Assembly (NCBI GenBank): GCA_963798845.1
Contig: CAWCUS010000002.1
Coordinates: 640,001-704,000 of the forward strand
Reading direction: 5' to 3'
Source: an uncultured Gemmatimonadales bacterium
Lineage (GTDB): Bacteria; Gemmatimonadota; Gemmatimonadetes; Longimicrobiales; RSA9
Length of the DNA: 64,000 nt
A program made the position numbers and the translations under genes. The notes below the pieces were generated by a model. It saw only the letters and a list, made by a program, of their open reading frames with translations, was not told the origin of the DNA and made no database searches. Every line of letters starts with the position of its first letter. Within the stretch, counting starts at the first letter, position 1. Below, piece by piece: positions 1-64,000 of this stretch.

Positions 1-237
1 AAGGGGATCGGGCCCTGGACTGCCCACATGTACCTGCTTTTCGACCTGGTCCGGCCCGACGTCTGGCCCGTCGGGGACCTGGGGGTCCGCGCCGGGATCG
101 CGCGCGTGCTGGGACTGGCGGAGCCGCCGTCGCCGCTGGAGATGGCGTGGATCGGCGTGGGCTACCGGCCGTGGCGGAGCGCCGTCGCGTGGTACTGCTG
201 GCGCGCGGTGGACACGATCACCCAGGACGCCGGCTGA
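1..237 (+). CDS. DNA-3-methyladenine glycosylase (AlkA/HhH-GPD family), 5'-truncated by the window edge
   Basis: Frame 1 reads KGIGPWTAHMYLLFDLVRPDVWPVGDLGVR...YRPWRSAVAWYCW, with the HhH KGIGxWTA motif and PxxD catalytic Asp. Confidence 0.85.
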   Translation, partial: KGIGPWTAHMYLLFDLVRPDVWPVGDLGVRAGIARVLGLAEPPSPLEMAWIGVGYRPWRSAVAWYCWRAVDTITQDAG

Positions 238-262
238 GAGGCGGACCCGGAGAGGCGAGCCT

Positions 263-283
263 GGCCCCCGGAGGCCGGGGGCC
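263..283. terminator. Hairpin between convergent genes, possible bidirectional terminator
   Basis: GGCCCCCGG-AGG-CCGGGGGCC perfect 9-bp stem; no U-tract. Confidence 0.4.
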
Positions 284-294
284 GATGACTCCGC

Positions 295-489
295 TCAGCC
301 GAGATAGCTCTCGATCCGCTTCTTTGCCTCTGCCACGTCGGCGACCCGGTCGCCGCGCCTGCTCCCGTCCTTCATCCGGAAGCTCGTGACGTTCGTGCCG
401 GGCACCTCGACGATGCGGGCGACCTCCTCGCCGTCCTGCATCGCCACGATCACGCGCTCGTTTTCCCGCTCGTAGACGATCTCCGCCAT
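295..489 (-). CDS. Small hypothetical protein (64 aa)
   Basis: MAEIVYERENERVIV...; GGAGGAG RBS upstream; protein-like composition. Confidence 0.65.
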   Translation of the reverse strand: MAEIVYERENERVIVAMQDGEEVARIVEVPGTNVTSFRMKDGSRRGDRVADVAEAKKRIESYLG

Positions 490-793
490 TGTCCCGTTCT
501 CCTCCGAGCGGTGGGTCTGCAGCGCGGCCGGCCCGCTCGGAAAGCCGGCGGCGTGCGCACGGCCGCCGGCCGTACGTCCTTCCTCCAAGGCACCGTATGC
601 CCCCGCGGCCGGGAGGCCAACCCCGGGCGTCGGCTTCCCCCGGAGGCTTGGGCGCCGGCCGCGACGGGACCGTCTCGCCGCACTCTGCTCGAGATGCCGG
701 GACGCCGCCGGGGACCGCCCTCTCCCGGGAGGCGACGGGGTGCTACTATTCCGGGTCGGGAAACGCGTGTGCGATCGTCACGGGAGGCGGGGC

Positions 794-1432
794 ATGACCG
801 AGGGTGTGCGGGGAGCTGAGGGCGAGGAGATGGCGAACGCCTGGACGCACGGCGTGGGCGTGGCGGCGAGCGTGGCAGGCGGCGCGCTGCTCATCGTCTT
901 CGCCGCGCTCCACGGGGACGCGTGGCAGGTGGTGGGCGTTTCGGTCTTCGCGGCGACGCTGCTCGCCCTCTACACCGCGTCGACGCTGTACCACACCTCC
1001 CGCTCGCCGCTCCGTAAGGAGCGCCTCAAGGTGCTCGACCACGCGGCCATCTACCTGCTCATCGCCGGGACGTACACGCCGTTCACCCTCATCGCGCTGC
1101 GGGGCGGCTGGGGCTGGAGCCTGTTCGGCGTGATCTGGGGGCTGGCCGTGGCCGGCGTGGGCATGAAGCTGGTGTACACCGGCCGCTTCAGGCTCCTGTC
1201 CACGGCGGTCTACGTGGGCATGGGCTGGCTCGTGCTCATCGCCATCGGGCCGCTGACGCGCAGCCTCGGGCCGGTCACCCTGGCGTGGCTGGTGGCGGGC
1301 GGCGTGGCGTACACGGCCGGGACCCCCTTCTACCATAGCCGCCGCGTGCCGTACGCCCACGCCGTCTGGCACCTGTTCGTCCTGGCCGGGAGCGTGTGCC
1401 ATGCCGTGGCGGTGGCCACGCTGATCGGCTGA
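794..1432 (+). CDS. Hemolysin III / PAQR family membrane protein (TrhA/YqfA-like)
   Basis: EExAN..THG, STLYH, LDHAAIYLLIAGTYTP and HAVWHLFVL motifs; about 7 TM segments. Confidence 0.92.
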   Translation: MTEGVRGAEGEEMANAWTHGVGVAASVAGGALLIVFAALHGDAWQVVGVSVFAATLLALYTASTLYHTSRSPLRKERLKVLDHAAIYLLIAGTYTPFTLIALRGGWGWSLFGVIWGLAVAGVGMKLVYTGRFRLLSTAVYVGMGWLVLIAIGPLTRSLGPVTLAWLVAGGVAYTAGTPFYHSRRVPYAHAVWHLFVLAGSVCHAVAVATLIG

Positions 1433-1552
1433 GGTCGCACGCCCCCGCACGCTCGGAACCTCAAAGGGGCCGGCGCCCGGTGGAAGACGGATCGCTGCCG
1501 CCGCACGCGCCACGCCCGTGCAGGCGCCAGCGGAACGGGGAGGGGCAGCGGA

Positions 1553-1584
1553 TGTGAAATGGCCCGCCGACGTGGCCGGCGGGC
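1553..1584 (-). terminator. Probable terminator of the cold-shock gene
   Basis: GCCCGCCG/CGGCGGGC stem followed by CATTTCAC on the minus strand. Confidence 0.4.
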
Positions 1585-1595
1585 GATCGGAAGGC

Positions 1596-1814
1596 TCAGG
1601 CCTCTTCCAGCCGCGTCACGCCCTCGGCCCGCGGACCCTTCGGGTCCTGCACCAGCTCGTACTCCACGCGCTCACCCTGCGCGAGGGACTTGAACCCGCT
1701 GCCCTCAATGGAGGAATGGTGCACGAACACGTCCTTGCCTCCCCTGTCGGGCTGGATGAAGCCGTATCCCTTGTCGTCCATGAAACGCACGACTGTACCG
1801 GTCTCTCGCGCCAT
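1596..1814 (-). CDS. Cold-shock protein (CspA family)
   Basis: MARETGTVVRFMDDKGYGFI...DVFVHHS carries the RNP1/RNP2 motifs; 72 aa. Confidence 0.95.
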   Translation of the reverse strand: MARETGTVVRFMDDKGYGFIQPDRGGKDVFVHHSSIEGSGFKSLAQGERVEYELVQDPKGPRAEGVTRLEEA

Positions 1815-2051
1815 GATGTGATCCGTACCTGTGGGCTGTGGGTTGTGTGAGCTGCGGGTGAACTGTCGCGGGGATGCGTCGCAAGGATCGTGCTTCGTGC
1901 GGCGACGCCGGAGCCAGCGTGCCGCCTCCGCAATCGGCTCATTCAGCCTAGTCCAGTCTCGCCGTGCTCGCAACCCATACGTTTGCGCTGCCGCCCTGGC
2001 CCCCGGCGTCGTCGGCCTTGAATGCCGACGCTCACTCCGCCACCATAGGGT

Positions 2052-2825
2052 ATGGCGATGAACCGTGGTGGAAGATGCAAGTCGTGCGCCCGGCGGACGG
2101 CCCGGAGTGCGGTCCTGGCCGGGATCGCCGCCCTCGCCGCCGCCTCCGCGGGGTGTGGCGCGCGAGGACGCTCCGGGGAACAGCCGGTCCCGGACAGCTA
2201 CGCGTTCCCGGGGATCACGGGGCGCCGGTGCGACCACACGGACTCCAGGGTCCAGGACCTCGCGTTCAGTGACATCGCGCGCCCGGGGACCGCGGGGAGC
2301 ATAGCGCTCTGGGGGCTCGGGTCCGCGCCGGCGGATACGGTGGTGGTTTCCGTGCGATACACCGGGGACGGCGAGCTCGACTGGGTCCAGCTGCTGTCGT
2401 CCAACGTGCCGACGGTGAACGCGGCGGAGCTCCTGCGCCTCCTCCGGGCCGCGCTCGTGGAGCGCTGGCGGGAGGGCGCGGGCGTTCGGCTCCGCATGGT
2501 GGGCGGGCATGTGGATGCGATCCTCCCGTCGGTCGTGTGCGAGGCGTACCCCGTACGGCGGCTCCCCGGAGTCCGGCGCCCCTTGCTTACCAGCCGGGAG
2601 TACCTGGAGTACCTGGAGGCGCGCGGACAGCGCTTCGACGTGCTGATCCGCCTCGACGACCAGGGGCGCGTGATGGACGTTCAGCTGCCGCAGCCGACCG
2701 GCTATCACGCGATCGACCAGTACCTGGTCGAGTATCCACGCGACTGGGAGTACGAGCCCCGCCTCCATGACGGCATCCCGGTGGCGACCACGCTGAGGCT
2801 CAGCATCCGCGTCGGCGGCCACTGA
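2052..2825 (+). CDS. Putative lipoprotein with TonB C-terminal-like domain
   Basis: Signal peptide with lipobox-like ASAGC; C-terminal VLIRLDDQGRV...TGYHAID...WEYEP..DGIPV resembles TonB_C. Confidence 0.6.
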   Translation: MAMNRGGRCKSCARRTARSAVLAGIAALAAASAGCGARGRSGEQPVPDSYAFPGITGRRCDHTDSRVQDLAFSDIARPGTAGSIALWGLGSAPADTVVVSVRYTGDGELDWVQLLSSNVPTVNAAELLRLLRAALVERWREGAGVRLRMVGGHVDAILPSVVCEAYPVRRLPGVRRPLLTSREYLEYLEARGQRFDVLIRLDDQGRVMDVQLPQPTGYHAIDQYLVEYPRDWEYEPRLHDGIPVATTLRLSIRVGGH

Positions 2826-2902
2826 GCACCGGGCGCCCTGCCACCCTTCACATCCGTGCCGGCGCTTGATCCCGGGCGCCATTTCCGCGACCATCCAGGG
2901 CT

Positions 2903-4495
<1,593 letters not shown>

Positions 4496-4571
4496 TCGGC
4501 GCGCGGGGTCTGGCGCCCGCTCGCTCGCGCGCGGCTCGCTCCCACCGACTGCCGTCCCCTATATTGACGGG

Positions 4572-4934
4572 ATGGAAGGGAGACACCTGCTCAAGAGCCT
4601 GAAGGACGACGGCTGGTACCTCGGGGATACGGACGGCGCCTGCCGCCAGTACGTTCACGCCGAGCGTGACGGGGTGGTCACCGTCTGGGTGGGCCACACG
4701 CATGAGCTCGGCGCGCGGGCCGCCGACGGGGCAAGGGCGCGGGCGGAAGGCACGGCCCCGCCCTCGGATCCCGACGCGGACGCCACGGTCGTCGTCGAGG
4801 CCACTCGCAACGGCTTCTCCGCCCACGCCGAGGCGTTCCCCGGCTGCGTCGCCACCGGCGAGACGGAGATCGAAGCCCGCGAGCGGCTGCAAACCGCGCT
4901 CTCGCTGCACCGCGCCGGACTCCGCTCCCGGTGA
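4572..4934 (+). CDS. HicA-like / HicB-like fusion protein
   Basis: N-half LKDDGWY..GxxRQYVH...GVVTV is HicA-like; C-half VVVE..GFSA...FPGCVATGET..EA is HicB N-domain-like. Confidence 0.7.
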   Translation: MEGRHLLKSLKDDGWYLGDTDGACRQYVHAERDGVVTVWVGHTHELGARAADGARARAEGTAPPSDPDADATVVVEATRNGFSAHAEAFPGCVATGETEIEARERLQTALSLHRAGLRSR

Positions 4935-5449
4935 GGATCGTCGCCGGGGAGTGGGCGGGGACGGACCTCACGTCCCCGGGTGGCCGCGTGCGCCCCACGG
5001 CCGAAGAAGTGCGCGACCGCTGGATTCGACTCCTGGAGCCCGACCTCCCGGGAGCCCGGGCGCTGGAGCTCTACGCCGGCACGGGGGCCGTGGGGCTGGA
5101 GGCGCTGTCGCGAGGAGCGGCGAGCGTGGACTTCGTCGAGAACAACCCGGCCACGCTGCACGCGCTGAAGGCGAACATCGCCACGGTCCGGGCTACGCCG
5201 CGGACGCGGGTCTTCACGCGCGACGCGCTCCGCTTCGCCTTCATCCTTTCACCCCGCTCCTACGACCTGGCCCTGGCCGACCCCCCGTACGGCTCGAGGC
5301 AGACCGATCGGCTGGTGGAGCGCTGGCTGGACGTGCCGTTCGCGTCCGTGCTGGCGGTGGAGCACGCCGCCGAGCACCACCTCCCGGGCTCCGCCGAGCG
5401 TCATCGGGTGGGTGACGCCACGATCAGCGTGTACAGGAGGGGAGAATGA
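4931..5449 (+). CDS. rsmD: 16S rRNA m2G966 methyltransferase (RsmD family)
   Basis: MRIVAGEW.G, RPT, LELYAGTGAVGLEALSRGA, DPPY. Confidence 0.88.
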   Translation: MRIVAGEWAGTDLTSPGGRVRPTAEEVRDRWIRLLEPDLPGARALELYAGTGAVGLEALSRGAASVDFVENNPATLHALKANIATVRATPRTRVFTRDALRFAFILSPRSYDLALADPPYGSRQTDRLVERWLDVPFASVLAVEHAAEHHLPGSAERHRVGDATISVYRRGE

Positions 5450-6255
5450 GCGCCGGAGATCCGGGCGAGGCGTCCCGCTGGATCGCGTTCACGCGGGCGG
5501 TCGGGCCGCGGCTGGTGGAATGCGAGCTGACGCACCTGGCCCGGGCGCCGATCGACGTCGAGCGGGCGGCGGCCCAGCACGAGGCGTACGAGGCGGCGCT
5601 TCGCGGCCTCGGCTGCCAGGTCGTGCGGCTCCCCGACCTTCCGGACCACCCGGACGGCGTCTTCGTCGAGGACGTTGCCGTGGTGCTGGACGGTGTGGCG
5701 GTGGTCACGCGCCCCGGCGCGGCGTCCCGCCGCGGCGAGGTGGTCGGGATGGCGGAGATGCTGCGGCCGCACCGGCCGGTCCGCTGCATCGAAGAGCCAG
5801 CGCGCCTCGACGGCGGCGACGTGCTGGTTGCGGGGAAGCGCGTTTTCGTCGGCGCGTCCGCGCGCACCGACCTCGAGGGCGCACGGCAGCTCGCGGCCAT
5901 TCTGGAACCGCTGGGCTACCAGGTGCGGCGCGTCACCGTGCGGGGCTGTCTGCACCTGAAGACCGCGGTGACGGCCGTGGCGGACGGGGTGCTGGTGCTG
6001 AACCCCGCGTGGGTGGAGCGGGGGGCGTTCCCGGGCTTCGACACGATCCCTGTGGCCGAGCGCGAGCCGCTGGCCGCCAACGTGCTCCGGATCGGCGACG
6101 CAGTGCTGGTTCCCGCCGCGCATCCCCGTACGGCCGAACGCATTGCCGCGGCGGGTGTATCCAATCAGGTTGCATTGGACGTATCGGAACTCGCGAAGGC
6201 GGAGGCGGGGGTGACGTGCTGCAGCCTCGTGCTCCGCACGGAGGTGCCAGAATGA
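5446..6255 (+). CDS. Dimethylarginine dimethylaminohydrolase (DDAH) family
   Basis: ELTH, PDGVFVED, SRRGE, LDGGDVL, LHLKT and C-terminal GVTCCS catalytic Cys. Confidence 0.9.
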   Translation: MSAGDPGEASRWIAFTRAVGPRLVECELTHLARAPIDVERAAAQHEAYEAALRGLGCQVVRLPDLPDHPDGVFVEDVAVVLDGVAVVTRPGAASRRGEVVGMAEMLRPHRPVRCIEEPARLDGGDVLVAGKRVFVGASARTDLEGARQLAAILEPLGYQVRRVTVRGCLHLKTAVTAVADGVLVLNPAWVERGAFPGFDTIPVAEREPLAANVLRIGDAVLVPAAHPRTAERIAAAGVSNQVALDVSELAKAEAGVTCCSLVLRTEVPE

Positions 6256-6422
6256 AGCGAAGCCTCGTCGTGGCCATGGCGCTCGTGCTCGGTGCGGGAT
6301 TCACGGCATGCAAGTCCTCGACGGGCCCCGACCGGGATCCGACGCCGAAGCAGGACCAGGATCCCGGGGGCGGGAAGGCGCCGCTGGTCGGGATGGTGCT
6401 CCTGGCGCCGCCCGTCGCCTGA
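6252..6422 (+). CDS. Small lipoprotein (56 aa)
   Basis: MKRSLVVAMALVLGAGFTAC lipobox; ATGA overlap with the DDAH stop; GGAGGT RBS. Confidence 0.65.
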   Translation: MKRSLVVAMALVLGAGFTACKSSTGPDRDPTPKQDQDPGGGKAPLVGMVLLAPPVA

Positions 6423-6428
6423 AGAAGG

Positions 6429-6707
6429 GTGAAAGCCACGGCTGAAGTCCAGGTCATTCCCATCGGAGCGGGCGTGTCCGTGCGCCGCGAGGTGAAGCGC
6501 GCGCACCAGGTCCTCGTCGACTCCGGGCTCCACGTGGAGCTGCACGCCAACGGCACCAACATGGAGGGCGAGCTGGGCGACGTCCTGGACGCGATCCGGC
6601 GGGTGCACGAGACGCTGCACGCGGAGGGCACGGCGAGGATCGCGACGTTCGTGAAGCTGGGGACGCGCACGGACAAGGAGCCGTCCCTCGGCGGCAAGCT
6701 GTTCTAG
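6429..6707 (+). CDS. Thiamine-binding protein (MTH1187/YkoF-like family)
   Basis: AEVQVIPIGAGVSV...LHANGTNMEGE...KLGTRTDK. Confidence 0.85.
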   Translation: MKATAEVQVIPIGAGVSVRREVKRAHQVLVDSGLHVELHANGTNMEGELGDVLDAIRRVHETLHAEGTARIATFVKLGTRTDKEPSLGGKLF

Positions 6708-6755
6708 GGCCCGCTCGATCCCATCCCGGGAGCGGGCCGCAGCGCCGGAGGAAAC

Positions 6756-7106
6756 GTGATCGGATTCATGATGTTCATCTTCACGATCGTGGCCGGGGTC
6801 CTGGTGCTCGTCCGGGGACTCCAGTGGATCGGTCGCAGCCCCCGGTCGCTGGAGCCGCCGCGGGACGGCGGCCAGGGACGCGCCGAGCTGGAGCGCATCG
6901 AGGGCGCGCTCACGCGCCTCGAGGCCCGCGTGGACGACCTGCAGGACCAGCAGCGGTTCCTGGAGCGCCTGCTCGCCCGCCGGCAGGAAGACCCGGCGCT
7001 CCCGCCAGCCGCGCCCCGCGAACACCGGCCGTCCGCCGAAGCGACGGAAGGCGAGGCGGCTCCCTCGTCGAAGCCCGACAGCATCCTGTTCGACATCGGG
7101 GAGTAG
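6756..7106 (+). CDS. Hypothetical single-TM protein with coiled coil
   Basis: N-terminal hydrophobic helix, then ELERIEGALTRLEARVDDLQDQQRFLERLL; GGAGG RBS. Confidence 0.7.
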   Translation: MIGFMMFIFTIVAGVLVLVRGLQWIGRSPRSLEPPRDGGQGRAELERIEGALTRLEARVDDLQDQQRFLERLLARRQEDPALPPAAPREHRPSAEATEGEAAPSSKPDSILFDIGE

Positions 7107-7135
7107 CGCGAGGAGGTCGTTCTGGGGGTGATGCG

Positions 7136-7462
7136 ATGCGGCTGACGAAGGCGGCGGAGCTCGAACGGGTGCTCGGCGATCCCATCGCCGTGATCTACAA
7201 GCACAGCCCGCTGTGCGGCGTATCGGCCATGGCGCTGCGCGAGGTCCGGTCGTTCATGGAGGACCACCCCGACATCCCGCTGTACGAGGTGGACGTGGTG
7301 CGGGATCGAGCATTGTCCCGCGCGTTGGAGGACCGGCTCGGCGTCCGCCACGAGTCGCCCCAGGCGCTGGTGCTGCGCGCCGGCGAGGTGGTGTGGCACG
7401 GCTCGCACCGCGCCGTGTCCCGCGCGGCCCTGGAGCGCGAGACCGGCGTCGACGCCGGCTGA
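7136..7462 (+). CDS. YtxJ/BrxC-like monothiol thioredoxin-fold protein
   Basis: YKHSxxCxVS, GVRHESPQ and VVWHGSH motifs. Confidence 0.88.
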   Translation: MRLTKAAELERVLGDPIAVIYKHSPLCGVSAMALREVRSFMEDHPDIPLYEVDVVRDRALSRALEDRLGVRHESPQALVLRAGEVVWHGSHRAVSRAALERETGVDAG

Positions 7463-7900
7463 TCAGCGGCCGGGGGCGCCCGGAACCGGACCAGTCCTCC
7501 CGTCGACGGGGGCGTAGGAGAGCCAGCGCCGGGGCTGTACAGTCTCCTCCAGCCTGGTCGTCCCCGCCGAGGCCACGGAGGGCGGTGCGAGAGTGAACAC
7601 CGCGTCGTACGGCGGGCGGTCCCACTTGCGCGCGTACACGGTGGCGCCGTTCACTGCCCCGATGGCCTGGAGCTCGTCTTCGTCGAGCGCCAGCGGGAAC
7701 CCGGACGCGACCCAGCGGCGCCCGTCGATGACCATCGGCTGCACGGACGGCTGCGGGGGCGCGTGGACGGCGGCCACCAGGTCCGACTGCGGCCGCGTCG
7801 CCGCTTCCTCCACGGGGATGTTCGTGTCCAGTCCCACGTCCTTGCACGCCGCGAGCGATGCGGCGGCCAGCGCGACGACGAGGGCGGGTGTACGGTTCAT
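7463..7900 (-). CDS. Hypothetical lipoprotein
   Basis: MNRTPALVVALAAASLAAC lipobox; AGGAG RBS. Confidence 0.75.
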   Translation of the reverse strand: MNRTPALVVALAAASLAACKDVGLDTNIPVEEAATRPQSDLVAAVHAPPQPSVQPMVIDGRRWVASGFPLALDEDELQAIGAVNGATVYARKWDRPPYDAVFTLAPPSVASAGTTRLEETVQPRRWLSYAPVDGRTGPVPGAPGR

Positions 7901-8095
7901 GCTGCTCCTGGAAGGATGGTCGCAACGCGGCCCGGCGCGTCCGGTACCGCCTGGCGCGGGCAAGATGCGGCCCGGGCGGAACCGGCGCCACCCCGGCGGG
8001 ACTGGACGTGCGCGGCCGCGGCCGCAACACTGTGGGGCGGCCCCCTCGGAGGAGCGGCGGCGGAAACGGATCGGCGGAACAAGGAGACACTGGCA

Positions 8096-8587
8096 ATGCG
8101 GATCGTGATCGACCCCGTGCCCCTCGTGCTGGGGATCTACGCCCAGGTCGGCGGGCTCATGAACCGGGCGGCGTCCCGTGCGGACGACCGTGATCCGCTC
8201 GAGTTGGGTCGGCGTTTCGGACAGCGGCGGGACGAGGGTGCGGAGCGCGACGTGAAGCGCCTGGTGAAGTCGGTGCACGCGGAAGTGAAGACGTCGGACA
8301 AGCTGCTGAAGAAGACGAACGACGTCTGGAAGCTGTCGTCCGGAGGCGATCGGGTGGAGCTGGTGGTGCACCGCCGAGGCGAGGCGGAGGACCCGAGATC
8401 GTACGTGCTGCTGCGCCCCGACGACGTGCGCGAGCTGCTCAGGTCGATCCGTTCGGCAGCGGAGGGCGCGGCGGAGGACGCGGAGACGCTGGCGCGCCTG
8501 GACGAGGCGGTGGAGTCGGTCGCGGGTCGCCCGAGCGACTACTACACGTTCGGCTTCGACCCGGAGCGGGAGGGACCGGCCGCATAG
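8096..8587 (+). CDS. Hypothetical protein
   Basis: AAGGAG RBS, ATG at 8096, typical codon usage; no family recognised. Confidence 0.65.
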   Translation: MRIVIDPVPLVLGIYAQVGGLMNRAASRADDRDPLELGRRFGQRRDEGAERDVKRLVKSVHAEVKTSDKLLKKTNDVWKLSSGGDRVELVVHRRGEAEDPRSYVLLRPDDVRELLRSIRSAAEGAAEDAETLARLDEAVESVAGRPSDYYTFGFDPEREGPAA

Positions 8588-8591
8588 CCGC

Positions 8592-8969
8592 TCATCCTTC
8601 CGGCTCGGGCTCTCCCTGTTCGTCGAACATGGGGCTGAGCTCCCGCCAGATCTCCTCAACCTGGTTGCGCAGACTGCGCACACGCCCCTCCTCTTCCGGC
8701 GAGTGCTGGAGGTGGTAGCGAGCAGCGCTCAGGGCGGCATAGGCCCGCCAGAGCGCAGCGGATGCGGGGGTCCGGTCGCGCCCGCCCCGCTTCTCGTTTC
8801 GGATGCGGGAGATCACCCACTCCGACAGCTCGTCGTCGAGCATGTAGACATCGCCATCCTCCTTCGCCTCCTGCTCCACGAACTTCTGCAGCTTCCGCTT
8901 GAAGCTTTTCGGCACCCCCGCGACCAGGTAGACCGAGATGTCGTCGCGCTCGACGATGTCCGCGCCCAT
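8592..8969 (-). CDS. Hypothetical protein
   Basis: GGAGGT RBS then MGADIVERDD; directly downstream of rnd. Confidence 0.7.
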   Translation of the reverse strand: MGADIVERDDISVYLVAGVPKSFKRKLQKFVEQEAKEDGDVYMLDDELSEWVISRIRNEKRGGRDRTPASAALWRAYAALSAARYHLQHSPEEEGRVRSLRNQVEEIWRELSPMFDEQGEPEPEG

Positions 8970-8983
8970 GTGACCTCCGCGTT

Positions 8984-10126
8984 CTAGTTCTCGTTCGTTC
9001 CGTTCTCGTGCAGCCCCTCGAGGAGGGCGCCCCCGAGAGCCTCGACCTGCCACCTGCGAATAGTGTCGACCCGCGCCAGGGCATTGAGCGACGTCGGCCT
9101 CTCCCGCGCCAGCGACTCCAGCTGGGATCGGGGCATGAGGAAGCCGCGCTCCAGCCCCAGCCGCTCCGCTTCCCGATCACGCACGTCCTTCAGCCGGTCC
9201 ACCTGCCGGTCGAACTCGGGATCCCGCGCCGGGCGACGCGGCGGCCGCGGCCGCTCGGGCAGATCTCCCTCCGGCATGGCGCGGGCGCGGTCCACGGCGG
9301 TCATCATGGCCTCGCCGTAGCGCCGCGCGTTGGACGTCGACAGCCGCGGCACGTTCGCCAGCTCCTTGCCGGTCCGCGGCATCTCGCGAGCCACGTCCAC
9401 CAGCGCCTCGTTGTTCAGGACGCGGAACGAAGCCACGTCCCGCTCCTCCGCCACCGCCTCGCGCCACCGGTACAGCTCGCGAAGCACGGCGAGGCCGCGA
9501 CGATCGAGATCGCGGGTGCCCTTCAGACGCAGGAACGTCGTGCCGGCATCGTCGGGCGGCTCCCAGCGGGTCTTCTCCGTGATGCCGAACTCCTCTTCCG
9601 CCCACTCGAGGCGGCGCATCTCGATGAGCCTCGCCCGCAGCGCGTCCCGCAGCTGCGGGAGGTAGCGCGTGTCCATGGCGGCGTACTCCAGCATCTCGTC
9701 CGGGAGCGGCCGCCGCGCCCAGTCCGCGCGCTGGTACTTCTTCTCCAGCGCGACCCCGAGCTCGTCCTCGAGCAGCTTGGCCAGCCCGAATGAGCGCTCG
9801 CCCAGGAAGCGGGCGGCGATCTTCGTGTCGAACAGCCCGGCGACGTGGATGCCGAAATCGCGGTCGAGGAGGCGCAGGTCGTAGTCGGCGTCGTGAAAGA
9901 CGATCTCCACGCCCGGGTCCTCGAAGACGTCGGCCAGCGGGTTGAGCGAGCCGAGCGCCACGGTGTCCACCAGCCACGTCTCGTCGCGGGTGGAGAGCTG
10001 GACCAGACACAGCGTGTCCAGATAGCGGTGGTAGCCCGCCGCCTCCGTGTCCGCAGCCACGAGCGTCTCGCCCGACAGGCGTTTCGCCAGTGCTTCGAGC
10101 TCGCGTATGGTTCCGATCAGCCGCAT
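8984..10126 (-). CDS. rnd: Ribonuclease D (DEDD 3'-5' exonuclease with HRDC)
   Basis: AADTE, LCLVQLS, VFHDADYDL, LFDTKIAA, QRADWARRPL, YAAMD and an HRDC region. Confidence 0.93.
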   Translation of the reverse strand: MRLIGTIRELEALAKRLSGETLVAADTEAAGYHRYLDTLCLVQLSTRDETWLVDTVALGSLNPLADVFEDPGVEIVFHDADYDLRLLDRDFGIHVAGLFDTKIAARFLGERSFGLAKLLEDELGVALEKKYQRADWARRPLPDEMLEYAAMDTRYLPQLRDALRARLIEMRRLEWAEEEFGITEKTRWEPPDDAGTTFLRLKGTRDLDRRGLAVLRELYRWREAVAEERDVASFRVLNNEALVDVAREMPRTGKELANVPRLSTSNARRYGEAMMTAVDRARAMPEGDLPERPRPPRRPARDPEFDRQVDRLKDVRDREAERLGLERGFLMPRSQLESLARERPTSLNALARVDTIRRWQVEALGGALLEGLHENGTNEN

Positions 10127-10295
10127 CCGGAGGTCGCGGTGCAAGGAATCTGCCGGTTTGCGCGCGTCCGACGGCGCTGGTACCATTGCGCCCGAGATCG
10201 CGCCGCTCCCGCGCAGGGTCGCGACAAGGTACGGTCTGACGCCCCGGTTTTCCACCGCGCCCGACCGCTGGCTCCCGGAACGCTCGCTCACGGCG

Positions 10296-11891
10296 ATGGC
10301 CACCGATTCCCAGCCGATGCTCCTGATCACGGTCGACCGCGTGCACGCCCGGCCGGGCGCCCGCGCCCCTTCCGCCGACGCGGTTCTCGTGCGCGCAGAC
10401 CGGGTGGTGGCGATCGGCGCCGCCGCCGATCTCGAGCCTCTGGCCGGCGGCGCCCGGCGCCTCGATCTCCCCGGCCTCACCCTCACGCCCGGGCTGACCG
10501 ACGCCCACGTCCACCTGGTGGAATGGGCGCTCTCCCGACTCGCCGTCGATCTGACGACCACGGATTCTGCCGAGGCGGCCGCGCATCGCGTGGCGGAGCA
10601 CGCCGGGCGCGGCTCGGGGAGCGGCTGGGTGGTGGGGCGGGGGTGGGACCCGCACCGCTGGGGCGCGTCGCCCCACCGGCGGCACCTGGACGAGGCGCTG
10701 CCCGGAAGGCCGGTCCTGCTGCACAGCCACGACATGCACTCCGCCTGGGCCAGCACCGTCGCGCTGCGCGCTGCCGGGGTCACCCGCGACACGCCCGAGC
10801 CGGCCGGGGGCCGGATCGAGCGGGACCCGGACGGTGAGCCGACGGGCGTGCTCCGGGACAACGCCGTTCCCCTCCTCACCGGCGCCGCCCCGGCGCCTGC
10901 GGCGGAAGAGCGCCGGGCCGCGCTGCTGGAGGGGCAGCGCGCGCTGCACCGCGTCGGCGTGAGCGGGGTGCACACGGTGGAGCCCGAGTCGCTCGGGCTG
11001 CTGGAGGATCTTCGCGCCGCGGACCAGCTCCGCCTGCGCGTGCTCCAGCACCTGCCGCTCGCGAAGCTGGACGATGCCATCCGGCTCGGGCTCCGCAGCG
11101 GCTTCGGCGGTCCCTGGCTGCGCATCGGCGGCGTGAAGATGTTCCTCGACGGGGCGCTCGGCTCCCGTACGGCCTGGATGCGCGAGCCGTACGAGGGAAC
11201 GACCGCTGACCGCGGCATGTCCACGCTCCCGCCGGACGAGTTCCGCGATGCGGTCCGCCGGGGCTCCGCCGCAGGGCTCGCCACGACCGTGCACGCCATC
11301 GGAGACGCGGCCACGGACCTGGCACTCGACGTCCTCCACGCCGACGGCGCCGCGCTCACCGGGCGAGTGCCGCACCGGATCGAGCACGCGCAACTCGTGC
11401 GGCGAGACCGCCTGGGCCCGTCGCCGCACCCGGCGCTGCGCAGCGTGGTTTGCTCCGTCCAGCCATCGCACCTCATGACCGACTGGCGCGCCGCCGACCG
11501 CCACTGGGGCCCCCGGGCAGGCGACGCGTACCCGTTCCGCTCGCTCGAGGTCGCGGGCGCCACGCTGGCCTTCGGCTCGGATGCCCCCGTCGAGCCGCCC
11601 GATCCCCGCCAGGGGCTGTACGCCGCCGTCTCTCGCCGCGACCTTGCCGGTGAGCCGGGCGGTGGGTGGTTCGCGGAGGAGCGCCTGTCGCCTGTCCGGG
11701 CGCTGGCGGGCTACACCACCGGCGCGGCCCGTGCGGCGGGAGATGCGCGGCAGGGGCGGCTCGACCCGGGGACGTTCGCCGACCTCGTCGCCTGGGATCG
11801 GGATCCCCTTTCGGTGGAGCCCGAGGCGCTCCTGGAGATGCGCGCCGTGGTCACGGTGGTCGGCGGCGAGGTGGTGTGGAGCGACGGATGA
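10296..11891 (+). CDS. Amidohydrolase (YtcJ-like, Amidohydro_3)
   Basis: PGLTDAHVH, KMFLDGALGSRTA, VHAIGD, HRIEHAQ, FGSDAPV. Confidence 0.93.
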   Translation: MATDSQPMLLITVDRVHARPGARAPSADAVLVRADRVVAIGAAADLEPLAGGARRLDLPGLTLTPGLTDAHVHLVEWALSRLAVDLTTTDSAEAAAHRVAEHAGRGSGSGWVVGRGWDPHRWGASPHRRHLDEALPGRPVLLHSHDMHSAWASTVALRAAGVTRDTPEPAGGRIERDPDGEPTGVLRDNAVPLLTGAAPAPAAEERRAALLEGQRALHRVGVSGVHTVEPESLGLLEDLRAADQLRLRVLQHLPLAKLDDAIRLGLRSGFGGPWLRIGGVKMFLDGALGSRTAWMREPYEGTTADRGMSTLPPDEFRDAVRRGSAAGLATTVHAIGDAATDLALDVLHADGAALTGRVPHRIEHAQLVRRDRLGPSPHPALRSVVCSVQPSHLMTDWRAADRHWGPRAGDAYPFRSLEVAGATLAFGSDAPVEPPDPRQGLYAAVSRRDLAGEPGGGWFAEERLSPVRALAGYTTGAARAAGDARQGRLDPGTFADLVAWDRDPLSVEPEALLEMRAVVTVVGGEVVWSDG

Positions 11892-13321
11892 CCGACGCAC
11901 TGAGGACGAAGGTCGTGGCGACGGTGGGACCGGCTACGGCGTCGCGGGAGAAGATCGAGGCGATTTGCCGGGCCGGGGCCAACGTGATCCGGATCAACAT
12001 GGCCCACGGCGAACACGACGAGCACCGGCAGGTGATCGGGTGGGTGCGCGAGGTCGCGACGGTGCTGGACGTTCCCATCGCCGTGCTCGCCGACCTGGCG
12101 GGCCCGAAGATCCGCGTGGGCGCGATGCGCGCCGCGGTCAACCTGACGGAGGGGGATACCGTCGTGCTCGCGCCGGAGGACGAGGCCACGGGCGACGAGA
12201 TCCCCACCACCTATCCACGTCTGGCGGACGACCTTTCGCCGAAGCACCGGATCCTCCTCGACGACGGCAAGCTGGAGCTGTCGGTGGTGGCCAGCGAGCC
12301 GCCGCGTGTGCGCGCGACCGTCCTGCGAGGCGGGCTGCTGCTGCCGAAGAAGGGGATCAATCTCCCGGGGGTGCGGGTCAGCACCCCCGCGCTCACGGCC
12401 AAGGACCGCACCGACCTGGCCATGGCCGTGGAGGAGGGTGTGGACTTCATCGGCCTCTCCTTCGTCCAGCGGCCCGGCGACCTGGACGAGCTCCGTTCGC
12501 TGATACCGGACGACATCCTGGTGGTGGCCAAGATCGAGAAGGATGTGGCGCTGGAGCATCTCGACGAGATCCTCGAGCGATCCGACGCCGTCATGGTGGC
12601 CCGCGGTGACCTGGGCGTCGAGCTCCCCTTCGAGCAGGTGCCGGTGGCGCAGAAGCGGATCATCCAGTCCGCCAACCTGCACGCGCGCCCCGTGATCACG
12701 GCCACGCAGATGCTCGAGTCCATGATCGAGAACGAGCGTCCCACGCGCGCCGAAGCCAGCGACGTGGCGAACGCGCTGTTCGACGGGACTGACGCGGTGA
12801 TGCTGTCCGGCGAGACGGCCATGGGGAAGCACCCCGTCCTGGCCGTGGAGGCCATGGTCCGGATCGGCCGCGCCATCGAGCAGACGCCGGCGTTCGCGAA
12901 CGGACCCAAGTACGATGTCCCCGTGGTCAACCGGCTCCGCTCGGGCGCCACGCGCACCGAGCACGCCATTGCAGCAGCCACCGTCGAGGCCGTGCGCCTC
13001 CTGCGCGCGCCGCTCATCATCACGCTCACGCGCAGCGGCTTCACCTCTCGCCTGGTCTCGAGCTATCGGCCGCCGGTGCCCGTGGTCGGAGTGTGCAACA
13101 ACTTGAAGGTGTATCGGCAGCTGGGGCTGGTCTGGGGCGTGCGACCCGTCCTCTGTCGCATCGATGGCGAGCCTAGCTACGAAGAGATCTTCGCCTGCGC
13201 CCGCCAGAGCATCCTCGACATGGGGCTCGCCCGGTCCGGCGACCGCGTCCCCGTCACCGCCGGCGTGCCGTTCTTCATGACCGTGGGCTCCACCAACCTG
13301 CTCCGCATCGAATCGCTGTGA
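11888..13321 (+). CDS. pyk: Pyruvate kinase
   Basis: RTKVVATVGPA, RINMAHG, AKIE, MVARGDLGVE, TATQMLESM, MLSGETA. Confidence 0.98.
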   Translation: MTDALRTKVVATVGPATASREKIEAICRAGANVIRINMAHGEHDEHRQVIGWVREVATVLDVPIAVLADLAGPKIRVGAMRAAVNLTEGDTVVLAPEDEATGDEIPTTYPRLADDLSPKHRILLDDGKLELSVVASEPPRVRATVLRGGLLLPKKGINLPGVRVSTPALTAKDRTDLAMAVEEGVDFIGLSFVQRPGDLDELRSLIPDDILVVAKIEKDVALEHLDEILERSDAVMVARGDLGVELPFEQVPVAQKRIIQSANLHARPVITATQMLESMIENERPTRAEASDVANALFDGTDAVMLSGETAMGKHPVLAVEAMVRIGRAIEQTPAFANGPKYDVPVVNRLRSGATRTEHAIAAATVEAVRLLRAPLIITLTRSGFTSRLVSSYRPPVPVVGVCNNLKVYRQLGLVWGVRPVLCRIDGEPSYEEIFACARQSILDMGLARSGDRVPVTAGVPFFMTVGSTNLLRIESL

Positions 13322-14097
13322 AGCTCACGTTTCTGGGCACCGGCACCTCCTTCGGCATCCCCGTCATCGGCTGCCGCTGCCCCACCTGCACGTCCGATGA
13401 TCCTCGCGACCGACGCACCCGTCACGCCGTGCTCGTTCACGACGAACGGGGCACCGTGCTCGTCGACACCCCCGTGGAGCTGCGCCTCCAGCTCACCGGG
13501 GCGGGCGTCGGCGCCGTGGATGCGGTCTGGGTCACACACTGTCACGCCGACCACATCCACGGCGTGGACGACCTGCGCGCGATCTCGGCCCACCGGAGGC
13601 GGCGCCTGGACGTGTTCGCCGGCACCGAGTGCCGCCACATCCTGAAACAGCGGTTCGGCTACATCTTCAGCGACTTCCGCCCGCCCAGCGGCACCACCAA
13701 GCCCGAGCTCCGGCTCCGCTCCTTCGACGCCCTGGAGGACGTGGAGGTCGGACCGTTCGAGTTCCGTGCGCTCCCCGTCGAGCATGGGCCCATGACCGTG
13801 TTCGGGTTCCGCGTCGGCGGCCTCGGCTACATCACCGACGCCAAGACCCTCGGCCCCGGCACCCGCGACGCGCTCGGGGGGGTGCACACGCTGGTGCTCA
13901 ACGCGCTCTGGTTCGGCAACCCCCATCCCACGCACCTCAACGTCGAGGAAGCCGTGGAGCTGGCCCACGAGATCGGCGCGGAGCGCACCTACCTCACGCA
14001 CCTCACCCACCGCGTCCTGCACACCGAGCTCGAGCGCGGCCTCCCCGACGATGTACGCCCCGCCTACGACGGCCTCACGGTGGAATTCCCCGCCTGA
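13318..14097 (+). CDS. MBL-fold metallo-hydrolase (PhnP-like)
   Basis: FLGTGTSFGIPVIGCRCPTC and THCHADHIHG. Confidence 0.92.
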   Translation: MKLTFLGTGTSFGIPVIGCRCPTCTSDDPRDRRTRHAVLVHDERGTVLVDTPVELRLQLTGAGVGAVDAVWVTHCHADHIHGVDDLRAISAHRRRRLDVFAGTECRHILKQRFGYIFSDFRPPSGTTKPELRLRSFDALEDVEVGPFEFRALPVEHGPMTVFGFRVGGLGYITDAKTLGPGTRDALGGVHTLVLNALWFGNPHPTHLNVEEAVELAHEIGAERTYLTHLTHRVLHTELERGLPDDVRPAYDGLTVEFPA

Positions 14098-14123
14098 GCC
14101 GGCGAGGGAGACTCCGGCCACCA

Positions 14124-14229
14124 CCGGCCCGCGGCCGGGACGGTCTGCCGGCCGGCGGCCGGGACGGTCTGCCGGCCCGCGGCCGGGACGGTCTGCCGGC
14201 CCGCGGCCAGGACGGTCTGCCGGCCGGCG
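14124..14229. repeat. 24-bp tandem repeat, about 4.4 copies
   Basis: Unit CCGGCC(C/G)GCGGCC(G/A)GGACGGTCTG at 14124, 14148, 14172, 14196 plus a partial copy. Confidence 0.9.
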
Positions 14230-14301
14230 CGCTCGCGGAGGGGCGCGTTCGCACCGCCCGGCCGGCGACTTGCGGGGACACGCGTGTCCCTCGCGGGAGA
14301 C

Positions 14302-14404
14302 CTCTCCACCCGGAGAGACCGTCGGGGCACCTGGACGGTGCAACCTGATTTCTGGCAACCAGTTACGGAATCCTGGGTCGCGCGGGATCTCTCCACCTGG
14401 AGAG
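14302..14404. repeat. Two copies of palindrome CTCTCC-N4-GGAGAG
   Basis: At 14302-14317 and 14389-14404, each preceded by CGCGGGA. Confidence 0.8.
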
Positions 14405-14436
14405 AATCCCCCGGATGAGAGATGCCCGGCCGGCCG

Positions 14437-14556
14437 GGGGCACGCCGGAGCCGGCCCTGGGGCACGCCGGAGCCGGCCCTGGGGCACGCCGGAGCCGGCC
14501 CGGGGGCAGCCGGAGCCGGCCGGGGCACGCCGGAGCCGGCCCCGGGGCACGCCGGG
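14437..14556. repeat. ~22-bp tandem repeat, about 5.5 copies
   Basis: Unit GGGGCACGCCGGAGCCGGCCCT at 14437, 14459, 14481, with degenerate copies to ~14556. Confidence 0.88.
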
Positions 14557-14617
14557 CCGAGCCCCGCGGGCGCTACGCGGGCTGGTTCGCCGCCCGGGAA
14601 CGGAATACTCTACAGTC

Positions 14618-16021
14618 ATGACTGATCAACAGCGGGTGTCGCTGGACTACGGGAACATGATGTCGCCGCGGCTGGGCGGGCGCGGGGTGTCGCCGGACGC
14701 GCTGGAGGGGGCGGCGGACCGGTTCCGCGAGGCGCACGCGGACGTGGAGTCTCGCCGGGTGGCCGGGGAGCTGGGCTTCTTCGAGTTGCCGGAGCAGGCG
14801 GAGCTCGCGGCGGAGATCCAGGTGTACGCCGACCGCGTGGGCGGCTTCTCCGAAAACGTGGTCGTGCTCGGGATCGGCGGGTCTGCGCTCGGGGCGACGG
14901 CGCTGCTGCACGCGCTGCACGCGCCGGACTGGAACGCGCGGGCGGACGAGGCTCGCGATCACCTGCCCCGCCTGTACGTTCTGGACAACGTGGACCCCGA
15001 GACGGTGGCGTCTCTGCTGGAACGGCTGGATCTGGGGCGCACGCTCTTCGACGTGGTGAGCAAGTCGGGGACGACGGCAGAGACGATGTCGCAGTACCTG
15101 GTGGTCCGGCACCGGCTCTCGCCGCTGCTGAAGGACGAGGGGGCGATCGGGCGGCACCTGGTTTTCACGACCGACCCGGAGAAGGGCGTGCTTCGTGACC
15201 TCGCGCGCGAGGAGGGCGTCCCCACCTTCCCGGTGCCGCCGAACGTCGGCGGGCGCTTCAGCGTGCTCTCGGCGGTGGGGCTGCTCCCGGCCGCGCTGGT
15301 CGGAATCGACATCGACGCGCTGCTCGCGGGTGCCCGTGACATGGCGGAGCGCTGCCGCACCGACGACCTGTCGGCGAATCCGGCCGGCCTGTTCGCCATT
15401 CTCCAGTGGCTTGCGGACACCGGGGGGAACGCCCGCATTCACGTCATGATGCCGTACAGCGACCGGCTGTACTCGGTGGCGGACTGGTTCCGGCAGCTGT
15501 GGGCGGAGAGCCTGGGGAAGCGGCACGCCCGCGGGGGCGAGGAGGTTTTCGTCGGACCGACGCCCGTGAAGGCGCTGGGCGCCACCGACCAGCACTCGCA
15601 GGTGCAGCTCTACATGGAGGGTCCGTTCGACAAGACGGTGACCTTCCTGGCCGTGGGCGAGCGGGACCGGGATGTGGAGATCCCGGTGCTCTACGGCGAC
15701 ATCCCGGCGCTCGGATACCTCGGTGGCCACACGCTGGGTGGGCTGCTGGACGCGGAGCGGAGGGCCACCGCCGCGGCGCTGGCGGAGCGGGGTCGCATGA
15801 ACATGACCATCTCGCTCCCGCGCGTGGACGCCCACGCCGTGGGCGAGCTGCTCATGATGCTCCAGATCGCGACGGTGTATGCGGGCGTGCTCTACGGCAT
15901 CGACCCCCTCGACCAGCCGGGAGTGGAGCTGGGAAAGAAGCTCACGTACGGGCAGATGGGACGCCCGGGCGCGGAGGCGGCGGATATCCCCGCGCCCGAC
16001 CCGCGCTGGGTGGTCGGCTGA
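14618..16021 (+). CDS. pgi: Glucose-6-phosphate isomerase
   Basis: LGIGGSALG, SKSGTTAET, VGGRFSV, QLWAESLGK, GATDQHS, DQPGVELGK. Confidence 0.97.
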   Translation: MTDQQRVSLDYGNMMSPRLGGRGVSPDALEGAADRFREAHADVESRRVAGELGFFELPEQAELAAEIQVYADRVGGFSENVVVLGIGGSALGATALLHALHAPDWNARADEARDHLPRLYVLDNVDPETVASLLERLDLGRTLFDVVSKSGTTAETMSQYLVVRHRLSPLLKDEGAIGRHLVFTTDPEKGVLRDLAREEGVPTFPVPPNVGGRFSVLSAVGLLPAALVGIDIDALLAGARDMAERCRTDDLSANPAGLFAILQWLADTGGNARIHVMMPYSDRLYSVADWFRQLWAESLGKRHARGGEEVFVGPTPVKALGATDQHSQVQLYMEGPFDKTVTFLAVGERDRDVEIPVLYGDIPALGYLGGHTLGGLLDAERRATAAALAERGRMNMTISLPRVDAHAVGELLMMLQIATVYAGVLYGIDPLDQPGVELGKKLTYGQMGRPGAEAADIPAPDPRWVVG

Positions 16022-16090
16022 CGCGGGTGCTCCCGGCGGTGGCGGGGTGGCTGTCAGAACCGCACTGGGGGCGCGTGCGCTCGGAGGTTC

Positions 16091-16792
16091 ATGGCTGAGC
16101 GCGAGTGGCTGGAGCTGCGCAGCAACCGTATGGACCTGGTGTCGCGCTGGGCCGACGACCTCGCCCACGAGATCAAGAATCCGCTCCACGCCATGGTCAT
16201 CAACCTGGAGCTGGTGAAGCGGCGCGCCGGGGGCCCCAATGCCGGGGCCGTGGTCCAGCGCGCTGCCGCGGTGGAGTCCGAGCTCCACCGGGTCCATGCA
16301 CTCGTCGACTCACTGCTCCGCCTGGTGCGGCCATGGCCACCCCGGCCCCGCACGGACGCGGACATCGTGTTCGAGGAGCTGCTTCCCGTGCTCGGCGCAC
16401 GCACTCGCGTCCGCAAGGTGGATTACGAGCACCGGCCGGGCGGCGGTGCCCTGGTGGACATGCCCGCGGAGGAGCTCGCGCTGGTGATCCTGAACCTGGT
16501 GGACAACGCCATCGACGCCACACCGGAAGGGGGGCGAGTGGCCACGCGGGTCGAGCCGACGCGTGAGGGCGTCCGGATCATGGTGTCCGATACCGGCCCC
16601 GGCGTCGCGGCGGAGCTGGCGGGCGAGCCGCCCGAGCGATCCGCCACGCCCCGCGAGGGGCGCGCGGGCCTGGGACTTGCCATATGTCACCGGCTGGTCC
16701 GGAAGGCGGGCGGCTGGCTCCGACTCGAAGCCGGTCGCGCGGGCGAGGGGACTGTCGCAACCGTGTCGCTGCCCCGGTCCGGATCTGCTTGA
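16091..16792 (+). CDS. Histidine kinase core (HisKA + HATPase), no sensor domain
   Basis: LAHEIKNPL H-box, NLVDNA N-box, DTGPG, GLGLAI; GGAGG RBS. Confidence 0.85.
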   Translation: MAEREWLELRSNRMDLVSRWADDLAHEIKNPLHAMVINLELVKRRAGGPNAGAVVQRAAAVESELHRVHALVDSLLRLVRPWPPRPRTDADIVFEELLPVLGARTRVRKVDYEHRPGGGALVDMPAEELALVILNLVDNAIDATPEGGRVATRVEPTREGVRIMVSDTGPGVAAELAGEPPERSATPREGRAGLGLAICHRLVRKAGGWLRLEAGRAGEGTVATVSLPRSGSA

Positions 16793-16818
16793 CCCGTTGT
16801 CTCGCGCGCCGGTACCTT
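16789..16818 (+). promoter_or_regulatory. Candidate sigma70 promoter for the response regulator
   Basis: TTGACC-18-TACCTT, ~50 bp before the ATG at 16870. Confidence 0.45.
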
Positions 16819-16869
16819 GACGGGCACCGGTGCGCTCTCTCGTGATCCAACCACAAGGATACCAAGGAT

Positions 16870-18213
16870 ATGCCCGGATCGAGGGTCCTGATCGCGGACG
16901 ACGAGAAGAACGTGGCCGAAGGCCTCCAGATGATCCTGTCCGACGAAGGATACGACGCCGACATGGCGAAGGACGGGGAGGAGGCGTGGGAGAAGGTCCA
17001 GTCGAACGAGTTCGGGCTGGTGCTCGCCGATCTGAAGATGCCGAAGCTGGACGGCCTGGAGCTGTTCGCGAAGATGCGGGAGTCCGGGATCGACAGCGAG
17101 TTCATCATGATCACGGGAGACGCGTCGGTCGACTCGGCCGTGGAGGCGATGCGGCACGGTGCCTACGACTACCTGAAGAAGCCGCTGGACCTGGAGCGCC
17201 TGAAGGCGCTGATCCCGAAAGCGCTGGAGAAGTACGAGGTCCGGAACGCCAACCTGCAGCTCCAGAAGAAGCTCGAGAGCCTCACGAAGTACGAGGACAT
17301 GATCGGGCAGTCGGAAGAGATGCGAGAGATCTTCACGGTCATCGAGGCCGTGGCGCCCTCGAACGTCAGCGTTCTCATCATCGGCGAGAGCGGGACCGGG
17401 AAGGAGCTCGTCGCCCGGGCCATGCACCAGAAGTCGGGCCGGAAGAAGGGGCCGTTCATCGCCCTGAACTGCGGCGCGTTCCCCCGCGAGATCCTGGAGA
17501 ACGAGCTGTTCGGGCACGAGAAGGGCGCGTTCACCGGGGCGACGAACGAGAAGCCGGGCGCATTCGAGCTCGCCGACGGCGGCACGCTGTTCCTCGACGA
17601 GGTGGCGGAGATGGAGCCGGACGTGCAGGTGAAGTTCCTGCGCGCGCTGGAGCAGCGGGCGTTCCGTCGCCTGGGCGGCAAGAAGGAGATCAACGTCGAC
17701 ATCAGGGTGATCGCGGCCACGAACAAGGACGTGGAGAAGGCGCTGGCGGATGGGGACCTGCGCGAAGATCTTTACCACCGCCTGGCCGTGATCCCGCTCA
17801 CGCTCCCTCCGCTGCGGGACCGCGGGCCCGACCTCAAGCTGCTGGCGCAGGAATTCCTCCAGCGCTACGCCGAGGAGCACGGCAAGGAGGTCGCCGGTTT
17901 CAGCGAGGGCGCGCTGGAATACATCCAGACCTATGCCTGGCCGGGGAACGTTCGCGAGCTGAAGAACGCGATCGAGCGGGCCGTGATCCTGGCGAAGGAG
18001 GACCGGATCGAGGTCGACGACCTGCGCCCTCGCCAGACGGCGCTCGCCGAGCGCGAGGCGCGGATCTCGGTGGGCTCCAGCCTGGAGGAGGCCGCGCGCA
18101 TCATGATGCTCAAGACGCTCGCGTTCACGAACGGCAATGTGAAGAAGGCCGCGAGCATCCTCGGTTGCACGCAGAAGAAGCTGAAGGACACCGTGACGGA
18201 CGCCGTGAAGTGA
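16870..18213 (+). CDS. Sigma54-dependent response regulator (NtrC family)
   Basis: REC domain (ADDE, DLKMP), GESGTGKE, GAFTGA, FLDE, WPGNVREL. Confidence 0.95.
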   Translation: MPGSRVLIADDEKNVAEGLQMILSDEGYDADMAKDGEEAWEKVQSNEFGLVLADLKMPKLDGLELFAKMRESGIDSEFIMITGDASVDSAVEAMRHGAYDYLKKPLDLERLKALIPKALEKYEVRNANLQLQKKLESLTKYEDMIGQSEEMREIFTVIEAVAPSNVSVLIIGESGTGKELVARAMHQKSGRKKGPFIALNCGAFPREILENELFGHEKGAFTGATNEKPGAFELADGGTLFLDEVAEMEPDVQVKFLRALEQRAFRRLGGKKEINVDIRVIAATNKDVEKALADGDLREDLYHRLAVIPLTLPPLRDRGPDLKLLAQEFLQRYAEEHGKEVAGFSEGALEYIQTYAWPGNVRELKNAIERAVILAKEDRIEVDDLRPRQTALAEREARISVGSSLEEAARIMMLKTLAFTNGNVKKAASILGCTQKKLKDTVTDAVK

Positions 18214-18250
18214 TCGGGCGCCCGACCGCGAAGCCACCACAGGAGGTACC

Positions 18251-18727
18251 ATGGCCGACCACGACGACGGCTACATCATCATCGAGCACCACAGCGGCAG
18301 CTTCGGCACCTTCGTCTGGGGGCTGCTCCTGGGCGCCGGGGCCGCGCTTCTCTTCGCTCCCAAGTCCGGGCGCGAGACGCGCCGGGAGCTGGGCGACAGC
18401 ATGAACCGCGTGCGCGACGATCTCGAGGGACGGATGCGCGACGTCCAGGAGACCGTCTCCGGCGCAGTCGGCGACGTGCGCCGCCAGTTCGAGGATGGCC
18501 TCGAAGACGCCCGGCAGGCCGTGGACGCAGGCCGTGCCGCGGCCCGCAAGTCCCGCGACGACATGGAGCGGCGCGTACGCGAGTCCACGGCCGCGTTCCG
18601 CTCCGGCTACGACGCTGCCCGTGCCACCTCCACCTCCGCCGCCACCGGCGTCGAGGAGATGGAGATGGAGCTGGAGGTCGAGCTCGATGCCGAAGGGGGC
18701 GCCTCGGACGAGCCGACCGAAGCCTGA
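18251..18727 (+). CDS. YtxH-domain protein
   Basis: FVWGLLLGAGAALLFAPKSGRETR followed by a helical region. Confidence 0.88.
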   Translation: MADHDDGYIIIEHHSGSFGTFVWGLLLGAGAALLFAPKSGRETRRELGDSMNRVRDDLEGRMRDVQETVSGAVGDVRRQFEDGLEDARQAVDAGRAAARKSRDDMERRVRESTAAFRSGYDAARATSTSAATGVEEMEMELEVELDAEGGASDEPTEA

Positions 18728-18738
18728 TCCGCTGACGG

Positions 18739-19794
18739 ATGGCGGAATCGGCCGGGAACGCGAACGCTGAGGACGGGTCTGAGCCGAAGGCGGAGCCGGC
18801 CGACCCGGAAGGCGCCGGACAGGTCGCCGGACGGGAGGCGCGCGTCTCCGGGGCCGGTCTCGGGATCGAGGAGCCGCCGCCGGCGCCCCCCCGGCCCCGC
18901 GTCCAGCGCTCCTGGCTCGAGCGGTTCGGCGGGGGTGCGCGCGATCTGGCTCGCGGCGTCTGGCGCAAGGGCGAGCAGGACAACGTCTTCTTCCTGGCCG
19001 GCGCCATCGCGTTCAACGTGCTGGTGGCTTTTCTGCCGCTCGCCATCGCCATTGTCGGCATCGCGGGGACCGTGCTGCGCTTCCAGGGCGCGGACGCCGA
19101 GCAGACGCTCCTGAACTACCTGTCGCGCACCATCCCGACCGCGGTGAACCTGAACGTCAAGCCGATCCTGGACGCGCTGGCGGCGAAGAGCACGGGCATC
19201 CTGAGCGTCGGCACGCTGTTCTTCCTCTGGGTCGCCACCCGGCTCGTGGGGACCCTCCGCACCGTCCTGCGCGAGATCTTCGACATCGCCGAAGGCCGCA
19301 GCATCATCTCGGGAAAGCTGTTCGACATCAGGATGGTGTTCGCCGCAGGGACGCTCTTCGCCCTCAACGTGTCGCTCACCCTGGGCCTCCGCCTGGGCGC
19401 GCAGTTCGTCTCGCGCGGGCTCCGCATCGATCCGGCCGCGATCCTGGTGGTGAGCATCGCCCGCGAGTGGTGGCCGCAGCTGGTGGCGTTCCTCACCATC
19501 TGGGTCATGTTCTTCCTCGTCTACCGCTACCTCCCGCCCCGGCGGATCCGGTGGAGCACCGCCCTCATCGCGGCCACCTTCACGGCGTGCCTGGGCGAAG
19601 CGCTCAAGTACGCCTTCAGCTGGTACGTCACCAACGTCGCAGACTACCGCTCCGCGTGGGGGAACATCGCCACCTTCATCATCCTGGTGCTGTGGATCTA
19701 TTACAGCGCCATCGTGTTCATCCTCGGCGGTGAGGTGGCACAGGTCGTTTCCATGCAGCGGACGCGGCGGCGCCAGAAGGAGCGGCTCGGATGA
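18739..19794 (+). CDS. YihY/BrkB family membrane protein
   Basis: AGAIAFNVLVAFLP, YRYLP, WGNIATFIILVLWIYYSA..ILGGE; multiple TM segments. Confidence 0.9.
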   Translation: MAESAGNANAEDGSEPKAEPADPEGAGQVAGREARVSGAGLGIEEPPPAPPRPRVQRSWLERFGGGARDLARGVWRKGEQDNVFFLAGAIAFNVLVAFLPLAIAIVGIAGTVLRFQGADAEQTLLNYLSRTIPTAVNLNVKPILDALAAKSTGILSVGTLFFLWVATRLVGTLRTVLREIFDIAEGRSIISGKLFDIRMVFAAGTLFALNVSLTLGLRLGAQFVSRGLRIDPAAILVVSIAREWWPQLVAFLTIWVMFFLVYRYLPPRRIRWSTALIAATFTACLGEALKYAFSWYVTNVADYRSAWGNIATFIILVLWIYYSAIVFILGGEVAQVVSMQRTRRRQKERLG

Positions 19795-19859
19795 GAGGCG
19801 TCGTCGTGGTCGCGTCTGGCTCGCTCGTCCTCGAATCCCGATCCCGCTAGATTAGCCGG

Positions 19860-20327
19860 ATGCCGAACGGACGACCGGACGGGAAGAAGGTGGTGGTGCG
19901 CAACAAGAAGGCGCGCCACGAGTTCGAGATCCTGGAGACGTACGAGGCAGGGCTCGTGCTCCGGGGTCCCGAGGTGAAGTCCATCCGGGAGGGACGCGCC
20001 AGCCTTTCGGAGGCGTTCGCACGCGTCGACGGCGGCGAGGTCTGGCTCTACGGCATGCACGTCACCCCGTACGACCCGGCATCCCGCTGGAACGCGGACC
20101 CGACTCGCCCGCGGAAGCTGCTCCTCAGGGCCCCCGAAATCCGCCGCCTCGTGGGCGCCGTGCAGGAGAAGGGGCTGGCCCTGGTCCCGCTCGAGCTGTA
20201 CTTCCGGCGCGGCCTGGCGAAGATCGAGCTCGCCCTGGCCCGCGGGAAGAAGCTCCACGACAAGCGCGAGACGCTGAAGCGCCGGACGCACCAACGGGAG
20301 ATGGAACGCGAGCTGGGGCAGCGCTGA
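19860..20327 (+). CDS. smpB: SsrA-binding protein
   Basis: NKKARHEF, EAGLVL.G.EVKSIR, RKLLL, GKKLHDKR. Confidence 0.98.
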   Translation: MPNGRPDGKKVVVRNKKARHEFEILETYEAGLVLRGPEVKSIREGRASLSEAFARVDGGEVWLYGMHVTPYDPASRWNADPTRPRKLLLRAPEIRRLVGAVQEKGLALVPLELYFRRGLAKIELALARGKKLHDKRETLKRRTHQREMERELGQR

Positions 20328-21514
20328 TGCGATCGCGACTCTGGCCGGCGCTGCTGCCCCTGCTCCTGTCCCTCGCGGCGACGGCGCGGGCGCAGACCCT
20401 GCCGCCTCCCCTCGAGGTGCGCGGCGACGGCGACCCCGTCAAAGTCTCCGTCGGCATGCACCGCGGGTACCCCGCCTATCCGGCCTGGGTGCTCCGGGCC
20501 GTCGGCGCCCGCGTGGATCCCACCCCCGACGGCGTGCGCGTCGTGTTCGACGCCGACACGCTCCTCTTCCACCTCGGATCCCCGTTCTTCACGGCGGGCG
20601 GCACGCCCTGGCAGCTCGTGCAGCCGGTGTACCGCGAGGGCGGGGTGCTCTACCTCCCGCACCAGCTCTTCGCCGAATGGCTCCCGCGGAGCCACGGCGA
20701 CCGCATCGTCTACGACGCCGGGCGCCTCGAGCTCAGGCGCCAGCAGGCCTCCCGGCCGCCTTCGAAGGCGGCCGCGGATACGGCGGTCCCCGCCCGTGCA
20801 TCGCCCTCGCCCCTGGTGGTGATCGACCCCGGCCACGGCGGCGACGACTCGGGCGCCGTCGGGCCGAGCGGGCTGAAGGAGAAGGACGTCGTCCTGCAGG
20901 TGTCGAAGCGGCTTGCGAAGGTCCTGGTGGAGCGCGGGTACGAGGTGCGCCTGACCCGCACGACGGACACGCTGATCCCGCTGGCGCAGCGACCGCACCT
21001 GGCGAACGGCTGGCGGGGCGGCCGTCCGGGATTGTTCATCTCCATCCATGCGAACAACTTCCGCGACCGGCGAGTGAAAGGGTTCGAGACCTTCTTCCTC
21101 TCGACTGCCCGCACCGAGGACGAGCGCCGCGTCGCCGAAATGGAGAACTCGGCCGTGGAGTACGAGACACCCGGCCATACCGTCACCGAAACGGACGACC
21201 TCTCGCTGATCCTGAACAACCTGCGCAACGACTTCTACATCCGCGCCTCCCACGCCCTCGCGGGACTGGTTCAGAAAGAGTTCGCGCCGTTCCAGGACGG
21301 GGACGACCGCGGCGTGAAGCAGGCCGGCTTTCGCGTCCTGGTAGGGGCCTTCATGCCGGCGGTGCTGGTGGAGCTGGCGTTCATCTCGAACCCCGCGGAG
21401 GAGCGCCTGCTGGGCTCCGGCTCCTTCCAGGTCAAGCTCGCCAACGGGGTGGCGGACGCGGTGGACGACTTCTTCCGCGAATACGACGGCCTCTGGACGG
21501 GCGCGAGCCCGTGA
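20327..21514 (+). CDS. N-acetylmuramoyl-L-alanine amidase (Amidase_3), secreted
   Basis: Signal peptide; VIDPGHGG.D.GA, EKD, FISIHAN, MPAVLVE. Confidence 0.93.
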   Translation: MRSRLWPALLPLLLSLAATARAQTLPPPLEVRGDGDPVKVSVGMHRGYPAYPAWVLRAVGARVDPTPDGVRVVFDADTLLFHLGSPFFTAGGTPWQLVQPVYREGGVLYLPHQLFAEWLPRSHGDRIVYDAGRLELRRQQASRPPSKAAADTAVPARASPSPLVVIDPGHGGDDSGAVGPSGLKEKDVVLQVSKRLAKVLVERGYEVRLTRTTDTLIPLAQRPHLANGWRGGRPGLFISIHANNFRDRRVKGFETFFLSTARTEDERRVAEMENSAVEYETPGHTVTETDDLSLILNNLRNDFYIRASHALAGLVQKEFAPFQDGDDRGVKQAGFRVLVGAFMPAVLVELAFISNPAEERLLGSGSFQVKLANGVADAVDDFFREYDGLWTGASP

Positions 21515-21521
21515 GCCGGGC

Positions 21522-22457
21522 GTGAACCTCGACCAGGACGTCTTCGGCGCCCGGTTCCAGAACCCCGTGCTCCTCGCCAGCGGGACGGCCGGGTACGGCC
21601 AGGAGCTCGATCGGATCCTGGATCTCGACGCCCTGGGCGGCCTGGTCACGAAAGCCGTGACGCCCGAACCTCGCGTGGGCAACCCGGCGCTGCGCGCCGC
21701 GGAATACTGGTCGGGGATGCTGAACTCGGTCGGGCTCGCCAATGTGGGGCTCGACGCGTTCCGTGCGGAGAAGCTTCCCTGGCTGCGCGACCGACTGCGC
21801 GCCGCGCACGTGCTGGTGAACGTCGCCGGGGGGGTGGTGGAGGACTACGTGGCCGTGGTGGACGGTCTGGACGGGGAAGAGGGGTTCCTCGGCTACGAGC
21901 TGAACGTGTCGTGCCCCAACGTGAAGGAGGGCGGCGCGGCGTTCTGCGCCCGCCGTGAGCTGCTGCACGAGGTGGTGGCCGCGGTGCGCGCGCGCACCCG
22001 GCGGCCGCTGGTGGTGAAGCTGGCGCCCAACCTCCCCGACATCGCCGGGACCGCCGAAGCGGCGGTGACGGCGGGGGCGGATGGGCTGACGCTCATCAAC
22101 ACGTTCCCGGGTCTCCTGTTCGACCTGGAGACCCGACGCTCGGTGCTCGGGGCGGGGACCGGGGGGGTGAGCGGGCCGGGGATCCTGCCCATGGGGGTGC
22201 ACGCGGTGTGGAGCGTGCGCCAGCGCGTCGATGTCCCCATCATCGGTGTGGGTGGTATCCGGACGGGGGAGGACGCGGTACAGTACCTGCTCGCGGGGGC
22301 ATCCCTCGTCGCCCTCGGAACCGCTACATTCGCGGACCCGCGCACAGCGGAACGGGTATTGAGAGAACTGCGGCGATACGGCCGCAGACACGGCATCTCC
22401 CACGTGCGGACGCTCATCGGGACCGGGCGTCTGGACGATCAGCGAGACGATCGATGA
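21522..22457 (+). CDS. pyrD: Dihydroorotate dehydrogenase (family 1)
   Basis: NPVLLASGT, ELNVSCPN, VKLAPN, GGVSG, IIGVGGI. Confidence 0.95.
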   Translation: MNLDQDVFGARFQNPVLLASGTAGYGQELDRILDLDALGGLVTKAVTPEPRVGNPALRAAEYWSGMLNSVGLANVGLDAFRAEKLPWLRDRLRAAHVLVNVAGGVVEDYVAVVDGLDGEEGFLGYELNVSCPNVKEGGAAFCARRELLHEVVAAVRARTRRPLVVKLAPNLPDIAGTAEAAVTAGADGLTLINTFPGLLFDLETRRSVLGAGTGGVSGPGILPMGVHAVWSVRQRVDVPIIGVGGIRTGEDAVQYLLAGASLVALGTATFADPRTAERVLRELRRYGRRHGISHVRTLIGTGRLDDQRDDR

Positions 22458-23176
22458 AGAGCCTTATCATCGCCCTCGACCTGCCCACGGCTGGCGAAGC
22501 GCTCGGCCTCGTGGAACGGCTGGGTGATTCTTCGGAGTACTACAAGGTGGGCGCCCAGCTCTTCACGCGTGAGGGGCCGGCGCTCGTGCAGGAGCTGAAG
22601 GACCGGGGCAAGCGCGTGTTCCTCGACCTCAAGTACCACGACATCCCGCACACCGTGGCCCGCGCGGTCGCGGCGGCTCGGGAGTTGGGCGTGGAGATGC
22701 TGACCCTGCACGCCTCGGGCGGCCGCGCCATGCTGGAGGCCGCACGGGAGGTGGTGAGCCCCGGGGAGGAGGGGGCGCCACTGCTCCTGGGCGTGACGCT
22801 GCTCACGTCCGTCACCGCGGCGGACGTGGAGGAGGTCTGGGGCAAGGAGCTGCGCTCGCTGCGCGACGACGTCGGCCGGCTGGCGGCGCTGGCCGCCGAT
22901 GCCGGGCTGGACGGCGTCGTCTCATCCGCGCTGGAGGTGGAGACGCTGAAGCGGAAACACGGGGCGGCGTTCGTGGTGGTCACCCCGGGGATCCGGCTGA
23001 CGGGAGAGGTCTCGGGCGACCAGGCGCGGATCGCCACGCCCACGGAGGCGGTGAAATCCGGGAGCGACTACCTGGTCGTGGGCCGGCCGGTCTACGAGGC
23101 GGAAGACCCGGCGGCGGTGGTGCGGACGATCATGGCCGAAGTGGCCGGAGCCCGGGAATCCGACGTCGCCGTATGA
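22454..23176 (+). CDS. pyrF: Orotidine-5'-phosphate decarboxylase
   Basis: IIALD, YKVG, FLDLKYHDIP.TV, VTPGIR, VVGRP. Confidence 0.97.
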   Translation: MKSLIIALDLPTAGEALGLVERLGDSSEYYKVGAQLFTREGPALVQELKDRGKRVFLDLKYHDIPHTVARAVAAARELGVEMLTLHASGGRAMLEAAREVVSPGEEGAPLLLGVTLLTSVTAADVEEVWGKELRSLRDDVGRLAALAADAGLDGVVSSALEVETLKRKHGAAFVVVTPGIRLTGEVSGDQARIATPTEAVKSGSDYLVVGRPVYEAEDPAAVVRTIMAEVAGARESDVAV

Positions 23177-23598
23177 CCCGAGCGCTGGTGGCCGCCCTCG
23201 TGCTCGCCGCCTCCCCTGCGGCGCTGTCGGCCCAGGACCCCATCGGGCCGATGCTCCATCGCTTCTCCACGCTGTGGCAGCGCGGGGATGCCGCCGCCCT
23301 GGCCGAGTACGGCGCCAGCGCGGGGATCGAGCTCGAGATCGAGGGTGAGCCGATCGGATTGATCACCGGACGCAAGCTTTCCGCCGCGCTCCGCGGCGTG
23401 TTCGCCAACCAGGAGACCGTGTCGGTGATCCCCGGGATGAGCGAGCGGGTGGCCGGCGTGGACGACCGCGCGTTCGCCGAGCTGCGCTGGATGCTCCGAC
23501 CCGCGGGCGCCGTCGCACCCGAGCGCCACACCGTTTTCCTCGGACTGGTGCGGGAGCGCGACGGCTGGCGCGTGTCGCAGATCCGGATCCTGAGGTAG
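23173..23598 (+). CDS. Hypothetical exported protein (possibly NTF2-like)
   Basis: Signal peptide; C-terminal GWRVSQIR strand; ATGA overlap with pyrF. Confidence 0.7.
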   Translation: MTRALVAALVLAASPAALSAQDPIGPMLHRFSTLWQRGDAAALAEYGASAGIELEIEGEPIGLITGRKLSAALRGVFANQETVSVIPGMSERVAGVDDRAFAELRWMLRPAGAVAPERHTVFLGLVRERDGWRVSQIRILR

Positions 23599-24615
23599 AT
23601 GGTCGGGCTCCTCGGCAGCATCCTGGCCCTGCAGCAAGCCCGGACGGGCGACACCATCGGCTTGTCGAAGGGTGTCGGGCAGATCGTGGACACCGTCGCC
23701 GCCCGTTTCGAGGCCGCGAAGGCGCACGGGCTCCGTGCACTGGTGAACTGGCCGGAGCTGGTGGCGGACTTCGTCCGGGTCGCTTTCATCCTGCTCCTGG
23801 CGTACATCGCCTACCGCCTGCTGAAGGTGTTCACCCGGCGGCTGCAGCGCGAAGTGGACGAGCCGGACATGGTCCGCAAGCGGCTGCGCGAGCAGCGCGC
23901 CCAGACCATGGCGAGCCTGCTGAACAACGTCGGGCTCATCACCATCGCGGTCCTCGCCGCGCTGATGATCCTCGGCACCTTCATCGAGATCGGTCCCCTC
24001 CTCGCCGGCGTCGGCGTGCTCGGCCTGGCCTTCTCCTTCGGTGCCCAGACGCTCGTCAAGGACCTCATCGCCGGCGGCTTCATGCTCGTGGAAGGCCAGT
24101 TCGCGGTGGGCGACGTGGTGCGCGTGGGCGACACGGCCGGCATGGTCGAGAAGATGACGCTCCGCACCATGGTGCTACGCGACGTCAACGGCGTGGTGCA
24201 CATCATCCCGAACGGCTCGGTCGAGATGCTGAGCAACCTGACCAAGAACTGGTCGCGCGCGGTGCTGGAGATCGGCGTCGCCTACAAGGAGGACGTCGAC
24301 CGCGTCATGGAGGTCATGCGCGACGAAGCGATCCGGATGTGGAAGGACGCCGACTGGGCGCCGCTCATCGTGGAGGAGCCCACGGTCCCCGGGGTCGAGC
24401 GCTTCGACGACTCGGCCGTGGTCATCCGCGTGATGTTCAAGACACTCCCCCTCAAGCAGTGGGACGTGGCGCGACAGTTCCGGCGCCGGATCAAGAACCG
24501 TCTCGACGACGAGGGGATCGAGATCCCGTTCCCGCACCGCACGCTCTACTGGGGCACCGAGGGCGAGCAGAATCCCGGCCTGGCCAGGGCCGCGGCGGAG
24601 CGCGGCAACAGCTAA
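23599..24615 (+). CDS. Mechanosensitive channel, MscS family
   Basis: GLAFSFGAQTLVKD, FAVGDVV, G.VE.MTLR, IIPNG, GIEIPFP. Confidence 0.95.
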   Translation: MVGLLGSILALQQARTGDTIGLSKGVGQIVDTVAARFEAAKAHGLRALVNWPELVADFVRVAFILLLAYIAYRLLKVFTRRLQREVDEPDMVRKRLREQRAQTMASLLNNVGLITIAVLAALMILGTFIEIGPLLAGVGVLGLAFSFGAQTLVKDLIAGGFMLVEGQFAVGDVVRVGDTAGMVEKMTLRTMVLRDVNGVVHIIPNGSVEMLSNLTKNWSRAVLEIGVAYKEDVDRVMEVMRDEAIRMWKDADWAPLIVEEPTVPGVERFDDSAVVIRVMFKTLPLKQWDVARQFRRRIKNRLDDEGIEIPFPHRTLYWGTEGEQNPGLARAAAERGNS

Positions 24616-24640
24616 CCCGACCCGGAACACACGGATTCCG

Positions 24641-26104
24641 ATGGCCCTGCGGTTCTACAACACCCTCACCCGCGCAGTCGAGCCCTTCGCGCCGCTCCAC
24701 GAAGGGCGAGTCGGCCTCTACGCCTGCGGCCCGACGGTCTACCAGCTCCCGCACGTGGGGAACTACCGCACGTTCCTGTTCGACGACCTCCTCCACCGCT
24801 ACCTGGAGTGGAAGGGGTACGACGTGCGCTACGTCATGAACCTGACGGACGTGGACGACAAGATCATCGCCAACGCCCGCGCCGCGGGCGTGCCGATCGC
24901 CGAGTACACGACGCCCTACATCGACGGCTTCATGAAGGAGCTCGAGCGCCTCGGCGTGCGGCCGGCCGATGTGTATCCCCGCGCCACCGCCAGCCTCGAC
25001 GCCATGCGGGGGCTGGTGGAGCGGCTGGTGGAGAACGGCCACGCCTACCGCGCAGACGACGGGTCGGTCTACTACGACATCTCCTCGTTCGGCGGCTACG
25101 GCAAGCTGTCGCGCATCCCGCTCGACGAGGTGCGCCAGGGCGAACGCGTGGCCACGGACGAGTACGAGAAGGCCGATGCCCGCGACTTCGCGCTCTGGAA
25201 GGCGGCCAAGGAAGTGGACCGGGAGGTCGGCGCGGCCTGGGCGTCGCCGTGGGGCGAGGGTCGCCCGGGATGGCACCTGGAGTGCTCCGCCATGAGCATG
25301 GCGCACCTGGGCGAGACCTTCGACATCCACACCGGCGGCGAGGACCTCGTCTTCCCGCACCACGAGGACGAGATCGCGCAGTCCGAGGGCGCCACCGGCC
25401 GCCCGTTCGTGCGATACTGGCTGCACGCCCGTCACCTCATGATGGACACCGAGAAGATGTCCAAGTCCCTCGGCAACGTCGTCCGGGTCACCGACATCCT
25501 GGACGCCGGCTACCCTCCCGTCGCGCTCCGCTACCTCCTCGTCTCCGCCCACTATCGCAAGGAGCTCCGCTTCTCCTACGACGCGCTGGACGACGCCCGC
25601 GCCGCCACCCGCCGGATCCTGGATTTCCGCGATCGGCTGACCGACGCGGCCCTGGCGGCAAGCGGGGCCGGCGACGACAGTGCAGCCGTCCGGCTCCCGG
25701 ATGCCGGGCTGCCGGCTCTGGCCGACGCAGCCGTGGCCGGCTTCGAGGCCGGGCTCGATGACGACCTGAACACGCCCGCCGCCCTGGCCGCGCTGTTCAC
25801 GTTCATCCGCCAGGTGAATGCCGCCCTGGACGGGGTCGGGGCCGTCGCGCCTGACGCGCTGGAGCGGGCCAGCTCCGCGCTGTCGTCGATGGACGACGTG
25901 CTGGGAATCCTCGAGCTCGCCGACCGCCGCGAAGGCCCTGCGGAGGCGCTGGTCGCGCGCGTCGAGGGCCTCATCGCGGATCGCCAGCAGGCCAGGAAGG
26001 ACCGCGACTTCGCCCGCGCGGACGCCATCCGCGACGAGATCGCCGCCATGGGCGTGATCCTGGAGGACACGCCGCAGGGGCCGCGCTGGAAGCCGGCGGA
26101 CTGA
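24641..26104 (+). CDS. cysS: Cysteine--tRNA ligase
   Basis: [34 protein letters not shown]. Confidence 0.98.
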
Positions 26105-26169
26105 CTGCTGACGGGAACGCCCCTTGCGCCTTCGCCGCACCGACTTCGGACCTGTGCAGGGAGGCGGGC

Positions 26170-26730
26170 GTGCGACGGATCGGCGGGATCGGAGGGGCTC
26201 TGCTCCTCGCGGCGGTGGCGCTCGCCGGCTGCGACAGCAGCCGGGACAACGAGGGCTGGCAGCCGAATCAGACCATGCGGGACACGCTCCCGGCCGCGGC
26301 CACGCCGGCGGACTCCAGTGCGGGCCTGACCGTCACGCTGACCGAGTGGAACGTGCGCCTGGCCAGGGACACCGTCCCGCCCGGGATCCGGCATTTCCGC
26401 GCCAGGAACATCGGTGAGCTGAAGCACGTCCTGGCGGTGCAGGGCGGTGGCGGCGAGTGGCAGACGGACACCATCCCGCCCGGCGGCTGGGCCGCCCTGG
26501 ACGTGGACCTGCGCCCCGGGACGTACACGGTCTACTGCCCCCTCGACACCGATCGGGGCGACCACTCCCGGCTCGGCATGCAGACGTACCTGGCGGTCCT
26601 CCCCGAAGGCGGGTCTGCGACAGTCGGCTCCGAGCGCCCGCGGCCCGGTGCCGCGGAGCCGAGGGCCGGCCCGGCGGTGCGGAACCCGCAGGCCGATGCC
26701 GAGCCGCCCGACACGGGCGGACTGCCCTAG
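26170..26730 (+). CDS. Cupredoxin-like lipoprotein
   Basis: LAGC lipobox; N.G..KH and GTYTVYC......H...GM type-1 copper ligand pattern. Confidence 0.75.
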   Translation: MRRIGGIGGALLLAAVALAGCDSSRDNEGWQPNQTMRDTLPAAATPADSSAGLTVTLTEWNVRLARDTVPPGIRHFRARNIGELKHVLAVQGGGGEWQTDTIPPGGWAALDVDLRPGTYTVYCPLDTDRGDHSRLGMQTYLAVLPEGGSATVGSERPRPGAAEPRAGPAVRNPQADAEPPDTGGLP

Positions 26731-26912
26731 CGCGTCCGGGACGCTTGCCATGCCTCCGCGCTCCAGGATCCTGGATGTGGCAGGCGTGCGGATCATCAGC
26801 GTGGACCGGGTGGCTGGCGACTGCTTCTTCCAGAAGCACGGCGGTGAAGGGACGCCTGAAGCCGTGCCGCGCGTGGACGTGCAGGGGCGGATCAGTACAG
26901 AGTGTCGGGGGA

Positions 26913-26985
26913 AGCCGGGTGGGGGACTCGAACCCCCGACCTGCTGATTACAAATCAGCTGCTCTGCCAACTGAGCTAACCCGGC
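26913..26985 (-). tRNA. tRNA-Thr(UGU)
   Basis: GCCGGGT acceptor, D-arm AGCTCAGTTGGCAGAGC, anticodon arm GCTGA-TTTGTAA-TCAGC, T-arm GGTTCGAGTCC; CCA not encoded. Confidence 0.97.
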
Positions 26986-26995
26986 GAAGGCCAGG

Positions 26996-27024
26996 AATCT
27001 CGATCCGCCGGGTCCACGGGTCAA
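26996..27024 (-). promoter_or_regulatory. Candidate sigma70 promoter of tRNA-Thr
   Basis: TTGACC-17-GAGATT, 10 bp upstream of the tRNA 5' end. Confidence 0.45.
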
Positions 27025-27091
27025 CCGCGCTATCCGGCGGACGGTGACGGCGGGGGTCCGGCGCATGGGGCCGTTTGCCATAACGGTCGGT

Positions 27092-29995
27092 CTAGCCGTT
27101 CCCGAGCAGGCGGTCGATGTGGGACCGGACGGCGCGCACCTGCGGTTGGAGGACGGGGTCTGCTTCCGCCCAGAGCTCCGCGAACGCGTCGTAGTAGCGG
27201 ATGGCGGTGACCGTGTCGGCGGACTGCTCCGCGAGCTCGCCGATCCGGCGGTAGACGGGGGCGAGGGGGAAGAGAATACCGGCGGCGTTCGGGAAGGCGC
27301 CGTCCCGTTCGATCCTCGCCGCTTCCATGTACTGGGCCAGGGCGGAGTCGGGGCGCTGGAGGCCGTCGAAGGCCAGGGCCTGGATCAGGTGATCCGCCAG
27401 CACGTGGTTGCCGAAGTTGCTGCGGACCGCTTCCCTCTCCTGCGCTATGGCGCTCGCCGGGTCACCGCGCTCGAGCGAACGGACCGCGAGCAGGCGGCGG
27501 CTCCAGGCGCCGCTGCGCAGGAGAACCGTGAACGAAGGGTCGGCATCCCAGCGGGCGGGATCCTCGCCTTCGGCGGCGCACGCAGCCAGCTCCCGGCTGC
27601 GCCCGATCTCGGCGGCGGCCGCGCATATGAGAAACCTGCTCAGGTGCATGGGCGCCCGGGCGATGCCGGTGTCGGGCATGGCCGGGGCGGCGCGCTGGAG
27701 CAGGGTCCAGGCGCGATCCGGCTGACCGGTGAGCGTGGCGACGTGGGCCACCGCTGCCACCGCCGCGGCCCGGTCCCACGGATGGCCCCGGCCGGTGTCC
27801 GCGAGCACGGCCTGCAGTCCGCGGCCGGCGGCGGCGAGCTTACCGCGGGCGAGGTAGACGTAGGGACAGCCGTCGTAGGTCGGCCGGCCCGCGCAGAAGG
27901 CCTCGGCGCCTTGCCAGCTGCGGTGCAGGAGGTGGTGCAGGAGCACGGCCGCCGGATCGAGCTCCAGACCGGCGCGGGTGGCCGTGAGCGCCCGGACGCG
28001 GTAGAGGCTGTCGGCCAGTGCGGTGCGCCCCAGCGCCCACGCCGCCGCGCCGCCGCGGGCGAGCGAGAAATCCGCGGCGATTCCGGTGGGGTTGGTCCGG
28101 AGGTGCTGGAGCGAGACATCCAGCGCCCGTTCCCAGCCGCCCTGCCAGAGGGCGACGTCCGCAAGGAACGGCATGGAAGCGTCAGCCGTGGGCGGATACT
28201 CCGCCAGCGCGGCCCCGGCTGCCGCCGCCGCGGCTGTCAGGTCCGAGGCGATGTAGCGCTGGTACAGCGCTTCCATTCCGAGCTGCCCGTCACGCGGGAG
28301 CTCGTCTCGCAGCTCGTACGCGCGCAGCATGTGCGGGACGGCGAGGTCGAAGCGACCCAGACGCTGGTAGTGGACGGCCAGGACGAAGTGGGCGAACGCG
28401 AAGTCGGGCTCGATCCGGATCGCCTCCAGCAGCGGCTCGTCGCCGTGCGCCGGGTCGTGCCAGAGCTGACCGGCCGACAGGTAGTGCGACATCGCCCGCA
28501 GCGCATCGATGCGCGCGCTGGTGATCGGCGGGAGCGGCGGACTGCTCCGGATGCTGGCCCTCGACTCGCCCAGCCGCTCGCGTAGCTCCCGTGAAAGCGC
28601 CGTCACCGCCGCCGACAGCTGGTCGAAACCCGCCACCGTGCTGGCCCGGATCCGCTCCTCGCAGCCAGGCCCCGCGAGGATCGAAACCGCCAGGACGTAG
28701 TCGTTGCCGACTGGCAGGATCCGGCCGGCCAGCACACCCGCCGCTCCCTCACGCTCGGCGATCTGACACGCGAGCGCCGCGTCGACGCGCGTGTCACGCG
28801 GCAGGCGCATGCGCCCGAGCACGTCCTCCAGCCCGCGACGGGTGAACGCGCCGAGACCGCCCACCACGCTGGTGTAGCCGGCGGAGCCCACATCCCGGAC
28901 GAGCAGGGTCTGGAACGCGAGGGCGAGAGCCGTATCGGCCCCGGGCATGTCGAAATCCGACACGAGCAGCCAGTCGCCCCGGGCGAGGGGGGAGGTGACG
29001 CGGCCACTGGCCTCCACCGCGATGGCGGACGACAGCCGGCTGGCACGTAGGATCCCCCAGCCGGTCAGAACGAGAATCACGGCGGCCACACCGCCCACGA
29101 CCAACCGGTCGCGAAAGCCGGAGGGGCGGCGTCGGGCGCGGTTTGGTGCGGTTGCCGGGCGAGATGATTCGCGCAGGGAGTGATCCGCGGGCGCGCGTGC
29201 GCCGGTGTCGCCGGAGGTGATCGACGCCACCTCGGCGGGTTCCCGAGCTGGCCGCGGCTCGGCTGGAGCATCGTGGAGCGTTTGCGCGAGGGCGACCAGC
29301 TCCGGCGACGGCTCCAGCTCGAGCTCCCGAGCCAGCTCAACGGCCCACGACTCGTAGACGCCGAGCGCGCCCGCGCGGTCCCCGGCGGCCGCGAGGGCCC
29401 GGATCAGCTCGTCCGCCGCGGCCTCGCTCTCCGGCGCCAGTCGCAGCGCCCGGATTGCCGTCTGCGCGGCCTCCGGCAGACGACCGCTCGAGATGTGGGC
29501 GTACGCCGCCTCCCGGGCAGCGTTCGCGGCCGCGGAGCGGAGCCGGTCCCGCTCCGTCCCGGCCCACGCTTCGAACCCCGCCGCCCCGCTCGCGTGGAAC
29601 CCGGACAGGAACGGGCCGGCGTAAAGGTCGAGCGCGGTACCGTGATCGCCCGCGGCGATGGCGTCCTCGAACGCCAGGACGTCGCAGGCGATGGCACCCG
29701 GCGCCACACGGACGTCATTCTTCCCCCGCAGCTCCAGGATCTCCGGGCCCGCCGCCCGCCGGATGCGGGTGAGCGCCTGGCTCAGGGCGCCACGGGCGTG
29801 CTCGTCGTCGCTGTCCGGCCAGAAGAGGGCGCACAGGGTATCACGGCGAACGAAGCCCCGGGGACGGGCAAGGAGGAGATAGACCAGGAGGGCCAGGCTC
29901 CTCGGCTGAGCCAGCACGAAGCCGACGCTTCCGCCTTGTGCCGTGCGGAGGTCGGGGGATCCGAACGTCCGGAGTCGAAGCACCAGATCACGCAC
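27092..29995 (-). CDS. SARP-type (wHTH + BTAD) transcriptional regulator with a TM helix and C-terminal TPR-like region
   Basis: LRTFG, LALLVYL, RRD.L.ALFWPD, ALSQAL.RIR, DV.AFE, LY.GPFL.GF, F..W...ER, LELEPSPE; TM LVVGGVAAVILVLTGWGIL; helical repeats follow. Start may be slightly downstream. Confidence 0.88.
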   Translation of the reverse strand: MRDLVLRLRTFGSPDLRTAQGGSVGFVLAQPRSLALLVYLLLARPRGFVRRDTLCALFWPDSDDEHARGALSQALTRIRRAAGPEILELRGKNDVRVAPGAIACDVLAFEDAIAAGDHGTALDLYAGPFLSGFHASGAAGFEAWAGTERDRLRSAAANAAREAAYAHISSGRLPEAAQTAIRALRLAPESEAAADELIRALAAAGDRAGALGVYESWAVELARELELEPSPELVALAQTLHDAPAEPRPAREPAEVASITSGDTGARAPADHSLRESSRPATAPNRARRRPSGFRDRLVVGGVAAVILVLTGWGILRASRLSSAIAVEASGRVTSPLARGDWLLVSDFDMPGADTALALAFQTLLVRDVGSAGYTSVVGGLGAFTRRGLEDVLGRMRLPRDTRVDAALACQIAEREGAAGVLAGRILPVGNDYVLAVSILAGPGCEERIRASTVAGFDQLSAAVTALSRELRERLGESRASIRSSPPLPPITSARIDALRAMSHYLSAGQLWHDPAHGDEPLLEAIRIEPDFAFAHFVLAVHYQRLGRFDLAVPHMLRAYELRDELPRDGQLGMEALYQRYIASDLTAAAAAAGAALAEYPPTADASMPFLADVALWQGGWERALDVSLQHLRTNPTGIAADFSLARGGAAAWALGRTALADSLYRVRALTATRAGLELDPAAVLLHHLLHRSWQGAEAFCAGRPTYDGCPYVYLARGKLAAAGRGLQAVLADTGRGHPWDRAAAVAAVAHVATLTGQPDRAWTLLQRAAPAMPDTGIARAPMHLSRFLICAAAAEIGRSRELAACAAEGEDPARWDADPSFTVLLRSGAWSRRLLAVRSLERGDPASAIAQEREAVRSNFGNHVLADHLIQALAFDGLQRPDSALAQYMEAARIERDGAFPNAAGILFPLAPVYRRIGELAEQSADTVTAIRYYDAFAELWAEADPVLQPQVRAVRSHIDRLLGNG

Positions 29996-30067
29996 TGGAA
30001 CGGCCGCGCGGACGGGGACGTCGACTTCCTCCGCGCGGGTGAACCTCCACGATACCCTCCACGCACG

Positions 30068-30112
30068 ACAAGAGCAACGGGACAGGGGCGCACACCTCCC
30101 CTGTCCCGTTGC
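30068..30112 (-). terminator. Terminator after the large lipoprotein gene
   Basis: Perfect 15-bp stem GCAACGGGACAGGGG/CCCCTGTCCCGTTGC (30074-30112) followed by TCTTGT on the minus strand. Confidence 0.7.
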
Positions 30113-30182
30113 CCGGGCAGTTCGAAACGGCCGGTCCCTCGTGGCGGGCTCGCCGGAGCGGCCCGCCGCGAGGTGTCAGCGG

Positions 30183-33100
30183 TCAGTCGACAGGCGAATC
30201 CTCAGCCGTGCAGACCGTCATGTCCATCAGCGGCGCCGGCGTAGCCTTCTTGCTCTCGGCGCCGAACAGCCTGTACGAGACCGTCCCGCCTTCCCCCCTC
30301 AGGTTCACGCTCCACGTCCCGGTGGCCGCGGGCGTCAGCTCCTTCGTGACGCTCACCCCGTTCTGGATCTGGATCAGGCTCACGCCAGGGTCCGCGTTCT
30401 CCCACGCGATCTTGACCTGGAGCTGACCGCTGCGCGGGTGAGCCCTGTACGTGCAGCTGCTGCCGAACACGGGCGACCCGCCCCCGGTGACCTCGAAGCT
30501 CTGCTCATTTCCGTCGGCGGCCAGGTATTCCGTCCCCGCGGCCACGTGCGCCACCAGCGTGCACGTGCCCGCGGCATCGAAGCTCACGACACCGCCGCTC
30601 ACGGTGCAGACGCCGGTCGTGCTCGAGGTCGTGGACTTGGTCCCGTCACTCGGAGACGTGTACGTCGGCATGAAGGTCCCGCCGACCGTGGCGCTCGACG
30701 GCACGTTGTTGATGCTGACCGTGGTGGACGCCTTCGCGATGTTGAAGCTCTGCGAGAGCGGACCGGCGGACGTATAGCCGCCGACCGCGGCCTGCGACGC
30801 TACGATGATGCAGTGGCTCGGATCCACCGCCGCACCCGTGATCGTCACCATCCCGCCGGTGACCGAGCAGCCGGTGCTGCTCGTGTCCAGGGCGAAGGTG
30901 ATGGCCCCCGTGCTGTTGCTGCTGGTGTATCCGGCCACGCTGAACGGCGCGTCACCGTACGTCTTCGCCGGCAGTATCGAGAGATCGAAGGTGAAGTCCG
31001 GGGTGATCGGCGCGGCCGGGGACACGGTGATGTCCCGGGGGACCGCGTTCGCCGCCAGGTAGTTGCTGCCTTCTGCCACGTGCGCGGTGAGCGTGCAGGT
31101 CCCGGCGGCGATGTAGCTCACGTAACCGCTCGTCCCATTCACCGTGCAGATGCCGGTGGTGCTCGAACTCACCGAGGTGGCCCCGTCGCCGTCCGCCTCG
31201 ACCGTGGGCGTGAAGCCGCCGCCCACCGTGCCGCTGCTCGGCGTCCCCGGGGCGAAGGCCAGGTCCGGCACGGCCTTGTTGATCGTGAACGTCCCGGCCA
31301 CGTAGCTGAAGCTGTAGTTGGCCGAGGTGAGGCCGCTCGGCGTGATGGAGTACGTGCCCGCGTTCGTGGGCGGCGTCGTCGAGGAGCCGTAGCTCGTCCC
31401 GCCGGTCCCCGCGAACGTGTAGACGAGGCTCCCACCGAGCGCTGTCGAGTCCTCCGATCCTGCGAAGGTGCTGTAGCCAACGCCGAAAGTCGGCGTGGGA
31501 TCGAGGTAGGTGATGGTCTGGTTCTTGGCCGTCACGGTCAACGCCGCCTTCGCGATCTGGAAGCTCTGCGAGATCGGCCCCGCGGCCGCGTAGGTCCCAT
31601 CCGCCGCCAGCGACGCTGTGATCACACAGGATGCGGGATCCACCGCCGCCCCGGTGATCGTCACCTCACCCGCGGAGGTCACGGAGCAGCCGCTGCCCGC
31701 CCCGAGGGCGAACGTCACGGCCCCCGTGCTGTTCGTGCTCACATAAGGCGGGCCCGCCACGCTGAACGGCGCGTCACCGTACGTCTTCGCCGACAGCGTG
31801 CCGAGGTTGAAGGTGAAGTTCGGGGCGATCGGCGCGGCCGGGGACACCACGAAGCTCTGGGGACCGCCGTCGGCCGAGGTGAAGTTGGGGCCCTCCGCCA
31901 CGTGCGCCACGAGGGTGCAGGTCCCGGCGGCGATGTAGCTCACATCAAGGCCGCTCGCCGTGCAGACGGTCAGAGTGCTCGACGTCACCGATGTCGCCCC
32001 GTCTCCGTCCGTCTCGACCGTCGCCGGGAACCCGCCGCCGACCTGAGCACCCAACGGCAGTACTTGGATCACGACCTGCACGGGCGTGGCCTTCGCGATG
32101 TGGAAGCTCTGCGAGATCGGACCCGCGGCGGTGTAGACGCCGGCCGCCGCCAGCGACGCTTCGATCATGCAGTACGCGTCGCCGACTGCCGCGCCGGTGA
32201 TCGTCACCTGGCCCGCGGAGGTCACCGAGCAACCGGCGCTGCTGCTGCCCACGGCGAACGTGATGGCGCCAGTGCTGTTGGTGCTGTTCGTGTATCCGGC
32301 CACGCTGAACGGCCCGTCCCCGTATGTCTTCGACAGAGCGGGGAGGTTGAAAGTGAAGTTCGGCGTGATCGGGGACGGCGACGACACTGTGAAACTCTGC
32401 GGCGCGCCGTCGGCCGCGAGCCAGTTCGTTCCCGCGGCCACGTGCGCCACCACCGTGCAGGTGCCAGTGGCGATGTAGCTAACGACACCGCCGCTCACGG
32501 TGCAGACGCCGGTCGTGCTCGAGGTCGTGGACTTCGTCCCGTCACTCAGAGACGTGTACGTCGGCGTGAAGGTCCCGCCGACCGTGGCGCTCGATGGCAC
32601 GTTGTTGATGCTGACCGTGGTGGACGCCTTCGCGATGTTGAAGCTCTGCGAGATCGGCCCCGCGGCCGCGTAGGTCCCATCCGCCGCCAGCGACGCTGTG
32701 ATCACACAGGATGCGGGATCCACCGCCGCCCCGGTGATCGTCACCTCGCCCGCGGAGGTCACCGAGCAACCGGCGCTGCTCGCGCCCAGCGCGAACGTGA
32801 TCGCCCCGGTACTGTTGGTGCTGCTCGCGAAGCCCGCCACGCTGAACGCCGCGTCGCCGTACGTCTTCGCCGGCAGCGTCGAGAGGTTGAAGGTGAAGTC
32901 CGGCGTGGGGAGGGCCGCCGTCTCGTACGCGCCAATGTCGCACGCGTCACCCTGTGGCCGGCTCACGCCGCGCTGGTCGGTGTCGACGGTGCTACCACAG
33001 CCGATGGTGCCAGAGGGTATCTGGTCGATTGCCGCGCTCTCCGTGGCGAGGGCGTGGGTCCACGTGAAGCCGCCGTTGTCGGCCAACGGCCCGAGCCCCG

Positions 33101-35410
33101 GGTCAACGCCGACGATGTTCCCGTTGGCGCCGTCGGTGAACGAATGACCCGACGCGCTCTCGATCAACGTGTAGGTAGCCGTGACGCGCCCACTGGGATC
33201 CCCAAGGTCTGGTTTCGCATTCGAATCCGTAGTAACGCAGGTATTGTCCGCCAGGAGGGCCGCCGAGAGCACGGTCGCGCCCCCTTCAGCGTATACGCCA
33301 CCCCCCGTGTACGCGGAATTCCCCGCCACCGTGCTGAATTCGACGTTCAGCGTCCCGTCTGAGATGTAAACTCCACCACCGAGCCACGAGCCGCTGTTCC
33401 CGCTCACGGTGGAATTCCGCACCGTCGCCACGCCATTCGAGACGCGGATTCCGCCTCCGCCATGCGCACTGTTCCCGCTGATGGCGCTGTTCTCCACCAT
33501 CAAGGTCCCATAGCTGAAGCTGATCCCACCGCCATCCTGGATCCCGGCATCTCCGGAAAACGAGTTGCCCGTGATCGTGCTGTTCCGCACGGTGACGTTC
33601 GCTTGGAAGACGCTGATGCCTGCCCCGAAGAGGGAGACGTTGCTGCCACCCGTAACGGTGTTGTCTCTGACGACCATGCCTGTCCAGGAGCGCGGTGGCG
33701 TAGCTGATGTTCATTCCACCACCGTTAACACCGGTTGTACGCCCGTCGCGTACAGTCATCCCGTGCAACTCGACGACAATCGCCTCGGTAAAGTTGTAGA
33801 TCTCGAACACTCGATAGGAATTCTGACCCCGCAGAGAAAGGCTCTCGGCCCCGGGTCCGCGGATGATCAGCGATTTGTTGATGATCAGCGTCGACGCGAG
33901 ATCGATGTCACCGGTGACGGCGAACGTGATGGTGGCGCCGCTGCTGGCGTACGAGATCGCCTCGCGCAGCGTGCAGTCGCCCGTGTCGCAGGATCCGTCG
34001 GAGTGGTCCGCGCGCGTGTTCACCACGGGCGCGCCGGGATCCTGGGCCATGATCACCACCTTCTCGTACGCCCCCACGTCGCAGGCGGTGCCCTGCGGCC
34101 GCGTGATCCCACGCTGGTCGGTGCTGACGGCCGCACCCGTGTGGTCCGTGCAGCTGGCGGCGGGGATCTGGTCGAGCGCCGGGCTGCCCGGGAGCAGCGC
34201 GTACGTCGCCGTCGATCCGCCGTCCACGGTCAGCGCGCCCAGGCCGGCGCTGGCGACCCCCGTCTGGTCTCCGGTGGAGATGAAATTGGCCGTGAAATTC
34301 ACGTTGGCGCCGGCCGCTCCGACGAGATTGTAGCCCAGGCTCGAGAAGCCGCTGGAGCTGCTCGCCGCCACGTCGTTCGCCGTGCTGCCGTCCGAGAGCG
34401 TGTTGCCCCAGATGACGCTGCCCTTCACGTAGGTCTGCGTCGACCCGCTCTGGGTGGAGTAGATCCCCCCGCCCCCGACCGCCGCGGAGGTGCCCCCGCG
34501 GTTCCCGGTGATCGTGCTGAGGATGATGCGCGCGTCGCTCGAGGCGATCTTGATCCCGCCACCATAGCTCGCGGCCTGGTTCCCGGTCACGGTGCTGTTC
34601 ACCATCGTCAACGTGCCGGCATCGATGGAGAGCCCGGCGCCTGTTGCGGTCGCCGTGTTGTCGCTGATCGTGCTGTTCGTGACGATGAGCGTCCCTCTGT
34701 TCTCGATCCCCGCACCGAGCAACGCCTGGTTACCTGCTATGGTGCTGTTCGCGACGGTGAGGACGGCCCCGGCCTGGTTGTTGATCCCACCGGCACCGAG
34801 GGTCCCACCCTGATTGACGGCAATCTCGCTGTTCGTGACCGTCAGCGTTCCCCGGTTTTCGATCCCGCCCCCGGAATAGATGGCGGTGTTCACGGTGACG
34901 GCGCACGCGTCGAGCGTGACCGTCGCCCCGGCGCCGACGAAGACGCCGCCGCCATAGTAGTGGTAGCCGTTGGTGATGCCGAGTCCCGAGATCGAAACCG
35001 TCCCCGTCGATACGCTGAACACCTGGGCCACACGTCGGGGAGCCGGGCGCTCTGATGATCACCTTGTTGGCACCCGGTCCGGTGATGGTGAGGCTCCTGC
35101 CGATCGACAGGGCGCTTGACGCCAGGTTGAGCATTCTCGTGCCGGTGGCCGTCAGGGCGGGATCGAACGTGATCTCCGCGCCCGCGGACGCGAAGGCGAT
35201 CGCCTCCCGCAGCGTGCACTCGGTGTCGTCGCACGTCCCATCGCCGGGATCCGCGACGCTGTTCACCACGGGTGCGCTGGCGACCTGCATGGCCGGACCG
35301 TCGGGTCCCAGCAGGCTGGTCGGATCCCGGTCCTGGCATGCCAGGGCCAGGGTAGTCAGAAGAAGCACTCCGACCCGTGCGGGGCGGAGCAGAGAAGTCG
35401 TTCCAGCCAT
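30183..35410 (-). CDS. ~1740-aa surface lipoprotein/adhesin: two (CSLREA + beta-helix + choice-of-anchor Q) modules, Ig-like repeats and an MBG-like domain; two apparent +1 frameshifts (~35035 and ~33681)
   Basis: GGAGGT RBS, LALAC lipobox, CTLREAI twice, GGG-rich Pmp-like repeats, DQRG..RPQG..CD.GAYE twice, KTYGD repeats. Three ORFs (34730-35479, 33286-35031, 30183-33677) continue one another. Confidence 0.8.
30440..32910 (-). repeat. Intragenic domain repeats, two alternating unit types, about 4 copies each
   Basis: Unit A: TP.FTF.L..L..KTYGD...GP.SQSF.IAKA. Unit B: ..VGG.F.....DG....SST..VCT.SG...GTCT..AHVA.G. Confidence 0.9.
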
Positions 35411-35504
35411 GAGGACCTCCGGGGTGGCAGGCGCGCACCTTCGCGTGCCGCAGGGTGTCGGTTCCGTGCGCGGGGTCATGCCCGCACATGGAATCTGAGC
35501 CGCG

Positions 35505-35608
35505 ACCCTGACCGCACCCTGACCGCACCCTGACCTGCCGGGGAGTGGATGGCTCCGGAAGTCCTCGATTTCGGCCGAATCGGCCAGAAATCCTGACCGG
35601 ATCCTGAC
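35505..35608. promoter_or_regulatory. 11-bp-phased CCTGAC direct repeats, candidate SARP operator
   Basis: CCTGAC at 35507, 35518, 35529 and at 35592, 35603. Confidence 0.6.
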
Positions 35609-35829
35609 ATCGGGAGTGAACCGAACCCTTCAGACCGCTTGTTCCACCTGGACCCCGCCGGCCGCCGTCGTTCTGCTCCTCGCGTGCGGGCATGTGCGCA
35701 CCTCCCGTCCGCACGCTAGCCTCGCCGGGGCGAGGTGCTCAATAGCGGAATGGGGCGCATTGCGCCGGGGCGACGAACACGGGCGCGATCGGCTCCGGGC
35801 GGCTCACCGGCGACGTCAGCCCCGTCGCC

Positions 35830-37515
35830 TCAGGCAGGCGCCTTCTCCTTTGCGATCTCCCGTTCCCGCAGCTCCCGTCGCAGGATCTTCATCATGGAGC
35901 TCTTGGGGAGCTCAAACAGGAACTCGATGGAGCGTGGCACCTTGAAGGGTGCGAGCTGCTCGCGGCAGTAGGCGAGGATGGCCTCCTCGGTGGCGTCGTG
36001 CCCGGGCTTGAGGACCACGAACGACTTCACCGTCTCGCCTCGCCGCGGGTCGGGGACTCCGATGGTGGCGGCCTCGAGCACGGCGGGGTGGGCGTAGAGC
36101 ACCTGGTCGACCTCGTCGGGATAGACGTTGTAGCCGGACGCATCGATCATGTCCTTCTTGCGGCCGACGATGAAGGTGTAGCCGTCGTCGTCGACGCGGG
36201 CGAGGTCGCCGGTGAAGAGCCAGCCGTCGCGGAGCGTGGCGGCGGTTTCATCGGGGCGGTTCCAGTAGCCGACCATGACCTGCGGGCCGCGCAGGCAGAG
36301 CTCCCCTTCCTCGCCCAGCGGCAGCTCCGTCTCGCCGGTCTCCACGTCCACGACCTTCATGTTCGTGTTCGCCACCGGGATGCCCACGGAGCCGACCTTC
36401 CGGAGCCCGTAGAGCGGGTTGACGTGGGTGACGGGCGATGTCTCGGTGAGGCCGAAGCCCTCGGTGATCTTCCCGCCCGTCAGCTCCTCGAAGCGCTGGA
36501 GCACCTCCACGGGGAGCGGCGCGGAGCCGGAGAAGCACCCCTTGATGCTGGAGAGGTCGAGCTTCTCGACGCCCGGGTACTCGTTGATGGCGAGGAAGAG
36601 CGCGGGCACGGCCGGGAAGATGGTGACCCTGTAGCGGGTGATGCTCTTCACCAGGTCCTTGATGTCGCGCGGGTTGGGGGCGAGCACGATGTGGGCGCCG
36701 TGGACCACGGGCCAGAGCATGGACACGGTCATGCCGAACACGTGGAAGTACGGCAGGCACGCCAGCAGCGTCTCCCCGCCGGCTTCGAGCGACGGGAACC
36801 AGGCGCGGCACTGCTGCGCGTTCGCCGACAGGTTGCCGTGCGTGAGCATGGCGCCTTTCGACACGCCCGTGGTCCCGCCCGTGTACTGGAGCACGGCCAC
36901 GTGGTCCAGCGGAATGTCCACCGTGGGCGGCGACGGCGGATTGCCGGCGACGACGTCCTTGAAGAAGTGGACACCCTCCTCCTTCGGCACCTTCACGTAC
37001 TGCCCGGTCTTCTTCAGCTTCAGCGGCGCGAGCAGGTTGAGCGGGAAGGGGAGGTAGTCGGGGATCGAGGTGACGATGACGTGGCGGACCCCCGTCTTCT
37101 CGCGGATCCCGCGGAGCCGGTTCCACCACAGGTAGTCGAGCGTGACCACCACGCTCACGCCCGCGTCGTTGAACTGGTGCTCGACCTCCCGCTCGACGTA
37201 GAGGGGGTTGGTGTTCACCACCTGCGCGCCGAGGCGCAGCGTGGCGAAGTAGGCGATGACCATCTGCGGCAGGTTGGGGAGCCAGAGGGCGACGCGGCTG
37301 TCCCTCGTCACCCCGAGCGTCGCCAGCCCCGTAGCGAAGCGGTCCACCTGGTCCTTCAGCTGCACCCATGTGAGGGTCTTCCCCTTGAGCGTAACCGCGA
37401 GCCCGGAGCCCCACCGTTCCGCGGCCTCATCCAGGTAGTCCACCACCGTCTTCGCTTCCAGGTCCAGTCGGGGCGGGACTTCCGGCTCGTAGTGCTCGAT
37501 CCAGATCGGTTCCAT
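35830..37515 (-). CDS. Long-chain fatty acid--CoA ligase (FadD-like)
   Basis: LQYTGGTTGVSKGA, EGFGLTE, GPQVM.GYW, TGD, GRKKD. Confidence 0.95.
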   Translation of the reverse strand: MEPIWIEHYEPEVPPRLDLEAKTVVDYLDEAAERWGSGLAVTLKGKTLTWVQLKDQVDRFATGLATLGVTRDSRVALWLPNLPQMVIAYFATLRLGAQVVNTNPLYVEREVEHQFNDAGVSVVVTLDYLWWNRLRGIREKTGVRHVIVTSIPDYLPFPLNLLAPLKLKKTGQYVKVPKEEGVHFFKDVVAGNPPSPPTVDIPLDHVAVLQYTGGTTGVSKGAMLTHGNLSANAQQCRAWFPSLEAGGETLLACLPYFHVFGMTVSMLWPVVHGAHIVLAPNPRDIKDLVKSITRYRVTIFPAVPALFLAINEYPGVEKLDLSSIKGCFSGSAPLPVEVLQRFEELTGGKITEGFGLTETSPVTHVNPLYGLRKVGSVGIPVANTNMKVVDVETGETELPLGEEGELCLRGPQVMVGYWNRPDETAATLRDGWLFTGDLARVDDDGYTFIVGRKKDMIDASGYNVYPDEVDQVLYAHPAVLEAATIGVPDPRRGETVKSFVVLKPGHDATEEAILAYCREQLAPFKVPRSIEFLFELPKSSMMKILRRELREREIAKEKAPA

Positions 37516-38213
37516 GGTCGCCTCACCGCCAGAATGTGAACGAGCCGCTCGCTCAGCCGCAGCTCGATGAGTCCCCGGGCCGCCAGCGACAGAAGATCGT
37601 GCAGGAGGCCGCGGCCGCCGCCGGTCTTCTCTTCCGCGACGTCCGGCGGGAGCTCCACCACCACTCGCAGGACACCGCTCTCCTCCTCCAGCTCCACCGC
37701 CCCCGCGTGCGTCTCCACGAGCCGCCGGATCGGCTGGTTGCTGGCGAGCACATCCCCGCTGAAATGGCGGATGCCCCGCTCCCGGGCCGCCGCGGCCAGG
37801 CGCGCCAGCAGCAGCGTTCCGAGACCGCGGCCCTGCGCCGCATCGATCACCGTGACCGCCGCTTCCGCCACGGTCGGGTCCTCGGCGGTGCGGAGGAAGC
37901 GGGCCACGCCCAGCCCTTCGATCTCCCGCCCTTCGTCGTCCAGCCAGGCCGCGCCCAGGACGAAGTGGTCGCCGCCGCCGGCGCGGGTGAGGGCCGCCAC
38001 CTCCGCGTCGGAGAGCTCTGCTTTCTGGGTGAAGAACCGGCTGTAGCGCGACGCGGGCGAGAGGCGGGAGAAGCCCGCCCGGAGGAGATCGGCGTCGTCC
38101 GGCCGGAGCGGCCGCAGGAGCACGCGGGTGCCGTCCCCGAGGCGCGCTTCCTCGGCGTAATCCGGACCGAAGGCCCGATGGCCCTGCGGCGCGCTGCCGC
38201 GCTTCGTGGGCAT
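37356..38213 (-). CDS. GNAT N-acetyltransferase (Pat-type GNAT domain); true stop probably at 37523
   Basis: LGDG..V.LRPL.P.D, LS..SRY.RFF, AE.AVTV.D..QGRGLG. As read it overlaps the ligase by 160 nt; deleting one base at 37533-37534 gives a stop 7 nt before the ligase ATG. Confidence 0.85.
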   Translation of the reverse strand: MPTKRGSAPQGHRAFGPDYAEEARLGDGTRVLLRPLRPDDADLLRAGFSRLSPASRYSRFFTQKAELSDAEVAALTRAGGGDHFVLGAAWLDDEGREIEGLGVARFLRTAEDPTVAEAAVTVIDAAQGRGLGTLLLARLAAAARERGIRHFSGDVLASNQPIRRLVETHAGAVELEEESGVLRVVVELPPDVAEEKTGGGRGLLHDLLSLAARGLIELRLSERLVHILAVRRPWNRSGSSTTSRKSRPDWTWKRRRWWTTWMRPRNGGAPGSRLRSRGRPSHGCS

Positions 38214-38219
38214 CGCTCG

Positions 38220-40358
38220 CTACACCGCCGCCACCGCCGCCCGCACCCGCCCCGGGGTCATCGGCAGCGTGGTGAGCCTCGCCCCGGTCGCGTCGTGGAT
38301 GGCGTTGGCGATGACGGCGCCCATGATGGTGATGGCGGGCTCGCCTCCGCCCTGGGGGGAGAGGTCGGGGTTGTCCACGAGGATGACCTCGATCTCCGGT
38401 ACCCAGGAAAAGCGGGGCAGGTGGTAGGTGCCGAAGTTCTGGTCCAGGACCGCGCCGCCGCGGAAGCGAACCTCCTCGGCCAAAGCGTAGCCGAGGCCCA
38501 TGGTGATGCAGCTTTCCACCTGCATGGTCGCGCCTTCGGGGTTGATCACCTCGCCCATGTCCTGGGCGACGACGATCCGCTCCACGCGCACGCGGCCGCT
38601 CGGCCGGTCCACGGCCACCTGCGCGACCGCGGCGACCCACGTCCCGACCTCCAGCGCCGCCGCCACACCCACACCGCGCCCGGACGGCGCGGGCGCGAAT
38701 TCGCCGCCGAAGCGCTCTGCGGCGGAGCGCAGCGCCCGCACGGCGCGGGGATCGGCCAGGTGGTCGAGGCGGAAGCTCACCGGGTCCCTCCCCGCGAGCG
38801 CGGCCAGCGCATCGATCTGGGACTCCGCGGCGAACGTGTTGGTGTTGGCGCCGGGCGCCCGCCACGGCCCCACGGCCAGCGGCTGACCCTGCCCCTGTCG
38901 CTGCCATCCGCCCGCGGACGTCACGCGCACGTGCGGGAACCGGTACGCCGGCTCGGCGCCCCCGCTGCCGGCGTACAGCGTGTCCAGCTCCCAGAGCACG
39001 GGGCTGCCCGCGTCGTCGAGGGCCGCTGCGGCCTTCACAACGGCCGCCGGGCGGAAGCGGTCGTAGAAGAACTCCTCGCGCCGCGACCACATGACCTGTA
39101 CCGGCCGTCCGGCGAGCTTCGACAGCCTGGCCGCTTCCACGGCCTGCCGGTTGTACGTCTTGCCGCCGAAGCCGCCGCCGACGTAGGGCGTGATCACACG
39201 CACCTTGTCGGCCGGCACGCCCAGCGCTTCGGCCACCTGGTCGCGGCAAGGGAAGGGGGTCTGGGTCGATGCCCAGACCGTGGCGCCGTCGTCGTCCACG
39301 CGCGCGACGGCCGTGTGCGGCTCCATGGGCGCGTGCGCCACGAAGTGGTTGTAGTACGTGTTCTCCACGCGACGCGACCCGAGCCGCCGGCCCTCAGCCA
39401 CGCTCCCCTCCTCTGCGACCAGCTGCGCGGCCGGTGCCGACGCGGCGAGGTGCTCGAAGATGGACGCGTTGTCCACGGTCGCCTCCGGCTCGTCCCAGCG
39501 CGCCTCCAGCCGTGCGGCCGCGTCCATGGCCGCGTCCGGCAGCGGGTGCAGCACGGCGACCAGGTCGCCGTCGCGGACGACGCGGGAACCCTCCACAGCC
39601 TCGGCACCGCTCACATCCACGTCCAGCAGCTTTGCGCCGTGGACGGGCGGCCGGAGCGCGCTGGCGTAGAGCATGTCGGGGAGGCGGACGTCGCCCGCGT
39701 ACAGGGCGTCGCCCGTGACCTTGTCCCGGCCGTCCACGCGCCGCGTCGGCACGCCGCACACGGTGTGCTCCGCCATCGGCTGGAGCGGGACGGCGGTCGG
39801 GGCCTGGCCTTCCGTGGCGACGCCCTGTGCGGTCGCCGTCCGCTCCAGCCTGCGACCGCGGACCAGCTCGCCGTACCCGACGGAGCTGGACGGATCGCGC
39901 GTGTCGAAGATGCGGCCGTCACGCGTGTCGAGCCGGGCGACGGGGGCGCCCAGCCGCTCGCTCGCCAGCTCCAGCAGCGCGCTCCTCGCCTCGGCGCCGG
40001 CCCGGCGTAGCGGGGGCCCGAAGAAGCGGGTGGTCATGGAGCCGAAGGTGCCCATGTCCCAGGGGCACAGGTCGGTGTCGCCCATGACGGCGTCAATCGC
40101 GGCGAGCGGGACGTCGAGCTCCTCGGCCAGCATCTGCGGCAGCGATGTGTTCACGCCCTGGCCCATCTCGATCTTCCCCGTGAACAGGGACACCCGGCCA
40201 TCCTCGCCGATGCGCAGGTACGCGTTCAGGTCGGTCGGGTAGCCGCGCTGCTGATCTGCCGGCAGCGCAGCGAGGAGGTCGGAGACGTCCACGGAGAACA
40301 GCACCGTGAGGCCGCCGCCCAGGACGGCCACGAACTCCCGCCGGTCCATGGTGCTCAC
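38220..40358 (-). CDS. Molybdopterin oxidoreductase large subunit (IorB / xanthine dehydrogenase family), Tat-exported
   Basis: DRREFV Tat motif, EMGQG, HAPMEP, GGGFGGK, WRAPG, GGGEP; GTGA overlap with the upstream gene. Confidence 0.93.
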   Translation of the reverse strand: MSTMDRREFVAVLGGGLTVLFSVDVSDLLAALPADQQRGYPTDLNAYLRIGEDGRVSLFTGKIEMGQGVNTSLPQMLAEELDVPLAAIDAVMGDTDLCPWDMGTFGSMTTRFFGPPLRRAGAEARSALLELASERLGAPVARLDTRDGRIFDTRDPSSSVGYGELVRGRRLERTATAQGVATEGQAPTAVPLQPMAEHTVCGVPTRRVDGRDKVTGDALYAGDVRLPDMLYASALRPPVHGAKLLDVDVSGAEAVEGSRVVRDGDLVAVLHPLPDAAMDAAARLEARWDEPEATVDNASIFEHLAASAPAAQLVAEEGSVAEGRRLGSRRVENTYYNHFVAHAPMEPHTAVARVDDDGATVWASTQTPFPCRDQVAEALGVPADKVRVITPYVGGGFGGKTYNRQAVEAARLSKLAGRPVQVMWSRREEFFYDRFRPAAVVKAAAALDDAGSPVLWELDTLYAGSGGAEPAYRFPHVRVTSAGGWQRQGQGQPLAVGPWRAPGANTNTFAAESQIDALAALAGRDPVSFRLDHLADPRAVRALRSAAERFGGEFAPAPSGRGVGVAAALEVGTWVAAVAQVAVDRPSGRVRVERIVVAQDMGEVINPEGATMQVESCITMGLGYALAEEVRFRGGAVLDQNFGTYHLPRFSWVPEIEVILVDNPDLSPQGGGEPAITIMGAVIANAIHDATGARLTTLPMTPGRVRAAVAAV

Positions 40359-40834
40359 GACGCACCTCCCTTCATCGCACGCGCGGCGGTGCGGACGGCC
40401 TGCACCACCCGGACATGGGTGCCGCAACGGCAGAGGTGCGGCTCGAGCCCCGCCCGGATCTGCTCGTCCGTCGGGTCCGGCGTCTGCCGCAGCAGCGCCA
40501 CCGCTCCCATGATCATCCCGGGCGTGCAGTACCCGCACTGGAGCGCGTCGTGGTCCACGAACGCCTGCTGGACCGGGTGCAGCTCGCCGTCGGCGGCCAG
40601 CCCCTCGATGGTGAGGATCTCCGCGCCGTCCACTCCGGTCACCGGCATGATGCACGAGCGCACCGGGCTCCCGTTCACCAGCACGGTGCAGGCGGCGCAA
40701 TGGCTTTCGCCACAGCCGTACTTGGTGCCGGTGAGTCCGAGGTCGGTGCGGAGGACCCAGAGGAGGCGGCGCCCCGGATCCACATCGATCTCCGTGGGTC
40801 GGCCGTTGAGGGTGAATCGGACGGTGCGCCGCAT
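40355..40834 (-). CDS. 2Fe-2S subunit (IorA/CoxS family)
   Basis: GTKYGCG..HCAACTV, QCGYCTPG, CRCG. Confidence 0.95.
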   Translation of the reverse strand: MRRTVRFTLNGRPTEIDVDPGRRLLWVLRTDLGLTGTKYGCGESHCAACTVLVNGSPVRSCIMPVTGVDGAEILTIEGLAADGELHPVQQAFVDHDALQCGYCTPGMIMGAVALLRQTPDPTDEQIRAGLEPHLCRCGTHVRVVQAVRTAARAMKGGAS

Positions 40835-41063
40835 GGCCGTGCTCCGGTCCCTGAAGGTGGTGGGTGTCGCTTCGCCGGAGGGCCGAGGGGCGCGGTCCCT
40901 GGGTCAACGAATAGGCAGAGGCGTGGATGGACACAAGAGAACGGCGGCGGCCGGGACGCCGCGGACGGGACGCCGACATTGTGTGAAGCTGCGCCGTCGT
41001 GGCAACGTAGACGAAGGGTCTCCCCCGCAGGCGAGGCATCCGTCCACCCGAGAAGGGAGCGCG

Positions 41064-41738
41064 ATGATGGAGTTCGCCGATACCCAGGACCGGACCGCCG
41101 ACTACCCGGTGGCTGTCCGCGTTCCCGCCCAGACCGAGCAGCGCAACCGGCTGACTGCCGCGTTCCGCTTCTTCTTCGCCCTGCCTCACCTCATCCTGGT
41201 GGGCGGGCCGGTGGCGGTGATCTTCTCCGTGGACTGGAGTTCCGACTCCAACTGGCACTTCGGCTACGGGTCGGCCGGCCTCGTGGGATGCGTCGCGACA
41301 CTCGCGGCCATCGCTGCCTGGTTCGCCATCCTCCTGGCTGGCGCCTATCCCGAGAGCCTGCGCCGGTTCGCCGCCTTCTATCTTCGCTGGCGCGTCCGCG
41401 CCATCGCGTACATGACCCTCCTGCGCGACGAGTACCCGCCGTTCGGCGATGCACCGTATCCGGCGGAGGTGGACCTGCCATTGCCGTCGGGGCCCAGGGA
41501 CCGCCTCACCGTGGCGTTCCGTTTCTTCCTTGCGCTGCCGCACATGTTGGTGCTCTGGCTGCTCAGCATTGCATGGGCCTTCACCACGGCGCTCGCGTGG
41601 GTCGTCATCCTCTTCACGAGGCGCTACCCCGAAGGCCTCTACGGCTTCGCACTCGGCGTGTTCGCCTGGAGCGTGCGCGTGGAGGCGTACATGCTGCTGC
41701 TTACGGACGAGTACCCGCCCTTCAGCCTGAGGGCCTGA
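41064..41738 (+). CDS. DUF4389 membrane protein (two internal repeats)
   Basis: RL..AFR..ALPH...Y..LL.DEYPPF occurs twice. Confidence 0.85.
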   Translation: MMEFADTQDRTADYPVAVRVPAQTEQRNRLTAAFRFFFALPHLILVGGPVAVIFSVDWSSDSNWHFGYGSAGLVGCVATLAAIAAWFAILLAGAYPESLRRFAAFYLRWRVRAIAYMTLLRDEYPPFGDAPYPAEVDLPLPSGPRDRLTVAFRFFLALPHMLVLWLLSIAWAFTTALAWVVILFTRRYPEGLYGFALGVFAWSVRVEAYMLLLTDEYPPFSLRA

Positions 41739-41916
41739 CCCCAGGCTGGAAGCTCCAGCTCAGCGGACTGCGCGGCGCGGTCCGCCGGCTCCGCCGCCGC
41801 CCCGCGCCCGCCGCCCCCGACCATCCGTCGGGCTTCGGGCGTCCGCCGGGGCGAGAACGAGCGGCCGACCCCTGCCCAGGGGCCGGCCGCTCGAGCATGG
41901 GCGGGCCTGGTCCCGC

Positions 41917-43218
41917 CTACTGTCCGCTTCCTCCGCCGGGACGCGGCCTTGCGTGGCGCGGTATGGAGGAGCCGCGGCTCGGCGCCTTGACGTGGACCGG
42001 GGTGGGCGCGCGGGCCTGCCGGTTCACGGTGCCGCCGCCGTTGGGGCGGGGCTTGGCATGGCGCGTGGACGACGACCCTGAGCGGACCGCTCCGCCGCTC
42101 GACCCTCCGGAGGGCCGGCGCACCGCCGGCGGCTTGCCGCTCGTGCCCGAGCCGGGCCGCGTGTAGCCGCGGCCCTTCACGGCACGTCCGCGGCCGAGGT
42201 CGGGATGGCCATCGCTCGGCCTCACGACCACGATGCCGCCCCGTGGCCAGCGGTAGTAGCCGCCGTAGCCGTATCCGTAGTAGCCGGGATAGCCGTAGTA
42301 GCCCCGATAGCCCCAGAACGGGTCGTAGTAGTACGGGAACGCGAGGCCGAAGCCCCAGCCGTAGCCGATCCGCCAGTACCCGACCGGGTAGTAGGAGTCG
42401 CGGCCGTACGGACCGTATCGGCCGTAGCGGTAGGCGCCTTCCCGGTCGATGCTGGCCACCTCGAAGTGGTCGGGGTAGCTCACGGCCACGGCCACGTCGA
42501 TGACGTCTTCCGGAACGCCAGCGTCGGCCAGCCGGACCAGGTCCTCGGCCTCGAAGCCGAGTGGCTGGTTGCGCTCGGCGATCAGCGCCTTCACCGCCTC
42601 GGCGTCGACGGCATCGGCCGCTTCGATGATGTCGTCCACCGAGAGCGTCGCCGACGCCGACATCCGCGCCGATTCGATGGCGCTCGCGCGACCCTGGCTC
42701 GGGTCTGCGAGCCCTGCGTCGGTGGCCAGCGACGCCGACGTCCCCTGGTAGCGCTTCACCACCGCGGCGTCCTGAGCGTCCGATGAGACAGTGCGCACCT
42801 CCAACAGCTCCGTGGGCGACGCCATCGCGAGGATGCCGGTGAACTCACGCACGCCCGCACCACATTCCTGCCGGCTGTGGACGTACACGCGCGCCAGATT
42901 GTCCGAGAAGTCCGCCCGCTCCACGACGCCGCACCCATCCCGCCGCACGATCGACTCCCGATCGGCGCTGAGGGTGCGCGAGTCGACCACGTCGGTCCCC
43001 CTGACCGTCACCAGACGCACACCGTCCGCCGTCGGCAGCACGCACAGGCCGTCGGCGTCTTCCCCGTCCTCCTCGGGCTGCCAGCAGCCCACGAACGGCA
43101 GCCAGCGGCCATCCACCGCCTGCGCCATCGCGCTAGCCGGCGTGAACGCCACGCCGACCAGCAGTCCCAGCGCCGGCGCGGCGAACGCCGCTCCGAACCC
43201 TCCATGCCGTGCCGTCAT
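41917..43218 (-). CDS. Exported protein with Tyr/Gly-rich segment and Arg/Gly/Ser-rich tail
   Basis: GGGAGG RBS; signal peptide ending AMA-QA; low-complexity C-terminus. Confidence 0.75.
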   Translation of the reverse strand: MTARHGGFGAAFAAPALGLLVGVAFTPASAMAQAVDGRWLPFVGCWQPEEDGEDADGLCVLPTADGVRLVTVRGTDVVDSRTLSADRESIVRRDGCGVVERADFSDNLARVYVHSRQECGAGVREFTGILAMASPTELLEVRTVSSDAQDAAVVKRYQGTSASLATDAGLADPSQGRASAIESARMSASATLSVDDIIEAADAVDAEAVKALIAERNQPLGFEAEDLVRLADAGVPEDVIDVAVAVSYPDHFEVASIDREGAYRYGRYGPYGRDSYYPVGYWRIGYGWGFGLAFPYYYDPFWGYRGYYGYPGYYGYGYGGYYRWPRGGIVVVRPSDGHPDLGRGRAVKGRGYTRPGSGTSGKPPAVRRPSGGSSGGAVRSGSSSTRHAKPRPNGGGTVNRQARAPTPVHVKAPSRGSSIPRHARPRPGGGSGQ

Positions 43219-43231
43219 GATCGTCCTCCCT

Positions 43232-43987
43232 CTACATGCGAACTGCGAGACCCACCACCGCCCGCGAGCCGGACAGGTCAATGGGGTCGAAGCCCACGAA
43301 GTCCGTTCCCTTCAACGTCGCCGTCGCCCACGCATACCGGTACTCGACCTTCATGAGAAGCCGTGCCGACAGCGAGAGCTCTGCGCCCGCAAGCACGTGC
43401 CCTTCCGGCCCCATCCCGCGAGCCGTCAGGTGATCCGTGAAGATCCCGAGGTCATCGAAATCCACGAAATCCCCGCTCTGCTCGAAGTCGTACCACACCC
43501 AGCCGCCGCCCGCACCCACGTACGGCGACCACGCGCGCGGGACCCACGCGTACCTGCTGATGCTGCGCCCCCGCGGGAAGAGGTAGCCCTTTACCGTCAG
43601 CGTCAGAGGCGTGCGCGCCAGCTTCGTCATCTGCTCGATCGGCAGGCCGTTCGTGTCCACCCAGTGCCGGAACTCCGACGGGCGCGACGCCTGCGCGTAT
43701 TCCACGCCCGCCGCCACGTCCACCCGCTCCGAGGCCCGCCACGCCAGCTCGCCACCGAACGTCCCGGAGCGGAAGTCGCCGCGCTCCACCGTGAGGTTCT
43801 CGCGCGTGAAGTCGAACACATCGCTGGACTCACGCGGGAGCGCGTATCCGCCCCACACCGTGAACGTCAGCGAGGGGCGCCGGAACAGGAAGTCCTGGGC
43901 AAGGGTGCGCGTCGGAAGGACCGTCAGAAGCGGAATCGAGGCGATGAGCCCTACCAGGGGGATCCATCTCGGCGAGCGGTGCAGCAT
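43232..43987 (-). CDS. Outer-membrane beta-barrel protein
   Basis: GGAGGT RBS; signal peptide; amphipathic strands, SPYVGAGGG, VEYRY. Confidence 0.8.
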   Translation of the reverse strand: MLHRSPRWIPLVGLIASIPLLTVLPTRTLAQDFLFRRPSLTFTVWGGYALPRESSDVFDFTRENLTVERGDFRSGTFGGELAWRASERVDVAAGVEYAQASRPSEFRHWVDTNGLPIEQMTKLARTPLTLTVKGYLFPRGRSISRYAWVPRAWSPYVGAGGGWVWYDFEQSGDFVDFDDLGIFTDHLTARGMGPEGHVLAGAELSLSARLLMKVEYRYAWATATLKGTDFVGFDPIDLSGSRAVVGLAVRM

Positions 43988-44346
43988 CTTCACCTCCGCG
44001 ATCTCGGACCTCGGCCGCCGGTGGACCTGGTGGAGGCCTCGCTTGCGGCGGTCCGGTGTGCCGACTTCGGCGCGTGCAACCAATGTGCCTCCGTGAATTC
44101 CGCGTCATTCCGCGAAAAGCTGTCCGCGAGGCGCGGGACGCGTCCCCGTTCTACTACAATCCATGTCATCCGAAGAGGACAATCGACGGGTGGCGGACGC
44201 CGCGGCCGTTCCCGACCCGCGCCGGGGTGCCGCCGTTCACGCCGAGGGATGGTCGCAATGTGGCGAAGCGGCCTGGTCCTGGAGGTCACCTGCCGATTGC
44301 CCGCGCGGCCCGGGTGGGGCAACTTGCCTGACCACCGGGAGAGGCC

Positions 44347-45708
44347 ATGCGTGACCTGCGGACGACGCGCCGGAGCGGCAGACCCTGGCTGATCGGACGC
44401 GTGCTCACGCTGAGCGTCATGATCGGCGTGGCCTGCCTGCTGGTGCGCATCCCGGGCGACCCCGGACCGGCCGGGACCACGATGCGGCTCGGCTTCCTCC
44501 TGATCGTCTCCTTCCTCGCGGGTCGGGTGGTCCGCGGCGTCGCGCTGCCGCAGATCACCGGCTACATCCTGATCGGCATCGTCGTCGGTCCGCAGGTGGC
44601 GGGCATCATCGACGCGGTCTCGATTCGACGGCTGGACATTTTGAACGAGATCGCCCTGAGCCTGATCGCCCTCTCCGCCGGCGGCGAGCTCCGGATGCGC
44701 ACGGTGAGGACCCGTATGCGGAGCATCGGGCTGATCACCGTCTCACAGCTCCTGATCGTCTTCGGCGTCACGGCAGCCACGGTCTTCGTGGGGCGCGGGC
44801 TGTTCGACTTCCTCGACGGTCGGCCGCCGCGCCTCGCGCTCGCCGCCGCGCTGCTCTTCGGGCTGGTGGCCGTGGCGAAGTCGCCCGCCACGACCATCGC
44901 GGTCATCACCGAGGAGAAGGCCAGCGGGGCGATGACCGACGTGGTGCTCGGCGTCACCGTGATCAAGGACGTGATCATCCTCATGCTGACCGCGCTGATG
45001 ATCCCGCTTGCCGTCATGATCGCCCGCCCGGGAAGCCACTTCGACGTGCACGCGCTGGAGGCCGTGGCCATGGCCATCGGGCTTTCGCTGGCCATCGGCA
45101 CCCTGTTCGGGTTCACCATCAGCCTGGTGCTGCGTCGGGCGCCCCAGCAGCAGGTGCTCCTGGTCCTCGCCGCGGGCTTCCTTTCCGTCGAGCTCGCCGA
45201 GGCCGCCGGGCTCGAGTACATCCTCCTGTCGATGGCCGCCGGCTTCACGGTGCAGAACTTCTCGGCCGAGGGCGCCGGGCTGGTGGCGGCCCTGGAGAAG
45301 AACTCCCTGCCGATCTATGCCCTGTTCTTCGCCCTGGCCGGCGCCAACCTGGACATCGTGGCGCTCGCCCACGTTTGGAAGATCGCCCTCGTCCTGCTCG
45401 TTGCACGGGTGCTGAGCCTGTGGCTGAGCACGGCCGCGGGCGCGAGGCTCGCCGGCGCCGGCAGCGCCATGGAGCGACACGCGTGGACCGGGTTCATCGC
45501 CATGGCCGGCGTCACGCTGGGCATCGCCAACCTGATCCGCGAGCGCTTCCCCGAGGTCGGGCCCGCCATGGCCACCATCATCGTGGCGATCATCGCCGTG
45601 AACCAGCTTCTGGGGCCGCCGCTGTTCCGAAACGCGCTAGTCCGCGCTGGCGAGGCGGGGCAGGCGCTGCCCCGCCGCACGCCCTCCCCCCTCACCATCG
45701 ACCGCTGA
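44347..45708 (+). CDS. Cation:proton antiporter (CPA family)
   Basis: LPQITGYILIGIVVGP, ALSLIAL.AGGEL, V.KD, FFALAGA; many TM segments. Confidence 0.88.
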   Translation: MRDLRTTRRSGRPWLIGRVLTLSVMIGVACLLVRIPGDPGPAGTTMRLGFLLIVSFLAGRVVRGVALPQITGYILIGIVVGPQVAGIIDAVSIRRLDILNEIALSLIALSAGGELRMRTVRTRMRSIGLITVSQLLIVFGVTAATVFVGRGLFDFLDGRPPRLALAAALLFGLVAVAKSPATTIAVITEEKASGAMTDVVLGVTVIKDVIILMLTALMIPLAVMIARPGSHFDVHALEAVAMAIGLSLAIGTLFGFTISLVLRRAPQQQVLLVLAAGFLSVELAEAAGLEYILLSMAAGFTVQNFSAEGAGLVAALEKNSLPIYALFFALAGANLDIVALAHVWKIALVLLVARVLSLWLSTAAGARLAGAGSAMERHAWTGFIAMAGVTLGIANLIRERFPEVGPAMATIIVAIIAVNQLLGPPLFRNALVRAGEAGQALPRRTPSPLTIDR

Positions 45709-45848
45709 GCGGAGCCGCCCCGGGTCGAGGCCGCGGCCACGTGCCTGGAAGGGCCCGTTTCCGGGACCCGCCCTCGCGGTTCCACGCTCGTCGTCGTCAG
45801 GGCTCGAGGAGCCGGCCGTTGCCGGGACCATGGGACACCGGCGTTCAC

Positions 45849-45877
45849 TTGACCCGAGCGCCCGTGGAAGCGACGTT
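45849..45877 (+). promoter_or_regulatory. Candidate promoter of tRNA-Gly
   Basis: TTGACC-17-GACGTT; weak -10. Confidence 0.3.
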
Positions 45878-45956
45878 CCCATCCTGCTCGCCGCCTCACG
45901 GCGGAATTCGGCAGGGCAGGCCCGGGTCCGGCGTGGTTCCGCCGGGAGAGTTCCAG

Positions 45957-46030
45957 GCGGGAGTAGCTCAGTTGGCTAGAGCATCAGCCTTCCAAGCTGA
46001 GGGTCGCGGGTTCGAGTCCCGTCTCCCGCT
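45957..46030 (+). tRNA. tRNA-Gly(UCC)
   Basis: GCGGGAG/CTCCCGC acceptor, anticodon arm TCAGC-CTTCCAA-GCTGA, T-arm GGTTCGAGTCC. Confidence 0.97.
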
Positions 46031-46043
46031 CTTGTGGGTCAGA

Positions 46044-46077
46044 GAAGCCCCGGCGCAATAGCAGCTGCCGGGGCTTC
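46044..46077 (+). terminator. Hairpin after tRNA-Gly
   Basis: GAAGCCCCGGC/GCCGGGGCTTC 11-bp stem. Confidence 0.6.
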
Positions 46078-46198
46078 CCTCATCCTCGGGCGAGGTGGGC
46101 GGGCGGGAGGGTCCGGGTCCCCGCGCCGCCGCCGCTGGCGGGGCCGCCCCCGGCCGTTATACACTACGGCCCGCGCTTCCTTCGAACCGGCGGATGGG

Positions 46199-46420
46199 AT
46201 GGAACTCCACGAGGCGGGTCCCGGAGGCCGATCCGGGGCCATCGAAACCCTGGGCGACGAGGTGGGAGAGGCGCTCTGCGCCCGACCGCACCCGCTGCTG
46301 GACAACGTGAGCTGCCAGCGCATGCGCGGGCATCCCGGGCGTCACGGGGCGCTGGTCGACACGTCCTCGGCCGAGATCACGCTCTCCTGGGACGTCGAGG
46401 ATCCCGCCGACGCGGAGTGA
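46199..46420 (+). CDS. Small hypothetical protein with Cys/His cluster
   Basis: CARPHP...CQRMRGHPGRH; start uncertain. Confidence 0.45.
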   Translation: MELHEAGPGGRSGAIETLGDEVGEALCARPHPLLDNVSCQRMRGHPGRHGALVDTSSAEITLSWDVEDPADAE

Positions 46421-46435
46421 CGGTTCCGGGGCGGG

Positions 46436-46942
46436 TCACTGCTCCGGACAGAGGGCGTGCTTCAGCGCCACGGCGCGCGGGGCGCGGGAGGTGACGATGG
46501 CGCCGGGCTGCAGGGCATCGCCCGCGGCGCGCACGGTCCCCGCCATCCGCTGGCCGTCCAGCGCCACCCGGACCACGAGGGCGCCCCCGCCGGGATGGCC
46601 GATCTCGACCGAGTCGGATTCGGCGACGAGCCAGTAGGCGAACGGGAAGTCCTGGTCTCCGTCGGGCGTGAGCGTGGCCGCCTGCCGGGCCTGGCGCTGC
46701 GCCATGGCAGGCCACCCCTCGAGCGGCTGGTCCGAAAGGCGAACTCCCCACGGCAGGTTGAGAGAGTCCGCGGTGGGCGAGCGCTCGAAGTAGTAGCAGC
46801 CGGCCAGGTCCTGCGCGGACAGATCGTGCTGCGCGCTCGCGCACGCGCCCAGGATGGTGACCATCGCCAGGGCCCCGGCTGCGCCGGCGGCCCTCGCCCC
46901 CGGTGGCGGTATCCTCATTCGACTCTCCTTGCTCGGCGTCAT
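46436..46942 (-). CDS. Hypothetical lipoprotein coupled to the protease
   Basis: ILGAC lipobox; ATGA overlap with the protease stop; start may be slightly downstream. Confidence 0.75.
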   Translation of the reverse strand: MTPSKESRMRIPPPGARAAGAAGALAMVTILGACASAQHDLSAQDLAGCYYFERSPTADSLNLPWGVRLSDQPLEGWPAMAQRQARQAATLTPDGDQDFPFAYWLVAESDSVEIGHPGGGALVVRVALDGQRMAGTVRAAGDALQPGAIVTSRAPRAVALKHALCPEQ

Positions 46943-48714
46943 CGCAGCTGGATCGTCTCGGCGCGTCCGTTCTTCCCGAGCACCATCACCGGCCCCATGT
47001 AGAGCAGGTCACGCCCGAGCTTCGGCCGCTCCTCCGCGGCCCCGGCGCGCGCGCCGGCGGCGAGGCTGAAGGGGTCGGCCGCCGCCAGGTTCACCGCGTA
47101 GCCCAGGTCGGCGAAGGACGCGATCGTCACCTTGCTGAGCGGCTCGAAGACGCCCGTCTGTTCGACGTACCCCGTCATGATCTCCCGGTTGAACACGGCC
47201 TCGCTCCAGTGCGCGTCCCGTGTCCCCTCTCCGCCGGTGGTCTCGAGCGGGACGTTCCCGGTACGGCCCAGAACGTGGTACTGCGACACGCCCTGCTGGC
47301 CCGTGTAGGTAGGCGTGGGGCCGCCCTCACCGTTGATCAGGTTGAGCCGCGTCCAGAGGGTGCCGAAGCCCAGGATATGGCCGATCTCGTGGAAGATGAT
47401 GTCGGTGAGCGTGCCGGTCCCCACCAGCGGTTCCAGGTCGGCGACGTCGAGCGTCAGGATCCCGGCCACCGGCAGGCTGCTGCCGCCCCGCAGCGCGCAC
47501 GGGCCCGCCTGTCCGAGGACCTGCCCCGCGCCGTCGATCGGCGCGATGTTGATGAGCACCAGCACGTCTTCCACCGTGGTCCCGTTCGCCGCGTCGCCGA
47601 ACCCGCCGCAGTAGCTCGGATCGAAAAAGCCCGCCGGGATGGTGTCGGCCGGGACGTCGCCCGTGAGCACCTCGTCCCACCGCGCCACTGCCGAATCCAC
47701 GTGCGGCCGGATGTTGGCCGGGATCGGGACCACTGGGTACGGGGTGATCTCGTAGCTCGTGGTCCGGTTCGGCACCACGGCGATGGTGAACGTGGCTTCC
47801 CCGCTCTCACCGGCGCTCGTCGCCCGCACGGTGAACGTGGCGGTGTCCGCCACCGCGGCGGTCCCGGTGATCGTCCCGCCCGGACCGAGCGACAGGCCCG
47901 CGGGGAGCGATCCGCTCACCAGCGACCAGGCGTAGTCGCTGCCGATCCCGCCGCTGGCCGCGAGACTGACCTCGTACAGGCCGCCCTCCATGACCGGCGG
48001 AAGCACGAGCGTCTTCACCGCCACGGGCGCCGGCGCCGCCAGCACCTTGATCACGTATCCGCGATGCGCCAGCTGCTCGTCGCCGCTTTCCAGCTCCACG
48101 GTGAACACCGCCGTCTGCGCGGTCTGCGGCGTGCCCGAGATGATCGCCCCGTGCGGCTCGGGGGTGGGCGACTCCGCATCATTCAACGCCAGCCCGGCCG
48201 GCAGTGAGCCCGCGCTCACCCGCCAGGAGTACGAGCCGTCACCGCCGACGCCGTGCACCGCCACCGAGTACGGATACCCGACGACCGCGAAGGGAAGGGA
48301 GTCCGTCGTGATGGCCAGCTCCGCGTACGTTCGCGCGGATTCCGACGAGGTGTACTGCGAACACAGCGTCCCGTTGCACGCCTCGACCCGGTACCGGTAC
48401 TCCGTATCCGCCGTCAGCGCCGTGTCCACGTACACCCGGACATCGCCCGCCACGGTGTCCAGCGGCACGTACGCCCTCGAGTCCTGCGCCCGTTGCAGCA
48501 CGAACGCGTCCGCCCCCGCGCCCGAAGGCAGCGTCCACGACACCTGGATCGACGTCATCGACACCGGCGACGCCGATACGTCCTCCGGCGCGGGCGGAGC
48601 GACGACCGGCCCCGTCCCCGAATCGCACCCGCCCAGCAGGGCCAGTCCCACAACCACCACCCCCGACCACAGGAATGGCGCACCCCCTCGCGCTCGTGTC
48701 TGCATGCGGCTCAC
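46939..48714 (-). CDS. Leishmanolysin-like (M8) zinc metallopeptidase lipoprotein with FN3 and two Ig-like (He_PIG) domains
   Basis: LLGGC lipobox; FN3 (VSW...YRYRVEACN); GSLPAGL.L twice; [23 protein letters not shown] Met-turn. Confidence 0.9.
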
Positions 48715-48930
48715 TCTCCATGTCCGTCAGCCGACCCGCGTGCCAGCAAGTCGGATTCCACGGTCAACGTACACCAGCAGAGCACCGAACGCTCCCTGCA
48801 GCACGATCCACCTCGCCTGACCCGATCCGTGACGGGCGGAAAGAGAGCGTCGAGACCAGGCGATTTCCCGGGGTTCAGGTGCGGCTGCGCGCCCCCCTGG
48901 AGGGGCCGTTCGGCGAGCAGGCGCGCGGTG

Positions 48931-48959
48931 TTGACACCCCCACCAGCCAATTGTATACT
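48931..48959 (+). promoter_or_regulatory. Sigma70 promoter of the tRNA-Thr-tuf operon
   Basis: TTGACA-17-TATACT. Confidence 0.85.
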
Positions 48960-49126
48960 ACCGATCTGTCTCCACGGCCGGGGTTCGCCCCGGTCCGCCG
49001 TTGCCGGATCTCCGGTGAACGGCTCGACGGACGCGCCGCACGGCTCAAGGCCGGGACGCGTCCGTGCCGCGACAGGCGTCAGGGGACAGGGCGACCCGGC
49101 CACCGCCGGGCGCCGAGCGCGCAATT

Positions 49127-49198
49127 GCTCGCGTAGCTCAGTGGTAGAGCGCTTCCTTGGTAAGGAAGAGGTCGCGGGTTCAATCCCCGCCGCGAGCT
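49127..49198 (+). tRNA. tRNA-Thr(GGU)
   Basis: GCTCGCG/CGCGAGC acceptor, anticodon arm CTTCC-TTGGTAA-GGAAG, T-arm GGTTCAATCC. Confidence 0.97.
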
Positions 49199-49307
49199 CG
49201 TTGTTCGCGACCAGCAGCCAGCCGGCAATGGCCCGGGGCGGGCCGACGTCGGCTGCTGATCGCATGGACAGAAGCGAAACTGAACCGACACCACCTCGAG
49301 GGAAGCG

Positions 49308-50495
<1,188 letters not shown>

Positions 50496-50638
50496 AACCG
50501 AGGGCCGAGAGCCGGCGTCCCCGCACCGCCAAGCCGTTGCGCGTCGAGGACCCTGTTCCTGGTACCCGGAACTTTCCGGGCTGGCCGGAGTAAGCTCCAG
50601 GCTCGGCCCCAAAAAGATGCAACGAAGGTAGAGAAAGA

Positions 50639-50791
50639 ATGCCGCGCGACAAGATCATTCTCTCCTGCACGGAGTGCCAGGAGCGGAACTACCACACGAC
50701 GAAGAACAAGCGGCTGCACCCGGAGCGGCAGGAAACGAAGAAGTACTGCCGGCGGTGCAACACCCACACCGTCCACAAGGAAACGAAGTAG
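50639..50791 (+). CDS. rpmG: 50S ribosomal protein L33 (Zn-ribbon form)
   Basis: Own translation: [50 protein letters not shown]. Confidence 0.97.
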
Positions 50792-50793
50792 CC

Positions 50794-50997
50794 ATGGCTT
50801 CGATGGCCGGCGTCCGTCGTTTCGTGGACGACACGGTGGACGAAATGAAGAAGGTGACGTGGCCGGACGTTCCGCAGCTGCGCAACTCCACCTTCGTCGT
50901 GCTGGTGTTCGTCACGATCGTGTCGGCGATCATCTGGGTGATGGACGTGGCCGCGCGCGGCGTGCTACAGGCGATTCTGAGCGTGTTCGCGGGGTGA
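50794..50997 (+). CDS. secE: Preprotein translocase SecE
   Basis: EMKKVTWP plus one TM helix; lies before nusG. Confidence 0.95.
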   Translation: MASMAGVRRFVDDTVDEMKKVTWPDVPQLRNSTFVVLVFVTIVSAIIWVMDVAARGVLQAILSVFAG

Positions 50998-50998
50998 G

Positions 50999-51550
50999 AT
51001 GACGGAAGAGGCGCGCTGGTACGCCATACAGACCTACTCGGGGCACGAGAACAAGGTCAAGAAGCTCATCGACATCCGGATCTCGGAAGAGGCCGGCGAG
51101 GAGCCCGAGGAGAAGCAGATCCAGGAGGCGCTGGTTCCGACCCAGGACGTGACCGAGATCCGCAACGGCAAGCGGGTGCAGGTTACGCGGCGCCTCTACC
51201 CCGGGTACGTGCTGGTGAAGATGCTCTACAACCAGCGCACCATGCACGTGATCAACAACATCCAGGGCGTGATCAAGTTCGTGGGCGGAGGCGCGGAGCC
51301 GCAGCCGCTGCACGAGGAGGAGATGCGGAAGATCCTGGGTGTCGAGCCGGAGCTGCAGGAGGAGGAGCAGCACGAGCAGGTCCCGTTCCACGCGGAGCAG
51401 GTGGTGGAGGTGACGGACGGGCCGTTCAAGGATTTCAGCGGCACGGTGCAGGAAGTCTATCACGACAAAGGGAAGGTGAAGGTCGAGGTGAGCCTGTTCG
51501 GTCGCCCGACCTCGGTGGAGCTGGACTACACGCAGCTGAAGGGGTACTAG
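50999..51550 (+). CDS. nusG: Transcription factor NusG
   Basis: [21 protein letters not shown] region DGPF..F.G, FGRPT.VEL. Confidence 0.98.
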
Positions 51551-51634
51551 GGCGCCGTACGCGGCGCGTGCGTCGCCCGAGCAGCGGGAAGCGGGAACAG
51601 GAAGCGGCAGCAGGCAGGAGGACACGCAGGGGAC

Positions 51635-51674
51635 GGCTGTGGGAGCTTGGGCGCTCCCTGGCGCAACCACGGCC
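51635..51674 (+). promoter_or_regulatory. Probable L1-binding leader upstream of rplK
   Basis: GGCTGTGG-GAG...CAA-CCACGGCC stem with an asymmetric internal loop (GUGGGAG...ACCAC pattern). Confidence 0.55.
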
Positions 51675-51701
51675 GAGACATTCACGGGAGCGAGGCGCAA
51701 C

Positions 51702-52127
51702 ATGGCCAAGAAGCAGATTGGGTTCATCAAGCTGCAGATCCCGGGGGCGCAGGCGAACCCCGCGCCGCCGGTGGGGCCCGCCCTGGGCCAGCACGGCGTG
51801 AACATCATGGAGTTCTGCAAGCAGTTCAACGCCCGCACGCAGCAGCAGGCCGGGACGGTCATCCCCGTGGAGATCACGGTGTTCGCGGACCGGTCGTTCA
51901 GCTTCATCACCAAGACCCCGCCGGCGGCGTTCCTGCTCCGGCAGGCGGCGAAAGTGGCGAAGGGGTCGGCGGTCCCGCAGCGGGACAAGGTGGGCCTGGT
52001 GAAGCGCTCGCAGGTGCGGGAGATCGCGACGCTCAAGATGCCGGACCTGAATGCGGCGAGCGTGGAGAGCGCGATGCGGATGATCGAGGGTACCGCGCGT
52101 TCCATGGGACTCACGGTGGTGGACTGA
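51702..52127 (+). CDS. rplK: 50S ribosomal protein L11
   Basis: [27 protein letters not shown]. Confidence 0.98.
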
Positions 52128-52831
52128 TGCCAAAGCACGGGAAGAACTATCGACGCGCGGCATCGCTCCTGCCGAAGGGCATCAAGTTCGAGGAGCCGGA
52201 GCGAGCGCTGGAGCTGGTGAAGGAGAACGCGTTCGCCAAGTTCGACGAGACCGTGGAGGTCTCGGTGCGTCTGGGCGTGGACCCGCGGCACGCGGACCAG
52301 ATCGTCCGGGGCACGGTGGTGCTCCCGCACGGGACCGGGAAGACGGTGCGGGTCCTGGTGCTGGCCGAGGGCGCACAGGCGGAGGCGGGGGAGGCGGCGG
52401 GCGCAGATTACGTGGGGATGGAGCACGTCGCCCGGATCAAGGAAGGGTGGCTCGACTTCGACGTGGTGGTGGCGGCGCCGAACGTCATGGGCCAGGTGGG
52501 GCAGCTGGGCCGCGTGCTCGGCCCCCGGGGCCTGATGCCGACTCCGAAGGCGGGGACGGTGACCATGGACGTGGAGAAGGCGGTGCGGGAGATCAAGGCG
52601 GGGAAGATCGAGTTCCGCGTCGACCGGACCGGGAACGTCCACATCCCCATCGGGAAGGTGTCGTTCAGCATCGAGCAGCTGGCGGAGAACATGGGGGCGG
52701 TGATGGACGTGATCCAGCGCGCGAAGCCGGCGGCGGCGAAGGGCGCCTACGTCCGCAGCGTGACGGTCTCGAGCACCATGGGGCCGGGCGTGGGAATCGA
52801 CCCGAACCTCTATCGGCGGGTGGCGGCATGA
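52127..52831 (+). CDS. rplA: 50S ribosomal protein L1
   Basis: [38 protein letters not shown]. Confidence 0.98.
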
Positions 52832-53358
52832 GCAGCGGAACGGGACGGAAGCAGGCGGTGGTGGAGGAGCTGGCCGGGAAGCTGGATGCGGCCAAGGCTT
52901 TCTACCTCACGGACTTCACCGGGCTCAACGTCAAGAAGATGACGACGCTCCGCGCCCGCATGCGGGCGGAGGGCGTGGAGTACCTGGTGGTGAAGAATAC
53001 GCTGGCGCTGCGGGCCCTGGCGGGGCTCGAGGTGCCGGACATCGCGGAGTTCTTCAAGGGCCCGACGGGCGTGGTGATCGGCGTCGAGGATGCCGTCCTC
53101 GCGGCGAGGGTGCTGAACGACTTCGCGAAGGAGAACGACGACCGTCCGTCCGTGAAGGTCGGCGTGGTCGAACGGCAGCGGGTGAGCGCCGAGCAGGTGG
53201 GGCGCCTGGCCAGGCTGCCACCGCGGGACATGCTCCTGGCGGAACTGGCGGGCGCCATGCAGGCCCCGCTGTCACAGCTCGTCTTCCTCATGCAGGCGAA
53301 GCTGAGCGAAATGGTGGGTCTGCTCGAGGCGCTCCGCGCCGAGCGGGAAGGCGCTTAA
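52828..53358 (+). CDS. rplJ: 50S ribosomal protein L10
   Basis: DFTGLNV, VVKNTL, GPT, LARLP; ATGA overlap with rplA. Confidence 0.95.
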
Positions 53359-53380
53359 CCTAGGAACGGGAAGAAGGAAC

Positions 53381-53758
53381 ATGGCCAACAAGGAAGAGCT
53401 GCTCGACGCCATCGGCAACATGACCGTCATGGAGCTGGCGGAGTTCGTCGACGCGTTCAAGGAGAAGTTCGGCGTGACCGCCATGATGGCGGCGCCGGCG
53501 GCGGGCGCCCCGGCGGGCGGGGCTCCGGCCGAGGCGGCCGAGGAGAAGGACGAGTTCGACGTCGTCCTGACCGATATCGGTGGCAAGAAGATCCAGGTGA
53601 TCAAGGTGGTCCGTGAGGTCACGAGCCTGGGGCTGAAGGAAGCCAAGGACCTGGTGGACGGCGCTCCGAGCACGGTGAAGGAAGCCGTGTCGAAGGAGGA
53701 GGCCCAGCAGATCAAGGCGAAGCTGGAGGAGCAGGGCGCCACGGTCGAGCTGAAGTAG
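53381..53758 (+). CDS. rplL: 50S ribosomal protein L7/L12
   Basis: [31 protein letters not shown]. Confidence 0.98.
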
Positions 53759-53912
53759 CCGGGCCTGCAAGTTCCCCGGGCGGATCGGGTGGTGGCCGAC
53801 GCCGCTCGATCCGCCTTCGCGGGACGACGCACGGCACCGGTCCTTCGGCTGCGAACGAGGCATTAATGCTCTTGGGTTCGAACAAACCTACAATTCAGGT
53901 CCGACCGAGCGA

Positions 53913-53946
53913 CCCCGCCCCCCTGAAGGGGTGGCCGGGGCTTTCT
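53913..53946 (+). terminator. Possible attenuator between rplL and rpoB
   Basis: Imperfect CCCCG..CCCC/GGGG..CGGGG stem followed by CTTTCT. Confidence 0.35.
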
Positions 53947-53989
53947 GCGCTTGGGCACCGGACCGCGAGTGCTTGAGGAGGGGTCCGTC

Positions 53990-58195
<4,206 letters not shown>

Positions 58196-58209
58196 AGGGA
58201 GAAGACTGA

Positions 58210-62536
<4,327 letters not shown>

Positions 62537-62602
62537 GAAGCGATCGAAGGGAACCCGCGGGCGGGGCGGGAACGGCCGCCACGCAGGGAGTGCGGGGAGA
62601 CC

Positions 62603-62639
62603 AACCCGCCGCGGTCGGCCATGCCGGCCGTGGCGGGTT
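62603..62639 (+). terminator. Long hairpin after rpoC
   Basis: AACCCGCCGCGGTCGGC/GCCGGCCGTGGCGGGTT 17-bp stem with two G-U pairs; weak U-tract. Confidence 0.45.
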
Positions 62640-62670
62640 CGTCGCTTCGCCAGCGCCCCGGGGAAAGGCC

Positions 62671-62854
62671 TGACACGAAGGGCTCGAAGGGTCGAAGGGC
62701 TCGAAGTGAGCGGCCGGGTCGGGCGGGTTCGCCGCCCGGGAGACCGCCGGGCAAACCACCAGGGTTGTCCCCTGGCCGGAGTGGCCGCGACGACATCACC
62801 CTCGCACGCGGCGCCCTCCTTCGAGCCCTTCGACCCTTCGAGCCCTTCGTGTCA
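62671..62854. repeat. 184-bp element bounded by perfect 36-bp inverted repeats (MITE/REP-like)
   Basis: TGACACGAAGGGCTCGAAGGGTCGAAGGGCTCGAAG at 62671-62706 and its exact reverse complement at 62819-62854. Confidence 0.85.
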
Positions 62855-62930
62855 CGCAGTTCCGGAGAGCGTGCCGCCGAAGCCAGGCCCCGCCCCGCTC
62901 CGGCGCCTGGCCGGGCTGGCGGGCCGGGTG

Positions 62931-62959
62931 TTGACACTTCCAGAGCCGCCCTTTACCTT
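62931..62959 (+). promoter_or_regulatory. Sigma70 promoter of the str operon
   Basis: TTGACA-17-TACCTT. Confidence 0.75.
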
Positions 62960-63055
62960 TGCAAGTCTGTCCCGCCTGCGATTGAGGCGGACGCGGCGGG
63001 GGCTCCGGCTCCCGCACTTTTTATCGGAAGCGAATGGCGGGGAAAACGGAAGCGA

Positions 63056-63427
63056 ATGCCGACGATCAATCAGCTCGTGCGCAAGGGTCGCAGGGAGGTC
63101 GGGAAGGCCGACAAGGCGCCCGCGCTCCAGGGGAACCCGCAGCGCCGCGGGGTGTGCACACGCGTGTACACGACCACGCCGAAGAAGCCGAACTCCGCGC
63201 TCCGCAAGGTCGCGCGCGTGCGGCTCACGAACGGGTACGAGGTGACCGCGTACATCCCCGGGGAGGGGCACAACCTCCAGGAGCACTCGATCGTGCTGAT
63301 CCGGGGTGGTCGTGTGAAGGACCTTCCGGGCGTCCGCTACCACATCATCCGCGGTACGCTGGACGCGAGTGGGGTGCAGGACCGGCGCAAGAGCCGATCG
63401 AAGTACGGCGCGAAGAGGCCGAGGTAA
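63056..63427 (+). CDS. rpsL: 30S ribosomal protein S12
   Basis: [33 protein letters not shown]. Confidence 0.99.
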
Positions 63428-63428
63428 G

Positions 63429-63899
63429 ATGAGCCGACGTACGAGCGCGGTCAGGCGGCAGGTGCCGGAGGATCCGAAGTACGGGTCCGACGTGGCCACG
63501 AAGTTCATCAACAACCTGATGGTGGACGGGAAGAAGTCCGTGTCGGAGCGGATCTTCTACGAAGCCATGCGGGTGATCGAGGAGAAGACCGGTCAGCCGG
63601 CCTTCAAGGTTTTCGAGCAGGGGCTGAACAACGTGAAGCCGGCCGTCGAGGTGAAGAGCCGGCGGGTAGGCGGTGCCACGTACCAGGTCCCGGTGGAAGT
63701 GCGGCCGGAGCGCCGGACGGCGCTCGGGATGCGGTGGCTGATCCAGTTCAGCCGCCAGCGCACGGAGAAGACGATGGCGGAGCGCCTTGCGGCGGAGCTG
63801 CTGTCGGCGAGCCGGAACGAGGGAAGCGCGGTGAAGAAGAAGGACGATACGCACCGCATGGCGGAAGCGAACAAGGCGTTCGCGCACTACCGCTGGTAG
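63429..63899 (+). CDS. rpsG: 30S ribosomal protein S7
   Basis: [32 protein letters not shown]. Confidence 0.99.
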
Positions 63900-64000
63900 A
63901 AGGAGCTGGTTCTCGGATCGAGAGTCTCCCGGAGGGGTGAGGGGGCGGTCGGAGAAGGACAATCTGGGAGGGTCGCAACCTCGCAGCGCAGGAGCGAGGC

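Follow-up and report, generated by a model that had tools for sequence, protein, structure and literature searches.

HicAB toxin–antitoxin (TA) modules have been sorted into 14 classes (Gerdes 2024, mBio 15:e03293-23). In Class 1, the gene next to and behind hicA is a small hicB (67-97 aa) that lacks a DNA-binding domain (DBD). The fused forms in print comprise Class 11 (HicA-HicB-DBD), Class 12 (small HicB-HicA), for which the legend of Fig. S12 gives only 7 natural examples, and Class 13, and single chains of the CapRel(SJ46)/EzeT type are cited in the same survey as a model for fused HicAB. A chain in which HicA precedes a small HicB without a DNA-binding domain is not among the 14 classes as laid out in the available text. 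With respect to the Gemmatimonadota, 'Gemmatimon' occurs twice in the accessible Table S1, as one Class 3 hicAB row and as a phylum row counting 2 TAs. The words 'histidine' and 'catalytic' have 0 occurrences in the available text, so the His status of Class 11 is not stated there.

The importance of the catalytic histidine is documented for four HicA toxins. In B. pseudomallei HicA, the H24A and G22C substitutions abolish toxicity and S23A does not (PMC3969222, available portion), and the accessible parts of two further reports indicate that this His is also required in the Y. pestis, S. pneumoniae and E. coli proteins and that it is buried at the HicB interface in HicA-HicB complexes (PMC11594946, PMC6159526). 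In terms of distribution, a mobile, patchy and horizontally spread occurrence of functional type II TA modules is given as criterion 3 in the available text of Makarova 2009 (PMC2701414). Our literature search found no description of a His-less or domesticated HicAB lineage.

The gene considered here lies within the window, by which we mean the whole 64,000-nt stretch of DNA that was analysed. It encodes a single chain in which a HicA-like half is followed by a short linker and a HicB-like half, and it is located between prfC and rsmD (Table 1). The GC content of the gene (0.73) and its GC3 (0.884) are like those of the neighbouring genes.

Table 1. Coordinates of the fused gene, its parts and its neighbours in the window
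Feature	Position	Strand	Details
prfC (peptide chain release factor 3)	2903..4495	+	NCBIfam NF001964 E 1e-223, TIGR00503 E 3.4e-209
Spacer between prfC and fused gene	4496..4571	+	76 nt
Fused hicA-hicB-like gene	4572..4934	+	ATG start, 120 codons and TGA
HicA-like dsRBD-fold domain, residues 1-59	4572..4748	+	Net charge -2
HicA-like half, secondary structure			a1 3-12, b1 15-21, b2 24-29, b3 35-39, a2 48-59
Codon 24, TGC (Cys)	4641..4643	+	Catalytic His position of HicA toxins, by alignment to 4c26/6g26
Linker GTAPPSDPDADAT, residues 60-72	4749..4787	+	
Truncated HicB-like domain, residues 73-120	4788..4931	+	b 73-78, b 81-86, b 92-96, a 99-119
rsmD (16S rRNA m2G966 methyltransferase family)	4931..5449	+	PF03602 E 1.5e-29, aligned from residue 1
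Arginine-deiminase/DDAH-like amidinotransferase-fold gene	5446..6255	+	PF02274 E 9.6e-10
Thiamine_BP (YkoF-like) gene	6429..6707	+	PF01910 E 1.6e-24; same syntenic block

Both halves of the chain are homologues of HicA and HicB, recognisable at the level of the family rather than from the window protein alone. Specifically, the window protein matches HicA_toxin (PF07927) with 17.3 bits (E 0.0053), under the Pfam gathering cut-off of 27, and UPF0150 (PF21748) with 20.8 bits, under the cut-off of 27.3; an NCBIfam search with the same protein gave no match. A word-indexed search of 5.8 billion proteins returned 37 full-length fused homologues of 114-137 aa that are 49-100% identical and apparently all belong to the Gemmatimonadota. 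HicA_toxin is matched at E<=0.01 by 33 of the 37 (best 1e-7), PF15919 (HicB_lk_antitox) by 16 and PF21748 by 14 at the same threshold. When compared with the PDB, a profile built from the alignment of these homologues retrieved B. pseudomallei HicA (4c26, E 8.4e-4; 6g26, E 2.2e-3) and Y. pestis HicB3 (4p78, E 7.4e-3); S. pneumoniae HicB (5yrz) was not retrieved by sequence. Public names for a few of the homologues are 'HicB family antitoxin', 'YcfA/HicA-like mRNA interferase' or both, or else hypothetical protein.

Structure prediction gave a consistent picture. AlphaFold2, run on the same alignment, returned a model with pLDDT 95.8 and pTM 0.87 (pLDDT >90 on 114/120 residues), in which residues 3-59 adopt the dsRBD-like a-b-b-b-a topology of HicA and residues 73-119 form b-b-b-a. 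The latter may correspond to the partial RNase-H-like b-b-b-a-b fold of the HicB family with the fourth strand absent. The nearest clusters in the ESM Atlas, at 0.85 and thus below the 0.9 line and leads only, carry HicA_toxin together with HicB_lk_antitox on ~90% of members, and Foldseek gave a best E of 0.019, with nothing at or below 0.001. A reading made from the sequence alone (the sequence-only reading) had described the gene as a single-chain HicA-HicB fusion, and this description holds, given that a HicA fold, a probable HicB fold and 37 fused homologues were found.

The HicB-like half has been cut back. It ends at residue 120, 7 residues past the conserved His113 of the HicB helix, and the GxPxPxP segment and fourth strand found in 72-aa canonical HicBs are missing from it. 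No DNA-binding Pfam family was matched by the window protein or by any of the 37 homologues, in agreement with the earlier statement that the protein has no DNA-binding tail. HicB hallmarks are nonetheless kept, namely the PGC motif, an acidic residue at the start of the helix and E99 in 33/37 sequences. Across the 37 fused sequences, at ~55% identity, 24 columns are invariant, and these include R4, K8, K11 and D12 in helix 1, R25, Y27 and H29 in strand 2, and R103, R105 and H113 in the HicB helix. The linker is 7-21 residues long across the family, acidic, Pro/Ala-rich and poorly conserved.

With respect to the catalytic residue, the His of HicA toxins is missing throughout. In the PDB alignment, His24 of B. 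pseudomallei HicA falls on position 24 of the family. This position is occupied by Ser in 20 of the 37 fused homologues and by Cys in the other 17, with His in 0. In the 62-aa split forms described below it is Val or Ile in 13/13, so that His is absent from 50/50 sequences (37 fused and 13 split). The sequence-only reading had proposed a replacement of His by Cys; the loss of His was borne out in 37/37, but Cys24 itself is not conserved. A redox module, also proposed there, loses its footing with a position that is mixed Ser/Cys and is Val/Ile in the split lineage, and on the same counts a redox or nucleophile role for Cys24 is unlikely. Around this site, the window protein reads D19-T20-D21-G22-A23-C24, just as the earlier mention of an acidic DTD had it. 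G22 is kept in 36/37 and position 23 is Ala in 31 of the 37. D19 and T20 are invariant in the 37, and two further metagenome loci carry A19 or N19. Canonical two-gene modules of the same order (L007, L010) read R-T-R/K-G-S-H-R-Q-Y/F-x-H-P at this point, which identifies R25, Q26, Y27 and H29 as ordinary HicA features and D19, A23 and S/C24 as the changes.

The loss of His is accompanied by a loss of positive charge. The net charge of the HicA half (residues 1-59) averages -1.6 in the family (range -6 to +2), and the whole fused protein has a mean pI of 5.4. Three canonical HicAs from the same order or genome have net charges of +7, +8 and +9 and pI values of 10.7-11.7. Judged from net charge, the strongly basic RNA-binding surface of HicA is absent. 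This weakens the earlier suggestion of an RNA-binding module, as the HicA half is acidic to neutral rather than basic.

These observations bear directly on whether the protein could still be a working TA or defence unit, in which a His-less HicA half is harmful by other means (stoichiometric binding of RNA or the ribosome, or other residues) and is auto-inhibited by the HicB half, its release being triggered, for example, by a phage protein or by proteolytic loss of the linker or of the antitoxin half. Release of this kind has been proposed for fused HicAB, according to the available text of Gerdes 2024, and is shown for CapRel(SJ46). Moreover, the HicA half is the better conserved of the two and keeps the canonical R25, Q26, Y27 and H29, the linker is long, variable and probably exposed, and addiction would likewise hold both halves under purifying selection. 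Set against this are the absence from all 50 sequences of a residue essential in four HicA toxins, the loss of the basic surface, the lack of a DNA-binding domain for autoregulation, and the confinement of the gene, with its host-like GC3, to a single locus in a single sub-clade, unlike mobile TA and defence genes. The window protein also matched 0 PADLOC families, and membership of a defence system was set aside on that result. On balance, we regard a working TA unit as distinctly unlikely.

Two related loci show the two halves as separate genes. In L015 and L016, from Gemmatimonadetes and Longimicrobiales MAGs, the same locus carries two genes. The split HicA-like gene encodes 62 aa and matches HicA_toxin with 19.3 bits over 56 of 58 profile positions, and this form is represented by 13 protein clusters. 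In L016, a 64-aa HicB-like gene matches PF15919 with 37.8 bits, above the cut-off of 27, and the two genes have overlapping stop and start codons. The HicB-like half is thus found with a HicA partner in each arrangement: fused in the window, adjacent in L016, and in another reading frame at the junction in L015. We also observed in L016 a DUF4442 (thioesterase-like) gene at 3473-3994, between prfC and the hicA-like gene, and a 118-aa putative membrane protein (4380-4736) that starts right at the hicB-like stop. Relatives with two intact genes had been named beforehand as a result that would count against the fusion; L015 and L016 do have two genes, yet their HicA is already His-less, and the fusion reading stands.

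We built a quick, low-resolution tree from the HicA halves (60 rows by 60 columns), using 10 hand-chosen canonical sequences as the outgroup. In this tree, the fused and split forms are set apart from the canonical sequences with an SH-aLRT of 100. A branch with support of 88 places the fused forms together on one side, and the split forms are likewise kept to one side (86). From these sequences, the tree is consistent with one loss of His followed by one fusion as the simplest history, one fission being less likely.

The fused gene is under purifying selection. Comparison with its same-genus orthologue (L001 against L002) gave a dN/dS of 0.13, with 0.10 for the HicA half and 0.15 for the HicB half, and four more distant pairs gave 0.28-0.36; dS was ~0.5-1.3 across comparisons. 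In distant pairs, the dN/dS of the linker rises to 0.8-1.6, and this contrast between a variable linker and constrained domains is as expected of a folded, selected protein. No frameshifts or stops were found in the 8 fused loci. A mis-assembly or one-off decay, the alternative named in the sequence-only reading, is rejected in view of these 8 distinct loci without stops and the 37 fused homologues.

A broader version of the decay argument is that the gene is a functionless remnant, a dead TA pair not yet deleted in which the fusion was a neutral accident. The gene is indeed dispensable, in that it did not turn up in the majority of the family's genomes, it has no assignable function, and neutral-looking fusions of canonical hicAB have arisen independently in the phylum (G351, G260), with singleton fused forms in metagenomes. 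A remnant is difficult to reconcile with dN/dS values of 0.13-0.36 at the divergence given above, with constraint on both domains next to a variable linker, with the 24 columns invariant across 37 sequences, or with 50 intact sequences in two lineages. We therefore consider a remnant very improbable.

The genomic position of the fused gene is also constant. Distinct fused loci number 8 (G000, the source genome; G001, G021, G005, L013, L020, L021 and L022), and split loci number 2. With L015 and L022, which are cut, outside the tally, prfC lies upstream on the same strand in 8/8 loci with enough flank (7 fused and L016). The gap from prfC to the gene is 15 nt in G021, 76 nt in the window, and up to 0.7-1.5 kb with intervening genes elsewhere; in L021 these encode a putative exported protein and a methyltransferase. 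The downstream neighbour in the 8 fused loci is rsmD in 3, the DDAH-like gene in 3, the Thiamine_BP gene in 1 and a methyltransferase gene in 1. A related SAM-methyltransferase-like gene, recognisable by a shared HHYDELDPFYR motif, is immediately upstream in L021 (896-1744) and downstream in L020 (3170-4216), a swap that shows local shuffling around a stable fused gene. Upstream of prfC, the window has a cold-shock-domain gene (1596-1800, minus strand), which occupies the 3' end of a long, spurious minus-strand ORF of 432 aa; L015, L016 and G001 also have a cold-shock homologue close to their fused or split gene.

As the sequence-only reading had noted, the gene follows prfC, and its stop overlaps the start of rsmD: the GTG start (4931-4933) and the TGA (4932-4934) share the string GTGA. 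The rsmD product scores 94.9 bits against TIGR00095, under the cut-off of 117.5. The ATG of the DDAH-like gene in turn overlaps the rsmD TGA (ATGA), so that the fused gene, rsmD and the DDAH-like gene (to 6255) are chained via 4-nt overlaps, which suggests a translationally coupled string behind prfC. Coupling to rsmD had been put forward as a feature of the gene; the overlap exists here, but rsmD follows in only 3/8 fused loci and the shared neighbour is prfC, and an obligatory coupling was rejected on that count. The homologue search that had been recommended, for fused forms with Cys24 and prfC-rsmD synteny, accordingly yielded the 37 fused forms and prfC, but neither a conserved Cys24 nor a conserved rsmD.

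The distribution of the gene is narrow. Orthologues were found in 2/401 genomes sampled across the phylum (G000 and G005 only, E about 1e-51), and, among 41 close relatives, the fused gene is present only in the 4 with a PrfC at least 81% identical. At prfC loci with PrfC <=72% identical and at least 0.5 kb of downstream flank, the fused gene was found in 0/15 (0/16 counting the unpublished G016); G019, with a PrfC of 76%, is cut at a contig end. The prfC gene itself was found in 21/41 close relatives (E<=1e-100), or 19/36 among high-quality genomes, and this patchiness marks RF3 itself as accessory within the order. It was also not found in several one-contig genomes of family f2. These close-relative tallies take in the unpublished G020 and G016, and no specific conclusion rests on either. 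In place of the mobile, patchy distribution described for functional type II TA modules, the fused gene thus occupies one prfC-downstream locus in one sub-clade, and it is a resident chromosomal gene that is not mobile.

In terms of expression, the 76-nt spacer behind prfC contained no terminator-like and no sigma-70-like site, a consensus promoter scan of 2600-6800 gave 0 promoter-like sites, and the RNA fold of the spacer was no better than that of shuffles (z 0.76). A TATATT at 4560-4565 ends 6 nt before the ATG in the source genome, and 7 nt before it in G001, of the same genus, with no Shine-Dalgarno sequence between TATATT and ATG in either. The proximity of this element to the ATG could reflect a leaderless transcript in the source genus. 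It is confined to these two genomes, and some other loci have GGAG or AGGA in its place; a leaderless transcript as a general feature was rejected, with TATATT absent from the remaining loci. Among the sequencing datasets listed, none was of RNA, and one DNA metagenome run contained 0.23 of the sampled words.

Taken together, the data are probably best explained if the fused protein derives from a compact two-gene hicA-hicB module, has been disarmed and fixed in the chromosome, and now serves as a closed, non-toxic binding module. The homology and predicted fold of both halves, the missing His and charge, the purifying selection and the fixed locus are the parts of this proposal that we count as established. 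The words 'domesticated, non-toxic' in the sequence-only reading fit the lost His, the selection and the fixed chromosomal site, and give the best of the readings considered. The ancestor would have been a compact hicA-hicB module with a small HicB lacking a DNA-binding domain. Its lineage lost the catalytic His and most of the positive charge of HicA, and in one branch the two genes probably merged into one frame, with a HicA-like domain, a short acidic linker and a HicB cut to b-b-b-a. The product has been retained under purifying selection downstream of prfC in a sub-clade of the Gemmatimonadota.

Based on established HicAB structures, we expect the chain to close up intramolecularly in the manner of a toxin-antitoxin complex, and the two-domain pTM of 0.87 supports a fixed domain arrangement in the model. 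Residue 24 (Ser/Cys) would be buried at the interface of the HicA and HicB halves, where real toxins bury their His. With the chain closed, residue 24 buried and the His lost, the protein would therefore be neither an RNase nor a toxin. Selection would instead keep the composite surface of the closed two-domain unit (R4, K8, K11, D12, R25, Y27, H29, R103, R105, H113), through which the protein, as a small acidic module, may bind a partner in the cell, whether another protein or a specific RNA. Given the acidic charge, generic RNA binding is disfavoured, and a protein partner or a very specific contact with RNA is favoured.

With respect to the identity of such a partner, the upstream prfC and the coupling to rsmD in the source genus make the translation machinery the first candidate. 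This link is weak, as the prfC/rsmD setting could just as well reflect gene order handed down within a narrow clade. A more explicit form of the idea is that the whole HicA'-HicB' heterodimer, initially encoded by two genes and later by one, was exapted as a non-catalytic helper of the translation apparatus. It would contact RF3, RsmD, the 30S subunit or a particular RNA via R4/K8/K11/R25/H29/R103/R105. We judge this form decidedly improbable; if true, it would be the first case of a HicAB complex, and not a single toxin or antitoxin domain, being recruited to a housekeeping role.

The partner could alternatively be another HicA, with the fused protein serving as a decoy or anti-addiction antitoxin whose HicB half neutralises active HicAs of the genome, plasmids or phages. 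The dead HicA half would then merely fold or stabilise the HicB half until displaced by a real toxin. Potential targets are at hand, since two-gene hicAB modules of the canonical kind are widespread in the order and the source genome itself has a canonical hicB-hicA at G000:C2:552227-552397 (L017), whose HicA scores 63-65 bits, above the Pfam cut-off, and is basic with a pI of 11.7, as well as a weak second HicA-like match of 21.7 bits at G000:C2:6268-6417 (L018). The HicB hallmarks described above are also kept. However, the HicB half is already occupied by a partner in cis, whose local concentration is very high, the segment past helix 1 that canonical HicBs keep is missing from it, and the nearby canonical HicAs have their own HicB. 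The family-specific Arg103/Arg105 and the acidic residue 19 suggest, furthermore, that the interface has been re-tuned to the dead partner. A decoy antitoxin is thus unlikely in our estimation.

TA modules are usually regarded as selfish or defensive elements that are active or else decaying. The lineage described here shows a third outcome, in which the toxin has lost its active-site His and its charge and both halves have been held together under purifying selection, as two genes at first and later as one chain, at a stable chromosomal site. Should a function be found, it would show to what uses a neutralised HicA-HicB complex can be put, and the protein would offer a natural, non-toxic single-chain scaffold for studies of the HicA/HicB interface. 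Labelling the fused proteins as toxins or antitoxins in annotation is probably wrong.

Among described systems, Class 1 hicAB is closest in gene and domain order, in its small HicB without a DNA-binding domain, and in its motifs (DGW, RQY.HP and VTV; PDLPGC.A.G and EA...H), and it is likely the ancestor type of the fused gene. Canonical Class 1 examples are present in the same order (L007, L010). Unlike Class 1, the present family has one polypeptide, Ser/Cys in place of the catalytic His, no R19 or R21, a HicA-half charge of about -2 versus +7 to +9, a HicB cut to b-b-b-a, and a locus that is fixed rather than mobile. Class 11 shares the monocistronic arrangement with HicA N-terminal to HicB; in its available description, however, it has a C-terminal RHH or HTH, whereas the fused protein, ending shortly after His113, has no DNA-binding domain. 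Class 12 proteins, as described in the same accessible text, are likewise small single chains of ~120-130 aa with one HicB and one HicA domain and no DNA-binding domain, and differ in having HicB first, the order here being HicA (1-59) and then HicB (73-120).

The same architecture, again without a DNA-binding domain, is found in His-bearing fusions of HicA with a small HicB. Two independent in-frame fusions were observed in the Gemmatimonadota, L050 (G351:C1:2566816-2567157, in a one-contig genome) and L051 (G260:C11:71176-71511), and close relatives (L007, L047-L049) carry the same module as two genes; the independence of L050 and L051 indicates that the fusion of Class 1 hicAB recurs. Further examples come from metagenomes (P0042, P0051, P0053, P0056, P0062 and others). 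An exhaustive profile search gave 2,242 matches at <=1e-3, 43 at <=1e-10 and 1 at <=1e-30, among which many other 120-150-aa proteins span both domains, mostly with G-S-H. L050, L051 and the named metagenome fusions retain the G-S-H His along with the basic residues and an untruncated HicB tail, and they are singletons beside two-gene relatives, whereas the fused lineage described here is a conserved clade.

Two other comparisons place the loss of the catalytic residue in context. The laboratory-made, non-toxic H24A mutant of B. pseudomallei HicA (4c26) has the same fold and is the best PDB sequence match, and the His mutated there is the very residue that is naturally replaced in the fused family; 4c26 is stand-alone and highly basic, whereas the fused protein is acidic and joined to its antitoxin. 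CapRel(SJ46) and EzeT likewise combine a toxin and a cis-acting antitoxin domain in one chain, but they keep an active toxin domain where the catalytic residue is gone here, and their sequences are unrelated. Overall, a fused HicA-HicB architecture is neither new (Gerdes 2024) nor unique to this lineage. What sets the lineage apart is the combination of His loss, charge loss, HicB truncation and long retention at one locus.
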